Positions 1 to 58,339 of a stretch of DNA of 58,339 nucleotides are shown one piece after another. The notes under the pieces are model-generated. The model ran no database searches and was not told the origin of the DNA. It saw nothing but the letters and a program-made list of their open reading frames with translations. Made by a program: the position numbers and the translations under genes. This stretch comes from Pedosphaera sp. (GTDB lineage: Bacteria > Verrucomicrobiota > Verrucomicrobiia > Limisphaerales > SIBH01), in assembly GCA_031414955.1 (NCBI GenBank), contig JANOQV010000173.1:1-58339 (forward strand). The letters are read 5' to 3'. Position 1 is the first letter of the stretch; each line of letters opens with the position of its first letter.

Positions 1-1012
1 CCCGGTTCAACTTCTGCATCAGCGAGGTGTCCTTCATCGTCTCGCGCGTGATGTTGAGCGGCAGGTCTTCGCTATCGACCACACCTTTGAGGAAGCGCAG
101 CCAGTCCGGGAACAAGCCCTTGGCCTTGGCTTGAATGAGCACTTTGCGGCAGTACAGGTTCACCTCCGAATCAATGCGGCCCATGCCCAGCGTCTCGAAG
201 TTCCGCCCTGGCACGAAGAGCAGCGACTGGATGGCCAGCGGCGCGTCCGCCGTGAAATGCAGCCGGAAGATTGGCTTTTCGTGGTCGTGCCCGACGAAGG
301 TGTAGAACTCGTTGTATTCCTCCTCTTTGATGTCGTTTTTGTTCCGCGCCCAGATGGCCTGCACGGTGTTGAGCCGCTTGGTGTTCAACTCAAGGGGAAA
401 CGGCACAAAGCTCGAGTAGCGCTTGATGATGCGCTCGATGGTGTTCTCCTGCGCGAACTCCTTGGCCTCATCCTTCAACTCCAATGTGATCTTCGTGCCG
501 CGCGGCAGGTCGGCGGCGGGCGCGAGTTCATAGCCACCGCCGCCTTCGCTCATCCATTGCCAGCCCTGCTCCTCCGGCGTGAAGGATCGGCTCTGCACCG
601 TCACGCGCTTCGCCACCATGAAGGCTGAGTAAAAGCCCACGCCAAACTGCCCGATCAAACCCACGTCCGGCTTTTTGTCCTCGGCGAGTTGCTTGAGGAA
701 GGACTTCGTCCCCGAATGGGCAATGGTGCCGAGGTTCTCGACGAGTTCACCATGCGTCATGCCGAGACCGGTGTCGGTGATGGTGATGGTGCCCGCTTGG
801 TCGTCCGTGGTCACGGCGATGGAGGGCGCGAGGTCTGGTTGCTGGACAGCCTGGCCGGAAGATTGGGTGAAGCGCAATTTCTCGCACGCGTCCGCTGCAT
901 TGGAAATCAGTTCGCGGACAAAAATTTCCTTATCCGTGTACAGCGAGTGAATGACGATGTTCAGCAGTTGCTGAATCTCCGCCTGAAAGTGATGTGTTTC
1001 CGATTTGCTCAT
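1..1012 (-). CDS. htpG: Molecular chaperone HtpG (Hsp90), 5' part; runs off the window start
   Basis: Manual translation from ATG at 1012: MSKSETHHFQAEIQQLLNIVIHSLYTDKEIFVRELISNAADA, then DTGLGM...NLGTIAHSGT and LIGQFGVGFYSAFMVA. Not in the ORF track because the stop lies outside the window. Confidence 0.97.
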   Translation of the reverse strand, partial: MSKSETHHFQAEIQQLLNIVIHSLYTDKEIFVRELISNAADACEKLRFTQSSGQAVQQPDLAPSIAVTTDDQAGTITITDTGLGMTHGELVENLGTIAHSGTKSFLKQLAEDKKPDVGLIGQFGVGFYSAFMVAKRVTVQSRSFTPEEQGWQWMSEGGGGYELAPAADLPRGTKITLELKDEAKEFAQENTIERIIKRYSSFVPFPLELNTKRLNTVQAIWARNKNDIKEEEYNEFYTFVGHDHEKPIFRLHFTADAPLAIQSLLFVPGRNFETLGMGRIDSEVNLYCRKVLIQAKAKGLFPDWLRFLKGVVDSEDLPLNITRETMKDTSLMQKLNR

Positions 1013-1388
1013 GCGGGCGATTGCATAAGGAGCGCCGCCCGCAGCCGTCAAGGGGCGAACCTCTTTTTCGCCCACGCCGACGACACGCACGGACTGCGAC
1101 CGAATAAACCCGAGGTGCCATCTTTCCCTCGATTGTCTGGGCCACGTTCCAGCCGTGCTGTCTCCAGTTTGGGGCCAATTCTGAAAGCAGGAGCGGTTGC
1201 CGCATCCAGGTTGGGTTCCGTACGACGGAACCTATGCTCGGCGACGCCGTTGCTTGGCCCACCGTCGGCCAGGCCTTCATGCGGAGGCTCTGCGTGTCGT
1301 TCGTGACGGTCCGGGTGGTGAATGATTTTCATCCGTCGCGATTTGGCCTGGCACAGTTTTTCGGAGCGAAGATTTCCCAAAAAATCGC

Positions 1389-1406
1389 TTGTGAAAAATT
1401 TCACGA
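1389..1406. promoter_or_regulatory. Putative Rex operator upstream of the atp operon
   Basis: TTGTGAA-AAAT-TTCACGA, one mismatch to the Rex consensus TTGTGAA-N4-TTCACAA, about 100 bp upstream of atpB. Confidence 0.6.
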
Positions 1407-1502
1407 CTCGGCAATTTCGCGCACGCTTTTGGCCGGACGGCGAATACTCATCCGGTTTTGAGGCGGGGGAATTGGGGTTCCCCATCGGCATTTTCACAAC
1501 GC

Positions 1503-2369
1503 GTGAAGCATTTTCTTAAAGCAGCATTGGTGTCGGTGTTTCTCATGGGAACGCCGTTTTTGGCTGGGGCGGCGGAACATGGTGAGCATCATGGTCTGAC
1601 TCCAGATGCGGCTGTCTTTAATCTTGGCCCGCTCCAGTTCACGAATTCGATGGTGGTGACATGGGTAGTGGCGGCGCTCCTCATCCTCGTGGCGCAACTG
1701 GCGACCCGGAAGGTTCAGTTGGTGCCGCGCGGGTTGCAAAATTTCGTCGAGTGGCTGGTCGAGGGAATGTACGGCTTCTTCGAGGAGATTCTCGGCAAGG
1801 ACTTGGTCAAGAAGTCGTTCTGGTTTTTCTGCACCCTTTTCGTCTTCATTCTGTTCACCAATTGGTTCGGACTGATTCCTGGCGTGGGCACCATCACTTA
1901 TGGCGGGCAGCCGGTTTTACGCGGCGGCAACGCGGACCTGAACATGACGCTGGCGATGTCCCTGGTGTTTTTCGTGCTCTGGGTGTTCTGGTCCTTCCAG
2001 TCCCTCGGGTTGGTCGGTTTCCTTAAGCACATATTTTCTGGGGGCGACAACGGCAAGGGCGTCATGGCGCTGTTCATGATGGCCATATTCCTGTTTGTCG
2101 GGGTTATTGAAGTCATCTCCATTACGTTCCGTCCCGTCTCGTTGAGTTTCCGTCTCTACGGCAATGTTTTCGCTGGTGAAAACATTCTGGAGGCCATGAT
2201 GAATTTGGGTGGGACATGGTTCGGCTGGCTGCTGCCGCTGCCTTTTTACTTTCTGGAACTGCTCGTCGGCATTGTGCAGGCTCTGGTGTTCGCCCTTCTT
2301 ACCTCGGTGTTCACGGCCTTGATGGCCGGGCACCATGAGGGAGATCACCACAAAGAGCACGCGCACTGA
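1503..2369 (+). CDS. atpB: F0F1 ATP synthase subunit a
   Basis: VPRGLQNFVEW, NWFGLIPG, RPVSLSFRLYGNVFAGE (essential Arg), ELLVGIVQALVF. GTG at 1503 preferred over TTG at 1458. Confidence 0.97.
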   Translation: MKHFLKAALVSVFLMGTPFLAGAAEHGEHHGLTPDAAVFNLGPLQFTNSMVVTWVVAALLILVAQLATRKVQLVPRGLQNFVEWLVEGMYGFFEEILGKDLVKKSFWFFCTLFVFILFTNWFGLIPGVGTITYGGQPVLRGGNADLNMTLAMSLVFFVLWVFWSFQSLGLVGFLKHIFSGGDNGKGVMALFMMAIFLFVGVIEVISITFRPVSLSFRLYGNVFAGENILEAMMNLGGTWFGWLLPLPFYFLELLVGIVQALVFALLTSVFTALMAGHHEGDHHKEHAH

Positions 2370-2445
2370 GCGTTCAAACAATTTCGTCTGCCGGACCGTG
2401 GGCAAACTGCGGGGGTGGATGGGAAAAACACGAAAGGTAAATACT

Positions 2446-2694
2446 ATGTTCACTTCATTGTTGGCTGCGGTGGAACCCGGCGCGGTCGTCGAAGCCGCCG
2501 CGGGTCTCAAAGGAAGTCTGCACATCGGTCTGGCTGCCCTCGGGTCCGCCATCGGTGTGGGAATCATCGGCATGAAGGCCGCCGAAGCGACCGGACGCAA
2601 TCCGGGCGCGGCAGGTGCCATCCGCAACCAGGCGATCATCTTCGCCGCGTTGGCGGAAGGCGTGGTCTTCTTCGCCATCTTCCTGGCCAAGTAA
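2446..2694 (+). CDS. atpE: F0F1 ATP synthase subunit c
   Basis: GLAALGSAIGVG, GRNP loop, ALAEG ion-binding Glu. AAAGG SD-like site before ATG 2446. Confidence 0.97.
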   Translation: MFTSLLAAVEPGAVVEAAAGLKGSLHIGLAALGSAIGVGIIGMKAAEATGRNPGAAGAIRNQAIIFAALAEGVVFFAIFLAK

Positions 2695-2696
2695 TC

Positions 2697-2738
2697 TTGC
2701 GGGCGCGGAGTCGCAAGGCTCCGCGCCCTGCAACTTTT
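2697..2738 (+). terminator. Stem-loop after atpE (internal terminator or mRNA stabiliser)
   Basis: TTGC-GGGCGCGGAGTC-GCAA-GGCTCCGCGCCC-T-GCAA followed by CTTTT. Confidence 0.6.
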
Positions 2739-2753
2739 CGTAAGTAATTTTTT

Positions 2754-3302
2754 ATGAACCTGTATCCTGTTTTTGCTGCCGCCGCTGCCCCGGGCAATCC
2801 CGTAGCCGAAATTGCACATCAATTCGGCGTGACCTGGCCGTTGCTCATCTCGCAGATCGTCCTGTTCGTGATCGTGGCCCTGGCTCTGAAGAAGTTTGCC
2901 TACGGTCCCATCCTCAAGGTGCTCGAAGAGCGCCGCCAGACGATTGCCCAGAGCCTCGCCAACGCGGAGAAGATCAAACAGGAACTGGCCAGCGCGCAGG
3001 CCAAGTCGCAGGAGATTTTGAACCAGGCCAACGCGCAAGCAAACAAGCAGATCGAAGAAGCCCGAGCCGTCGCCGCCAAAGTCCAGGAGCAGGAAACGCA
3101 GAAGGCCATCGCTACCGCGAACCAGATTGTTGCCAAGGCCAAGGAAGCCAGCGAAGCAGAACTCGTGCGCATGAAGACCGAACTCCGCAAGGAACTCGTT
3201 CGTCTCGTCGCCGAAACCACGGCCAAGGTCAGTGGCAAGGTTCTCACGCTCGACGACCAGAAACGCCTCGCGGACGAAACGACGAAACAATTGGCGGCGT
3301 AA
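2754..3302 (+). CDS. atpF: F0F1 ATP synthase subunit b
   Basis: N-terminal TM helix, KKFAYGPILKVLEERR, Ala/Glu/Lys-rich coiled coil, operon position. Confidence 0.95.
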   Translation: MNLYPVFAAAAAPGNPVAEIAHQFGVTWPLLISQIVLFVIVALALKKFAYGPILKVLEERRQTIAQSLANAEKIKQELASAQAKSQEILNQANAQANKQIEEARAVAAKVQEQETQKAIATANQIVAKAKEASEAELVRMKTELRKELVRLVAETTAKVSGKVLTLDDQKRLADETTKQLAA

Positions 3303-3303
3303 A

Positions 3304-3355
3304 GGTGGCTGGTGTCGCGCTGCGACACCAGCGGTCGCAGCGCGACCGCCTCCGC
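3304..3355. repeat. REP-like palindrome doublet between atpF and atpH
   Basis: GCTGGTGTCGC-GCT-GCGACACCAGC followed by GCGGTCGC-AGC-GCGACCGC. The two loops are reverse complements of each other. Confidence 0.6.
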
Positions 3356-3365
3356 CAAAGACTGA

Positions 3366-3755
3366 ATGAAAATTAACAAGCAAGCCCGACGCGACGCGAA
3401 AGACCTCTTTCGCGCCACGCAGGTCAACGGCCTGTTGGACGAGAACAAGGCGCGTCAGGTCGTGGATGCCGTGCTGGCGGGCAAGCCGCGCGGCTACATC
3501 GGTATTCTCTCGCACTTTCAGCGCCTGCTGAAGCTCGACATCGCCCGCCGCGCCGCCCGCGTGGAGAGCGTGGTCGCGCTGGATGACGCGCAGCAGGGCA
3601 GCGTCAAGGCCGCGCTCTCGAAGCGTTACGGGGCCGGTTTGGATTTCACTTTCGCGCAAAACCCGGCCCTCATCGGCGGGATGCGCATCCAGGTGGGCAG
3701 CGATGTTTATGACGGCAGCATCCAGTCCCGGTTGGCGCAGCTTCAGGAAGTTTAA
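3366..3755 (+). CDS. atpH: F0F1 ATP synthase subunit delta (short form)
   Basis: C-terminal NPALIGGMRIQVGSDVYDGSIQSRL motif, operon position. Confidence 0.93.
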   Translation: MKINKQARRDAKDLFRATQVNGLLDENKARQVVDAVLAGKPRGYIGILSHFQRLLKLDIARRAARVESVVALDDAQQGSVKAALSKRYGAGLDFTFAQNPALIGGMRIQVGSDVYDGSIQSRLAQLQEV

Positions 3756-3764
3756 CGAATTTGT

Positions 3765-5294
3765 ATGAGTACACTATTGCAAGAAATTGAAGCGAAGATC
3801 TCCGGCGTGAAGACCGAGGTCTCGCGCCAGAACGTCGGCAACGTTCGTGAAATCGGCGACGGCGTGGCGAAGATCGAGGGTCTCACGGGCGCGATGCTCA
3901 ACGAGATGCTCGACTTCGGCAACGGCGTCACCGGCATCGCCCTCAACCTCGAAGAGACGGAAGTCGGCGCGATCATTCTCGGCGACTACACCTCAGTGAA
4001 GGAAGGCCAGGAGGTCAAGACGACCGGCAAGTTGCTCTCCGTGCCCGTCGGCAAAGGGTTGCTCGGTCGCGTGGTCAACACGCTCGGTCTGCCCGTTGAT
4101 GGCAAGGGGCCGATTGTTTCCGACGTTTCTTATCCGGTGGAGAAAATTGCGCCCGGCATCGTGAAGCGCAAATCGGTCACGCAGCCTTTGCAGACCGGCA
4201 TCATGGCGATTGACGCGATGATTCCGATTGGCCGCGGGCAGCGCGAACTCATCATCGGCGACCGTTCGACGGGCAAGACCACGATTGGCGTGGACGCGAT
4301 GATCAACCAAGCGCGCATCAACCAGAGCGAAGCCTCGAAGGAAAAGGGTTTTCGTCCGGTCTATAGCATCTACGTCGCGGTCGGTCAGAAGCAGTCCAGC
4401 GTGGCCCGCGTCATTGCGACGCTGGAGAAGGAAGGCGCGCTGCCCTACTGCATCGTCGTCGTGGCTTCCGCATCGGACTCCGCCGCCAACCAGTATCTCG
4501 CGCCCTTCGCCGGTGCGGCCATGGGCGAGTGGTTCATGGACAACGGCATGGATGCGTTGATCATTTTCGACGATCTCTCGAAGCAGGCCGTGGCCTACCG
4601 TCAGGTGTCCCTCGTGCTCAAGCGTCCGTCCGGTCGCGAAGCATATCCTGGCGACGTGTTCTATCTGCACAGCCGCTTGCTCGAACGCTCGGCGCGTGTC
4701 TCCGAGAATTACGGCAACGGCTCGCTCACCGCGCTGCCGATTATCGAGACTCAGGCGGGCGACGTGTCGGCCTACATCCCGACGAACGTGATTTCGATTA
4801 CGGACCGCCAGATCTATCTGGAAACGGATTTGTTCTATCAGGGTATCCGCCCGGCTATCTCGGTCGGTCTCTCCGTGAGCCGCGTCGGTTCCGCCGCGCA
4901 GATCAAGGCGATGAAACAGGTCGCCGGCAAGATCAAGCTGGACCTCGCGCAGTTTCGCGAACTCGCGGCCTTCGCGCAGTTCGGTTCCGACCTCGACGCC
5001 AAGACGCAGGCGCAGCTCGAACGCGGCAAGCGCATCGTCGAGCTGTTCAAGCAGAACCAATACAACCCGTTCCCGGTCGAAGTGCAGGCGGCGATCCTGT
5101 GGGCCATGCAGAACAACATGCTCGACGACGTGGCCGTCGATAAGGTGAAGGATTTCCAGGCCAAGATGACCGACTTCCTCAGCACCCGGAAAGCGGAGCT
5201 GCTCGGCAAGATTCGCGCCGAGAAGGCGTTCAGCGACGCGCTGGCCGCCGAGTTGAAGGCCGCGCTGACGGAGTTCAAGCAGACGTATCGGTAA
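3765..5294 (+). CDS. atpA: F0F1 ATP synthase subunit alpha
   Basis: [47 protein letters not shown]. Confidence 0.99.
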
Positions 5295-5302
5295 GCCTGA
5301 AT

Positions 5303-5333
5303 CGTTTGATGTCACAATTTGTGATATCAAACG
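5303..5333. promoter_or_regulatory. 31-bp near-perfect palindrome, putative operator of the ORF6N gene
   Basis: CGTTTGATGTCACAA-T-TTGTGATATCAAACG with 1 arm mismatch. 24/27 identical to the palindrome inside the gene at 5549-5577. Confidence 0.7.
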
Positions 5334-5346
5334 CAACGATGTGTAT

Positions 5347-5922
5347 ATGGCCAACGAAGCAGCAATGACGCAGATCGAAGGGATGGATTCCCAAATCCAT
5401 CTTGTTCGTGGGCAGCGCGTTATGCTGGATTCGGACTTGGCGGCCATGTACGGCGTCTCGACCATGCGCTTGAACGAACAATTCAAGCGCAACCGGCAGC
5501 GTTTTCCGGCGGATTTTGCCTTCCAACTGACGCCGGACGAGCACACGGCTTTGATATCGCAATTTGCGATATCAAAGAAAGGTCGCGGTGGACGGCGCAA
5601 GCTGCCGTGGGTTTTCACTGAGCACGGTGCGATCATGCTTGCGGCCCACCTCAACAGCCAGCGTGCCGTCGAGATGAGCGTCTTCGTCGTCCGCGCCTTC
5701 GTGCAAATGCGCGAGGTGCTGCTGGGTAACAAGCAGCTCGCGGCAAAATTGGCGGCTTTGGAGGAACGCGTCGGCGGACATGACGCCGTGATTGCGGATT
5801 TGATCACAGCCATTCGCAAATTGCTCGAAGCCCCGGCGGAGGAGCAACCAAAGCGGGCGATGGGATTTCACATGCGCGAGGAAGCGCCGCCGTACCGGTA
5901 TAAAATTTCCCGTAAAAGATAA
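5347..5922 (+). CDS. ORF6N (KilA-N-like) domain DNA-binding protein
   Basis: IHLVRGQRVMLDSDLAAMYGV...LNEQFKRNRQRFPADFAFQLT...GGRRKLPWVFTEHGAIMLA...LNS, with C-terminal KRAMGF. Start at GTG 5341 or ATG 5347. Confidence 0.93.
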   Translation: MANEAAMTQIEGMDSQIHLVRGQRVMLDSDLAAMYGVSTMRLNEQFKRNRQRFPADFAFQLTPDEHTALISQFAISKKGRGGRRKLPWVFTEHGAIMLAAHLNSQRAVEMSVFVVRAFVQMREVLLGNKQLAAKLAALEERVGGHDAVIADLITAIRKLLEAPAEEQPKRAMGFHMREEAPPYRYKISRKR

Positions 5923-5924
5923 CC

Positions 5925-6803
5925 ATGCCCAGCACACGCGACATTCGCCGGCGCATCAAGTCGGTCAAGAACACCGCCCAAATCACCAAGGCGATGCAAA
6001 TGGTCGCTTCCGCCAAGATGCGGAAGGCGCAGCAGGCCGCCCTCTCGGGTCGCCCCTACGCCAAGTTGATGAACAACGTGCTCTCGGCCGTGTCGGCGGG
6101 CGCGGGTGATTTTTCCAATCCGCTTATCGAAGTGCGCCCGGTCACCAAGCGCGCGCTGATCATCATCAGCACGGACAAGGGGCTGTGCGGCGGGTTGAAC
6201 ACGAATCTGCTCCGCGAGGCGGCGAAGTACGACAAGGCCACCACCGTCCATGTCACGGCGGGACGCAAGGCTTCGCAGTTCGTCGCGCGCACCAAGCGCG
6301 AACTGGCGGCGGAGTTCACCTACAAGGACAACCCGGCGTTCGCCGAGGCGCGCGCCATCTCGCGGTTTGCCCAGGATCTTTTCACCAGCGGCAAGGTGGA
6401 TCAGGTGGACGTGCTCTACACGAATTTCATCAGCACCATGGTGCAGAAGCCGGAAGTCCGGCAGCTCCTGCCCATCCGCGAAATCACCGCGCTGGACGCC
6501 GACGTGCAGGGTGAAAGCACAGGTCAGGCGTTGGAGAAGAACACCACCGAATACCTCTTCGAGCCGGGCGCGGAAACCGTGTTGGGCAGTTTGCTCCCGC
6601 ACTACTTGAACTTTCAGGTCTATCAATTTCTGCTCGAAGCCAAGGCCTCCGAGCACAGTGCGCGCATGGTCGCGATGAAGAGCGCGACCGACAACGCCAA
6701 GCAGATGATCAAGGACCTGACGCTCGAATACAACAAGCTGCGCCAGGCCAACATCACGCGCGAACTTTTGGAAATCACCAGCGCGGCGATGGCGATGGGG
6801 TGA
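5925..6803 (+). CDS. atpG: F0F1 ATP synthase subunit gamma
   Basis: IRRRIKSVKNTAQITKAMQMV, DKGLCGGLN, ASEHSARMVAMKSATDNA, RQANITRELLEI. Confidence 0.99.
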   Translation: MPSTRDIRRRIKSVKNTAQITKAMQMVASAKMRKAQQAALSGRPYAKLMNNVLSAVSAGAGDFSNPLIEVRPVTKRALIIISTDKGLCGGLNTNLLREAAKYDKATTVHVTAGRKASQFVARTKRELAAEFTYKDNPAFAEARAISRFAQDLFTSGKVDQVDVLYTNFISTMVQKPEVRQLLPIREITALDADVQGESTGQALEKNTTEYLFEPGAETVLGSLLPHYLNFQVYQFLLEAKASEHSARMVAMKSATDNAKQMIKDLTLEYNKLRQANITRELLEITSAAMAMG

Positions 6804-6832
6804 TTGAATTGAGGAACCGGCGCGACTAGAAT
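6804..6832 (+). promoter_or_regulatory. Sigma70-type promoter of the TA cassette, probably giving a leaderless transcript
   Basis: TTGAAT-N17-TAGAAT, with ATG 6839 six nt after the -10 box and no SD. Confidence 0.65.
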
Positions 6833-6838
6833 CACGCC

Positions 6839-7029
6839 ATGACAGCGCTACTTGAAAAAGCACTGAATGAAGCGTCCGGTTTGCCGGAGGTGGAGCAGGA
6901 CAAGGTTGCGACCTTGGTTCTCGAAGAGTTGAGCCGGGCCAGAATACTGGCGGGAATCGAGCGCGGTGAGGCGGCTATTCGCGAAGGCCGGACCTGCACG
7001 CAGGCCGAAGCCAAAGAGCGCATGGCCCG

Positions 7030-7042
<13 letters not shown>
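6839..7042 (+). CDS. Putative type II antitoxin (ParD-like partner)
   Basis: 67 aa, ends in IERGEAAIREGRTCTQAEAKERMARWLK, overlaps the toxin start. Confidence 0.8.
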
Positions 7043-8824
<1,782 letters not shown>

Positions 8825-8891
8825 TTTCGGCCTTGCAAATGCTTTGCCCCCTTGCAATACACGCACAACGCATTAATTTCGCTAACCGTTT

Positions 8892-9071
8892 ATGAACACT
8901 CTGAAGACCTTGCCAACAAATGGACATTACAGTCTCCCTTCTGGACAAACCAAAGAATTGCATGCCCGTCTTGCCAAACTGTTTGAGTGCGCTCCCAAAG
9001 AGCGGGAAACTACCGGCAATGCCAAAAGCACCGTAGTACGACCTACCAAGATTTCAGCTTGGTGGAAGTAA
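8892..9071 (+). CDS. Small hypothetical protein (59 aa), possible antitoxin-like partner
   Basis: Manual translation MNTLKTLPTNGHYSLPSGQTKELHARLAKLFECAPKERETTGNAKSTVVRPTKISAWWK. Preceded by TTGCAA-N16-TAATTT (8852-8879). AT-richer than the flanks. Confidence 0.55.
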   Translation: MNTLKTLPTNGHYSLPSGQTKELHARLAKLFECAPKERETTGNAKSTVVRPTKISAWWK

Positions 9072-9101
9072 CATCCACAGCTCCATTTCAAGGCGCAACG
9101 A

Positions 9102-9701
9102 ATGTTGGATCTTCTCCTTCAAGACTCACTGCCGAGTGAGCAATCCCTCGCTGAGTCACTGGAAGGTTTTGTTGACCGGTGTTTGCGCTTGTACTATCTC
9201 GGAGGGGAAAAAAATGTTTTGATCGATGAGGATGACCTGAGAGGAGTTGCTGAAATTGGACTGCAGTACCTACTAAACCTCAAGACTCCGAGTGTCTTCA
9301 AAGTAGCTGCCGTTTTCACGTTGAGTTCTGCGAGCATCAAGCCCTTCAAGACACCTCTTCCAGAAGCGTTTAATCCGGTTCGCGCTGATACCAACATTGT
9401 TTTGGGGATTTTGGAGTCGTGCTATTGGCTTCACGGAGCAGACTTGCTCACACAAACAGGCAGGAGAAAAGTTACTTCACCGCTTGCGTTTTCTGACCAT
9501 TATTTCACAGAAATGATCCAGACCGTCTCGTTTGCTTGTCAAAGTTTCAGCGGCACATTTGGCGAGGCAGATGACAGATCGAAGGTGGGCTTGTTGGCTC
9601 TCGTTTACGAGGCCGTGGCATACAAGACAAATGGGCATGTTCCCTACGACACAAATCCGCTCGTAGATGTGGCCAAAGTTTATTACGACTTGCCTTTATG
9701 A
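9102..9701 (+). CDS. Hypothetical protein, possibly a degenerate Fic/Doc (Fido) fold
   Basis: 199 aa, AT-rich codon usage, stop overlaps the atpC start (ATGA). PSVFKVAAVF...IKPF...N...LHG spacing recalls Doc. Confidence 0.7.
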   Translation: MLDLLLQDSLPSEQSLAESLEGFVDRCLRLYYLGGEKNVLIDEDDLRGVAEIGLQYLLNLKTPSVFKVAAVFTLSSASIKPFKTPLPEAFNPVRADTNIVLGILESCYWLHGADLLTQTGRRKVTSPLAFSDHYFTEMIQTVSFACQSFSGTFGEADDRSKVGLLALVYEAVAYKTNGHVPYDTNPLVDVAKVYYDLPL

Positions 9702-10096
9702 AACTGGAAATCGTGACGCCCGAAGGCGTGACTTACTCCGAGGACGTCGAGATGGTGACGCTGCCCGGCAGCGAAGGTGAAATGGGCATCTATCCGAATC
9801 ACGTTTCGCTGATGACGCAAGTCGCCGCCGGCGAAGTGACCGCGCGCCGCCAGGGTCGTGATGAATGGGTGGCCGTGGGCGATGGTTTTGTGGAAATCAC
9901 CGGCGAACGCGTGGCGATTCTCACGGACATGGCGGTGAAGGCCGAGAACATCGACGAGGTAAAGGCCGAGGAAGCCCGCAAACGCGCCGAAGCCCGCCTG
10001 AGCGAGAAACTCGATGATGAGGAAACCGCCATGGTGAGCGCCGCGCTGGCGCATTCTCTGGCGCAGTTGAAGGTCAAACGCCGGACCCATAGTTAG
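9698..10096 (+). CDS. atpC: F0F1 ATP synthase subunit epsilon
   Basis: MKLEIVTPEG, LPGSEGEMGIYPNH, GFVEI, AEEARKRAE. Confidence 0.97.
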   Translation: MKLEIVTPEGVTYSEDVEMVTLPGSEGEMGIYPNHVSLMTQVAAGEVTARRQGRDEWVAVGDGFVEITGERVAILTDMAVKAENIDEVKAEEARKRAEARLSEKLDDEETAMVSAALAHSLAQLKVKRRTHS

Positions 10097-10117
10097 TCCG
10101 CCGAAACCATTTCAGAC

Positions 10118-10153
10118 AAAGGCGCGGATAGCTCCATCCGCGCCTTTCCTTTT
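10118..10153 (+). terminator. Rho-independent terminator of the atp operon
   Basis: AAAGGCGCGGAT-agctcc-ATCCGCGCCTTT followed by CCTTTT. Confidence 0.8.
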
Positions 10154-10733
10154 AACGGGCCTTTCCGTTCCCACTCCTGTCTGAATCCAGGATCATTCCT
10201 CCTTGCCGCTCTGCATTGACGTTGGCCCTGTGAACGGCCCGCACAATACGTCATCTCTGGCGCGGGATAGAATTTCCAAAACCACGGGTTTGCATTTTGG
10301 CTTTGAAGCCGCCCTCTGGGCCGCAGCAAACTCCACTGATTCTCTCGCCCTCGCTGCATGAACAATAAATCTCTCACCGAAGCCAACTCGAACAGGCCCA
10401 GATCTGCTGCTGGCTGGAGGACACGGGCATGGTGTTAAATGGACTGCGTTGGTCGGCCTCGGCCTACCGCCTCGATCTGGACGCCCCGCCATTGAAACCG
10501 GCGGCGGGAGAGTAGGGCGGGGAACGATTTTTGCCACGTATGGAACACGGATAAGGGGAGAACTGGGCGGGCGACTCAATGCCCGGACAGGATTGCCATC
10601 CAGTTCTTCCGCTCGATACGGCCAAGAGGCGTGCCAGCTCTCGCCTCATCCGTGTCCAGCCGTAGTTCAATTTCCGTCCCGCCTTCTTTCCATTTGTCTC
10701 CCGCGCCGTTTGTCACCACATTGGCGGCACAGA

Positions 10734-11672
10734 ATGAATCCATCCGCGCGCGACGTTTCCCAGAAGGTCATCTCCAACATCGAACGGGTCATCCGCGGCC
10801 AGCGCGAGGCGCTCCGCAAGATTCTTGCCGCGCTCGCCACCGGCGGCCATGTGTTGCTGGAGGATTTCCCCGGCACCGGCAAGACGACCCTGGCGAAGGC
10901 CCTGGCTCGCTCCATCGACGCGAAGTTCAAGCGCCTCCAATTCACGCCTGACCTGCTGCCCTCGGACATTCTCGGGGTCAGCGTCTTCAATCCGCGCGAG
11001 CAGGAATTCCGTTTTCACGAAGGTCCGATCTTCACCAACATCCTGCTGGCCGACGAAATCAACCGCGCCTCGCCTCGCACGCAATCCGCGCTGCTCGAAG
11101 CGATGGGCGAAGTGCAGGTCAGCGTCGATGGCGAGCGGCGCGGGCTGCCGGAGCTGTTTTTCGTCATCGCCACCCAGAACCCGGTGGACTTTCGCGGCAC
11201 TTATCCGCTGCCCGAGGCCCAGATGGATCGCTTCGCCGTCCGCCTCACCCTCGGTTACGTGCCACCCGAGGAGGAAGTCGCCGTGCTTTCCGCGCAGGAA
11301 AAGGTTCACCCCATCGAGGCTCTCGCCCATGTCGTCACGCTCAAGGATGTGATGGAGTTGAAGCGCGCCGTGACCGACGTGCGCATCAGCGAGGAATTGA
11401 AGCGCTACATTGTGGACCTGTGCGCCGCCACTCGCTCCCGTCCCGGCGTGCAACTCGGGGCCAGCCCGCGCGCCTCGCTTGCGCTCATGAAAATGTCCCA
11501 GGCCCTCGCGCTCATGGATGGACTCGAATTTGTGACCCCCGAGCAAATCCAGGAACTGGCCGCACCCGTCCTCGCCCACCGCATGGTCATGGAACCGCAG
11601 GCGCGCTTCTCCGGTGTCACCGCCCGCAGCGTGGTCGAGCAAGTGGTAAAGCAAATCCCAGTGCCGGCCTGA
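10734..11672 (+). CDS. MoxR family AAA+ ATPase
   Basis: GHVLLEDFPGTGKT, RLQFTPDLLPSD, LLADEINRA, ATQNP, YPLPEAQMDRF. Confidence 0.95.
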   Translation: MNPSARDVSQKVISNIERVIRGQREALRKILAALATGGHVLLEDFPGTGKTTLAKALARSIDAKFKRLQFTPDLLPSDILGVSVFNPREQEFRFHEGPIFTNILLADEINRASPRTQSALLEAMGEVQVSVDGERRGLPELFFVIATQNPVDFRGTYPLPEAQMDRFAVRLTLGYVPPEEEVAVLSAQEKVHPIEALAHVVTLKDVMELKRAVTDVRISEELKRYIVDLCAATRSRPGVQLGASPRASLALMKMSQALALMDGLEFVTPEQIQELAAPVLAHRMVMEPQARFSGVTARSVVEQVVKQIPVPA

Positions 11673-11826
11673 GGAAATGTCCTGCCGCTCCAACGCGCCG
11701 CGGCCTGGAGGACTGGCTGCCAAGTGATGTGATCCGGAACGGCCTCATCATCCTAGTTCAATCTGCGGCCCTCACGGACGCCGGAGTTCAACCACCGCTG
11801 GGCTGGTGTTTCCAGAAAGTGGAACT

Positions 11827-12109
11827 TCAGAAGGTGGCCGCTTCGAGTTGTTCCAAGTAGATAAAGTCAGGGGACTTGACGCCCGCCTCGGCCCGGATTC
11901 GGATCAGTTGCGGCGACTCGAAAAACTCCCTGGCCGCGTCAAGGGATGTCCAAACGGAGAAATGCACAATCCGGTTGGAGTCGTTTTGATACTTGAGAAC
12001 CTGATAAGACCGTTCTCCGGCCTCACGCCGAAGGTCGCGATGCGCCGTCAAAAATCTTCTTCCACGCGGAGTAGTCCGCGACTTCGTGAATAATGAGGAC
12101 GTGTGGCAT
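11827..12109 (-). pseudogene. ABM (antibiotic biosynthesis monooxygenase-like) protein with a +1 frameshift near 12037
   Basis: MPHVLIIHEVADYSAWKKIFDGAS in one frame, DLRREAGERSYQVLKY...WTSLDAAREFFESP in another. Length is 3n+1. Confidence 0.75.
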
Positions 12110-12221
12110 CGATGGCTGGTCCGTTTGAGGTGTCGCATCCTTTAGAGGAGAAGGCTGGCGCGCGGTCAGGCTGGTCGGCGATCTTCGATGCGGCCTCGGT
12201 GGCCGGTGAAGCGTGGGATGG

Positions 12222-12743
12222 TTACTCTTTTTCTTCGTCCTGGCGCAGATTTTTCTCGAAGAACTCGGTGGCGTCCTTGAAGCGGCGTTCGTTGTCCGGG
12301 CCCATGTTCATCAAGGTTTTATGGGCTTCGAAGCAGGCGCGGTTCAACTCCAGGCGCGTGGTCTGGCCGTCGGCCACTCGTTGGAAGGCACCCATGGGTG
12401 GCGCAACAGTCAGTACAGTAAGGAGCGGGAGGACTCCGAGGTTGTCGAGCAGTTCGAGGATTCGCTCGGAGGGTTGGAAGAGTTCGATGGTGTTCCGGGA
12501 GCCGGCCTGGCGGGCGGTGTCGCATTTCATGGCCGCACTGGCCAACACCCCGAGGAAGGTGCTGTCCATCAGGGTGCAATCCTTAAGGTCGAGAATGATT
12601 TCCGCGCAGCCATCCGCCTGCAGTTGCAGGAGCAGGCGCTTGAAATCCACGCTCGAACTGAAGTTCGCCCGTCCTCCCACTCGCACACAGGCGACGTGAT
12701 CGCGCACGCATACGGATAGACTGGTTGGGGGTGCTCCATTCAT
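12222..12743 (-). CDS. STAS-domain protein (anti-sigma factor antagonist)
   Basis: VRVGGRANF, ILDLKDCTLMDSTFLGVL phospho-Ser motif, EAHKTLM tail. Confidence 0.9.
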   Translation of the reverse strand: MNGAPPTSLSVCVRDHVACVRVGGRANFSSSVDFKRLLLQLQADGCAEIILDLKDCTLMDSTFLGVLASAAMKCDTARQAGSRNTIELFQPSERILELLDNLGVLPLLTVLTVAPPMGAFQRVADGQTTRLELNRACFEAHKTLMNMGPDNERRFKDATEFFEKNLRQDEEKE

Positions 12744-12777
12744 GCCGAGGCAAATATCCGTTTCTGAAAGTGCCTCG

Positions 12778-13926
12778 TCAAGATGGCGGCGCGGCGGAGA
12801 CGGCCGGTGTTTTGGGCCGCACGATTTCCACCAGTGTCTGTTGCAGGACGAGTTTTTCATCGAGCGCGCTGGAGATGAGGCGCTGGTTGCATTGCAGCAG
12901 CAGTTCCATGGCGCGAACCAGCTCCGGCGTGGAATAGCGCCGGGCATGAGGCAGGGCTTTGAAGAGCATGAAGGGATTCAAGGCCAGCGGGTTGAAGCGC
13001 CGGTCCTCGGGAAGTTTCTCCGCCGGCACTCGTTCGAGCTGCGATTTGAAGCGGTTGTAGTCGCCGTCGGGCTGAATCCATTTCTCTCGAATCATTTCGC
13101 GCAGGAAGATCATGGCGCGCACTTTGCCGATAAGGCCGTAGAGCAGGCCAATTTCAGATTTTTCCTTGTCGAATTGCATCGACCACATCTCTTCCTCAAG
13201 GCACCGCAGGAGGCGCGGCAGGTCTCGGTCGCCCAGGGCATCACCCAAGGCAAAGGCCCGCGCCTGCTTGTTGCGCGTCACGATGGCTGCCACGTCCTCG
13301 ATGTTGATTGGGACGCGGCCCCCGACATATAGCGCGAGCTTCTCCACCTCGCTGGTGAGTTGGCGGAGATTGGGGCCGACATTGCTGACAAGTTCCGCGA
13401 GCGCCTCGTCACCGATGTTCTTTTTCAAGGCGCGCAATTGCTTCAGCGCGTGGTCTTCGGCTTTGGCCGCCCAGTCCCGATCCTCGAGTGACAGGGCGGC
13501 AAACATTTCAACCGCGCCAAGCTTCTCCAAGGTTTTGTAGAAGGTCTTGCGCTTGTCCACCTTGCCCGCACTGATGAGCAGTCGGACGTTGTCCCACTTG
13601 AAGATTTTCAACTCCGCCGCAAGCTCGGCGAGAGTTTCGGTGACGGCCTGAGATGCGGAGGTGCGGTCGTCGCCGAGGAAACTGCAGTTCTGGAGCCAGA
13701 CGGCCTTGCCGCCCCCGAAAAAGGGCAGGGTGTTCAGTCCCTCGCGCAATTTCGCCAGAGCCTTCAGAGCCTCGCCCCCGTTCGTGACTTGGGCATCGAT
13801 GATCTCGTGGTCCAGGCCGCCGAGTTCCTCGGACCATTTCTGGAACACTTGGCGGGCACGTTGCTTGACGTTGAAATCATCGTCGCCACAGACGAGCAGA
13901 ACGGAAGCGGGGGAGGCTGCCGGCAT
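12778..13926 (-). CDS. holA: DNA polymerase III delta subunit
   Basis: LLVCGDDDF, TLPFFGGGKAV, KVDKRKTFYK, LTSEVEKLALY, FALGDAL. Confidence 0.9.
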   Translation of the reverse strand: MPAASPASVLLVCGDDDFNVKQRARQVFQKWSEELGGLDHEIIDAQVTNGGEALKALAKLREGLNTLPFFGGGKAVWLQNCSFLGDDRTSASQAVTETLAELAAELKIFKWDNVRLLISAGKVDKRKTFYKTLEKLGAVEMFAALSLEDRDWAAKAEDHALKQLRALKKNIGDEALAELVSNVGPNLRQLTSEVEKLALYVGGRVPINIEDVAAIVTRNKQARAFALGDALGDRDLPRLLRCLEEEMWSMQFDKEKSEIGLLYGLIGKVRAMIFLREMIREKWIQPDGDYNRFKSQLERVPAEKLPEDRRFNPLALNPFMLFKALPHARRYSTPELVRAMELLLQCNQRLISSALDEKLVLQQTLVEIVRPKTPAVSAAPPS

Positions 13927-13931
13927 GGGGA

Positions 13932-14387
13932 TTACTCCTGTTCGCCGCCGCCCTGCTCGTTGATGCGCTCGAGCACTTCGCTCATGTCTTCCACTTGCGC
14001 GAAGAGTGGAGCGGTGACATAGAGCGGGCGCTTCTGGGCGCAGGCCAGGGCCAGGCAATCGCTGGGGCGGGCATCGATCTCGACCAGTTTTCGACCGAGT
14101 TCGTTCTGTTGCTGGAGGATCAGGCGGGCGTAATAGGTGGAATTCTTGAGGTCGGTGATGACCACGCGCTCGACCGTAATGTTGAACCCGAGAAACACGC
14201 TGTTCATCAAATCATGCGTCAGGGGACGTTCCTTGGGCTGTCCACGCAGGAAATTATTGATGACCAGGCCCATCGCGCTCTCCACCTGGATCACAAAGAC
14301 CTTTTCATCGTTGCCGACAAAAATGGCGCAGCCGGTGTTCGCGGGGAGTATCCCTTTGATTTCAACCAGTACGACGTCGTTTTTCAT
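13932..14387 (-). CDS. Bifunctional nuclease family protein (DUF151)
   Basis: RPLTHDL, IDARPSDCLALA. Confidence 0.92.
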   Translation of the reverse strand: MKNDVVLVEIKGILPANTGCAIFVGNDEKVFVIQVESAMGLVINNFLRGQPKERPLTHDLMNSVFLGFNITVERVVITDLKNSTYYARLILQQQNELGRKLVEIDARPSDCLALACAQKRPLYVTAPLFAQVEDMSEVLERINEQGGGEQE

Positions 14388-14564
14388 GGGGTGAGTCTAG
14401 GAGGCGTGGCTCAAAACACAAGCCGTGCGCGTCACCGTCGTGCCCTAAGCGAAATTGCGGTGCCGTGCCTGCGGGAAGATGGCTGCCAGACCCCGGCCGC
14501 TTCGAAGGCCGGCTTGGCGCAATCAAATTTGGAATTGCGGCCGGAGTTGTGTTCTGCTGTCGAC

Positions 14565-15149
14565 ATGGACAATTACCAATGGCCCAAACAATTTCGAGAG
14601 CTGTTCGATGACGCCCTCCAGGCGTTCGCGGACGGGAAGCGCGATCTCGGATCGCTGTTCGACGCGGAGCAAGGCCGCTTCCTCGATGAACTCGGCGCCA
14701 CGCCGCAGGAGATTTTTGATTTTGTGGAGGATACCTACCACGGGCAGGAACCCGGCTTTGAAACCACGTTGCTCGTCACCGCCGTGCGTCGTGACTACTT
14801 TTTGACTGTCCAGAAGGGGCAACGGAGTTCGCAGATCGTCAACATGGACAAGCTGCCTCCCAAGGCCGCGCAGTTGGCCGGAATCGAATGGCTGCCACGC
14901 ATCATTGCGAAAGCGAAGGCCAAGTTGAAAGGCGAGATGCCGCCCGACCTGATGTATCTCTGCGGTGGTGATTGCGCTTTTTTGCGCGAGCATGGCCTTC
15001 ACGCGGCTGATTTCCTCCGCGAAGTCTGGGCGGCGGACGAGGACACCGGTCGCATTCTCGATTTTGTCCGCCGCCACGCCGCCCACCGTCCCGCAAACCT
15101 TGCTGCGCCCGTCTGCCGGATACTACCTGGCGGCCGGGTGAAATGCTGA
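14565..15149 (+). CDS. DUF5069-like hypothetical protein
   Basis: [33 protein letters not shown] motif. Confidence 0.75.
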
Positions 15150-15300
15150 TGGTTGCCGCGACTCATGCCCTGGAGGGACGGGGCACGGGTCACTCGGGGC
15201 GTGGGTTGGCCGGAACCTCGCGGGAGCAAGTTTCGTTGTTCGTTCCCCAAATTGCGTCCAGCCCTTGACCGCCGCGCGGCGTTCAATCTATTCAACGACT

Positions 15301-17904
<2,604 letters not shown>

Positions 17905-17945
17905 TGGGCGAAAGCAGCAAGGGCAGCGCGACCTGGCTCGGGTTC

Positions 17946-19184
17946 TCAATCCCTGGCGTCCGGCTTCCCTTTGACGGCGGCACGGGCCTCGGCCTGGACG
18001 CGGCAGATCATCCGTCCCCAGAAATGCGCCAGTCGGGGCCCGAAGTAAGAGAGGAAGCACATCAGGACAAGAAACACATGCAGCCCGGTATTGACCCAGG
18101 ACTGGAAAAATTGCACGGCCTCGGAATCGGAAACGGTTTCTGTCCAGACCGCATGGCCGACGGCGAAGCCACCCATCCCGTAGTATCCCAAGGCGAGGCA
18201 GCCGATGGCCACCGGACCCACTGACAGCACCCCGTAGCTTCCAATCAGGCCCGCCGCCATGGCCCCGGTCGAGCAGACTCCGATCGACATGAATCCCACC
18301 GGGATGATGCCCACGCTGACGCTGCCCAGGGCGATTCCTCCCACCGCCACCGTCCCGATGGCGACGACCCCGCGCGCGTGATCCCCGATGGCAATGATGC
18401 CGCGAGCCACTTGGGGGCGGCCATTCACGCGCGGGAGGTCCAGCGCCACATGCATCAAGGGAATGCCAAAGAATGTCGTGGTTGTTCGGTATTCATATCC
18501 TGGCCGGTTTCCTGTGAGTGAGGTGCTCGGTGTTTCCGAGGCACGGTCAGGAGGACGGTTCTTTAACAGGCGGGTCACCGCATCGCCCAAGCGAGACAAT
18601 TGTCCCTCCAGTTTTGGGACCAGGAAATCATGACCAGGCACATGTGGCATTCCCGGTGGCGGCGGGAGTTTCGAGAGCGGGCTGCGTTTGGCGGGCTGAG
18701 TTTGGTGCTCCGGCTCTGGCGTGGCCGTTGCTTCGGACGGTCGCAGTTTTCGGCCGCGCTCGGCCGCGCTCAATTCGGCCCCGATGTTCAGGAGTCGCAC
18801 CACGGTCTCCCCCAGTCTCGCCAGATGGCTTTCCAACGGTGGGGTCATGGCATCCAGCCAGTGGGTGTTGCTCAGGCAGAACTCCATTGACCGCGTCGGA
18901 GTCACGTCCTCAATGCGGAATGGCAGGATGGTTTTCGCCTTGCTCACGGCGCGCTCCACTTCTCGCTTCACTTGCGGCGATTGATTGGCGTCGGCGGAAA
19001 AGACCACGATGAAGACGTGGCAGTCGGCGATGCCATCGACGATGGATTCGGCGTATTCCGTGCCGGGCAGAACGTCGCGCGGGGCAATCCAGCAGCGGAT
19101 GCGGCGGCTCTCCAGCGAGGCGCAAAGCGCGGTGGCCACCGTTCGATCCCGGGACGCATAGCTGATGAACACGTCGTGAGGCAC
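17946..19184 (-). CDS. TIR-domain protein with a C-terminal Gly-rich membrane domain
   Basis: HDVFISYASRD, CWIAPRDV, SPQVKREVERA, then YEYRTTTTFFGIPLMHVA and ARGIIAIG/GVVAIG repeats. Start at GTG 19184 or ATG 19226. Confidence 0.88.
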   Translation of the reverse strand: MPHDVFISYASRDRTVATALCASLESRRIRCWIAPRDVLPGTEYAESIVDGIADCHVFIVVFSADANQSPQVKREVERAVSKAKTILPFRIEDVTPTRSMEFCLSNTHWLDAMTPPLESHLARLGETVVRLLNIGAELSAAERGRKLRPSEATATPEPEHQTQPAKRSPLSKLPPPPGMPHVPGHDFLVPKLEGQLSRLGDAVTRLLKNRPPDRASETPSTSLTGNRPGYEYRTTTTFFGIPLMHVALDLPRVNGRPQVARGIIAIGDHARGVVAIGTVAVGGIALGSVSVGIIPVGFMSIGVCSTGAMAAGLIGSYGVLSVGPVAIGCLALGYYGMGGFAVGHAVWTETVSDSEAVQFFQSWVNTGLHVFLVLMCFLSYFGPRLAHFWGRMICRVQAEARAAVKGKPDARD

Positions 19185-19384
19185 GACCGGAGCATCGCTC
19201 CTTGGCGAGCGCAGCTTCAAGCCCATTTTGGACGTGTCCTCGTGGGCGAGTGGGCCAACGGAGGAAGTTGCTGAGGACTTTTACAAAACACGGCTGGATA
19301 ATCTTCCCTGCCCCCTTAGCCTTGGTTCCATCTGGGGTGAAATGGTTTGTCGGCAGTGCCCGGTGGCGGTGAAACGAACGAGTT

Positions 19385-20452
19385 ATGCAAAAGATATTTA
19401 TCGGATTCACGACCCTGCTCACGCTGGTGCTCGGTGTCTTGTGCGTGGTGCAGGCGAAACAGTTGCGGACGGCCCGAATGCAAATACGATTTGCAGAGGA
19501 GGCGCGCACCGCTGAGGCCGAAGCGGGGCAGGCGCAGTCCGACCGAGTTACGGAATTAGAGCGTGCCAACCGCTCGCTCGATCAGCAGGTGGACCGGTTC
19601 GCCACCGTCACCACGGAGTTACGCACGAATCAGTCCGCCCAGAACAAGAATCTGGAGGTCATGTCCGAGCGAATCCGGGCGGCGCAGGCCGACGGTTTGA
19701 ATGGTGAGGGCAAGCCGGATGACTTCGGCAAGGGCATGGGCGACATGCTGGGCAAGATGATGAAAGACCCGGCCATGCGTGAAATGGTCCGCGAACAGCA
19801 GAAAGCCGCCGTCAATATGATGTACGGCGGATTGTTTAAGGATCTCAATCTTTCGACGGAGGAAAAGGAAAAGCTGAGAAGCATCCTGGCCGACGCGCAG
19901 ATGAAGAATGTGGAGACGGCGCAAGCCCTTTTCGGCGGCGACAAGGATGCGCCCAAGGACCAGCCTCAGAAGCAAATGGCCGAGGCCAAGACGCAGACCG
20001 ATGCCGAGGTCAAGGCACTGCTCGGCCCGGAGAGATTTGCCCAATACCAGGATTACCAAAAGAACATCACCGAACGGATGCAGGTCGATCAGTTCAAGAA
20101 CCAACTCGCCGGGGACAGCCAGCCGCTCGGGGATCAGCAGGCCGCGCAGTTGATGGAGGCGATGAAGAACTTGAAAACCACCATGCCGCCACCGATCTCC
20201 AGCGACCAAACTCAGGTGCCCAATCCTGAGATGTTCAAAGAGGACGGCATCGACCGTCAGATTAAGTGGATGGACGACTACAATCGCGGTTTGGTGGAGT
20301 CAGCCCGGACCTTCCTCAGTTCAGAGCAACTCAAGCAGTATCAGACCTTCCTCGAACAGCAATCCTCCATGCAGAAACTTGGCTTGAAGATGGCCCGGCA
20401 GATGTTTGGCGGGGACAAGTCAGGAAGTCCCGTGCCGGCTCCGGCCAACTGA
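19385..20452 (+). CDS. Membrane-anchored coiled-coil hypothetical protein
   Basis: 355 aa, N-terminal TM helix, helical M/Q/K-rich body, host-like codon usage. Confidence 0.85.
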   Translation: MQKIFIGFTTLLTLVLGVLCVVQAKQLRTARMQIRFAEEARTAEAEAGQAQSDRVTELERANRSLDQQVDRFATVTTELRTNQSAQNKNLEVMSERIRAAQADGLNGEGKPDDFGKGMGDMLGKMMKDPAMREMVREQQKAAVNMMYGGLFKDLNLSTEEKEKLRSILADAQMKNVETAQALFGGDKDAPKDQPQKQMAEAKTQTDAEVKALLGPERFAQYQDYQKNITERMQVDQFKNQLAGDSQPLGDQQAAQLMEAMKNLKTTMPPPISSDQTQVPNPEMFKEDGIDRQIKWMDDYNRGLVESARTFLSSEQLKQYQTFLEQQSSMQKLGLKMARQMFGGDKSGSPVPAPAN

Positions 20453-20486
20453 GTCAGGAACCTCTGCGGCGCAATTGCCTAAAAGC

Positions 20487-20516
20487 CGAAAGGCTTCCGA
20501 CCTCGGAAGCCTTTCG
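20487..20516. terminator. Perfect inverted repeat between convergent genes
   Basis: CGAAAGGCTTCCGA-CC-TCGGAAGCCTTTCG. Confidence 0.7.
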
Positions 20517-20540
20517 CTCCAATCGAAGATGTGCTCCAAG

Positions 20541-21458
20541 TCAGGCTTCGCAGAACGGTTCCAGATGAACGCGCAAGGAGAGGATGGCCTGCGAATGAAT
20601 CTGACAGATGCGTGATTCGGTGAGGCCGAAGATTTCCGCGATCTCTCGCAATCGCATGTCTTCAAAATAGTAGAGGGCCAGCACCTGGCGCTGCATCTGG
20701 GGCAGTTCCTGCATGTGGTTGCTGAGAATCTCGGCCATTTCGTTGCGGGCCACTCCGTCGAGGGGGTTTTCCTGCTTCGCATCCGCGAAGGCTTCATATT
20801 GCGAGGGCGAGTTGTCGTTGTCGTCGCTCATGGCAGCGTCGAGACAGACGAAGGTGGCCGGTCGGATTTCTTCGAGCAGATGCTGATAGTCGTTCAAGGA
20901 AATGCCCAGGGCCCCGGCCACTTCCACATCGGTGGGGACGCGTTTCTTCTTTTGTTCCAACACTTTGATGGCGGCCTGGACTTTCTTGGCCTTGCTGTGA
21001 ATGGACCGCGGCACCCAGTCCATACGGCGCAGCTCGTCGAACACCGCGCCGCGGATGCGGACGCGAGCATAGGTTTCAAAAGTCGAACCGAGCTTCGGAT
21101 TGTAATGGCGGACGGCGTCAAGCAAACCGACGAGTCCGGCGCTGTAAAGGTCTTCGGCATCCACATGGGAGGGGAGCGACATCTGAAGGCGACCTACGAC
21201 GGTCTTGACCAGGGGGAGGTATTGTTCGACGAGTCCGGCTTCGGATTCGGCGCGGGTGGCTTTGCGGCGATACGATTTCCAGAGGGAAGTTTCCTTGATG
21301 GATCGGGCCGGCTTTTTTTCTTCGCGGGCTTGGACGTTTAGGATCATAGGAGCGTTTGAGTTAGTGTTTTTAGGTTTCAGCAGGGTGGATGCACTGGTTC
21401 CGGGTTGGACCCGGTTCCCAATCGGCAAAACAACTCGTTGTTCTGTTTGTGTTTCCAT
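20541..21458 (-). CDS. fliA: FliA/WhiG family RNA polymerase sigma factor (sigma28-like)
   Basis: DLYSAGLVGLLDA, FETYARVRIRGAVFDELRRMDWVPRS, LYYFEDM...LTESRICQIHSQA. The start may be ATG 21347. Confidence 0.93.
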   Translation of the reverse strand: METQTEQRVVLPIGNRVQPGTSASTLLKPKNTNSNAPMILNVQAREEKKPARSIKETSLWKSYRRKATRAESEAGLVEQYLPLVKTVVGRLQMSLPSHVDAEDLYSAGLVGLLDAVRHYNPKLGSTFETYARVRIRGAVFDELRRMDWVPRSIHSKAKKVQAAIKVLEQKKKRVPTDVEVAGALGISLNDYQHLLEEIRPATFVCLDAAMSDDNDNSPSQYEAFADAKQENPLDGVARNEMAEILSNHMQELPQMQRQVLALYYFEDMRLREIAEIFGLTESRICQIHSQAILSLRVHLEPFCEA

Positions 21459-21475
21459 TCTTGCTGACCGCTCAT

Positions 21476-21492
21476 AGCAACGGCTTTGCCAA
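21476..21492 (-). promoter_or_regulatory. Sigma54 (-24/-12) promoter of fliA
   Basis: Minus strand TTGGCAAAGCCGTTGCT has exact GG-N10-GC spacing and is close to YTGGCACGNNNNTTGCW. Confidence 0.75.
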
Positions 21493-21895
21493 CCTTGAAA
21501 ACCTCCAGGCCGCAGGCGGGAAAACAGGGCAAATCAGCTTGTTTTTCGCATGTAGGAATTCAAGTAGCGGCTTGTCAGTGCCGATGGAGAAAGAACTTTT
21601 GAGTAGAGAGTGTCCTGCGGGAGTGTCCAGTTTCCAGCTCCGGTGCCCCGGACTGGGACACCAACGACGACGCCCAGCCTGTAGCCTTCGCTGCGTCGGA
21701 TTCTCGAGTGATCGCTTCCTCCTGCGATTGCTTTATGCCTAACCGAAGTTGGCGTCGGATGTCGGAAGAACATCTGGGAAAGAGCGCCTTACCCGTTGCT
21801 TCGAGTGCCGGATGTCTGCTCCGGAAACGCCCATGCGACGTGTTTTTCCACTTCAAGATTGAGCCTTGCGTGTGCGCGCCTGAGGATGCGCGGAG

Positions 21896-22870
21896 ATGAG
21901 TGTCCTGCAACCTAAGTCCCGTCCACCCCTGGAGCGCATGATGCGTATCCATCAGGAGATCGCTGCGGGTCGATTTCCCAACAAGCCCGCGCTCGCGCAG
22001 TTACTCGATGTCTCCACGAAATCCATCCAGCGCGATCTTGAATTCATGAGGGATCGTCTGCAATTGCCCCTGGCCTACGATTTCTTTCGCTGTGGTTATC
22101 ACTACACGGAGCCGGTCAGTTCGTTTCCCACTTTCCAGATCACCGAAGGCGAACTGGTGGCGCTGCTGATCGCGGAAAAGGCGCTCGAACAGTATCGCGG
22201 CACCAACTTCGAGAAGCCGCTGGTCAGCGCGCTCAAGAAAATGGCGTCGCAGTTGCCCGAGACGGTTTCTTTCAACATGGCCGAGTGGGATCAGACAATT
22301 TCGTTTCGCACCAGTGCCGAACCGATCTTGAACTTGGAAATTTTCGACGCTCTGGCCAAGGCCACGGCAGGCCGCCACCAGTTACGCTTCGACTATCGCA
22401 AGCCCGGCCAGGCCGGAGCCGAGGCCCGCCTGGTGGATCCGTATCATCTGGCGAACATCAATGGTGAATGGTTCCTCTTCGCGTTCGACCACGCGCGCCA
22501 GGACATTCGCACGTTTGTGCCGGCGCGCATGGGGCGTGTCACGCCGACGGGAAAAACTTTTCCCCGCCCGGCGCGCTTTTCCTTGGAGAAGCGGTTGCAT
22601 CACAGTTTCGGCGTCGTGAGCGGGGCAGGGGAGTTCGAGGTCGTGCTGCGCTTCGATGCCTTCGCGGCGGGTTATATCCGCGAGAAACGCTGGCATGCCT
22701 CGCAGCGATTGCGCGACCTCAAGGAAGGCGGCGCGGAGTTGCGGATGAAGTTGTCGAGTCTCGAAGAAGTGCGGCGCTGGGTGCTGAGTTGGGGCGGTCA
22801 CGCCAAGGTATTGTCGCCGCCGGAACTGGCCGCCGCCGTGCGCGAATCCGCGCAAAAGTTGCTCCAGTAA
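21896..22870 (+). CDS. WYL-domain transcriptional regulator (wHTH-WYL-WCX)
   Basis: LAQLLDVSTKSIQRDLEFMR HTH, RLVDPYHL...WFL...DIRTF WYL domain, WHASQ...WVLSWG...PPEL WCX domain. Confidence 0.93.
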   Translation: MSVLQPKSRPPLERMMRIHQEIAAGRFPNKPALAQLLDVSTKSIQRDLEFMRDRLQLPLAYDFFRCGYHYTEPVSSFPTFQITEGELVALLIAEKALEQYRGTNFEKPLVSALKKMASQLPETVSFNMAEWDQTISFRTSAEPILNLEIFDALAKATAGRHQLRFDYRKPGQAGAEARLVDPYHLANINGEWFLFAFDHARQDIRTFVPARMGRVTPTGKTFPRPARFSLEKRLHHSFGVVSGAGEFEVVLRFDAFAAGYIREKRWHASQRLRDLKEGGAELRMKLSSLEEVRRWVLSWGGHAKVLSPPELAAAVRESAQKLLQ

Positions 22871-22897
22871 GCGGGGTGATAACCAAGGCCCAAAGGG

Positions 22898-24463
22898 TTA
22901 CTTGGCGAACTCTACGCAACGCGTCTCGCGGATGACAGTGACGCGGATTTGCCCTGGGTACTGTAGCTCCTCCTCGACCCGGTGCGTGATGTCGCGCGCG
23001 AGTTTGAAGGCCCGGTCGTCGTTGACCTGGTCCGGTTGCACGAAGACGCGCAACTCGCGGCCGGCCTGCACGGCATAGACTTTCTCGACGCCCTCGAAGG
23101 ACAGACCAATGCGCTCGAGATCCTCCACCCGCTTGATGTAAGTGGTCAGAGTCTCAGAGCGGGCGCCTGGACGTGAGGCGCTCATGGCGTCCGCGGCGCT
23201 GACCAAGACCCCCCAAGGACCGTTGGCTGGCACCTCGCCGTGGTGCGAGGCCACGCCGTTGACGACCGGCTCCGGCTCGCCGTAACGCTTGACGATCTCC
23301 GCGCCGACGATGGCGTGTGGACCTTCAATCTCGTGAGTGACGGCCTTTCCAATGTCGTGCAGCAAACCAGCGCGCTTGGCGATCTGCACGTCCAAACCCA
23401 GTTCACCCGCCATCAGCGCCATCAAGTGCGCGACCTCGATGGAGTGTTCGAGCACGTTCTGCGAGTAACTCATGCGGAATTTGAGCTTACCCAGCAATTT
23501 CACAATCTCGGTGTGCATTGAAGTGACGCCGGCACGCAGAATCGCGTCCTCGCCGAAGCGGAGGACGGATTCTTCCATCTCGGTTTTCACCTTGATCACC
23601 ACTTCCTCGATCCGGGTGGGATGAATGCGGCCGTCGAGGATCAGCCGGGCCATCGCTTCGCGGGCGATCTCGCGGCGCACTGGATCAAAGCCGGAAAGCA
23701 CCACGGCGTTGGGCGTGTCGTCGATGAGTACAGTGATGCCGGTGGCCGCCTCAAAGGCGCGGATGTTACGCCCTTCGCGCCCGATGATGCGACCTTTGAT
23801 CTCATTGTCGGGCAAGGGGATGGTGGCGCTAGTGCTCTCAAAAGCATGGCTGCCGGCGTAGCGCTGGATGGCGGTGCTGATGATCCAGCGGGCCTTTTCC
23901 TCGGCGCGAGTCCGGGCTGCCTCGATGATGCGATGCGTGGTGGAGGCGGCCTCGTTCTGAGCCTGCTGTTCGACTTCCTTGAGCAACAGCGCACGGGCTT
24001 CGGCTAGGCCCAGATGGGCCGTGGCGGCGAGGGCGGAGGTGCGTTGGGTGAGCAGGGCTTCAAGTTCTGCTTTTAGCCCGTCAAGGCTGGCACGTTGTTG
24101 CTGCAACTCTACGTGCTCCTTGCGCAATGATTGTTCCTGGGCCACGAGGTTTTCGAGCTGCCGGTTGACGATCTGCTCTCGTTCGGTGGCGCGCGACTCG
24201 TTATCGGTGATTTGCTTTTGACGCGCCGCGAAGGACTGCTCGGTCGCCTGCCGGAGGCTCAACGCGTCCTCGTTGACTCGAATTCGGGCCTCGCGCTGCA
24301 CGCTATCCGCTTCCCGCCGGGCCTGCTCCAAGCGCGCCTGGGTTTCAAGATTGCGCGCCTTGCTCAAAGTGTGTTCCTTCCAACGCAGCAAGGCAAATAC
24401 GAGCAAGGAACCCGCGGCAAAGCCCAGGCCAACCGCCGCGTAGCTGTTTACGGCCAAAATCAT
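22898..24463 (-). CDS. rny: Ribonuclease Y
   Basis: N-terminal TM helix, coiled coil, KGRIIGREGRNIR KH domain, GLLHDIGKA HD domain, SASRPGAR. Confidence 0.97.
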   Translation of the reverse strand: MILAVNSYAAVGLGFAAGSLLVFALLRWKEHTLSKARNLETQARLEQARREADSVQREARIRVNEDALSLRQATEQSFAARQKQITDNESRATEREQIVNRQLENLVAQEQSLRKEHVELQQQRASLDGLKAELEALLTQRTSALAATAHLGLAEARALLLKEVEQQAQNEAASTTHRIIEAARTRAEEKARWIISTAIQRYAGSHAFESTSATIPLPDNEIKGRIIGREGRNIRAFEAATGITVLIDDTPNAVVLSGFDPVRREIAREAMARLILDGRIHPTRIEEVVIKVKTEMEESVLRFGEDAILRAGVTSMHTEIVKLLGKLKFRMSYSQNVLEHSIEVAHLMALMAGELGLDVQIAKRAGLLHDIGKAVTHEIEGPHAIVGAEIVKRYGEPEPVVNGVASHHGEVPANGPWGVLVSAADAMSASRPGARSETLTTYIKRVEDLERIGLSFEGVEKVYAVQAGRELRVFVQPDQVNDDRAFKLARDITHRVEEELQYPGQIRVTVIRETRCVEFAK

Positions 24464-24464
24464 T

Positions 24465-25043
24465 TCAAACCGGGCGCGGACACAAATGCCAGCGCGTCGG
24501 AGTTAGTATCGAATCAACCCGCACATCATGAGGTTCCACGGGCACGGATGGGACAAGCTGAACCTCGAACGCCACTCCGCATTTGTGCCCGCAAACCTCG
24601 GCCAACAGCCGGTCGTAGAAACCTTTGCCACGACCCAAACGGTTGCCACCCGGGTCGAAGGCTACGCCCGGAACGAGCACCAAGTCCAGTTGGTTTAACG
24701 GGACGACGGGGCAACACTCGGCAGGTTCCAGCACTCCGAAGCGGCCGGGACGAAGTTCCCGAAGACTGCGGACGATCGATGCGGTGTAACCATTACTGGT
24801 CAAATCGGTACGCGGCAGCATGACTGTCTTGCCGGCACGCCAAGAATTTTCCAGCAGCGACGTGATGTCCGGTTCGTCCGGCAGAGGAGAGAAGAGCAAG
24901 ACTTTTTGTGCGCGATTCCAAATTTCCTTCTCGATCATCACTTGCCGAAGTTGTTCGGAGAATTTGTGCCGCTGCTCTGGTTGGAGAGCACGAATGAGCG
25001 CGCGTGTCCGTGCGCGTAATTCCGTTTTACTGGCTGAATCCAT
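24465..25043 (-). CDS. 5-formyltetrahydrofolate cyclo-ligase
   Basis: KTELR, DLVLVPGVAFD...RLGRGKGFYDRLL, EPHD. Confidence 0.95.
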   Translation of the reverse strand: MDSASKTELRARTRALIRALQPEQRHKFSEQLRQVMIEKEIWNRAQKVLLFSPLPDEPDITSLLENSWRAGKTVMLPRTDLTSNGYTASIVRSLRELRPGRFGVLEPAECCPVVPLNQLDLVLVPGVAFDPGGNRLGRGKGFYDRLLAEVCGHKCGVAFEVQLVPSVPVEPHDVRVDSILTPTRWHLCPRPV

Positions 25044-25469
25044 CAATGATGGCGAGTGAATACCATTAGGCTGAAACAAAGCGCGAATCAAAATTCGGTC
25101 GCCCAATGTCAAGGAAGCTGCGGACGCCAAACTCCGCGCTCCGATGCGTCTCAGCAGCAAATTGGTCTGTTGCATTTGGAACTTGTCGTTGCGCTTTATC
25201 GTCTCCCCATCCCTCTCCTCCACTCAGAATGGAAGAGGGTGCCCGCAGGGCGAGAGAGGAGGTGTGCGGATGTGTCAGCAACACAATCGGCCATCGGCGA
25301 ACCTTGCGGTGTTGTTCCAGATCGTTGCCGCAGTAAACGACGCGAGTGTCGAGCCCCTTGGAGGGCGGCGCTGCAGGTCGCGGCCAGAGTTTTCGCCGGT
25401 GCGTCCCCGACTGTGGTGCGTGCCATGCGCGGCCTTGGCTTCGTCGTTCTCAAATGCCACCCTATTTCC

Positions 25470-25649
25470 ATGCTGGAAACTGAATCGGTGCAATGCCCGT
25501 TCTGCGGGCAGACTTTTGAACTGGCCGTGGACACGAGCGTGCCGAGCCAGCGGTTTGTCACGGACTGCGAGATTTGCTGCCGGCCCTTCGAAGTGGTGGC
25601 GGAGTGCGAGGCTGGACAAATTTTGTCGTTGGATGTGCTGGGCAGTTAA
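25470..25649 (+). CDS. CPXCG-motif cysteine-rich small protein
   Basis: QCPFCG...DCEICCRP. Confidence 0.88.
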   Translation: MLETESVQCPFCGQTFELAVDTSVPSQRFVTDCEICCRPFEVVAECEAGQILSLDVLGS

Positions 25650-25669
25650 TCGAAACTCCACTTCCGGTT

Positions 25670-25972
25670 ATGAAACCTGAAATCATTCTCTGGATTTACA
25701 TTGGGCTGCTGGTGATCGGCGGGCTGATTGGCTTCCTCAAGGCCAAGAGCAGGATCTCGCTCATCTCCTCGATCATTTTTGCCGTTGTGCTGGGCTTCGT
25801 GGCCATCGACAAGCCCGACCCTGTGTTCCGGGTCGAGTGGTCCTGGGGCATCTTAAGCTTTCTGGCGCTCATCTTTTTCATCCGCTTCCTGCGCACCAAG
25901 AAATTCATGCCCAGCGGGATGATGCTGCTGGTCACGGCGGTGACCATCATCGCGATGGTCTGGTTCAAGTAA
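25670..25972 (+). CDS. TMEM14 family membrane protein
   Basis: GGLIGFLKAKSRISLISS, RTKKFMPSG. Confidence 0.88.
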   Translation: MKPEIILWIYIGLLVIGGLIGFLKAKSRISLISSIIFAVVLGFVAIDKPDPVFRVEWSWGILSFLALIFFIRFLRTKKFMPSGMMLLVTAVTIIAMVWFK

Positions 25973-25975
25973 GCC

Positions 25976-28606
25976 GTGGCGAACCTGTCCCTGCCCATCT
26001 GGGCCGTTCACTCCGGCGTCGTCGGGGAACTCCGCGCCGGCAACCGCCTCGTCCTCGTCGCCCCCACCGGCTCGGGCAAGACCACCCAGGTGCCTCAAAT
26101 GTTGCTGGACGCCGGCCTGGCCGGCACTCGCAAGATTGTTGTGCTCCAACCGCGCCGCGTGGCCGCGCGCACCGTGGCCGCGCGCGTGGCCTGGGAACGC
26201 AACGTGAAACTGGGCAGTGAGGTGGGCTACCAGATTCGCTTCGACGATCACACCAGCCTCGGCACCCGCATCTGCTTCGTCACGGAGGGCATTCTGCTGC
26301 GCTGGCTCCAGGATGATCCGGCGCTCAGCGACATCGCGGTCATTCTGTTCGATGAGTTTCACGAGCGAAACTTGTTGAGCGACGTGGCGCTGGCCCTGGC
26401 CAAGGAGTTGCAACGCACCACGCGGCCCGATCTGAAAATCGCCGTGATGTCGGCCACGCTCGATGCGGAGCCGGTGGCCGCTTATCTCGACGATTGCCCC
26501 ATCATTGTCTCGGAAGGCCAGAGCTATCCGGTGGACCTGCACTATCTCGACCTGCCGGACGAGCGGCCGGTCACGGAAAAGGCGGCGGACATCGTGGAGC
26601 GCATCGTGAACTCGGGCGGTGGTGGCGACATTCTCGTTTTCATGCCCGGCGTGGGGGAAATCAACCAGACCATCGGGGCCATTCGCGCCGCGCGGACGCA
26701 GGAGAAGTTGGCGCTCATTCCGCTGCACGGCGAGTTGCAGGCGGAGGAACAGGACGCGGCCTTCGCGCCCAATCCATTGCGCAAGGTAGTCGTGGCCACG
26801 AACGTCGCGGAAACGTCCGTGACCATCGACGGCATCCTGCATGTGGTGGACAGCGGCGTGGCGCGCGTGGCGCGTTACGATGCGGAGCGTGGCATCGGCA
26901 CGCTGTTCCTGGAACCGATCAGCCGCGCCTCCGCCGATCAACGCAAGGGCCGGGCCGGGCGCACGGCCCCGGGTGATTGCTGGCGCCTGTGGACGGAGGG
27001 CGGGCACTTGAATCGCGCCGAGCGCAACACGCCGGAGATTCAGCGCAGCGATCTGGCCGAGGTGGTCTTGCTGCTGCACTCGCTGGGCATCAAGCGCGCG
27101 GTGGATTTTGACTGGCTGGACAAGCCGGACGCGCAGGCAGTCGAGCGCGCGGAGAAGCTGTTGCTCATGCTGGGAGCGTTGAGTGGAGGGGGGAAGGAGA
27201 AAGCAGAAATCACCTCCGACCTCACACCGGTCGGCCGGCAGATGCTGCGGCTGCCCATGCACCCGCGCTATTCGCGGATGTTGATCGAGGCGTCGCGGCG
27301 GGATTGTGTGCGCGCGGCGGCGCTGTGCGCGGCGCTGGTCAGCGGGCGGGATCTGCTCCAACGACTGCGGCGCGAGGACAAGCACATCGCCGAGGCGCGG
27401 GAGTTGTTCGAGGCGTCGCAGAACTCGGACTTCTTCACCCTGATGCGCGCGTTCCAGTACGCGAAGCGCGCGAACTTCAGCTTCGAGTCCTGTCGCAACT
27501 ACGGCCTCAACGCCCAGGTGGCGCGGCAGGTGGAGCAGACCTTCGAGCAGATCGTCACCATTGCGGAGCGGGAGAGGCTGATCGAGCGGCGGCCGGCGGA
27601 AGGCGAAGGCGGGGAAAGTCCAAGGTCCAAGGTCCAAGGTTCAAAGCCGGACGACGATGCATTGCTGCGCTGCCTGCTGGCCGGATTCATCGACCAACTC
27701 TGTGTCCGGCGCGATCTCGGCACGCTGGATTGCGACCTGACGGAGCGGCGGCAGGGTTCGCTGCTGCGCGAGAGCGTGGTGCAGAACTCAAACTTGCTGG
27801 TCGTGGCGAGCATTCGCGAAGTGCCGGGGCGCGGCCCGGAGGACTTGACCCTGCTTGGACTGGCCACGGCGGTAAGGCGCGAGTGGATCGAGGAGATGTT
27901 CCCGCAGCATCTTACTGGTGTGGTCGAGCACCTTTACGACCGGACGCACAAGCGCGTGGCGGCGGTGAAGTTGGTGCGCTTCGCCGATCTGGTCATCCAC
28001 CACGAGCACCAGCGCGAGGTGGTGCCCGAAGCCTCCGGCCTGGCGCTGGCCGAGGCGGCGCGGCGCGGGTATTTCGAACTGCCGCTGTTGAACCACGACG
28101 TGAAGCAGTTCATCGCGCGGGTGAATCTGATCTGCGCCGCGCTGCCGGAACTGGAGATGCCGCCGCTGGATGAGCCGGCCATCACGCGCTGCCTGGCCCG
28201 GGCTTTTCACGGCTTGACGCTGGCCAAGGAGGCGCAGGCCACGCACGTCCGCGAGGAATTCCACAAGCATCTGGCCCGCGAGCAACTGGCCTGGGTGGAT
28301 GAGTTGGCCCCGCTGTCCATCACCTGGCCCGACGGGCGCAAATTGAAACTGCTCTACCCGGAGGAGGCGCGGGACGAGGAGGGCGAGCCGAACTCACCCG
28401 AGGTGCAGGCAAAGCTCCACGAATGTTTCGCCGTGAAGGAGCATCCGCATCTCGCCGAGGGCCGGGTGCCGGTGAAACTCTGGCTGGCCTCGCCCGACGG
28501 GAAGCGGATAGAATCGACGTTCAACTGGCCGGCCTTTCGCACCAACACCTACCCGAAGCTCAAGCCGGCCTTGCAGAAGAAATTTCCCTCCCTGCTCTGG
28601 GTCTGA
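25976..28606 (+). CDS. hrpB: ATP-dependent RNA helicase HrpB
   Basis: APTGSGKTT, DEFHER, MSATL, ATNVAETSVTI, QRKGRAGR, HrpB-like C-terminus. Confidence 0.93.
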   Translation: MANLSLPIWAVHSGVVGELRAGNRLVLVAPTGSGKTTQVPQMLLDAGLAGTRKIVVLQPRRVAARTVAARVAWERNVKLGSEVGYQIRFDDHTSLGTRICFVTEGILLRWLQDDPALSDIAVILFDEFHERNLLSDVALALAKELQRTTRPDLKIAVMSATLDAEPVAAYLDDCPIIVSEGQSYPVDLHYLDLPDERPVTEKAADIVERIVNSGGGGDILVFMPGVGEINQTIGAIRAARTQEKLALIPLHGELQAEEQDAAFAPNPLRKVVVATNVAETSVTIDGILHVVDSGVARVARYDAERGIGTLFLEPISRASADQRKGRAGRTAPGDCWRLWTEGGHLNRAERNTPEIQRSDLAEVVLLLHSLGIKRAVDFDWLDKPDAQAVERAEKLLLMLGALSGGGKEKAEITSDLTPVGRQMLRLPMHPRYSRMLIEASRRDCVRAAALCAALVSGRDLLQRLRREDKHIAEARELFEASQNSDFFTLMRAFQYAKRANFSFESCRNYGLNAQVARQVEQTFEQIVTIAERERLIERRPAEGEGGESPRSKVQGSKPDDDALLRCLLAGFIDQLCVRRDLGTLDCDLTERRQGSLLRESVVQNSNLLVVASIREVPGRGPEDLTLLGLATAVRREWIEEMFPQHLTGVVEHLYDRTHKRVAAVKLVRFADLVIHHEHQREVVPEASGLALAEAARRGYFELPLLNHDVKQFIARVNLICAALPELEMPPLDEPAITRCLARAFHGLTLAKEAQATHVREEFHKHLAREQLAWVDELAPLSITWPDGRKLKLLYPEEARDEEGEPNSPEVQAKLHECFAVKEHPHLAEGRVPVKLWLASPDGKRIESTFNWPAFRTNTYPKLKPALQKKFPSLLWV
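27618..27645 (+). repeat. Heptamer tandem repeat (GTCCAAG)3 plus a degenerate unit, inside hrpB
   Basis: GTCCAAG GTCCAAG GTCCAAG GTTCAAA, encoding SPRSKVQGSK. Confidence 0.9.
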
Positions 28607-28612
28607 GCCGTC

Positions 28613-29434
28613 TTACGGCACCCAGCCGGGGATGAGGTCTCTGGCGTGGAAGTTGGCCAGCTTGGGCGGGCCTTCCTCGACTACGGGCAGGTCGCTGTGG
28701 ACTCTGGCCGCCCCGAGTCCCTGGATGCTCTCGACGTATTTTGCAGCCCCACATTGCATCACGTTGGACATGCGCACCAAGTCACGGAACCAGTTTGGAA
28801 AACGGTTGGTGAACTTCAGTTCCAGAATGACCTGCTGCTCAAAACGGAGCACTGGATCCTTCATGTCAATCTTGATCGAAGGGGACAGGTTTTCCTCGCC
28901 GAACACGTCTCGGTCAATGGTCACGCGCACCTGATCATTTTCACTCACGTAGGCCTCGCGCATGTAGAAGATATGGACCTTGGGCTTGGCGTGAATACGG
29001 TTCATCAGCTCGCAAAAACGCTGGAGCGCGACCATCTGCTTGGGCGCCTTGGACAGCAGGTGATCCTCCTGCGGGAGGTGCCCGGAGAGCAGGTAGGGGA
29101 CGAACTGCTGCCGCACGCCGCCGCGCTGCTTCATGATGCAGTTGTTCATGCGGCGCTTGATCTCGAAGAAGACCGGCGACTTGGGGTTCGTGTCGTAGTA
29201 GCGCAGGCGCAGCTTGTAACGGTTTTTGATCCCGTTGATCGTCTCCCAGTAGAGCTTCAAGTCGTCCGAGTCGAGGTAGAGGCTATGCACGGGGTAGGAG
29301 AAGTTGGGCTTGCCCACGCTGTACTCGTCGAAGTCGAGATAGCTGCGAACAAAGTCGCGCACCTTCAGAGCCATTTCCTCGGTGATGAGGTACTTCAGCT
29401 CGAACCGCTGTTGTTGCATCCTGTCTGCTGCCAT
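28613..29434 (-). CDS. VTC (polyphosphate polymerase) domain protein
   Basis: RFELKY, SLYLDS, KLRLRYY, FEIKRR, RVTIDR, ILELKF. Confidence 0.9.
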   Translation of the reverse strand: MAADRMQQQRFELKYLITEEMALKVRDFVRSYLDFDEYSVGKPNFSYPVHSLYLDSDDLKLYWETINGIKNRYKLRLRYYDTNPKSPVFFEIKRRMNNCIMKQRGGVRQQFVPYLLSGHLPQEDHLLSKAPKQMVALQRFCELMNRIHAKPKVHIFYMREAYVSENDQVRVTIDRDVFGEENLSPSIKIDMKDPVLRFEQQVILELKFTNRFPNWFRDLVRMSNVMQCGAAKYVESIQGLGAARVHSDLPVVEEGPPKLANFHARDLIPGWVP

Positions 29435-29636
29435 AAGTAAGTCCCGGGGCGCTGGGCGCTTTGGGAACGCGCAACGATTCTCACAAGCCAAGTGGATTTT
29501 CCAGTGAAGATTTTGCCTGAAGTTGCCGCCGGCAGCTTGGGTAGGTGCCGCTGTCGTCCGATGGAGCCGGTTTTTCCGATCAGGACCAGGTCAATCTGCG
29601 ACCGGGAGCGCGCCGTCGGTGCGTTGTGCTCCGGGG

Positions 29637-31364
29637 TTACTCGACCGCGCGCCAGTCCAGCACCTTCAACTGCACGCGGGTGTTGCCCTGATAGCTGTTC
29701 AATTCCGGCGCGAAGGCGAGGTCGAAACGGCCCACGGGCAGCGAGCGTTCGTCCACGTTCCAGAGCACGGCTTCGCAGGTGCGTTTCCCATCCGTGACCC
29801 AGAGCTTGGCGTGCTGCTTGTCCTTGCCCATGCGTTGCAGCGCGCGCTCGTGGCCGACGTTGCGGATGCAGAACTGCACGCGGGGGTTGCCCATGCCGGT
29901 TTGTTCGAGCCGACCCAGTTCTTCGATTCGCTGCACGCTCAGGTCGCTCATCGTCACTTCGCCATCCAGACGCAGCGAGGGTTGCAGTTGCTCGGGCTTC
30001 AAGGAGCGGCGGGCGATGGCGTTCATGCGCTCGCGGAAGGCGTCCACCTGGTCGGGATGAATGCTCAGTCCGGCGGCCATGGCGTGTCCGCCGTGGCGCA
30101 GCAACAGATCGTCGCATTCGCGGAGCGCGGCGGCGAGATCGAAGCCTTCGACGCTGCGACCGGAGCCGCGCCATTCAGCGCCTTCGCCGCCAATGATGAA
30201 GGTGGGCCGGTAGAATTCCTGGAGCACACGCGAGGCGACGATACCCACGACGCCGATGTGCCAGAGCAACTGCGCCTCGACGAGCGCGAAGTCGCGCGTG
30301 GCGTCGAAGCGCGCGCGGATGGCGCCGATGGCTTCCTTGCTGATGCCGCGCTCGATGTCCTGCCGCTCGCGGTTGCGCGCGTCGAGGCTGGCGGCGATGG
30401 GCTGGGCCGCGTCGAGGTCGCGGGCGAGGAGGAGGTTCAAGGCTTCTTCCGCGTTCTCCAGCCGGCCGGCGGCGTTGAGGCGAGGCGCGAGTTGGAAGCC
30501 GACTTCGTAGCCGCCGATCTTGCCCGTAATGCCGGCGACTTCCTTCAACGCAATCAAGCCGGGGCGCGTGGTCGTGGTCAGGCGCGGCAAACCGGCGCTG
30601 ACGAGGATGCGGTTCTCGCCCCTCAGCGGCACGAGATCCGCGATGGTGCCGAGCGCGACGAGGTCGAGCAAGGGACGGAGATCATATTCGGCCGCGCCGG
30701 GCAGGCCGGCTTCACGCGCACGCTTCAGAACAGCATGCGCCAGCTTGAAGGCGAGGCCGGCGGAGCAGAGTTCGGTGAAGCGAGAGGCCGGTTGAGGGTT
30801 GAGGGTTGAGAGCTGCGGGTTGACCAGCGCCACGGCGTCGGGTGGCGGTGTAGAGACTTGGTGGTGATCGAGGACCAGCACTTCCACGCTGCGTTCGCGC
30901 AACCAGGCAACTTGATCGCGTGCGGTCGAGCCGCAGTCCACGGCGAGCAGGAGCGTGACGGGGAATTTCGCGAGGCAATTCTCCACGCCAGACTGGCTGA
31001 GGCCGTAGCCCTCATCCATGCGATGCGGCAGGTAGCAGTGAACTTTCCAGCCCAGTGTGGTCAGGAATTCATGGAGCAGGGTGGTGGAGGTGACGCCATC
31101 GACATCGTAATCGCCAAAGATGACGAGCGGTTCATCATGCGCGCGCGCGCGGAGGAGCCGGTCCACGGCGGCCGCCATGTTTGGAAGGAGGAAGGGGTCG
31201 GCAAGATTCTTCAGGCGCGGTTCGAGAAAGCGTGTGATCGGTTCCGGCTCGCTCAGGCCGCGGTTGAGCAGGGCCTGGGCGAGGAGGGTGGAGATGCGCA
31301 GTTCCTTGGCGAGAAACTCGGCCAGCGCAGGCTGGGGCGGGGCGAGGGTCCAGCGGTATTTCAT
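29637..31364 (-). CDS. recJ: Single-stranded DNA exonuclease RecJ
   Basis: GDYDVDG, EGYGL, VDCG, DHH, LGTIADLVPL, PRLNAAGR, GGHAMAAG. Confidence 0.98.
   Translation of the reverse strand: MKYRWTLAPPQPALAEFLAKELRISTLLAQALLNRGLSEPEPITRFLEPRLKNLADPFLLPNMAAAVDRLLRARAHDEPLVIFGDYDVDGVTSTTLLHEFLTTLGWKVHCYLPHRMDEGYGLSQSGVENCLAKFPVTLLLAVDCGSTARDQVAWLRERSVEVLVLDHHQVSTPPPDAVALVNPQLSTLNPQPASRFTELCSAGLAFKLAHAVLKRAREAGLPGAAEYDLRPLLDLVALGTIADLVPLRGENRILVSAGLPRLTTTTRPGLIALKEVAGITGKIGGYEVGFQLAPRLNAAGRLENAEEALNLLLARDLDAAQPIAASLDARNRERQDIERGISKEAIGAIRARFDATRDFALVEAQLLWHIGVVGIVASRVLQEFYRPTFIIGGEGAEWRGSGRSVEGFDLAAALRECDDLLLRHGGHAMAAGLSIHPDQVDAFRERMNAIARRSLKPEQLQPSLRLDGEVTMSDLSVQRIEELGRLEQTGMGNPRVQFCIRNVGHERALQRMGKDKQHAKLWVTDGKRTCEAVLWNVDERSLPVGRFDLAFAPELNSYQGNTRVQLKVLDWRAVE
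30791..30825 (-). repeat. Heptamer tandem repeat (CTCAACC-type) inside recJ
   Basis: Plus strand GTTGAGG GTTGAGG GTTGAGA GCTGCGG GTTGACC, encoding NPQLSTLNPQP. Confidence 0.8.
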
Positions 31365-31372
31365 GCGCGGTG

Positions 31373-32299
31373 CTATTTCTTCCGCGTCAGCACCGAGAGG
31401 ACGATGGAGAGCGCAATGATTGCGACGACGATGCCCAGCGCCAGAATTGTGTTCACTTTCACGTCCCAAATCTCCGCCAGCATTTTTCCGCCGATGAAGA
31501 CGAGCACGAGGGAGAGTCCATATTTCAGCAGTCGGAAGGCGTCGATGGCATTGGCCAGGACGAAATAGAGGGAGCGCAGGCCGAGGATGGCGAAGACGTT
31601 GGAGGTGAAGACGAGGAACGGCTTCTCGGTGACGCCGAAAATGGCCGGGATGGAGTCGAGCGCGAAGATCAGATCAGTGGTCTCCACCATGATTAGGACC
31701 AGGGCGAGCGGGGTGAGGGCCAGTTTGCCGTTCAGGCGGGTCAGGAATTTGTGGCCCTCAAACTTCGGCGCGATGCGGAAGAAGCGGCGGGCCACTCGCA
31801 GGACGAAATTGTTCTCCGGTTCCACGCCGCCGGCACCGGCGAAGAACATCTTCACGCCGGTGAAAAGCAGGAAGGCACCAAAGACATAAAGCACCCAGTG
31901 GAAATTCTTCACCAGCACGGCGCCGACACCAATCAGCGCGCCGCGCATGATCAGTGCGCCGATGATGCCCCAGAAGAGCACGCGATGTTGATGCTCGGAT
32001 GGAACCTTGAAATAGGTGAAGAGCAGGGCGATGACGAAGACGTTGTCCATCGAGAGGGAGAGCTCGATGAGATAGCCGGTGACGAATTCGACGGCATGCT
32101 CGCGGTCCTTCCAGTAGGCAAGGCCGGCGGCGAAGATCATGGCTACGACGAACCAGACGCACGTCCAGGCGATGGCTTCCTTGAACTTGACGACGTGGGC
32201 ACGCCGGTGGAACACGCCCAGGTCGAGCGCCAGAAACATCAGAATGCAAACGATGAATCCGGCCCAATGCCAGGGAGTAATCGTGAGTGCGGCAAACAT
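31373..32299 (-). CDS. TerC/Alx family membrane protein
   Basis: GYLIELSLSMDNVFV, QHRVLFWGI, ETTDLIFALDSIPA, SNVFAILGLRSLYF. Confidence 0.95.
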   Translation of the reverse strand: MFAALTITPWHWAGFIVCILMFLALDLGVFHRRAHVVKFKEAIAWTCVWFVVAMIFAAGLAYWKDREHAVEFVTGYLIELSLSMDNVFVIALLFTYFKVPSEHQHRVLFWGIIGALIMRGALIGVGAVLVKNFHWVLYVFGAFLLFTGVKMFFAGAGGVEPENNFVLRVARRFFRIAPKFEGHKFLTRLNGKLALTPLALVLIMVETTDLIFALDSIPAIFGVTEKPFLVFTSNVFAILGLRSLYFVLANAIDAFRLLKYGLSLVLVFIGGKMLAEIWDVKVNTILALGIVVAIIALSIVLSVLTRKK

Positions 32300-32400
32300 G
32301 CGCGGCCAATAAACACGAAACGGCGGGAAGCAAACACCAAAAATGGGCGGGGTCTGAGAATCAATCGCAGCTGGCGATGCGGTCGCCAGTTGTTGGACCG

Positions 32401-32526
32401 CACCCTGGAAAGTGTCGCTACCTGCCGACACGAATGTCGGCGCTACGTCGTAACGCCGGCTTTCCAGCCGGCAGGTGGCGAGACTTTCCAGTCTCGCGTT
32501 GCTGCGGGCTGGAAAATCCGTACTCC
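32401..32526. repeat. Cluster of REP-like palindromes
   Basis: GCCGACA-cgaa-TGTCGGC-GCTAC, GTAAC-GCCGGC-tttcca-GCCGGC, GCGAGACT-ttcc-AGTCTCGC, CGGGCTGGAAAATCCG. Confidence 0.7.
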
Positions 32527-32581
32527 AGCGCCACCATGATTTCCGCTCGCGCGGTGGGCGCGCCGTTCCCATCATCGAGAA

Positions 32582-33649
32582 ATGAATTCCCAAATGGAGT
32601 GTCGGCTGATTTTCATGGTGTTCCTTTTCACCGCGCTGTCCGGCGCGCTCGCAGCGGACCCGGCGCGCAAAACGAACAACCTGATCGTGGTGAATTACGA
32701 TCCCATCCTGCGCGAGCGCGGAGGCACCAACTTGCAACGCTTCCTGCGCTGGAACAATCCGCGGCCCATGACCACGAATCTCATTCGCCACCTTCGCGAG
32801 TCGAGCGGCGGCTACGCGAACTTCAATCTGGTGGATTGGATCGACGTGGATGCGTTCCCCATGAAGCGCGACGGGTTTCGCTACTCGGAGCAGTCGTTCC
32901 TCGAAATGTGGAAGGACAAAACGAAGGCGCACCAGCCGGACAGCGTGAGCTACGCGGCGATTTTCAAGGAATTGAACCTGGCCGAGCGCGTGCGCAAGGA
33001 CGACGTGAGCGAAGTCTGGGTTTGGGGTGCGCCGTATTTCGGCACGGACGAATACGCGATGAAGATTCCCGGCGACCAAGTGTTCTACCCGGCCGACAAC
33101 GTGTGGTTTTATCGTCCCTACGACATTCCCGACTGCGGCCGCACGGTTTGGGTGATGGGTTTCAATTACGAAGTGGGCGAGGACAACGCGCTGCACAGCT
33201 TCGGTCATCGGTGTGAGGGGATTCTCTCGCTCACCGTCGGGCGCGGCGTGTGGACGGGCAAAGCTGGCGGGACGAATGTGTGGAGTCGCTTTACGCGGCA
33301 GGCCGACAAGTATCCCGACGACGCGCAGGTCGGCAATGTCCACGGCGGCCCGAACGCGAAGAGCGGTTACGATTACGGCCAGACGAACCTCGTGATGTCG
33401 GGCGCGGAGGACTGGCTGAATTATCCGAACCTCACAGGCGCAAGGCAGCCGGTGAACTGCGACACCTGGGGGCGACCACATCATTTGAATTTTCAGAAAT
33501 GGTGGCACGGGCACCTGCCGCGCAGCGCGGGCGTGACCGATGGTTTCTACAACAACTGGTGGCGCTACATCGTGGACTACGATGCAGCGGTGCAGGAGTT
33601 GCCGCCGCCCGGCGGCAAACTGCGCCGGCCGGCGAAGGCGATGTATTGA
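32582..33649 (+). CDS. Secreted hypothetical protein
   Basis: Signal peptide, EVWVWG, MGFNYE...HSFGHRCE, HGGPN...YDY, NNWWRY. Host-like codon usage. Confidence 0.85.
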   Translation: MNSQMECRLIFMVFLFTALSGALAADPARKTNNLIVVNYDPILRERGGTNLQRFLRWNNPRPMTTNLIRHLRESSGGYANFNLVDWIDVDAFPMKRDGFRYSEQSFLEMWKDKTKAHQPDSVSYAAIFKELNLAERVRKDDVSEVWVWGAPYFGTDEYAMKIPGDQVFYPADNVWFYRPYDIPDCGRTVWVMGFNYEVGEDNALHSFGHRCEGILSLTVGRGVWTGKAGGTNVWSRFTRQADKYPDDAQVGNVHGGPNAKSGYDYGQTNLVMSGAEDWLNYPNLTGARQPVNCDTWGRPHHLNFQKWWHGHLPRSAGVTDGFYNNWWRYIVDYDAAVQELPPPGGKLRRPAKAMY

Positions 33650-33891
33650 GGGCGCGGGGAAGTTGTCAGTGCTCAGTCGTTCGGAGAGGCTTCCGTCCTT
33701 CTCGCGGAAGTTTTTACAACTGGGCGCGCGGTGAAATGATCCTCCTTTGAACAAATTTTGAAGTCGCGGTGTCTTTAGGGGCAAGGGGCAAGCACCGGGC
33801 GGTGAACAAGAACCGCAGTCAGATGGCGTCCTCCCTGGGATGGGTTTTTCAGGGAATGAGCGCGGCCTGCGGTGCCTCCCGGGAATTATTT

Positions 33892-35484
33892 ATGAAGATA
33901 CGACGAGCTTTCTTTTTTGGATTTGTTCTGGCGCTGGCTGTGGGCGCGTTGGTGCCGGTCTGGCAGCGAATCGGAGTAACGACCGTGCGGGCGGCGGAGA
34001 AATCACCCGCCCTCAAGGCTCCCAGCATCGTGCTCAATCAAGCGCCCCTGGCCAAGGAGGGGCGCGGCCTCACCACGTTTGCGCCGGTGGTGAAGAAGGT
34101 CGCGCCCAGTGTGGTGACCATTCACTCGACCAAGACGGTGCGCCGCTCGTCGATGGGTTCGCCCTTCAATGATCCGGCCTTCCGCCGGTTCTTCGGCGAA
34201 CCGGATGAGGATGCGCCTCCGGCCAGTCCGCGCGGGCGCGGTGGTCGCCGCGCGCCGCAGCTCCGCCCCGAGAAGCAGGAGGGTCTCGGCTCGGGCGTCA
34301 TCATCAGCGCGGACGGTTACATCCTGAGCAACAACCATGTCGTCGATGGGGCCGATGAAGTGAGGGTGTCGCTCAGTGGCAGCGAGGAGGAATACGTGGC
34401 CAAGGTCATCGGTACCGATCCGCAGACGGATATTTCGGTGCTCAAGATCAACGCGAAGAATCTGCCGCCCATCACCATCACGGACAGCGACAATCTCCAG
34501 GTCGGCGATGTGGTGCTGGCCGTGGGCAATCCGATTGGCGTCGGGCAGACGGTGACGATGGGCATCGTCAGCGCCACTGGCCGCGGCAAGTTTGGCATCG
34601 TGGATTACGAGGACTTCATCCAGACGGACGCGGCGATCAACATGGGCAACTCCGGCGGCGCGCTGGTCGATGCCGAGGGACGGTTGGTGGGTATCAATAC
34701 CGCCATCATCAGCCCGACGGGCGGGAGCATCGGACTGGGCTTCGCGGTGCCGATCAACATGGCGCGACGCGTGATGGACTCGCTCATTAGCGACGGCAAG
34801 GTGACACGCGGCTATCTTGGCATCCAGTTGCATCCCGACATCAGCGCGTCCGAGGCCAAAGTGTTTAAGTTGAAGGATCGCAGCGGCGCAATGGTGGATG
34901 ATGTGCGGCCGGGCAGTCCGGCCCAGCAGGCCGGCGTTCAACCCGGCGACGTGGTGAAGGAACTGGACGGCAAGAAAGTTCCGGACAGCCGGCAGTTCCG
35001 CCTGTGGGTGTCGCAGACCCCACCCAACACCAAAGTCACCTTGAAGCTATGGCGTGATGGTGCGGAGAAGAGTGTCACGGCGACGCTCGGCACGTTGAAG
35101 ATGGAGGAGCTGGCCGGCGGCCCCGATGCCAATCGCAAACCGCCGCAAAAAAATTCCGATGCCCTGGCCGGCGTGGAGGTTGCTGACTTGGATCGGGTGG
35201 CTCGGCGTGAGTCGGGTATTCCGACCAGCGTCCAGGGAGCCTTGATTACCGCGGTTGATCCTGAATCGAAGGCGGCGGAAGCCAAGTTGCAGGCTGGCGA
35301 TGTGATTCTTGAGATCAATCGCCAGAAGGTGAAGAGCGCGCAGGAAGCCATCGACCTGAGCGAGAAGTTCAAGAATGATGAGCCGATCTTATTGCGGATC
35401 TGGTCGGCCGGGCGTAGCGGGGTTGGCTCTCAGCGCATTGTGGTCGTAGAAGCCGAGACGGCGGACAAAGAAGCCGAGAAGTAA
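33892..35484 (+). CDS. Do/DegQ family serine endoprotease
   Basis: GLGSGVII, NNHVV, IQTDAAINMGNSGG, two PDZ domains. Confidence 0.96.
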   Translation: MKIRRAFFFGFVLALAVGALVPVWQRIGVTTVRAAEKSPALKAPSIVLNQAPLAKEGRGLTTFAPVVKKVAPSVVTIHSTKTVRRSSMGSPFNDPAFRRFFGEPDEDAPPASPRGRGGRRAPQLRPEKQEGLGSGVIISADGYILSNNHVVDGADEVRVSLSGSEEEYVAKVIGTDPQTDISVLKINAKNLPPITITDSDNLQVGDVVLAVGNPIGVGQTVTMGIVSATGRGKFGIVDYEDFIQTDAAINMGNSGGALVDAEGRLVGINTAIISPTGGSIGLGFAVPINMARRVMDSLISDGKVTRGYLGIQLHPDISASEAKVFKLKDRSGAMVDDVRPGSPAQQAGVQPGDVVKELDGKKVPDSRQFRLWVSQTPPNTKVTLKLWRDGAEKSVTATLGTLKMEELAGGPDANRKPPQKNSDALAGVEVADLDRVARRESGIPTSVQGALITAVDPESKAAEAKLQAGDVILEINRQKVKSAQEAIDLSEKFKNDEPILLRIWSAGRSGVGSQRIVVVEAETADKEAEK

Positions 35485-35503
35485 ACGTGGCTAATATTTC
35501 CAG

Positions 35504-35535
35504 GGGGCGCGGCACAAGAGTGTCGCGCCCCTTTT
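35504..35535. terminator. Terminator hairpin between convergent genes
   Basis: GGGGCGCGGCAC-AAGA-GTGTCGCGCCCC followed by TTTT. Confidence 0.7.
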
Positions 35536-36283
35536 ATTTCTCTCCCTGGCCGGGCCAGGTGCGGCCCACGTTGGCCTTCTTGGATTTCAATTCGGTCAGG
35601 CGTTTGTTCCAGCCTGCCCGACTCGCCTCCCACGATTCGCCTGTGAACTTTGCCCGGGCGTCAGCAACGGCTTTATCGGCGATGGAAAGCTGGCGCGCGA
35701 AGCTCGGCTTGTCCGACCACTGCTCGAAGGATTCCAGCAAAGCGAGCTGGTTTTCCGGGAACTCAGGATGCAATTGCGCAGCGCGTTCCAGATGTTCGCG
35801 AGCCTTCTTCTTGTCCCCCAGGCTCGTTGGCCAGCCGGGGGCATCACGATAAAGGTACCCGAGCGAACGATCCGGCCCGGCGTAATCCACATGTGGGTCG
35901 TGATCGCGCGCACGGAGAAATTCTTCCTCCATCTCGCGGACAATCTTGATCGCGCCGAGCAGTTTGGTGCGCGCAAGCTGCCCCAGGTTCATCCCCAGCC
36001 AGTAATGCGCGGCGGCATTGGTGGGGGCACGGTCGAGTGCACGCCGGGCGGCATTGATGCCGGCTACGGCGATTGGCTCACGCTGCTCATCGCTGGTGGC
36101 GAACTCTGCCCAGTCGAAGGCGGCGCGCGCGAATTGCAGCAGGGCGGTGAGGTTGTTGGTTTCGAGTTGGGCGAGCCTTTGGGCTTGCTCGAAGGTGCGT
36201 TCCGCGCGGGAGGCGAAGCTCGTTTCCGCCCCAGGCGTGGACACGCCGGAGAGCACCAGCGCGCAACCAATCGCCCGGCTCAT
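35534..36283 (-). CDS. TPR-repeat (TatT-like) secreted protein
   Basis: AAAHYWLGMNLG, GPDRSLGYLYRDAPGWP-SLGD-KKAREHLERA. Start uncertain (36283 or 36298). Confidence 0.8.
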   Translation of the reverse strand: MSRAIGCALVLSGVSTPGAETSFASRAERTFEQAQRLAQLETNNLTALLQFARAAFDWAEFATSDEQREPIAVAGINAARRALDRAPTNAAAHYWLGMNLGQLARTKLLGAIKIVREMEEEFLRARDHDPHVDYAGPDRSLGYLYRDAPGWPTSLGDKKKAREHLERAAQLHPEFPENQLALLESFEQWSDKPSFARQLSIADKAVADARAKFTGESWEASRAGWNKRLTELKSKKANVGRTWPGQGEK

Positions 36284-36359
36284 TGTTGAAACAAGCATGA
36301 GCCAAAACCTGTCAGAAAACAATGTTGCCAATCCCTTCACCACTTCTATAGTGCCGCCG

Positions 36360-36560
36360 GTGAAATGGGATTGGAAATGTATTCGTTTGCTGGCCTTGCT
36401 GGCCCTCGTCGTCTGCGGCGCGGGGTGCGGAGGCATCAATGGACGGTACAGCATTTCTCCCGCGTCGTTTTTCCTCCCCGGCCTCTTGAAGAATGAGGCT
36501 CCGGCGCCGCGCGACTCCATTCCGGCGGCTCCGCCGGGCGAAATGCTCGCCCAAAAGTAA
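36360..36560 (+). CDS. Small putative lipoprotein
   Basis: LLALLALVVCGAGC lipobox-like motif. TTGCCA-N16-TATAGT promoter 7 nt upstream of the GTG. Stop is 3 nt before hpnH. Confidence 0.7.
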   Translation: MKWDWKCIRLLALLALVVCGAGCGGINGRYSISPASFFLPGLLKNEAPAPRDSIPAAPPGEMLAQK

Positions 36561-36563
36561 AAT

Positions 36564-37940
36564 ATGAGGTTTCCATTGGCGCTGACCGCGAAGATCGCGG
36601 GGCACATCATTAAACACAAGGTCCGCAAGACCCCGAAATTCGCCATGGTGTTGCAGCTTGAACCGCTGCACACCTGCAACCTCACCTGCACCGGCTGCGG
36701 CCGCATCCGCGAATACTCCACCAACCTCAAGGACATGGTGCCGCTGGAGCAGTGCCTGGCCGCCGCCGTCGATTGCGACGCGCCGATGGTCAGCATCTGC
36801 GGCGGTGAGCCGCTGATTTACCCGAAGATCGAGGAGTTGATCGTGGGACTGCGCGAGCAGGGCCGCGTCATTTATGTCTGCACGAACGGCGTGTTCATGC
36901 GCAAGAAGATGCGCGATTACATGACGGCGAACTGGTCGCCGAAGATGGAGCCGAAACTCCAGCAGCTTGAAACGGAGAATCTGATCACGCCCAAGGAGGC
37001 GGAAGCAATTCGCACAGCGGAACCGGCGGCGCGCAATAAGGTCACCATCAAGCCCAGCAAGTGGATGTATTGGAACGTCCATGTCGATGGCCTGGAATAC
37101 ACGCACGACTTGATCGTGGAGCGCGAGGGCGTCTTCAAGGAATGCGTCAGCGCGATGAAGATGGCGAAGATTCTCGGCTATCAGGTCGCAACCAACACGA
37201 CGGTGTACAAGGAAACCGAAGTGCAGGAGATCGAGGACATGTTCAAGTTCCTCAGTTCGCTCGAAGTCGATGGCCACACCATTTCGCCCGGCTACGATTA
37301 CGACGCGGCGAAGAAGGACATGGTCAAGCGCCTCGGCCGCGACCCGAAGGAATTTTTCCTCACGCGCGACATGACGCGGAAAAAGTTCGCCAAGATTCAA
37401 GAGTGGGGAAAGCACTTCACCATTTTCGGCACGCCGGTCTATCAGGAATTCCTCAACGGCAAACGCGAGCTGACCTGCACCGCGTGGGCCATTCCGACCT
37501 TCAACGTGCGCGGCTGGAAAGCGCCGTGCTACCTGATGACGGACGGCCACTATCCGAGCTACACCGAGATGCTGGAGAAGGTGCAGTGGGAGAAATACGG
37601 CGTGGTCAACGGCGTGGCGCGCGACCCGCGCTGCGAGCACTGCATGGTGCATTGCGGTTACGACCCGAGCGGCGCGCTGGGCACGAACTACCAGTCCGGC
37701 GACAACTGGAAGAACGTCAAATACAACTTCGGCGCAAAACCCAAACCGTGGGCCAAGAGCGCCGCGTTGGAGAAGACGGCCTTCAACGGCGTGAGCATCG
37801 GCAAGGGCCACCTCGCGGAAGCGAAGGCGGCGATCAATCCGGCGGCGGGCGCACGCGGGGCGTTTTCACGCAAGGAAGACCCGCACACCCACGAGACCGA
37901 TTCCACTGCGGTTCACCCAATCCAATCCGAGTCGGAGTAA
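36564..37940 (+). CDS. hpnH: Adenosyl-hopene transferase HpnH (radical SAM, DUF3463 C-terminus)
   Basis: LEPLHTCNLTCTGCGRI, SICGGEPL, CTAWAIP, PCYL, DPRCEHCMVHCGY. Confidence 0.9.
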   Translation: MRFPLALTAKIAGHIIKHKVRKTPKFAMVLQLEPLHTCNLTCTGCGRIREYSTNLKDMVPLEQCLAAAVDCDAPMVSICGGEPLIYPKIEELIVGLREQGRVIYVCTNGVFMRKKMRDYMTANWSPKMEPKLQQLETENLITPKEAEAIRTAEPAARNKVTIKPSKWMYWNVHVDGLEYTHDLIVEREGVFKECVSAMKMAKILGYQVATNTTVYKETEVQEIEDMFKFLSSLEVDGHTISPGYDYDAAKKDMVKRLGRDPKEFFLTRDMTRKKFAKIQEWGKHFTIFGTPVYQEFLNGKRELTCTAWAIPTFNVRGWKAPCYLMTDGHYPSYTEMLEKVQWEKYGVVNGVARDPRCEHCMVHCGYDPSGALGTNYQSGDNWKNVKYNFGAKPKPWAKSAALEKTAFNGVSIGKGHLAEAKAAINPAAGARGAFSRKEDPHTHETDSTAVHPIQSESE

Positions 37941-37960
37941 CGAGCTTCGCAAGAATACCT

Positions 37961-39451
37961 ATGTCCAAGACGCTATTTCTTTCCCCTCCATCCTTTGACG
38001 GTTTCGACGGCGGCGCAGGTTCGCGCTACCAGGCACGGCGTGAAGTCACCTCGTTCTGGTATCCGACGTGGCTGGCGCAACCAGCCGCGATGGTGCCGAA
38101 CTCGACGCTGATGGACTGCCCGCCGCACGGCATCGACATCAAGCAATGTCTGGAGAAGGCCAAGGGCTACGACCACGTCATCATCCACACCAGCACGCCT
38201 TCGCTGCGCAACGACTGCAAGGTCGCCGAGGCCATCAAGGCCAACCGCCCCGAGACCAAGATCGGATTCATCGGCGCGCACGCTGCGGTGCTGCCCATCG
38301 AAACGCTCAAGGCGTCGCCGGCCATTGATTGGGTTGCGCGCAAGGAATTCGATTTCACCTGCAAGGAAGTCGCGGAGGGCCGCCCACTCTCCGAGGTCAC
38401 TGGTCTCAGCTATCGCGACACGGATGGAAAGTTCAAGCACACCGGCGAACGCGAGTTGATCACGAACATGGACGTGCTCCCGTGGGTCGCGGACGTGTAC
38501 AAGCGCGACCTCGACATCGAAAAGTATTTCATCGGCTACCTCCAGCATCCTTACGTCTCGATGTACACCGGGCGCGGTTGCCCGGCGCAATGCACGTTCT
38601 GCCTCTGGCCGCAGACCATCGGCGGGCACAAGTACCGCGTCCGCTCGGCGCAGAATGTCGCCGACGAGATGGCCTACATGAAGCAGCTCTTCCCGCAGGT
38701 GAAGGAGTTTTTCTTCGACGACGACACCTTCACCGCGAACCTCCCGCGCGCGCGCGAAATCGCCAAGAAGCTCGCGCCGCTCGGCGTGACCTGGAGTTGC
38801 AACAGCCGCGCGAACCTCGACTACGACACCATCAGCTACTTCAAGGACTGCGGCCTGCGCCTCTTCCTCGTCGGCTACGAGAGCGGCAACGACGAGACGC
38901 TCAAGCGGATCAAGAAAGGCGTGACCACGGCCGAGATGCGCCGCTTCACCAAGGACTGCCACAAGGCGGGCGTGGTGATTCACGGCACGTTCATCCTCGG
39001 CCTGCCCGTCGAGACGCGCGAGACCATCGAGCAGACGATCAACTTCGCGAAGGATCTGGACGTGTTCAGCCTTCAGGTTTCGCTCGCGGCGCCGTATCCC
39101 GGCACCGAACTGTTCGAGCAGGCCAAGCTCAACGGCTGGTTCACCAAGAAGGACAAGACCGATCTCGTGGAATCCGACGGCTTCCAGCAAAGCTCGCTCG
39201 AATATCCTGGCCTGAGCAAAGACGACATCTTCGCGTCGCTCGAGGAATTCTACCACCGCTACTACTTCAACAAGTTCGGCAAGCTCCTCATCCCGCGCCG
39301 TCCGTCCTGGCGCATCTTCAAGTCGATGCTCCAGGACAAGGACGTGTTCATGCGCCGCGCGCGCGAAGGAGCCGAGTTCTTTAAGAGCCTGTCGCAACGC
39401 CGCACGGACCTCGCGGCGCAGAGAACTGCGACCGCGACCGCTACGGCCTGA
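37961..39451 (+). CDS. hpnJ: Hopanoid biosynthesis radical SAM protein HpnJ
   Basis: PPSFDGFDGGAGSRYQA, FWYPTWLAQPAA, GRGCPAQCTFCLWPQT. Confidence 0.95.
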   Translation: MSKTLFLSPPSFDGFDGGAGSRYQARREVTSFWYPTWLAQPAAMVPNSTLMDCPPHGIDIKQCLEKAKGYDHVIIHTSTPSLRNDCKVAEAIKANRPETKIGFIGAHAAVLPIETLKASPAIDWVARKEFDFTCKEVAEGRPLSEVTGLSYRDTDGKFKHTGERELITNMDVLPWVADVYKRDLDIEKYFIGYLQHPYVSMYTGRGCPAQCTFCLWPQTIGGHKYRVRSAQNVADEMAYMKQLFPQVKEFFFDDDTFTANLPRAREIAKKLAPLGVTWSCNSRANLDYDTISYFKDCGLRLFLVGYESGNDETLKRIKKGVTTAEMRRFTKDCHKAGVVIHGTFILGLPVETRETIEQTINFAKDLDVFSLQVSLAAPYPGTELFEQAKLNGWFTKKDKTDLVESDGFQQSSLEYPGLSKDDIFASLEEFYHRYYFNKFGKLLIPRRPSWRIFKSMLQDKDVFMRRAREGAEFFKSLSQRRTDLAAQRTATATATA

Positions 39452-39555
39452 CCGTACGGTCTTGGTGAAAAGTGCTGCTCGGGGAGTATTTGATCCAACA
39501 GGGCGTGATTGGACGTTGGACTTCGCCTCTCGGGCTGATAATTTCCATGCGGTTT

Positions 39556-39630
39556 GGGCGATTGGCGCAGTGGTAGCGCAGCTCCTTTACACGGAGATGG
39601 TCGGAGGTTCGAATCCTTCATCGCCTACCA
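39556..39630 (+). tRNA. tRNA-Val(TAC)
   Basis: Acceptor GGGCGAT/ATCGCCT, D-arm GCGC, anticodon loop TTTACAC, TTCGAAT T-loop, encoded CCA. Confidence 0.95.
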
Positions 39631-39638
39631 ATTTGAAT

Positions 39639-39668
39639 AACAGAAACTCGGAAAACAGAAACGCGGAA
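39639..39668 (+). repeat. 15-bp tandem duplication just downstream of tRNA-Val
   Basis: AACAGAAACTCGGAA AACAGAAACGCGGAA. Confidence 0.7.
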
Positions 39669-39710
39669 ATCCTCCTCGCTCCGGCCGCTGTTCCAGTTCA
39701 TAAACGCTTC

Positions 39711-39869
39711 ATGAAAACACGCGTCGTTTCCGCACTGCTGTTGCTCGCCACGGCGAGCTTTCTGTTCGCGCAGGCCGAACAGGTCAAAGGCAAAGCCAAA
39801 GACCTGAAGAAGAAGGTCGAAGGTCAGCAGACCAACCAGATCGACAAGGTTAATCCGTCGAAGACGTGA
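39711..39869 (+). CDS. Small secreted protein (52 aa)
   Basis: MKTRVVSALLLLATASFLFAQA signal peptide and a Lys-rich tail. Confidence 0.7.
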   Translation: MKTRVVSALLLLATASFLFAQAEQVKGKAKDLKKKVEGQQTNQIDKVNPSKT

Positions 39870-40432
39870 ACCGCCCCAAAGCCCAGGACTCGGTCCTGAG
39901 AGAGCCGCGAGTTGTGGCGGGTATATTCCTTATGGCCATCAGCGTTGCCCCGCTGATCGAAGGCGTCTTTCTCGTTTGCTTCGCGGAGATCGGGATTGCG
40001 TTGGCTTTGGCGGCGGCAGGCTGGTGGTTGCGCAAGTCGGCGGCAAATTTGTCTGGAGGCGGGAGATTAATGCTCGGCCAAAGTGGGCTGGCCTGCTGGC
40101 TTCGATTTACCACGGTCGCAGTGCCGATCATGTTCCTCGCCTATGTTCTCGGCTACGCTGTTTGCATGGATCGCCAATCCCCTACAAATCCGGGCGGCAC
40201 ATTCCAACATTTTCCTTCGTCTTTTCGTTGGGCACCCCGGGAGTGGGTCAGGAGGGCTTCGATTGCCTACGCCACACCATGGAAGCAAGCGACCATCTGG
40301 AACCTGATATACAGCCCGATGGACACACTCTATTTCTACCTGTTTCCCCGCACTCGCGCCGAGGAGGAGCGGTTGCGGGTCTTGGGTTATTACAAACAAC
40401 CTGTTCGCATTTTGTTACACCCACGGCGATAG
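39866..40432 (+). CDS. Hypothetical membrane protein
   Basis: 188 aa, about 3 hydrophobic segments, GTGA overlap with the upstream stop. Confidence 0.6.
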   Translation: MNRPKAQDSVLREPRVVAGIFLMAISVAPLIEGVFLVCFAEIGIALALAAAGWWLRKSAANLSGGGRLMLGQSGLACWLRFTTVAVPIMFLAYVLGYAVCMDRQSPTNPGGTFQHFPSSFRWAPREWVRRASIAYATPWKQATIWNLIYSPMDTLYFYLFPRTRAEEERLRVLGYYKQPVRILLHPRR

Positions 40433-40819
40433 GGCGTGTCTGGAATCAGGCCGGATCCGCAGTCCCTTCAAATCTTTGCGCTCATTCTCCTCCTTGCCAA
40501 CTTAGGCGAGTGATTTCAGAGCCGTTGACATGCTCCAAACCGGGCCGTCTTCGAGATAAACTCCGGTTGCCAGTCGCGGTGTTGTGCAAGCCCATGTGCG
40601 CTTCCTTCGTGCCCGGCGGCGAGAACCTGGAGTCAACCTGCATCCACTAGGGCACCGATTTCAGAGTTGCCTTTCCAGCCCGGCCATCAAAGCGGGTGGG
40701 GCGGGTTTGCTAAAGCAGGAGCGATCATTCGACGACAATATTCCCCCTTTTCCGGCCCTCAATCGAAGCGAAACAGATTGCCGCCAGACCGCGAGACGGG
40801 CTAAACACCGGCTAATCCA

Positions 40820-42397
40820 ATGAATTACTTTGCCCGGATCTTGAACCTTTGTCTTGGTGCGTTGGCGGCCTGCCTTCTTTCCGGTTGCGCGGGATTCCAA
40901 AGGCTCGAATCGCGACTGCCGAACATCGTGATCATATACGCGGATGACCTTGGTTATGGCGATGTGAGTTGCTACGGCGCGACCCGGGTGCAGACGCCAA
41001 ACATTGATCGCCTCGCGCGTGAGGGTTTGCGTTTCACGGACGCACACACCACATCGTCCACTTGCACGCCGTCGCGTTACTCAATGCTCACCGGCGAGTA
41101 TGCCTGGCGCCGGCGCGGTACGGGCGTTTTGCCCGGCGACGCGCCGCTCATCATCGAGCCGGGCCGCACGACGATGGCCACGGTGCTGCAACGCGCGGGC
41201 TACAAGACTGGCGTGGTGGGCAAGTGGCATCTGGGCCTTGGCGCGACCAACCTGGATTGGAACAGTGAGATCAAACCCGGTCCGCTGGAACTGGGCTTCG
41301 ACTATTCCTTCCTCATGCCGGCGACGGGCGATCGTGTGCCCTGTGTTTATATCGAGAACCATCGCGTCGTCGGACTGGACCGCAAGGATCCGATCAAGGT
41401 GAGTTTCGGCGAATACATCGGTGACGAGCCGACCGGGAAGAAGAATCCGGAACTGCTCACCATGCATCCCAGTCACGGCCACGACTTCACCATCGTGAAT
41501 GGCGTGAGCCGCATCGGCTATTCGAGCGGCGGTAAATCCGCGCGCTGGTCGGACGAAGACATGGCCGACACCTACGTGAAGAAAGCCTCGGCCTTCATCG
41601 AGCAGAACAAGCGCGCGCCGTTCTTCCTCTACTTCTCCACGCACGACATCCATGTGCCGCGGATGGCGCACGCGCGCTTCGCTGGCAAAAGCCCGATGGG
41701 ATTGCGCGGCGATGTGATTCTCGAGTTGGATTGGTGCGTGGGCGAGCTGATGGCCGTGCTCGAACGCAACGGACTGACCCAGGATACGCTGGTGGTTTTC
41801 TCCAGCGACAACGGCCCGGTGGTCGATGACGGCTACCAGGACGGCGCGAAGGAAAAACTCGGTGCGCATCGCCCGGCGGGACCGTTGCGTGGCGGCAAAT
41901 ACAGCATCTTCGAGGGCGGGACGCGCGTGCCGTTTGTAGTGCGCTGGCCGGGACGCGTGCAGCCCGGCGTGTCCGACGCGCTCATCTGCCAGGTGGATTT
42001 TTCTGCCACCTTCGCGGCGCTGACCGGGCAGGCGATTGACGTGAAGACTGCGCCGGACAGCCGGAACATTCTCCCCGCGTTGCTCGGCGATTCGCGCCAA
42101 GGACGCACCACGCTGGTCGAGCACTCCGGCGGACTGGCCATGCGCGAAGGCCACTGGAAGTTCATCCCCAAGCGCCCCGGCGTGAAACGCACTCAGTTCA
42201 CCGACACGGAGCCGGGCAACGATCCGGACTTCCAGTTTTACGACCTCGCATCGGATCTCGGCGAAACGAAGAACGTGGCCAAGGAGTATCCTGAGATCGT
42301 GGAGCGGTTGCGCGCGTTGCTCGAAGCGGAGAAGTCGAAGGGCTTCCCGCCGCCGTTGAAGGAGAATGCGAACAAGCCGGGGGCGAAAGCAGAGTAG
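40820..42397 (+). CDS. Arylsulfatase (sulfatase family)
   Basis: PNIVIIYADDLGYGD, CTPSRYSMLTG, GKWHLG, SSDNG. Confidence 0.96.
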   Translation: MNYFARILNLCLGALAACLLSGCAGFQRLESRLPNIVIIYADDLGYGDVSCYGATRVQTPNIDRLAREGLRFTDAHTTSSTCTPSRYSMLTGEYAWRRRGTGVLPGDAPLIIEPGRTTMATVLQRAGYKTGVVGKWHLGLGATNLDWNSEIKPGPLELGFDYSFLMPATGDRVPCVYIENHRVVGLDRKDPIKVSFGEYIGDEPTGKKNPELLTMHPSHGHDFTIVNGVSRIGYSSGGKSARWSDEDMADTYVKKASAFIEQNKRAPFFLYFSTHDIHVPRMAHARFAGKSPMGLRGDVILELDWCVGELMAVLERNGLTQDTLVVFSSDNGPVVDDGYQDGAKEKLGAHRPAGPLRGGKYSIFEGGTRVPFVVRWPGRVQPGVSDALICQVDFSATFAALTGQAIDVKTAPDSRNILPALLGDSRQGRTTLVEHSGGLAMREGHWKFIPKRPGVKRTQFTDTEPGNDPDFQFYDLASDLGETKNVAKEYPEIVERLRALLEAEKSKGFPPPLKENANKPGAKAE

Positions 42398-42436
42398 GGG
42401 ACCAGGCCGCCGGCCGGATGGTCGTGCCGTTCGACT

Positions 42437-42874
42437 TCACTCCAGCAACTCATCCGGCGCGACCTGAATTTGATCCGCAAGCTTCTTGGGGATTTTCACC
42501 GCCTTCATCTCGCCATTGTCGTGGGTCACGCAGACCACGGTCAGCGCGCCACGCGCGACTTCGGTGCGCTCGCCGTCGAGCTTGTAAATGCGGAACGCGT
42601 AGGTCAGCGCCTTGTTCTTCTTCTCCTTCACCAGCATGTGGACCTCGACCAGATCTTCGAAGCGCAACGGTGCGGAGTAGTCACACTCGGCGTGGACCCT
42701 CGGCCAGCCCAGCGGCGGGTCGGCGTCCTTCATCACCACCGAGAGCCCGATGGAACGGTAGAAGGCGTGCTCGGCCGTCTCCATGAACTTGAAGAAGTTC
42801 GAGTAGTGCATGATGCCGGCCATGTCGGTCTCGGAGAATTCGACGCGGCGCTGAATCTTGAACTCGTACGGCAT
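42437..42874 (-). CDS. Acyl-CoA thioesterase (4HBT/YbgC-like)
   Basis: RVEFSETDMAGIMHYSNF, APLRFED. Confidence 0.92.
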   Translation of the reverse strand: MPYEFKIQRRVEFSETDMAGIMHYSNFFKFMETAEHAFYRSIGLSVVMKDADPPLGWPRVHAECDYSAPLRFEDLVEVHMLVKEKKNKALTYAFRIYKLDGERTEVARGALTVVCVTHDNGEMKAVKIPKKLADQIQVAPDELLE

Positions 42875-42881
42875 GGGAGGA

Positions 42882-42910
42882 ATTTACGATTTACGATTCG
42901 TGTTTTACGA
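42882..42910. repeat. Degenerate heptamer repeat (ATTTACG) spanning the glycosyltransferase stop codon
   Basis: ATTTACG ATTTACG ATTCGTG TTTTACG. Confidence 0.7.
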
Positions 42911-44201
42911 ATTCTTTCGCAGCCGTGAACACCGACAGTGTTTCGTTCGCCATGCGGTCCACGTTAAACTTCTCGCGGACGGTGCGCTGACCGGCTTCGC
43001 CCAGCGCCCGGGCGCGGACTGGATCAAGCAGCAAGTCCTCCACGGCGTCAGCCAGCGCGGGCGCGTTCGGTTCGGCGATCAATCCGCCGCCCGTGGCTTC
43101 GATCACTTCCGGAAAAGCCGCGTGGCGCGGCTGCACCACGGGAACGCCGGCCGCCAGCGATTCCAGCACGTAGAGACCGAAGGCTTCACCGTAGAGCGCG
43201 GGCGTGCAAAACACGGTGAGCGACTGGAGAAAGTGGATTTTCTCCTGCCGGGAGACATTGGGAAAGAATCGGACTTCGGTCAGCATTCCGGCCTGTTGCA
43301 GTTTCGCCCGCTGCTGATTCACGAAGGCTTCATCCCCCGGCCCGCAGCCGCCACCGATGTGAAATTGCAGGCCGGCCGCCCGCCCGCGCCGCTTCAACTC
43401 GATGAACACATCCACGGCGAGACCGAGTCCCTTCTCCGGGCACATGCGCGCGAAGTAGCCGAGTACGGGCGAACCTTGGACCTTGGACCTTGGACCTTGG
43501 ACTCCGTATCCCTCGGTGTTGATCCCGTTGTGAACCACGCGCACCCGCTCCGGTGCCACGTCCATGCGCCGCGCCATCAAGTCGGCAAAGTAACGGCTTG
43601 GAGCGATGAACAAATCCACGTCGCGAGACCGTTCGGAAAGAATCTGCCAGGCTGCGGCCCGCAGTTCCTCCGGCAAGCCATCCAAGAAGGTGTCTTCACC
43701 CTGCAACATGCAGACGACGGGTGCCCCCAATTCCGCCTTGAGCCGCCGGGCCAGGCCGACCAGCAGCACGTTGGAAAGCGAAAGAACATCGCAGTGATGA
43801 TTGGCCTTGAGCCAGCCGACCAGTTCATCCACCTCACGCGCTTGATGGCCCGACTCGCCCCGGAGCATGGAGATGGTGAGTTCGCCCACATCCTGCGCCC
43901 GCGTCCGTCCGGCCAGCCCTCCGAGGCGCTTGAGCAACTTCGGCGAGGCGAGCGCCCGGTGCAGCCAGTCCGGGGCGTAGCGAAACCAAGGCAGTTTCTG
44001 TTCGAGGTAAACATTCACGCCGCTGAAAAAAATCGGCGTGCCGGCGCTTTGATCCGCTTCGTCCAGCGTGAGCGGGAGATAAAGCGGCAGCATGAGCGTG
44101 TCGTGGCCCAGCTTGCGCAAGGCCGCCACCAGCGCATTGTCCCGGAAGCAGCCGCCACAATACATGCCGCCCGCCCCCGGGGTGATTTGAACGATGTTCA
44201 C
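42891..44201 (-). CDS. GT4 family glycosyltransferase
   Basis: GAGGMYCGGCFRDN, PEKG, EAFGLYVLESLAAGVPVV. Confidence 0.93.
   Translation of the reverse strand: MNIVQITPGAGGMYCGGCFRDNALVAALRKLGHDTLMLPLYLPLTLDEADQSAGTPIFFSGVNVYLEQKLPWFRYAPDWLHRALASPKLLKRLGGLAGRTRAQDVGELTISMLRGESGHQAREVDELVGWLKANHHCDVLSLSNVLLVGLARRLKAELGAPVVCMLQGEDTFLDGLPEELRAAAWQILSERSRDVDLFIAPSRYFADLMARRMDVAPERVRVVHNGINTEGYGVQGPRSKVQGSPVLGYFARMCPEKGLGLAVDVFIELKRRGRAAGLQFHIGGGCGPGDEAFVNQQRAKLQQAGMLTEVRFFPNVSRQEKIHFLQSLTVFCTPALYGEAFGLYVLESLAAGVPVVQPRHAAFPEVIEATGGGLIAEPNAPALADAVEDLLLDPVRARALGEAGQRTVREKFNVDRMANETLSVFTAAKEFVKHES
43473..43502 (-). repeat. Heptamer tandem repeat (GTCCAAG)4 inside the GT4 gene
   Basis: Plus strand (ACCTTGG)4 AC, encoding VQGPRSKVQGS. 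Confidence 0.92.
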
Positions 44202-44222
44202 GACCGGCGGAAGGTAGGAAAA

Positions 44223-44253
44223 AAACTCCAAACTCCAAACTCCAAACTCCAAC
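44223..44253. repeat. Heptamer tandem repeat (AAACTCC)4, intergenic
   Basis: AAACTCC x4 between the thiS stop and the GT4 start. Confidence 0.92.
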
Positions 44254-44259
44254 AAACCT

Positions 44260-44469
44260 TCAACCGCCGGCCACGATGCGGACAATTTCCAGGCGATCGC
44301 CGTCGTCCAAGGCGCGGCCGGAAAACTCCGACGGTGCGACGGCCTCGCCGTTGTGTTCCACCACGACGCTGCGAGGCAGGAGTTGTTGCGCGCGGAGGAA
44401 TTCTTCCAAGGTGCAGGGCAGTTGGACAGCGGTGCGCTGGCCGTTGGCGGTGATGGTTCCGGAGGACAT
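44260..44469 (-). CDS. thiS: Sulfur carrier protein ThiS
   Basis: VVVEHNGEAV, DGDRLEIVRIVAGG with C-terminal GG. Confidence 0.9.
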   Translation of the reverse strand: MSSGTITANGQRTAVQLPCTLEEFLRAQQLLPRSVVVEHNGEAVAPSEFSGRALDDGDRLEIVRIVAGG

Positions 44470-45317
44470 CAAGCCAGGGTGAGCAGGCTGATCTCGGGCG
44501 GACAGTTGATGCGCAGGCCGTAAATGCTGCCGACACCGCAGGTGGTGTGAATCCAGCGCCCGTTCCAGGGATTCAGTCCGGCGACGTAACGGCTGTCCTT
44601 GACCGGGGCGAAGGGTGTCGCGCCCAGCCAGGGCACGCGCAACTGGCCGCCGTGAGTGTGCCCGCTCAGCATGAGGTTCCATTCGAAGATCCCGGCGTAG
44701 TCCTTGGTGTCGGGGTTGTGCGAGAGGAGAATCGTTTCACCCTGGCGCGATTCTGCAAAGCCGCGCCGGACATCGAACTCGCCCGACCAGAGATCGCCCA
44801 GGCCGACGAGTTGAATCTCCCGGCCCGCCACCCGAAGGGTGGTGGAGCGGTTGTGGAGCAACTCGATGCCGGTGGGCATGATGAGGTCATGCACCCATTG
44901 CACATCAGGGTAACCGCCGTCCTCGCCCGACCACCGTCCCCCGTCGTGATTGCCCAGTGTGGCAAAGGTGGGAGCCGACTTGGAGAGGAGACGGAGCACG
45001 TCCCGATAACCGGACGCGTCGCCAAACTGCTGCGTGACAAAATCTCCGGTCACACAGATGAGGTCCGGTTTCCATTCCAACCCTGCCTCAATGGCCCGGC
45101 GGATATAGTCCAACCCGACCACCGGCGAGGCGTGCAGATCGGAAAGGTGGAGTAGTTTGACCTCCGGCTTCGCCCCGCCGGACAACGGCACGACCACCCG
45201 GCTCGTCTGCAACCGCTCGGCCTCGAAGAGGCGTGCGTAGCCCAACGTGCCGGCAGCGGCAAAAGAAACGCCGCCGAGAAATCGGCGGCGTGAGAGCTTC
45301 GACGCAGGAGGTTTCAT
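44469..45317 (-). CDS. Metallophosphoesterase (YaeI/YkuE-like), Tat-like leader
   Basis: SRRRFL, SDLH, TGD, GNHD, SHNPD, SGHTHGGQ. Confidence 0.93.
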   Translation of the reverse strand: MKPPASKLSRRRFLGGVSFAAAGTLGYARLFEAERLQTSRVVVPLSGGAKPEVKLLHLSDLHASPVVGLDYIRRAIEAGLEWKPDLICVTGDFVTQQFGDASGYRDVLRLLSKSAPTFATLGNHDGGRWSGEDGGYPDVQWVHDLIMPTGIELLHNRSTTLRVAGREIQLVGLGDLWSGEFDVRRGFAESRQGETILLSHNPDTKDYAGIFEWNLMLSGHTHGGQLRVPWLGATPFAPVKDSRYVAGLNPWNGRWIHTTCGVGSIYGLRINCPPEISLLTLA

Positions 45318-45343
45318 CGCATCAGTCGATGCGCTCCAACGCG

Positions 45344-45598
45344 CTACTTCATCAGCAGCATCTGGCGGGCGCGTTTGATGGCGCTGTTCAGACGGCGCTG
45401 GTAGTGGGCGGGAAGGCCCGTGTACTTGCGCGGCAGGATGCGGCCCTGATCGGTGACGAACGTACGGAGCAGGTTCGTGTTCTTGAAATCAAGCGCGTCG
45501 AGCGTGAAATCAATTTTCGGCTTCGGGCGCGGGGTGCGGCGCTCGGTGGTTCCGCGAGTTCCCTCGCGCTTTTTGTCCGTGTGAGTCTTGCGTGGCAT
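45344..45598 (-). CDS. rpsR: 30S ribosomal protein S18
   Basis: LDFKNTNLLRTFVTDQGRILPRKYTG...QRRL...AIKRAR. Confidence 0.95.
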   Translation of the reverse strand: MPRKTHTDKKREGTRGTTERRTPRPKPKIDFTLDALDFKNTNLLRTFVTDQGRILPRKYTGLPAHYQRRLNSAIKRARQMLLMK

Positions 45599-45602
45599 AG
45601 GA

Positions 45603-45770
45603 TTACTTCACTTCGCGGTGGAGGGTGTGGCGGCGCAGGAACGGATTGTACTTCTTGAGTTCAAGCTTTTCCGTCTGCAGCTTCTTGTTGCGGGTGGTGG
45701 TGTAGCGGGAGGGCGACTTGCCTTCCTTGCGCGCTTCCGAGCATTCGATGGTAATGATTTCTCGCGGCAT
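45603..45770 (-). CDS. rpmG: 50S ribosomal protein L33
   Basis: Manual translation [55 protein letters not shown]. Confidence 0.95.
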
Positions 45771-45773
45771 AAA

Positions 45774-46382
45774 TTATTCCTTCTCCTTGGCCTTTTCCTC
45801 CGGCTCTTCGTCGTCGGCAGGTTCAACATCGGGTCCGGCGGCGCTGTCCACCGTGCCCAGGGCACCGAGGCGGCGCTGACGCAAGGCCCCGTCGCGTTCG
45901 AGTTGGGCCTGGGCTTCGACGGTGAAGCGCGTCCAGGGGATCGCCTCCAGGCGCGCGCGCGGGATCGATTTGCCGGTCAACTCGCAGATGCCGAAGGTGT
46001 TTTTCTCGATGCGCTTGAGCGCTTCCTCGATTTCATAGACCGCATCCTGATCGGATGACAGGAGGCTCAAGGCGAAGTCGCGGTCAAAATTATCCGTGCC
46101 CGAGTCCGCCATGTGCAGACTGTAGCCGGCCATTTCCTCGGCGGACTCCTTGGCCAGTCCGTTCATCTGGGCCAGCAATCGCTCCCGAAGATCGAGCAGC
46201 GTGTTGTAATACTTCTGCCACTCGCCCTTGATCTTGATTGGTCCTGCTCCGTTGCGCGGCTTGAGCGCGCTCGTGCTGGTCATCGCGCGCCCCAGGATGG
46301 AGGCAGCGGTGGCGGAGTGTGTGACGGTCTTGCCACTGCGCGCTGGCGCCTTTTTTTTGGCGCTGTTTTTCTTCGTACTCAC
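45774..46382 (-). CDS. TraR/DksA family transcriptional regulator
   Basis: HMADSGTD, EIEEALKRI...FGICELTGKSIPRARLEAIPW. Confidence 0.92.
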   Translation of the reverse strand: MSTKKNSAKKKAPARSGKTVTHSATAASILGRAMTSTSALKPRNGAGPIKIKGEWQKYYNTLLDLRERLLAQMNGLAKESAEEMAGYSLHMADSGTDNFDRDFALSLLSSDQDAVYEIEEALKRIEKNTFGICELTGKSIPRARLEAIPWTRFTVEAQAQLERDGALRQRRLGALGTVDSAAGPDVEPADDEEPEEKAKEKE

Positions 46383-46563
46383 GGTTTGAAAATCTCTATT
46401 TCTTCTAGCAAAAACTTGGAAAAAGCTTCGTTTTCTGTTTTAAGAGTGGGCGAATGTATCAAACGAAAATGAGAATGCTACTAAAATTTTCCGCGCTGCG
46501 GAAACGTGTTTTGGACCGGGCCTTGACACTCGATCTCCTCCTCGCAAATCCTGTTTTCCGTTG

Positions 46564-47052
46564 ATGAAATCGCACGCCCTCAGTTGGAAATCTTTCGTCC
46601 TCACCTTCGTGATCGCGGCCGCGTTTTACGTTGTCGCCTACAACTGGTTGAGCCGACGGCAGACCGGCCAAGGACCATGGCAGGTGAACTTCAACACGAA
46701 TGCCGCCGGAGTTCCGCAGTTGACCATCGCTCAGTCCGTTCTTGGACTTTCGAACATCGTCATCCAATTCCCCGGGGAACATCTGACTGCTTCCAACCGG
46801 GTCGGCACCGTCGCTTTCGCCAAGCCGAGAGCACCCACGCCCTTCGGCGAAGTGGTCTATGACGATTTGATGTTCCAGCCGGGCGTCGTGGCCCTGGATT
46901 GTTTCGGGCACATCGTGGAGATGGTGCCGCGCGTGCTGGGACTGAACAGCGCAACCAACAGTTGGACGAACAACACCACCTACGTCCTCTCCCCGACCAA
47001 TAAACTCTCAGATGCTGCACGGGCCAGACTCAAGGGCGGCTATCGTCGCTGA
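46564..47052 (+). CDS. Hypothetical membrane-anchored protein
   Basis: N-terminal TM helix, GPWQVNF, PFGEV...D...PGVV. Confidence 0.75.
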   Translation: MKSHALSWKSFVLTFVIAAAFYVVAYNWLSRRQTGQGPWQVNFNTNAAGVPQLTIAQSVLGLSNIVIQFPGEHLTASNRVGTVAFAKPRAPTPFGEVVYDDLMFQPGVVALDCFGHIVEMVPRVLGLNSATNSWTNNTTYVLSPTNKLSDAARARLKGGYRR

Positions 47053-47699
47053 GGTACCTTTTCCAGCACCATGTATTTCTGCGCGACCCAGACGGCCCCC
47101 GTCGGCACCAGGTCGCGGACCGCGAAGCCACAGCGTTGCACTTCTTCGGTGAACTGATTCAAGGTGGGTTGCTGATCATACTTAGGCTTCCTGCCTTTCA
47201 AGGCTTTGAGAAATTTTCGTACTTTGCCAAAGGCATGGTAGTCGAAGAACGAGACGACGAGATACTTCCGCGCCACGCGGTGAAACTCGTGCAGGAAAGC
47301 TTCGCGCTCTTTTGGTGCAGCGATATGGTGGAGCAAACGGTTGCAGAACACGCAGTCCACGGAGGCGTCAGACAGCGGCAACTTCGAGGCGTCGCTTTGC
47401 AGAAAGGACGCATTCAAACCGGCTTTCTCCGAGCGCTCGCAGGCGTATTCCAGAATCTGGAAGGCCACGTCTATCTCGATCAACTGACGTCCCTGCGACA
47501 GGACGGCGGCAAATCGCCCCGCGCCCGATGGTACATCGACCACGCTGCGGCAATCGGTGATGCTGGCGAAAACTTTGGCCACGGCGCGTTGCTCGCGTTC
47601 GTTGATGCGGCGGCGTGGCCCGGTCTCGAAACGCTCGGCGTAAAGCTGCGCGGGTTTCGCGTGCTGCATGCGCTGGCGATATTTTTTAGCTTCGGCCAT
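47040..47699 (-). CDS. Class I SAM-dependent methyltransferase
   Basis: VVDVPSGAGRF, DASKLPLSDASVDCV. Confidence 0.9.
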   Translation of the reverse strand: MAEAKKYRQRMQHAKPAQLYAERFETGPRRRINEREQRAVAKVFASITDCRSVVDVPSGAGRFAAVLSQGRQLIEIDVAFQILEYACERSEKAGLNASFLQSDASKLPLSDASVDCVFCNRLLHHIAAPKEREAFLHEFHRVARKYLVVSFFDYHAFGKVRKFLKALKGRKPKYDQQPTLNQFTEEVQRCGFAVRDLVPTGAVWVAQKYMVLEKVPQRR

Positions 47700-47809
47700 T
47701 AGTCGGCGACACTAAGCACCCGACCTGGATGGCACAACGCTTTTGCGCGGCGCGGAAAAATCGATTGCATTCACGGGCAGGTCAGGCATTTTGCCCGCCG
47801 CTTCAGGGT

Positions 47810-47886
47810 CGGGGCGTAGCGTAGCCTGGTAGCGCGCTTGTTTCGGGTACAAGAGGTCGTGAGTTCGAATCTCACCGCCCCGACCA
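47810..47886 (+). tRNA. tRNA-Pro(CGG)
   Basis: CGGGGCG acceptor, CTTGT-TTCGGGT-ACAAG anticodon arm, TTCGAAT T-loop, encoded CCA. Confidence 0.95.
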
Positions 47887-48276
47887 TTTTTTACAGTGGT
47901 TTGGTGAAGTCTGTCTTCTTCGGCACTCTGGCGCTTCTAACCTTTTTCGCCACCTGCTTCTAAACCGGAGGCAAAACGGAGTAGTTTTCAGTCGGTCTTT
48001 TTCAGCAGTAGAGCGGAATTTTTACCACCTCAAACAACTACCCCCGCCAGCCAGATTCAAGCCTGCTCTCGGAGTACAGGATCGTGTTGGTGATGCGAGT
48101 GATGCAGGGGCGGCTCCGGTCTGACACCGGCTGGCCGACGGCACTGGAGAGTCTTTCTCACCTTTCGACAAGATGCCGATGTTTCCGGCGTAGCACCGAC
48201 TTCGCAGCCAGTCAGGGACGAGGCGTTGGTGTTTCGTTTCGGTGGCGCGGGCCGGGTCTCAGACTCGATTAGCCAT

Positions 48277-48450
48277 TCAGACTTGCGCGTGGCTCATGAA
48301 CCCGGCCCTCCGGTTTTGCACTTGCTGCGGCTCGGCGTGATCGCTCGGAGAGTGGTAGTGCTCATCCAGGCGCAGGAAGCGGTTCACGATGATCATATAG
48401 CTGGCCACCAGCGAAGCCGCGAAAACACTGACAATGATTGCTCCGAACAT
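48277..48450 (-). CDS. Small single-TM protein (57 aa)
   Basis: MFGAIIVSVFAASLVASYMIIVNRFLRLDEHYHSP..., with SD AAAGGA 7 nt upstream. Below the ORF-track length cutoff. Confidence 0.6.
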   Translation of the reverse strand: MFGAIIVSVFAASLVASYMIIVNRFLRLDEHYHSPSDHAEPQQVQNRRAGFMSHAQV

Positions 48451-48652
48451 AGATAATTCCTTTCTTGGTTACGCAATCAGATAGCCCGCGTGGCCCGTCG
48501 CCACTCCCCCAAACTTGTCTAACCCCAACCGGGCCTTGCTCTCCTTCATTGAGGAGCGAGCCGGGAGGATGCTCCCGCCCTGCGTCCTCATGGGTGGCAG
48601 CCCTTTAGTTTTCCATTCGCCAAGCCGCGCCCGGCTCCGCAATCTCGCCGGC

Positions 48653-49363
48653 ATGTCACTGCATCGTTCTCTCCAGGCCGGGTGGGCCGGTTTCGTGGTG
48701 GTGGTTTTTGTCGGTTGCGTTGGCCCTGCCGATCCGCCGCCGGCCCGGCGTATCGATGGTTGGAAGCCGCTTTTCAATGGACGGAGCCTCGAGGGCTGGG
48801 CGCAGCGCGGCGGCCAGGCGATGTACCGGGTGGAGCAGGGCGAAATCGTTGGAGTCGGAGTTCCGAACACGCCGAACTCGTTTCTTTGCACCGCGCGCGA
48901 TTACACGAACTTCATCCTCGAACTCGAATTCAAGGTGGCGGCGGGATTCAACTCCGGGGTGCAGATTCGCAGCCACGCCTACGATCAGTTGACCGATGTG
49001 AGGTGGAAGGGCGAAGTCATCAAGGTGCCGGCGGGGCGGGTGCATGGCCTCCAGGTGGAGATCGATCCCACGGTGCGCGCCTGGAGCGGTGGCCTCTATG
49101 AGGAGGGCCGGCGCAAGTGGTTCAACACGCTGTCCAACAATGTTCCGGCCCAGAAGGCTTTCAAAGCAGGCGCGTGGAACAAGTTTCACATCGAAGCGAT
49201 CGGCGACTCCTATCAGACCGCTCTCAATGGCGTGCCTGCGGACCGGCTCAAGGATTCTCTGGATGCCTCCGGCTTCATCGCCCTGCAAGTCCACAGCATC
49301 GGCCAGCGCACCAATGATTTGGAGGTACGCTTCCGCAACCTCCGCATCAAGGAACTCCCGTAG
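48653..49363 (+). CDS. DUF1080 (3-keto-disaccharide hydrolase-like) lipoprotein
   Basis: WKPLFNGRSLEGW, NSGVQIRS, GFIALQVH, FRNLRIKEL. Confidence 0.92.
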   Translation: MSLHRSLQAGWAGFVVVVFVGCVGPADPPPARRIDGWKPLFNGRSLEGWAQRGGQAMYRVEQGEIVGVGVPNTPNSFLCTARDYTNFILELEFKVAAGFNSGVQIRSHAYDQLTDVRWKGEVIKVPAGRVHGLQVEIDPTVRAWSGGLYEEGRRKWFNTLSNNVPAQKAFKAGAWNKFHIEAIGDSYQTALNGVPADRLKDSLDASGFIALQVHSIGQRTNDLEVRFRNLRIKELP

Positions 49364-49372
49364 TTTGCCCGA

Positions 49373-50215
49373 TCACGGCGCGGAGAAATCCGCGAACTTC
49401 CGTCGTGGGAGCAGATGTTCGGCGCGCTGTTGGATGAGCGGGAGGAGCGCGGCGGCATCTCCGTAAGTTTTCAGAAAACGCAGCCTTTCTCTCACGCTTA
49501 CGAAACGCAGCGGCGCGGTGACATGGAGCGCCGCCAGATCGCGGGCCCGCAAGGTCGCGGAGAGTTGCGGGCGTCGATCCAGCCGCGCCATGTCGATGAG
49601 GCAGAATTTTGGCTCCGGGCCGCGCGTGAGGAAAATGTGGCGCGTAAACAAGTCGGGTGAGGCCAGGCCGGCGTCGTGCATCTGGCGAATCTGCCCGGCC
49701 AGCGCGGTCAGCACGCGGCGGCGCTCGGCGTGGCCGGGTTGGGTGCGCAGAAATTCTTCAAGCGTCATTTCGCCCCGTGCCGCGGCGGTGAGGATGAAGG
49801 AAAATTTTTCCCACAACGGCCCGCACTCTTCGCCGAAGGCGACCGGTTCAGCCACGTTCAGACCGGCGCGTTGCAAGGCCTGTGAGTTCTCGTGCTCCAC
49901 GCGCGATTGCGACCAGACGGTGCCGCGCGTGAGCAGCGAATGGAGGCCGTCCTTCTTGTACGGCTGCCAGTTGCGCTTGAGGAACAGGACGAGCGGCTGG
50001 CCTTTGTCGGTCGTGGTCAGGCGCTGGATATCGCGGCGGCCCTTGTGGTTTTTGACCAGCTCGCCCCGGAAGGATTTCACGCCCGCCAGCGTGTCCAGGC
50101 CGAGGCGGCGAAGGACTTCCTGATATCTGGCGATGACGAGCACGCCGCGAGTGAAGGGCGCGCGCGCGAAGTTTTCAATTTCCGTTTCACGCGCCGGAAG
50201 GCATAACCACCCCAT
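49373..50215 (-). CDS. Lipopolysaccharide kinase (Kdo/WaaP/InaA) family protein
   Basis: LFLKR, EHEN, MHDAGLASPDLFTRHI, LIDMAR, RDLAAL. Start uncertain. Confidence 0.82.
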   Translation of the reverse strand: MGWLCLPARETEIENFARAPFTRGVLVIARYQEVLRRLGLDTLAGVKSFRGELVKNHKGRRDIQRLTTTDKGQPLVLFLKRNWQPYKKDGLHSLLTRGTVWSQSRVEHENSQALQRAGLNVAEPVAFGEECGPLWEKFSFILTAAARGEMTLEEFLRTQPGHAERRRVLTALAGQIRQMHDAGLASPDLFTRHIFLTRGPEPKFCLIDMARLDRRPQLSATLRARDLAALHVTAPLRFVSVRERLRFLKTYGDAAALLPLIQQRAEHLLPRRKFADFSAP

Positions 50216-50245
50216 GCGAAGCTTCGCCCATCTTGATTTCCGCGC

Positions 50246-51631
50246 GTGACCTGGCTTGTCCATGAGCAAGCCGGCTGGGAGTTCGCCCCGGATTTCGGGC
50301 CGCTGCTTCAATCCGTGCTGGCCGCGCCCGGCCGGGTGATCAAGGAATCTGCGGCCAAACTCGTCTCGGTGCATTCCGTCGCCGGGCGGGAGTATTTCAT
50401 CAAACGCTATCGCCATGCCGCCGTGCCGGGGCGGACGTTCAAGTTCTGGTTCAAGTCCTCGCAGGCGCGCGGGGAGTGGCGGCTGGCCCGGGCGCTCGCC
50501 GAGCGCGGCGTTCCCATCGTGCGTCATGTGGCGCTGGGTGAATGCCGGAGCTGGCGCGGGATCGAGGAGAGCATCCTGATTACAGAAGGTTTCGAGGGCG
50601 TGCCGGCCAACGAAGTTGCCGCGCTGCCGCCGGAAACCATTCCCGTCTTCATTGAGCGCATCTGGCAGGCCGGCGTGGTGCAGCGCGATCTGCATCCGGC
50701 CAATCTGCTGGTAAACCCCGCCACGCGTGAGCTGCGCCTGGTTGATCTGCACGGCATCGTGGTGCGTGAAACGCCCCGCCCCGCAGACCGTGACCTGATG
50801 CTGGCCACGGCCCGGATGGCGCTGGAGATTCCTGTGTCGCCCGAGGTGGCGCGATTCAGCCTGGCCCTGCGCAAGGAAGCGCTCTGGCATCGCTCGAAGC
50901 GCGGTCTGAAGACGAATCGTGACTTCATCCGGCGGGCCTTCGGCCCCTGGCAGTGGAACGTGCGCGCGGCGGCGCTTACTCCGCAGGTGGCGGAGATTTT
51001 GCGCGCACCGGATCAGTTCATCGAGTCCGGCCGCGCTTTGAAGCGTGGCCGCAGTTCCACGGTCGCGGCGGGGCAGGGGATGGTGCTCAAGCGCTACAAC
51101 TTCAAGAAGCCGTTGAACCTCGTAAAGGATTTGGGGCGCGGCTCGCGCGGACGGCGCGGTTTTCGCAAAGGCTGTCATCTGGAACTGGCCGGACTGGCAA
51201 CGGCCCGCGTGCTCGCGACCGCGGATCATCGCGTCTGCGGATTCCCGACGCGCAGCTACGTGCTGATGGAGGAAATTCTCCAGGCCGTGGACGCCGGTCA
51301 CTGGAGCGGCGATGCGCGCCGGGCGGCGCGCGCCCTCGGTGACTTGATTGGCCGGCTGCACCGCGAGGGCTTTACCCACCGCGATCTGAAGGAGACGAAC
51401 CTTTTGTTCAACGCGGCTGGAGTTCCGCACCTCATTGATCTCGATGGGTTGGAGTTTGTCTCGAATGTGCGGGACGAGGAAGCGGCCGCCAATCTGCGCC
51501 GTCTGGCCGGAGGGTTGCGCACGGTCGGGAGGCTGGATCGCGCCAACGTGCTGGCCTTTCTGCGGGCTTATTGTCGCGTGCGCCAGCTTGCGCTCCGGCG
51601 GATTTTCCCCCGGCTGGCCGCGCGCGGATGA
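50246..51631 (+). CDS. LPS kinase family protein with two kinase domains
   Basis: YFIKRY...QRDLHPANLL...VDL and VLKRY...HRDLKETNLL...IDLDG. Confidence 0.88.
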   Translation: MTWLVHEQAGWEFAPDFGPLLQSVLAAPGRVIKESAAKLVSVHSVAGREYFIKRYRHAAVPGRTFKFWFKSSQARGEWRLARALAERGVPIVRHVALGECRSWRGIEESILITEGFEGVPANEVAALPPETIPVFIERIWQAGVVQRDLHPANLLVNPATRELRLVDLHGIVVRETPRPADRDLMLATARMALEIPVSPEVARFSLALRKEALWHRSKRGLKTNRDFIRRAFGPWQWNVRAAALTPQVAEILRAPDQFIESGRALKRGRSSTVAAGQGMVLKRYNFKKPLNLVKDLGRGSRGRRGFRKGCHLELAGLATARVLATADHRVCGFPTRSYVLMEEILQAVDAGHWSGDARRAARALGDLIGRLHREGFTHRDLKETNLLFNAAGVPHLIDLDGLEFVSNVRDEEAAANLRRLAGGLRTVGRLDRANVLAFLRAYCRVRQLALRRIFPRLAARG

Positions 51632-51667
51632 GAGTGTCGAGACCGCCGCCGCTCGCAGGTTGGGCTG

Positions 51668-53692
51668 CTATCTGGCCCGGGGATTCCGCATCACGTAGAA
51701 CCTTCCATCCTCCGCGCCGCCGAGGAAATCAGGCACGCCATCGCCATCGAAATCAGTCGCGGACGGGCTGACATCGTGACCTTCAATGTTTTGTTTTGCC
51801 AGCGTGCCGGCGTTTCGGAAGATCCATTGGCCATTCCTTTCGCCGACTTGCTGGAGGAGATCGGCGTTAGCGGAGTTGAGCAGGAAGTCGAACTTGCCAT
51901 CGCCATCCCAGTCGGTGACGCACAGCTTGCGGCGTCCGCTTGCGCCGCCGGATTTCGCGTTGAGTCGGAGCGGTTCCCCTTTCTCGTCCATGAAAGCCCG
52001 GCGGGGCGCACGGAGCGCCAGCTTGCCGTTCACCTTCGCTCGCTCGAAGAACGCGAGGTAGCCCTCGTGATCCAGCATCGCGAGGTCGGGCAGTCCGTCG
52101 TGATTGAAGTCGAAAATAATGGGCGTGGTGCGCCATTGCGTTTGCAACGCCCGACCTTGCGGCTTGCGCCAGCCCCAGGCGAGCGCGGGCTGCGGGCCGT
52201 TCCATTCCACTTCGATCGGTTGGGGTGCGACGAACTTCGGCGCGGTTCGTAGGCCGATGTTTTTCAACCACACCACCTCGCCGAGAATCGAGTTGAGCAC
52301 GATGTCGAGCCGGCCATCGCCGTCCCAATCGGCGACGTTGAGCGTGGTGTAGCCCCACTTGGCTTCCGCCGGGCCTTGGATGCTGCCGTTCGATCCAGCC
52401 ATCACGCGGAAGGGCTTGCCATCAATTTCAATCCGACTGGGTGCGGCCCATTTGGGCTGCACCACTTTTGGTCCGCTCAGGTTCTCGAAAAACTCGACGT
52501 AGCCCGCCGTGTTGCCGCTGACGATGTCGCCGTCGCCGTCGCCATCCCAGTCCACGCTCATTGGCGTGGCCAGCGCGCCGCACTTGAGCGTGTCGGCTTC
52601 CTGTTGGAAGTAAACCGGCGCGGCGAAAATGGGCGTCCGCTCGGCGTCGAACTTCCCGGTGTTCTCCACGAAGGCCACGCGCCCGTCCTCGTCGCCCACG
52701 ATGAGATCGAGGTCGCCATCCTTGTCCCAGTCGAAGGCGATGGGGACGATCATCTCTAAATCCATCGCCAGCCGCGCCCCGGTCCTGTCCTTCACCCGGC
52801 GGCCTCTTGCATAGCGCGGCTCAGTGCGTGTGCCGAGGTTTTCAAAATAGGTGAAGCCATCGAGGAATTCACCGCAGAGCAGATCCAGATCCCCATCGCC
52901 GTCGAAGTCCGCAAAGTTGGGTGACGGGCAACCGAACGTGTCCACCAACCCGCCCCCCGCCCGCACTAGGAACGGCTCGGCATAAGCATGGTCGCTGGTG
53001 GCGCGGAAGACGTGGACAAACCCGTGCAACGGTCCGTTCTGCCATTCTCCGCGCGCGTTCCATGCGTCGTCCCAGCCGTAGAAACTCCAGTCCTCGAGGC
53101 CCACGACCAGATCCTGCCGCCCGTCGCCGTCGTAGTCGGCGTAACGCCACTGGTTGTGCCGCACCTTTGGACCTTTGATCTGCGGGCCTTGCGGCTGGTA
53201 GAAATTCGCCTTCACCGGCAGGGAAGTTTTCTCGGTCAACCCGCTGTGGATGAAATTCGGATGCTCGCGGCCCGGCGTGAGCACTCGCAATTGACCATTC
53301 ACGTAGCTCGGCATGACGTAGTGCGCCGCGCTGCTGATGCGCCGCGCCGTCTTGAACACCGGGCGCTTGTGTTTCGCCGTGTCGCCCGTGGTGTTCTCGA
53401 AGAGATAGACGCCGTTCGACGGCTTGTCCGGGCACGACACGATCAGGTCATAGTCGCCATCGCCATCGGCATCGCATGGCACGGGCCAGGCCCACAATCC
53501 CACGCCCAGATCCACCACGAGGCCGGGATGATTGTAGGGCAGTCGTTCGAGTCCCGCCGCAAGGGAGATGAGGATGGATGGGCTGCAAACAAGAGTGATG
53601 GCCAACAGAATTTTTTGAGCCGTGCCGCCTTCGAAGCTAAACAGAGATGCCTTCCGCCGCGTCCCGACTGGTTTCATAAGCCTCGGTTTCAT
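51668..53692 (-). CDS. FG-GAP/VCBS repeat beta-propeller protein
   Basis: About eight D(W/F/Y)DGDGDxDL repeats. Confidence 0.9.
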   Translation of the reverse strand: MKPRLMKPVGTRRKASLFSFEGGTAQKILLAITLVCSPSILISLAAGLERLPYNHPGLVVDLGVGLWAWPVPCDADGDGDYDLIVSCPDKPSNGVYLFENTTGDTAKHKRPVFKTARRISSAAHYVMPSYVNGQLRVLTPGREHPNFIHSGLTEKTSLPVKANFYQPQGPQIKGPKVRHNQWRYADYDGDGRQDLVVGLEDWSFYGWDDAWNARGEWQNGPLHGFVHVFRATSDHAYAEPFLVRAGGGLVDTFGCPSPNFADFDGDGDLDLLCGEFLDGFTYFENLGTRTEPRYARGRRVKDRTGARLAMDLEMIVPIAFDWDKDGDLDLIVGDEDGRVAFVENTGKFDAERTPIFAAPVYFQQEADTLKCGALATPMSVDWDGDGDGDIVSGNTAGYVEFFENLSGPKVVQPKWAAPSRIEIDGKPFRVMAGSNGSIQGPAEAKWGYTTLNVADWDGDGRLDIVLNSILGEVVWLKNIGLRTAPKFVAPQPIEVEWNGPQPALAWGWRKPQGRALQTQWRTTPIIFDFNHDGLPDLAMLDHEGYLAFFERAKVNGKLALRAPRRAFMDEKGEPLRLNAKSGGASGRRKLCVTDWDGDGKFDFLLNSANADLLQQVGERNGQWIFRNAGTLAKQNIEGHDVSPSATDFDGDGVPDFLGGAEDGRFYVMRNPRAR

Positions 53693-55323
53693 TTCGTTTC
53701 ATTCCTTCGCTGCGTCCGGGCGGGCGTTTCTGGATCAGTAAATGGGGTTCGCTCAAACTTTAGTCCGTCGCCTGTCACGCGCGGGTCGCTGGTTTCGGTC
53801 AGCACTTTCATCAGACGGCGCGACATCAGGCCTTTCTCCACCAGGAACGAAGCTTCGCGGGCGACGTTCTGAACCTGGTCTGGATCGGAGCGCCGGTCGA
53901 AAAGCTCCTCCTCGGGACGCAGGGCGAACGCACGGTCGTAGAAGGGCTTGAACTGCTTTTCGCCCCGATGCGCGATGACCCACGCCTTGGTCGGGCTGGC
54001 ATCCATGTCTGGAAAGGCCGTGCGCGTGTTCCTCTCCAACTCGGTCGCGGACGGCTCGCCCGTGTCGGTCACCGCGTACGGCGCGCCCATCGGCCAGCGG
54101 TCCGGCGCGAAGTTGCGGACGTAGACAAAATCCTTGGTGTGAATCGCGCGCATCGGGTAGGGCAGGTTGCCTGCGCGCGCTGCTCCGACGTGACGTTCGC
54201 GGCCCGTCACCACGTAATCGCGCGTGGGATCGATCGCCCCGCTCCTGGTCGAGGTCAGTTGCGGAACAATGCTCCGTCCGCTCACGCCTGTCGGAATCTT
54301 CACGCCGCCGACTTCCATGAAGGTCGGCGCGAGGTCCATCAGGTTCACAAAGTCATCCACCACGCGGCCGCCCTTGCCCCCTGGCATGCGCGCCACCAGC
54401 GCCACGGCGGTGCCGAAACTGTAGAGGTTGCACTTGCCGCCGGGCACGCCGGGCATGCCGTGATCGCCGCTGATGACGATGACGGTGCGGTCGAGTTCGC
54501 CCGCTTCCTCCAACCGCTTCAGCAACACGCCGATGTAAGCGTCGTAAGCCTGGGCTTCGCCGAGATAATCCGCCACGTCCTCGCGCACTTCCGCCACATC
54601 GGGCAGGAACTTCGACATTTTCCCTTGCAGCGATTCCGGCTCGATGCCCCACAGCTTCTGGCCCGAGCCTTTGATCCAGGTGCGATGCGTCGTGGTGGGT
54701 CCGAACCAATAGAGCCAGGGCTGGCCGGGTTTTCGGTCGGCGAGGAAGGCGTCGAAGTTGCCGCGCACCTGATCGAGAATCTTCCCGCGCGCCTCGGCCA
54801 CGCTGACGCCATTCGACACCATCCGGCTCACCTCCTCGGAGAAGTTGTTCGGCATCCGCCCCGCTTTCTCATAGGCAAATTGCTGCCCGCCAAACGGCGC
54901 GTCGGCCGGCGTGCCGGGGCTCCACACCTTGTAGCTCTTGCCGATGTGATAGCCCGCGTCGCGCAGCAGCAGCGGGAAGCTCGGGATGTTCGTATTCCAC
55001 ACCGCGCCTTGCAGGATGGCGCCGCGATCCGTGTTCCACCAGTAACGTCCCGTGAGCAGCGCGCTGCGGCATGGCGTACAGGACGGCGCGGGCACGAAGG
55101 CGTGGCGAAACATCACCCCTTCGCGGGCGATGCGATCCACGTTCGGAGTCTTCACGACCTGATTCAGCGAAGGCCCGCCGTCCAGCTTGGCGTAACAACT
55201 GGCGTAGCGCCCCCAATCGTCTGCGAAGCAGAAAAGGATGTTGAGGCGGTTGGTCTCGACCGCCCGCAAGAACGGCGCGCAGCCCAGCCAACACACCAGG
55301 AGCAGTCGCGGAATAGTCGTCAT
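53689..55323 (-). CDS. Sulfatase
   Basis: NILFCFADDWG, SCTPCRSALLTG, GDHG, GRERH. Start at 55323 or 55359. Confidence 0.94.
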   Translation of the reverse strand: MTTIPRLLLVCWLGCAPFLRAVETNRLNILFCFADDWGRYASCYAKLDGGPSLNQVVKTPNVDRIAREGVMFRHAFVPAPSCTPCRSALLTGRYWWNTDRGAILQGAVWNTNIPSFPLLLRDAGYHIGKSYKVWSPGTPADAPFGGQQFAYEKAGRMPNNFSEEVSRMVSNGVSVAEARGKILDQVRGNFDAFLADRKPGQPWLYWFGPTTTHRTWIKGSGQKLWGIEPESLQGKMSKFLPDVAEVREDVADYLGEAQAYDAYIGVLLKRLEEAGELDRTVIVISGDHGMPGVPGGKCNLYSFGTAVALVARMPGGKGGRVVDDFVNLMDLAPTFMEVGGVKIPTGVSGRSIVPQLTSTRSGAIDPTRDYVVTGRERHVGAARAGNLPYPMRAIHTKDFVYVRNFAPDRWPMGAPYAVTDTGEPSATELERNTRTAFPDMDASPTKAWVIAHRGEKQFKPFYDRAFALRPEEELFDRRSDPDQVQNVAREASFLVEKGLMSRRLMKVLTETSDPRVTGDGLKFERTPFTDPETPARTQRRNETK

Positions 55324-55605
55324 GGGCCAAGCATGAAGGAAGCGCCGATTCGGATTCAACGCCAGAGTCCCGCGCGGGCCTCGGCCGGGCGCATCTGGCT
55401 GTGGTCAAGGTTGGATCGGGACGACTTGCTCCCGCTCCAACCCCTCGCCCCGGGGTGGTGTCGTCGGATTGGGCACCTTCTGCGGAGTCCGGCGAATTCC
55501 CCCTTGCGCCGTCAAAGGTCGCTCCTATAGTCCGCTCGCGAACGCCGCAGCAACCGGGAAATTTCGCCGCAGCGCCGCACTCAAACTCGAACTCAAAGGA
55601 AGATT

Positions 55606-56217
55606 ATGGCTTACCAATACGTAAACAAACAGGAGGCTCTGCTCGCCAAAGTGAAGGGCAAGACCGGCAAGATTTCCGACAAGACCCACGAAGAACACTT
55701 GAAGCTCTACACGGGCTACATCAACAAGACGAACGCGATCCTCAAGGAACTCGAGACGCTCTCGGCCACGCTCGACCCGGCGAATCCCGCGCACGCCAAC
55801 CAGATTTATTCCGAGATTCGCTCGCGCAAGGTGGACTTCACCTTCGCCCTCGGCGGCATCCTCAACCACGAGTTGTTCTTCGAGAACCTCGGCGGTTCCG
55901 GCGGCCCGGCCACCGGCAAGATTGCCGACCTGATCACCAAGAGCTTCGGCAGCTTCGATGCCTACAAGAAAGACTTGAAGGCCACCGGCATTGCCGCGCG
56001 CGGCTGGGTCTGGACCGGCTACGACGCGCAGACCGGCCTGCTTTTCAACTACCTCGGCGACGCGCAGAACACATTCCCCGTCTGGGGCGTGAAGCCCGTG
56101 CTCGCGCTGGACGTTTACGAGCACGCCTACTACGCGGACTTCTTCACCGCGCGCGCCGGCTACATTGATGAGTTCATGAACTTCGTGGACTGGGACGTGG
56201 TGAACGCCCGTCTCTGA
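55606..56217 (+). CDS. Fe/Mn superoxide dismutase
   Basis: H-x3-H-x2-LY, NHELFF, GWVW, ALDVYEHAYY. Confidence 0.95.
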   Translation: MAYQYVNKQEALLAKVKGKTGKISDKTHEEHLKLYTGYINKTNAILKELETLSATLDPANPAHANQIYSEIRSRKVDFTFALGGILNHELFFENLGGSGGPATGKIADLITKSFGSFDAYKKDLKATGIAARGWVWTGYDAQTGLLFNYLGDAQNTFPVWGVKPVLALDVYEHAYYADFFTARAGYIDEFMNFVDWDVVNARL

Positions 56218-56244
56218 AGCGTAGTTCTCGGTAACAGCAAAACG

Positions 56245-56278
56245 AAAGCGCGGTGGCTGCAAGGCCACCGCGCTTTTT
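56245..56278. terminator. Bidirectional Rho-independent terminator
   Basis: AAAGCGCGGTGGCT-GCAA-GGCCACCGCGCTTTTT. Confidence 0.85.
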
Positions 56279-56292
56279 GCTCTAAGAAACGA

Positions 56293-57315
56293 TTACTTCC
56301 CGTGCGGCACTTCCGCGTAGTGCTTGCGCAGCAGGTCTTCGCCGAAGTCGTTGTCAAAGTCGCGCCAGACGGCATGGATGTGGTTGGCGTTGTTCTGGGT
56401 GTTGTCGTACTCGATGAGGAACGTCGGCCCCTGCACACGATAGTAGTGCGGGTCGCCCTTCTCCAGTCCACCGGCCCACGCGAAATACGTTTTGTCCCAG
56501 CCAGCTTTCTCGATCTTCTTCAAGTCCATCATCGCGAGATCGCCACGCAGACGGTTCACGTACGCTTTCACGATGGCCTGCACTTGACCGGCCTGCTCCT
56601 TGGTCATCTTCGCCGTGCTCAGGCCGGTGGTTTCCAGCGGCAGCACCTTGCGCTTGTTGGTGGTCAGAACGTCCTTCGGCGCCACCGCGTCATACACCGC
56701 GACCTTGCGCTGTTCGTCGCTGAATGATTTCACCAACGCGCGACCCAAGTCTTCGTCCTCGGCCAGCACGCGCAAACCCTTGCGCGGTCCCTGCCGCACC
56801 TCGGCCGGATTGGTGCCGAAGAACGACGGCGTGCCCGAGAACACTTCGCCCTTCACGATGGTGAAGTTGACCGAGCAATGATGCCCCTCCACGCGCCAGC
56901 CCCAGGTGCCCGCCGCCTCGGGTGTGCCGAAAATGGAGACGTAGTAAAGCTCGCCATCGCGCACCATCGCGCCGGTTGGTCCCTCCAGTTCCTTGAGGAT
57001 GGGTTCAAGGCTGATGATGTTCGTGACTTTCTGATAACCCTGGGCGCTCAATCCACTGTTCAAGAGGGTATGGGCCAGCGCGCGCTGCGCGGGCGTCATG
57101 GCCTTGAGCGTGAGACCCTCGCGCACCTTGGGGATGAAATACCAATTGCTGCGCTCCTCCGACTTGAACGGGAACGCGGCCTTGGTCCGCTGTTCGGGCG
57201 TGAGCGATTCGAGGAATTTGTGGGCGGCGGAGGCCATTTCCTCGCCGGCGATATGTGCGCGGCAGGCGGTGGCCAGGCTAAGGATAACCAGGGGCAGAAA
57301 GAGCTTCGGTGTCAT
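56293..57315 (-). CDS. DUF3500 domain protein
   Basis: WGWRVEGHH, TPSFFG-NP, YYRVQGPTFLIEYDNTQ, NHIHAVWRD. Confidence 0.92.
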   Translation of the reverse strand: MTPKLFLPLVILSLATACRAHIAGEEMASAAHKFLESLTPEQRTKAAFPFKSEERSNWYFIPKVREGLTLKAMTPAQRALAHTLLNSGLSAQGYQKVTNIISLEPILKELEGPTGAMVRDGELYYVSIFGTPEAAGTWGWRVEGHHCSVNFTIVKGEVFSGTPSFFGTNPAEVRQGPRKGLRVLAEDEDLGRALVKSFSDEQRKVAVYDAVAPKDVLTTNKRKVLPLETTGLSTAKMTKEQAGQVQAIVKAYVNRLRGDLAMMDLKKIEKAGWDKTYFAWAGGLEKGDPHYYRVQGPTFLIEYDNTQNNANHIHAVWRDFDNDFGEDLLRKHYAEVPHGK

Positions 57316-57366
57316 GCGTGCAACTCAACGGCAACGGCTGGCAAAGGCAATGGCAAAATGCGGGAC

Positions 57367-57461
57367 GGAGCGCGGACGGCCATGTCCGCGCGATCTGAAG
57401 ACCGGGAAACCTTCGTGTCATGGAGAGGCTGATGAACACGCGGACTCGGCGATCCGCGCTC
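57367..57461. repeat. REP-like palindrome doublet
   Basis: GGAGCGCGGAC-ggccat-GTCCGCGC ... CGCGGA-ctcggcga-TCCGCGCTC. Confidence 0.7.
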
Positions 57462-57471
57462 GAAGCCCGGT

Positions 57472-58258
57472 TCACGGCTCTCGCACCTTCAGGATTTCCG
57501 TCCGCAACCGTCCCACGGTTTCCCCTGGCAATCGCGTGTCGAGTGTTCCCGGTGCCGGGCTTTCACGGTCCACATGGCCGTCCACGAAGGCAACATTCGC
57601 CCGCTGATGATGACGGAAGTGCGCATTGGGGTAAGTGGTGGAGGCGTCCGTTGCGTCGAGATAGTACCACTCCTCCAATAACGGATTGTCCGGCGCGGCC
57701 GGCGGCTGGAAATCATTGATCTGCGCCGCGTCGCCGAGGAGCGCGAGACCCGACGGATCACGAAGGTTCTCCACGCTGCGCGCACCGCCGGTCTCGTTGG
57801 TGGAGACATGCACATTGTAGCCGTAGCCATAAGAGGCACCCTTGGCCTTGAGCTTGAAATGCCCGCTCGAGTAATTGAGCGAGGGGCAAATCTCCACGCC
57901 CAGCCCGTTCACGTATTCGTAAAGTGGCCCCGGCTTCGCGTCGAAGGCTCGCTCCCCTTCCGCGCCGTCCTCGATCCAGCCGAACCAATAAATCTGGCCG
58001 CCATTCACATTCGTTCCCAGTTGAAATGGGAACGCCAGTCCTTCGTGGTCGTCCCAATACATCTGCGCGGCAAAGCCGAGTTGGCGCAAGTTACTCACGC
58101 ACTTGATACGCTTCGCAGTCTCCTTGCTGTGGCTCAACGCCGGCAGTAGCAAAGCGGCGAGAATGGCGATGATGGCAACAACCACGAGCAGTTCGATGAG
58201 GGTAAAGCCTGCGGAATGACGAATGACGAATGACGAATGATGGCGGGACAAGGTGCAT
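57472..58258 (-). CDS. Prepilin-type N-terminal cleavage/methylation protein with H-X9-DG motif (DUF1559-like); start ambiguous
   Basis: [50 protein letters not shown] 58258 is out of frame by one heptamer; TTG 58251 is in frame. Confidence 0.92.
58214..58241 (-). repeat. Heptamer tandem repeat (TCATTCG)4 in the prepilin leader
   Basis: Plus strand GAATGAC x3 plus GAATGAT. Confidence 0.92.
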
Positions 58259-58339
58259 CTTGACCGCGCCGAGAGCCGAAAGCGGCGCTGAAGCGTCCAC
58301 ACTCCAAACGCTGGCGCGCAGAACCACACGCCTCGTGCC

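Follow-up and report, generated by a model that had tools for sequence, protein, structure and literature searches.

Organization of the ORF6N locus

Why should a gene inserted in the atp operon carry a long palindrome within its own coding sequence and a close copy of it just ahead of its start codon? The question is raised by a 58,339-nt stretch of Pedosphaera sp. DNA (the window), in which an ORF6N-domain gene encoding 193 aa (5341..5922, plus strand, GTG start at 5341) lies between atpA on its 5' flank (3765..5294, plus strand, stop at 5294) and atpG on its 3' flank (5925..6803, plus strand), the latter beginning 2 nt past the ORF6N stop. The product was assigned by Pfam to PF10543 (ORF6N) over residues 18-101, with 107.4 bits against a gathering cut-off of 27.8; the only other Pfam match was a weak one to Rha, and no catalytic or toxin domain was found by Pfam. 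Three PADLOC PDC-S05 models (E 5.5e-49, 1.9e-45 and 3.1e-30) and the PHROG anti-repressor models (PHROG 4792) also matched the protein. No recognisable prophage context was seen around this copy, no recombinase or transposase adjoined it, the flanking genes being atpA and atpG, and no sigma-70-type promoter match was found at 5000-6100.

The original prediction described a perfect palindrome within the gene, and this was confirmed at 5549-5577 as two 14-bp arms (half-site TTTGATATCGCA) around a single T, in frame and encoding LISQFAISK (residues 71-79). The predicted second, non-coding copy was also observed (5303-5333), occupying 31 nt of the 46-nt gap that separates the atpA stop from the GTG start and ending 7 nt ahead of the start codon; it was not perfect, with one G·T mismatch leaving 14 of 15 arm pairs paired. 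The cores of the two copies are identical at 24 of 27 positions, as predicted, and with palindrome pairs numbered outward from the centre, two of the three differences form the symmetric pair 4 (G:C internally, A:T upstream), while the third is the mismatch at pair 7 of the upstream copy. The LMSQFVISN reading of the upstream copy is indeed out of frame with the gene, whose own frame gives FDVTICDIK. A scan of the 6.55-Mb genome found 12 perfect palindromes (arms of at least 14, loop 0-1) against 0.11 expected, and none of 200,000 synonymous recodings of LISQFAISK reached 14 of 14 pairs (mean 5.1). In public runs (contigs only, 85% likeness), no strand-change joint was observed among the 15 joints listed out of 38; two low-depth contigs joined the upstream copy to atpG and were probably from other organisms. 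One RNA-library contig covered 5542-5753 identically, a match that is not a demonstration of transcription.

Several further features were observed in the window. The interval between atpG and atpD (6839-7263) holds a ParE toxin gene together with a small ORF of antitoxin type (Pfam); since the atpG-atpD gap is just 12 nt in the three closest same-genus genomes, the atp operon has here received a second insert, and a more recent one. Two ORFs of 59 and 199 aa between atpD and a putative atpC (8892-9701), with lower GC and without a Pfam match, are probably a third. Short GTCCAAG tandem runs occur in opposite orientation at 27615-27644 and 43471-43503, an imperfect inverted repeat of 87 nt at 32405-32491 (43-nt arms, 81% complementary) is possibly a REP-like element, and at least five degenerate repeats of 30-57 nt within 51714-53140 probably belong to a repeat protein on the minus strand.

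Conservation of the internal palindrome

Loci were collected from genome and viral contigs with a 30-homolog alignment and, in addition, from same-phylum or same-order genomes, giving a family sample skewed to relatives of the window's protein. Viral contigs scanned with the single protein yielded no relative; scanned with the alignment they did, many of the matches being identical. ORF6N-type domains were present in 95 of the 301 genomes sampled in the phylum. From 279 ORF hits we removed 58 duplicates, 13 partial genes, 9 in which no helix could be parsed and 2 lacking the wing anchor, leaving 197, of which 180 formed a non-redundant set at <90% identity and 176 of these had a control segment. 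One dropped gene (L280) had no palindrome under the filter used.

The linker paired at 10 or more of 12 positions in 169 of the 176 non-redundant genes, compared with none of the 176 control segments, and 96 of 180 internal copies paired at all 12. All 180 genes exceeded their own synonymous recodings (11.4 versus 4.8 pairs). Pair 4 was G:C in 101 genes, A:T in 61, C:G in 16 and T:A in 2, with no mismatches, and 17 of the 180 genes held two or three internal copies. The palindrome was read in two frames, as L-x-S-Q-x-[AV]-[TI]-S in 161 genes and in the +1 frame, as an E-[VL]-V-x-N-C-D-H/R-like peptide, in 19. The suggestion that the L-x-S-Q-[FIN]-[VA]-[TI]-S motif of the family is a translated DNA palindrome was thus borne out, as the symmetry is family-wide and recodings are far less paired. 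Internal mismatches were G·T in 23 cases and A·C in 22 (11 and 14 in upstream copies), and because there are two reading frames and no G·U bias in these mismatches, the conserved entity behaves, as far as sequence can tell, as DNA symmetric on both strands and not as a peptide or RNA hairpin; a cruciform would be compatible.

Predicted structure and a residue-base rule

The structure model contains a winged helix-turn-helix (HTH) at about residues 18-104, then helices 107-144 and 149-163, which likely form a coiled coil, and a low-confidence tail. The HTH helices (30-37 and 41-50) were modelled at pLDDT 83-90 (whole-model mean 69), and the internal palindrome encodes the last part of helix 65-74 together with the loop, modelled at low confidence, that precedes the wing strand. 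Among the fold neighbours, all of them middling matches with Z <8, were DNA-binding winged helices, namely Dachshund (Z 5.8), pSK1 Par in complex with DNA (Z 4.7) and Mbp1, of the KilA-N/APSES fold (Z 4.1, 85 aligned, rmsd 3.6). Foldseek returned nothing at E<=0.001, and a PDB sequence search nothing under E 0.3. A C-terminal [KR]-x-I-G-F motif is conserved in homologs, with RAMGFH at residues 172-177 of the window's protein (~5854-5871); the motif resembles the IGF loop by which ClpX docks on ClpP.

In winged-helix proteins the second HTH helix reads bases. We computed covariation of the palindrome with aligned columns outside the linker in 163 single-copy genes, and the top columns were residues 46, 43 and 47 for pair 4, residue 46 for pair 5 and residue 42 for pairs 7 and 8. 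All of these fall within predicted helix 41-50, the second helix of the HTH (codons 41-50; 5461..5490, plus strand), and correspond to Met42, Arg43, Glu46 and Gln47 of the window's protein. The outer pairs 9-12 were symmetric, with no clear partner residue in the covariation. Glu46 occurred with G:C at pair 4 in 84 of 86 genes, Gln46 with A in 51 of 60, and Arg46 or Lys46 with C:G in 16 of 16, while at pair 7 Lys42 occurred with G:C in 111 of 111 and other residues with A in 23 of 33. Residue 43 resolved most of the Gln46 exceptions, with Arg43 plus Gln46 giving TG in 6 of 8. The refined rule, fitted on the same 180 genes in which it was first counted, reads for the left-arm bases at pairs 5 and 4: CG with Arg43 and Glu46, CA with Gln46 and a residue other than Arg at 43, TG with Arg43 and Gln46, and TC with Lys46; in addition, Arg46 goes with C at pair 4, and Lys42 with G at pair 7, where other residues mostly go with A. 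The internal palindrome of the window fits at pairs 4, 5, 7 and 8, its Met42/Arg43/Glu46 predicting GATATCGCA, which is the internal copy; the A:T at pair 4 of the upstream copy is unfit for the Arg43/Glu46 helix.

The rule was also followed in 117 close protein homologs (72/74, 37/41, 28/28 and 85/89) and in each of the 10 new DNA loci where an internal copy was present. Neither group was used in deriving it, with overlap possible between the homologs and the DNA set; a further new gene was truncated at the edge of its contig, and three fragments could not be parsed. The two Arg43-Gln46 proteins among the 117 homologs lacked the TG form. With regard to kinship, disjoint closest pairs changed the same way in 10 cases and the opposite way in none for each rule (p=0.002 each), with cross-controls at 0:0 and 2:2. 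Tree-based independent-pair tests were underpowered: with supported branches only they retained 2-6 independent pairs and were not significant (best median p 0.06), with an opposite-direction average of 0.0. On the best tree (163 genes), pair 4 changes 43 times and residue 46 changes 48 times.

Two other sources of covariation were considered and rejected. An intra-protein contact is contradicted by the non-coding copies and by the +1-frame genes, which kept the pair-4 rule in 18 of 19 cases with a different peptide; hitch-hiking is set aside by the columns between helix and palindrome, which were not among the top covarying ones. The covariation shows coupling, which is not a demonstration of function.

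Matching sites at individual loci

An internal copy fitting the refined rule (fitted on these data) was found in 172 of 179 genes; of the remaining seven, an upstream copy fitted in four, a half-site in two, and neither in one. Nearly every locus holds one or more matching copies, within the gene or just ahead of it. The genome contains a second ORF6N gene, between ORFs read as sdhA and sdhB from their translations; it has a palindrome upstream and, inside, two copies of a different variant. Orthologs at the sdhA-sdhB site in two genomes (G307 and G309) had no internal palindrome (best 7/12) and carried two upstream copies that fit their RTLNQA helix. From these orthologs we read the palindrome peptide as dispensable and the site as able to lie outside the gene.

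An upstream copy was present in 37 of 177 genes. It had been proposed that such copies match the internal variant of their own gene, forming a dual operator, and this was not supported: own-gene agreement was only slightly above that with other genes (7.36 versus 6.95 of 10, p=0.01), and at the helix-linked pair 4 it was no better than chance (0.31 versus 0.40). Among 40 genes with a matching internal copy and some upstream copy, 25 had non-matching upstream copies only. A matched upstream/internal dual operator was rejected as a general rule on these counts. The sequence facts behind the term "co-varying" for the window's upstream copy stood, and the term itself, an interpretation, held only weakly.

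The window's upstream copy instead fits another allele of the same locus: its 27-nt core is, apart from the centre base, the internal copy of the SALNQA allele at the same atp site in a same-genus genome (L216/L351), and another locus (L205) has the reverse arrangement. As sites for same-genome paralogs, upstream copies gave mixed results. The atp upstream copy of G307 fits a paralog (L357) and the atp internal copy of G342 fits another (L366); no full paralog fit was found in G000, G301, G309, G310 or G324, some of these genomes being incomplete. The upstream regions of L044 and L366 contain arrays of five and four palindrome variants, +1-frame types included, which look like collections of sites for other family members.

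Predicted binding of the protein to its own gene

We consider it very probable, from the covariation and site positions, that the ORF6N protein directly binds duplex DNA, in a sequence-specific manner, at a site in its own gene. The idea that the gene contains its own recognition element was likely correct in this respect: palindrome bases track the residues of the predicted recognition helix base by residue, and orthologs without an internal copy carry matching upstream copies, so the protein likely binds its own locus. The protein would sit on the palindrome as a dimer through its long C-terminal helix, an arrangement we infer from helix 107-144 in a monomer model, and is predicted to favour the GATATCGCA half-site over GATATCACA.

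As to what binding would do, we lean towards negative feedback by transcription roadblock, which we rate as probable. A protein bound at the internal site would damp transcription of a gene that rides the promoter of its host operon. Placement of the site in a tolerant loop would tie site to protein whenever the gene moves, and spare upstream copies, which we infer to be relics or stepping stones of specificity switching, would let the specificity change. The main weakness of the feedback proposal is the polar effect on atpG/D/C that would be expected of a roadblock lying between atpA and atpG, and that would be a cost. A binding model also leaves unexplained that non-matching upstream copies stay symmetric.

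An alternative that we regard as unlikely, though the best surviving one, holds that a few molecules of the protein are kept inactive on their own site in intact DNA and are freed, when the chromosome is degraded or displaced by a phage or when the gene is lost, to act in abortive defence or addiction. The flexible position of the site and the frequent switching of specificity (the 43 changes at pair 4) agree with this, as do the matches to the three PDC-S05 models. One PDC-S05 gene cut T7 and T5 plating about 1,000-fold in E. coli (10.1101/2024.09.26.614923). However, this tested gene carried a RhuM domain and not ORF6N (10.1101/2024.09.26.614923; PMC12881386). The protein of the window, moreover, has no catalytic or toxin domain in Pfam, and one or two sites would hold very few molecules. 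The neighbourhood of the family also speaks against it: of 78 neighbour ORFs scanned on the same strand (140 listed), 57 had Pfam hits, mostly to housekeeping genes, the atp site recurring in seven more loci, with a few methylase, toxin-antitoxin-type and nuclease genes and one transposase.

It was also proposed that the palindromes serve as sites of recombination or insertion through which the cassette moves; we find this very improbable. Occupancy of the atpA-atpG site is patchy, since among 28 relatives the gene was present in 10 (one degenerate), a solo palindrome in 2 and a short empty gap in 16, and the identities of ORF6N and atpG are only moderately correlated (rho 0.45); the tandem intragenic copies and the upstream arrays of up to five variants could likewise be taken to suggest mobility. 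The solo palindromes, however (L202 and L221, gene absent; the L221 genome, 96% complete, had no ORF6N match), join the upstream copy directly to atpG with the 3' half of the gene missing, and empty sites retain the upstream copy or nothing, with no hybrid. No integrase was found among the 78 scanned neighbour ORFs, which included a single transposase. Tyrosine-recombinase sites are unlike a palindrome with a 1-3 nt spacer, and mobility leaves the helix-base rule unexplained.

Equally improbable is an mRNA hairpin that steers translation or stability, possibly while bound by the protein. Both copies fold stably (z -2.6 and -6.1) and the upstream one stops shortly before the start codon, but such folding is common to any palindrome. 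The near-equal G·T and A·C counts disfavour a hairpin, the read-out of bases by an HTH helix suits B-DNA, and Rfam gave no gathering-score match, its five weak matches in four loci being all far under the cut-off. Least probable of all is a mutational by-product, in which template switching copies arm onto arm and maintains symmetry without selection: upstream copies at the atp site vary among same-genus genomes, non-matching yet symmetric, and the 12 of 12 pairing in 96 internal copies would agree, but such a process has no means of coupling bases to residues some 30 codons distant, a coupling seen in both frames and also in copies that do not code; it may still help both arms to switch together.

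Comparison with known systems

Self-binding of the predicted kind has partial parallels in ParB-parS and in intragenic operators; the ORF6N protein itself is neither a ParB nor part of a partition system. The parS site lies inside spo0J, the gene of its own binding protein. ParB-parS and Noc-NBS resemble the present case in combining an HTH protein, a palindrome, switching through specificity residues and a possible site in the binder's gene; the HTH of ParB and Noc sits on the palindrome, and its preferred site is switched by a handful of specificity residues (PMC7383237). The accessible portion of PMC7333895 held no statement on parS inside parB. The ORF6N protein differs in having neither a ParB domain nor the ParB N-terminal CTPase domain (Pfam). 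Nearly all family members examined have the site, the peptide it dictates is variable and read in two frames, and dozens of site switches occur on the tree.

A plasmid partition protein acting on upstream direct repeats, pSK1 Par (PDB 8csh), was a middling structural match in its winged-helix domain (53 of 53 residues aligned, Z 4.7, rmsd 2.2). We take the two proteins to be laid out alike, with a DNA-binding head followed by a long helix and a disordered tail; pSK1 Par acts on its own locus, as the ORF6N protein is predicted to do. In contrast to pSK1 Par, the ORF6N gene is a chromosomal insert inside the atp operon with an intragenic palindrome and no direct-repeat centromere.

Operators within coding sequences, with roadblock repression, are known from PurR sites and from the lambda O iterons in gene O. 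There, too, a protein-binding site overlaps a reading frame, but each of these is a single, fixed case. In ORF6N, site and protein diversify together throughout a family, and part of the DNA-binding domain is itself encoded by the site. The protein is also akin to the ORF6N/KilA-N/Bro-N/Rha anti-repressor N-terminal domains, by its PF10543 membership, the matches to anti-repressor models and a weak likeness to the Mbp1 fold. A literature search of titles and abstract openings found no DNA target or intragenic palindrome for ORF6N, and no such description for RhuM, KilA-N/Bro-N antirepressor or DUF1016 genes.

Palindromes in other gene families and wider meaning

Further long palindromes were located within two YhcG/DUF1016 genes, one RhuM gene and two Bro-N genes of this genome (L193:1912; L194:285/390/438; L195:301; L196:2033; L197:1354), with one YhcG gene carrying three copies and the RhuM gene having two more, positioned at its 5' end or ahead of it (L195:569, 608). 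We found a palindrome at the matching place in 29 of 31 RhuM genes (controls 0/31), in 10 of 15 parsed YhcG genes (controls 0; 15 of 30 loci unparsed) and in both Bro-N genes examined. In the 29 RhuM genes, helix positions ranked first for pairs 3-8, kinship uncorrected, and mismatches were G·T in 13 cases and A·C in 4, a bias that leans towards pairing within a single strand for RhuM. Eight contigs of the genome (G000: C92, C132, C156, C95, C217, C45, C105 and C109) also hold a dispersed family of CCCTCTCC...GGAGAGGG palindromes whose cores vary.

With internal palindromes also present in RhuM, YhcG and Bro-N genes, a more general principle is suggested, one that bears on the PDC-S05 candidate defence genes. 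Tentatively, and with considerable doubt, ORF6N, RhuM, Bro-N and YhcG may form a large self-addressing class, in which the palindrome read by a DNA-binding domain also encodes part of that domain, site and helix switch together by way of spare copies, and binding to its own DNA holds the protein on a leash, to sense whether the chromosome is intact or a relative is arriving. For the ORF6N family, each member gains a predicted site that can be read from its own gene, together with a simple residue-base rule. The Pfam "motif" of ORF6N is explained as translated DNA, and the family offers many natural specificity switches for the study of protein-DNA co-evolution.
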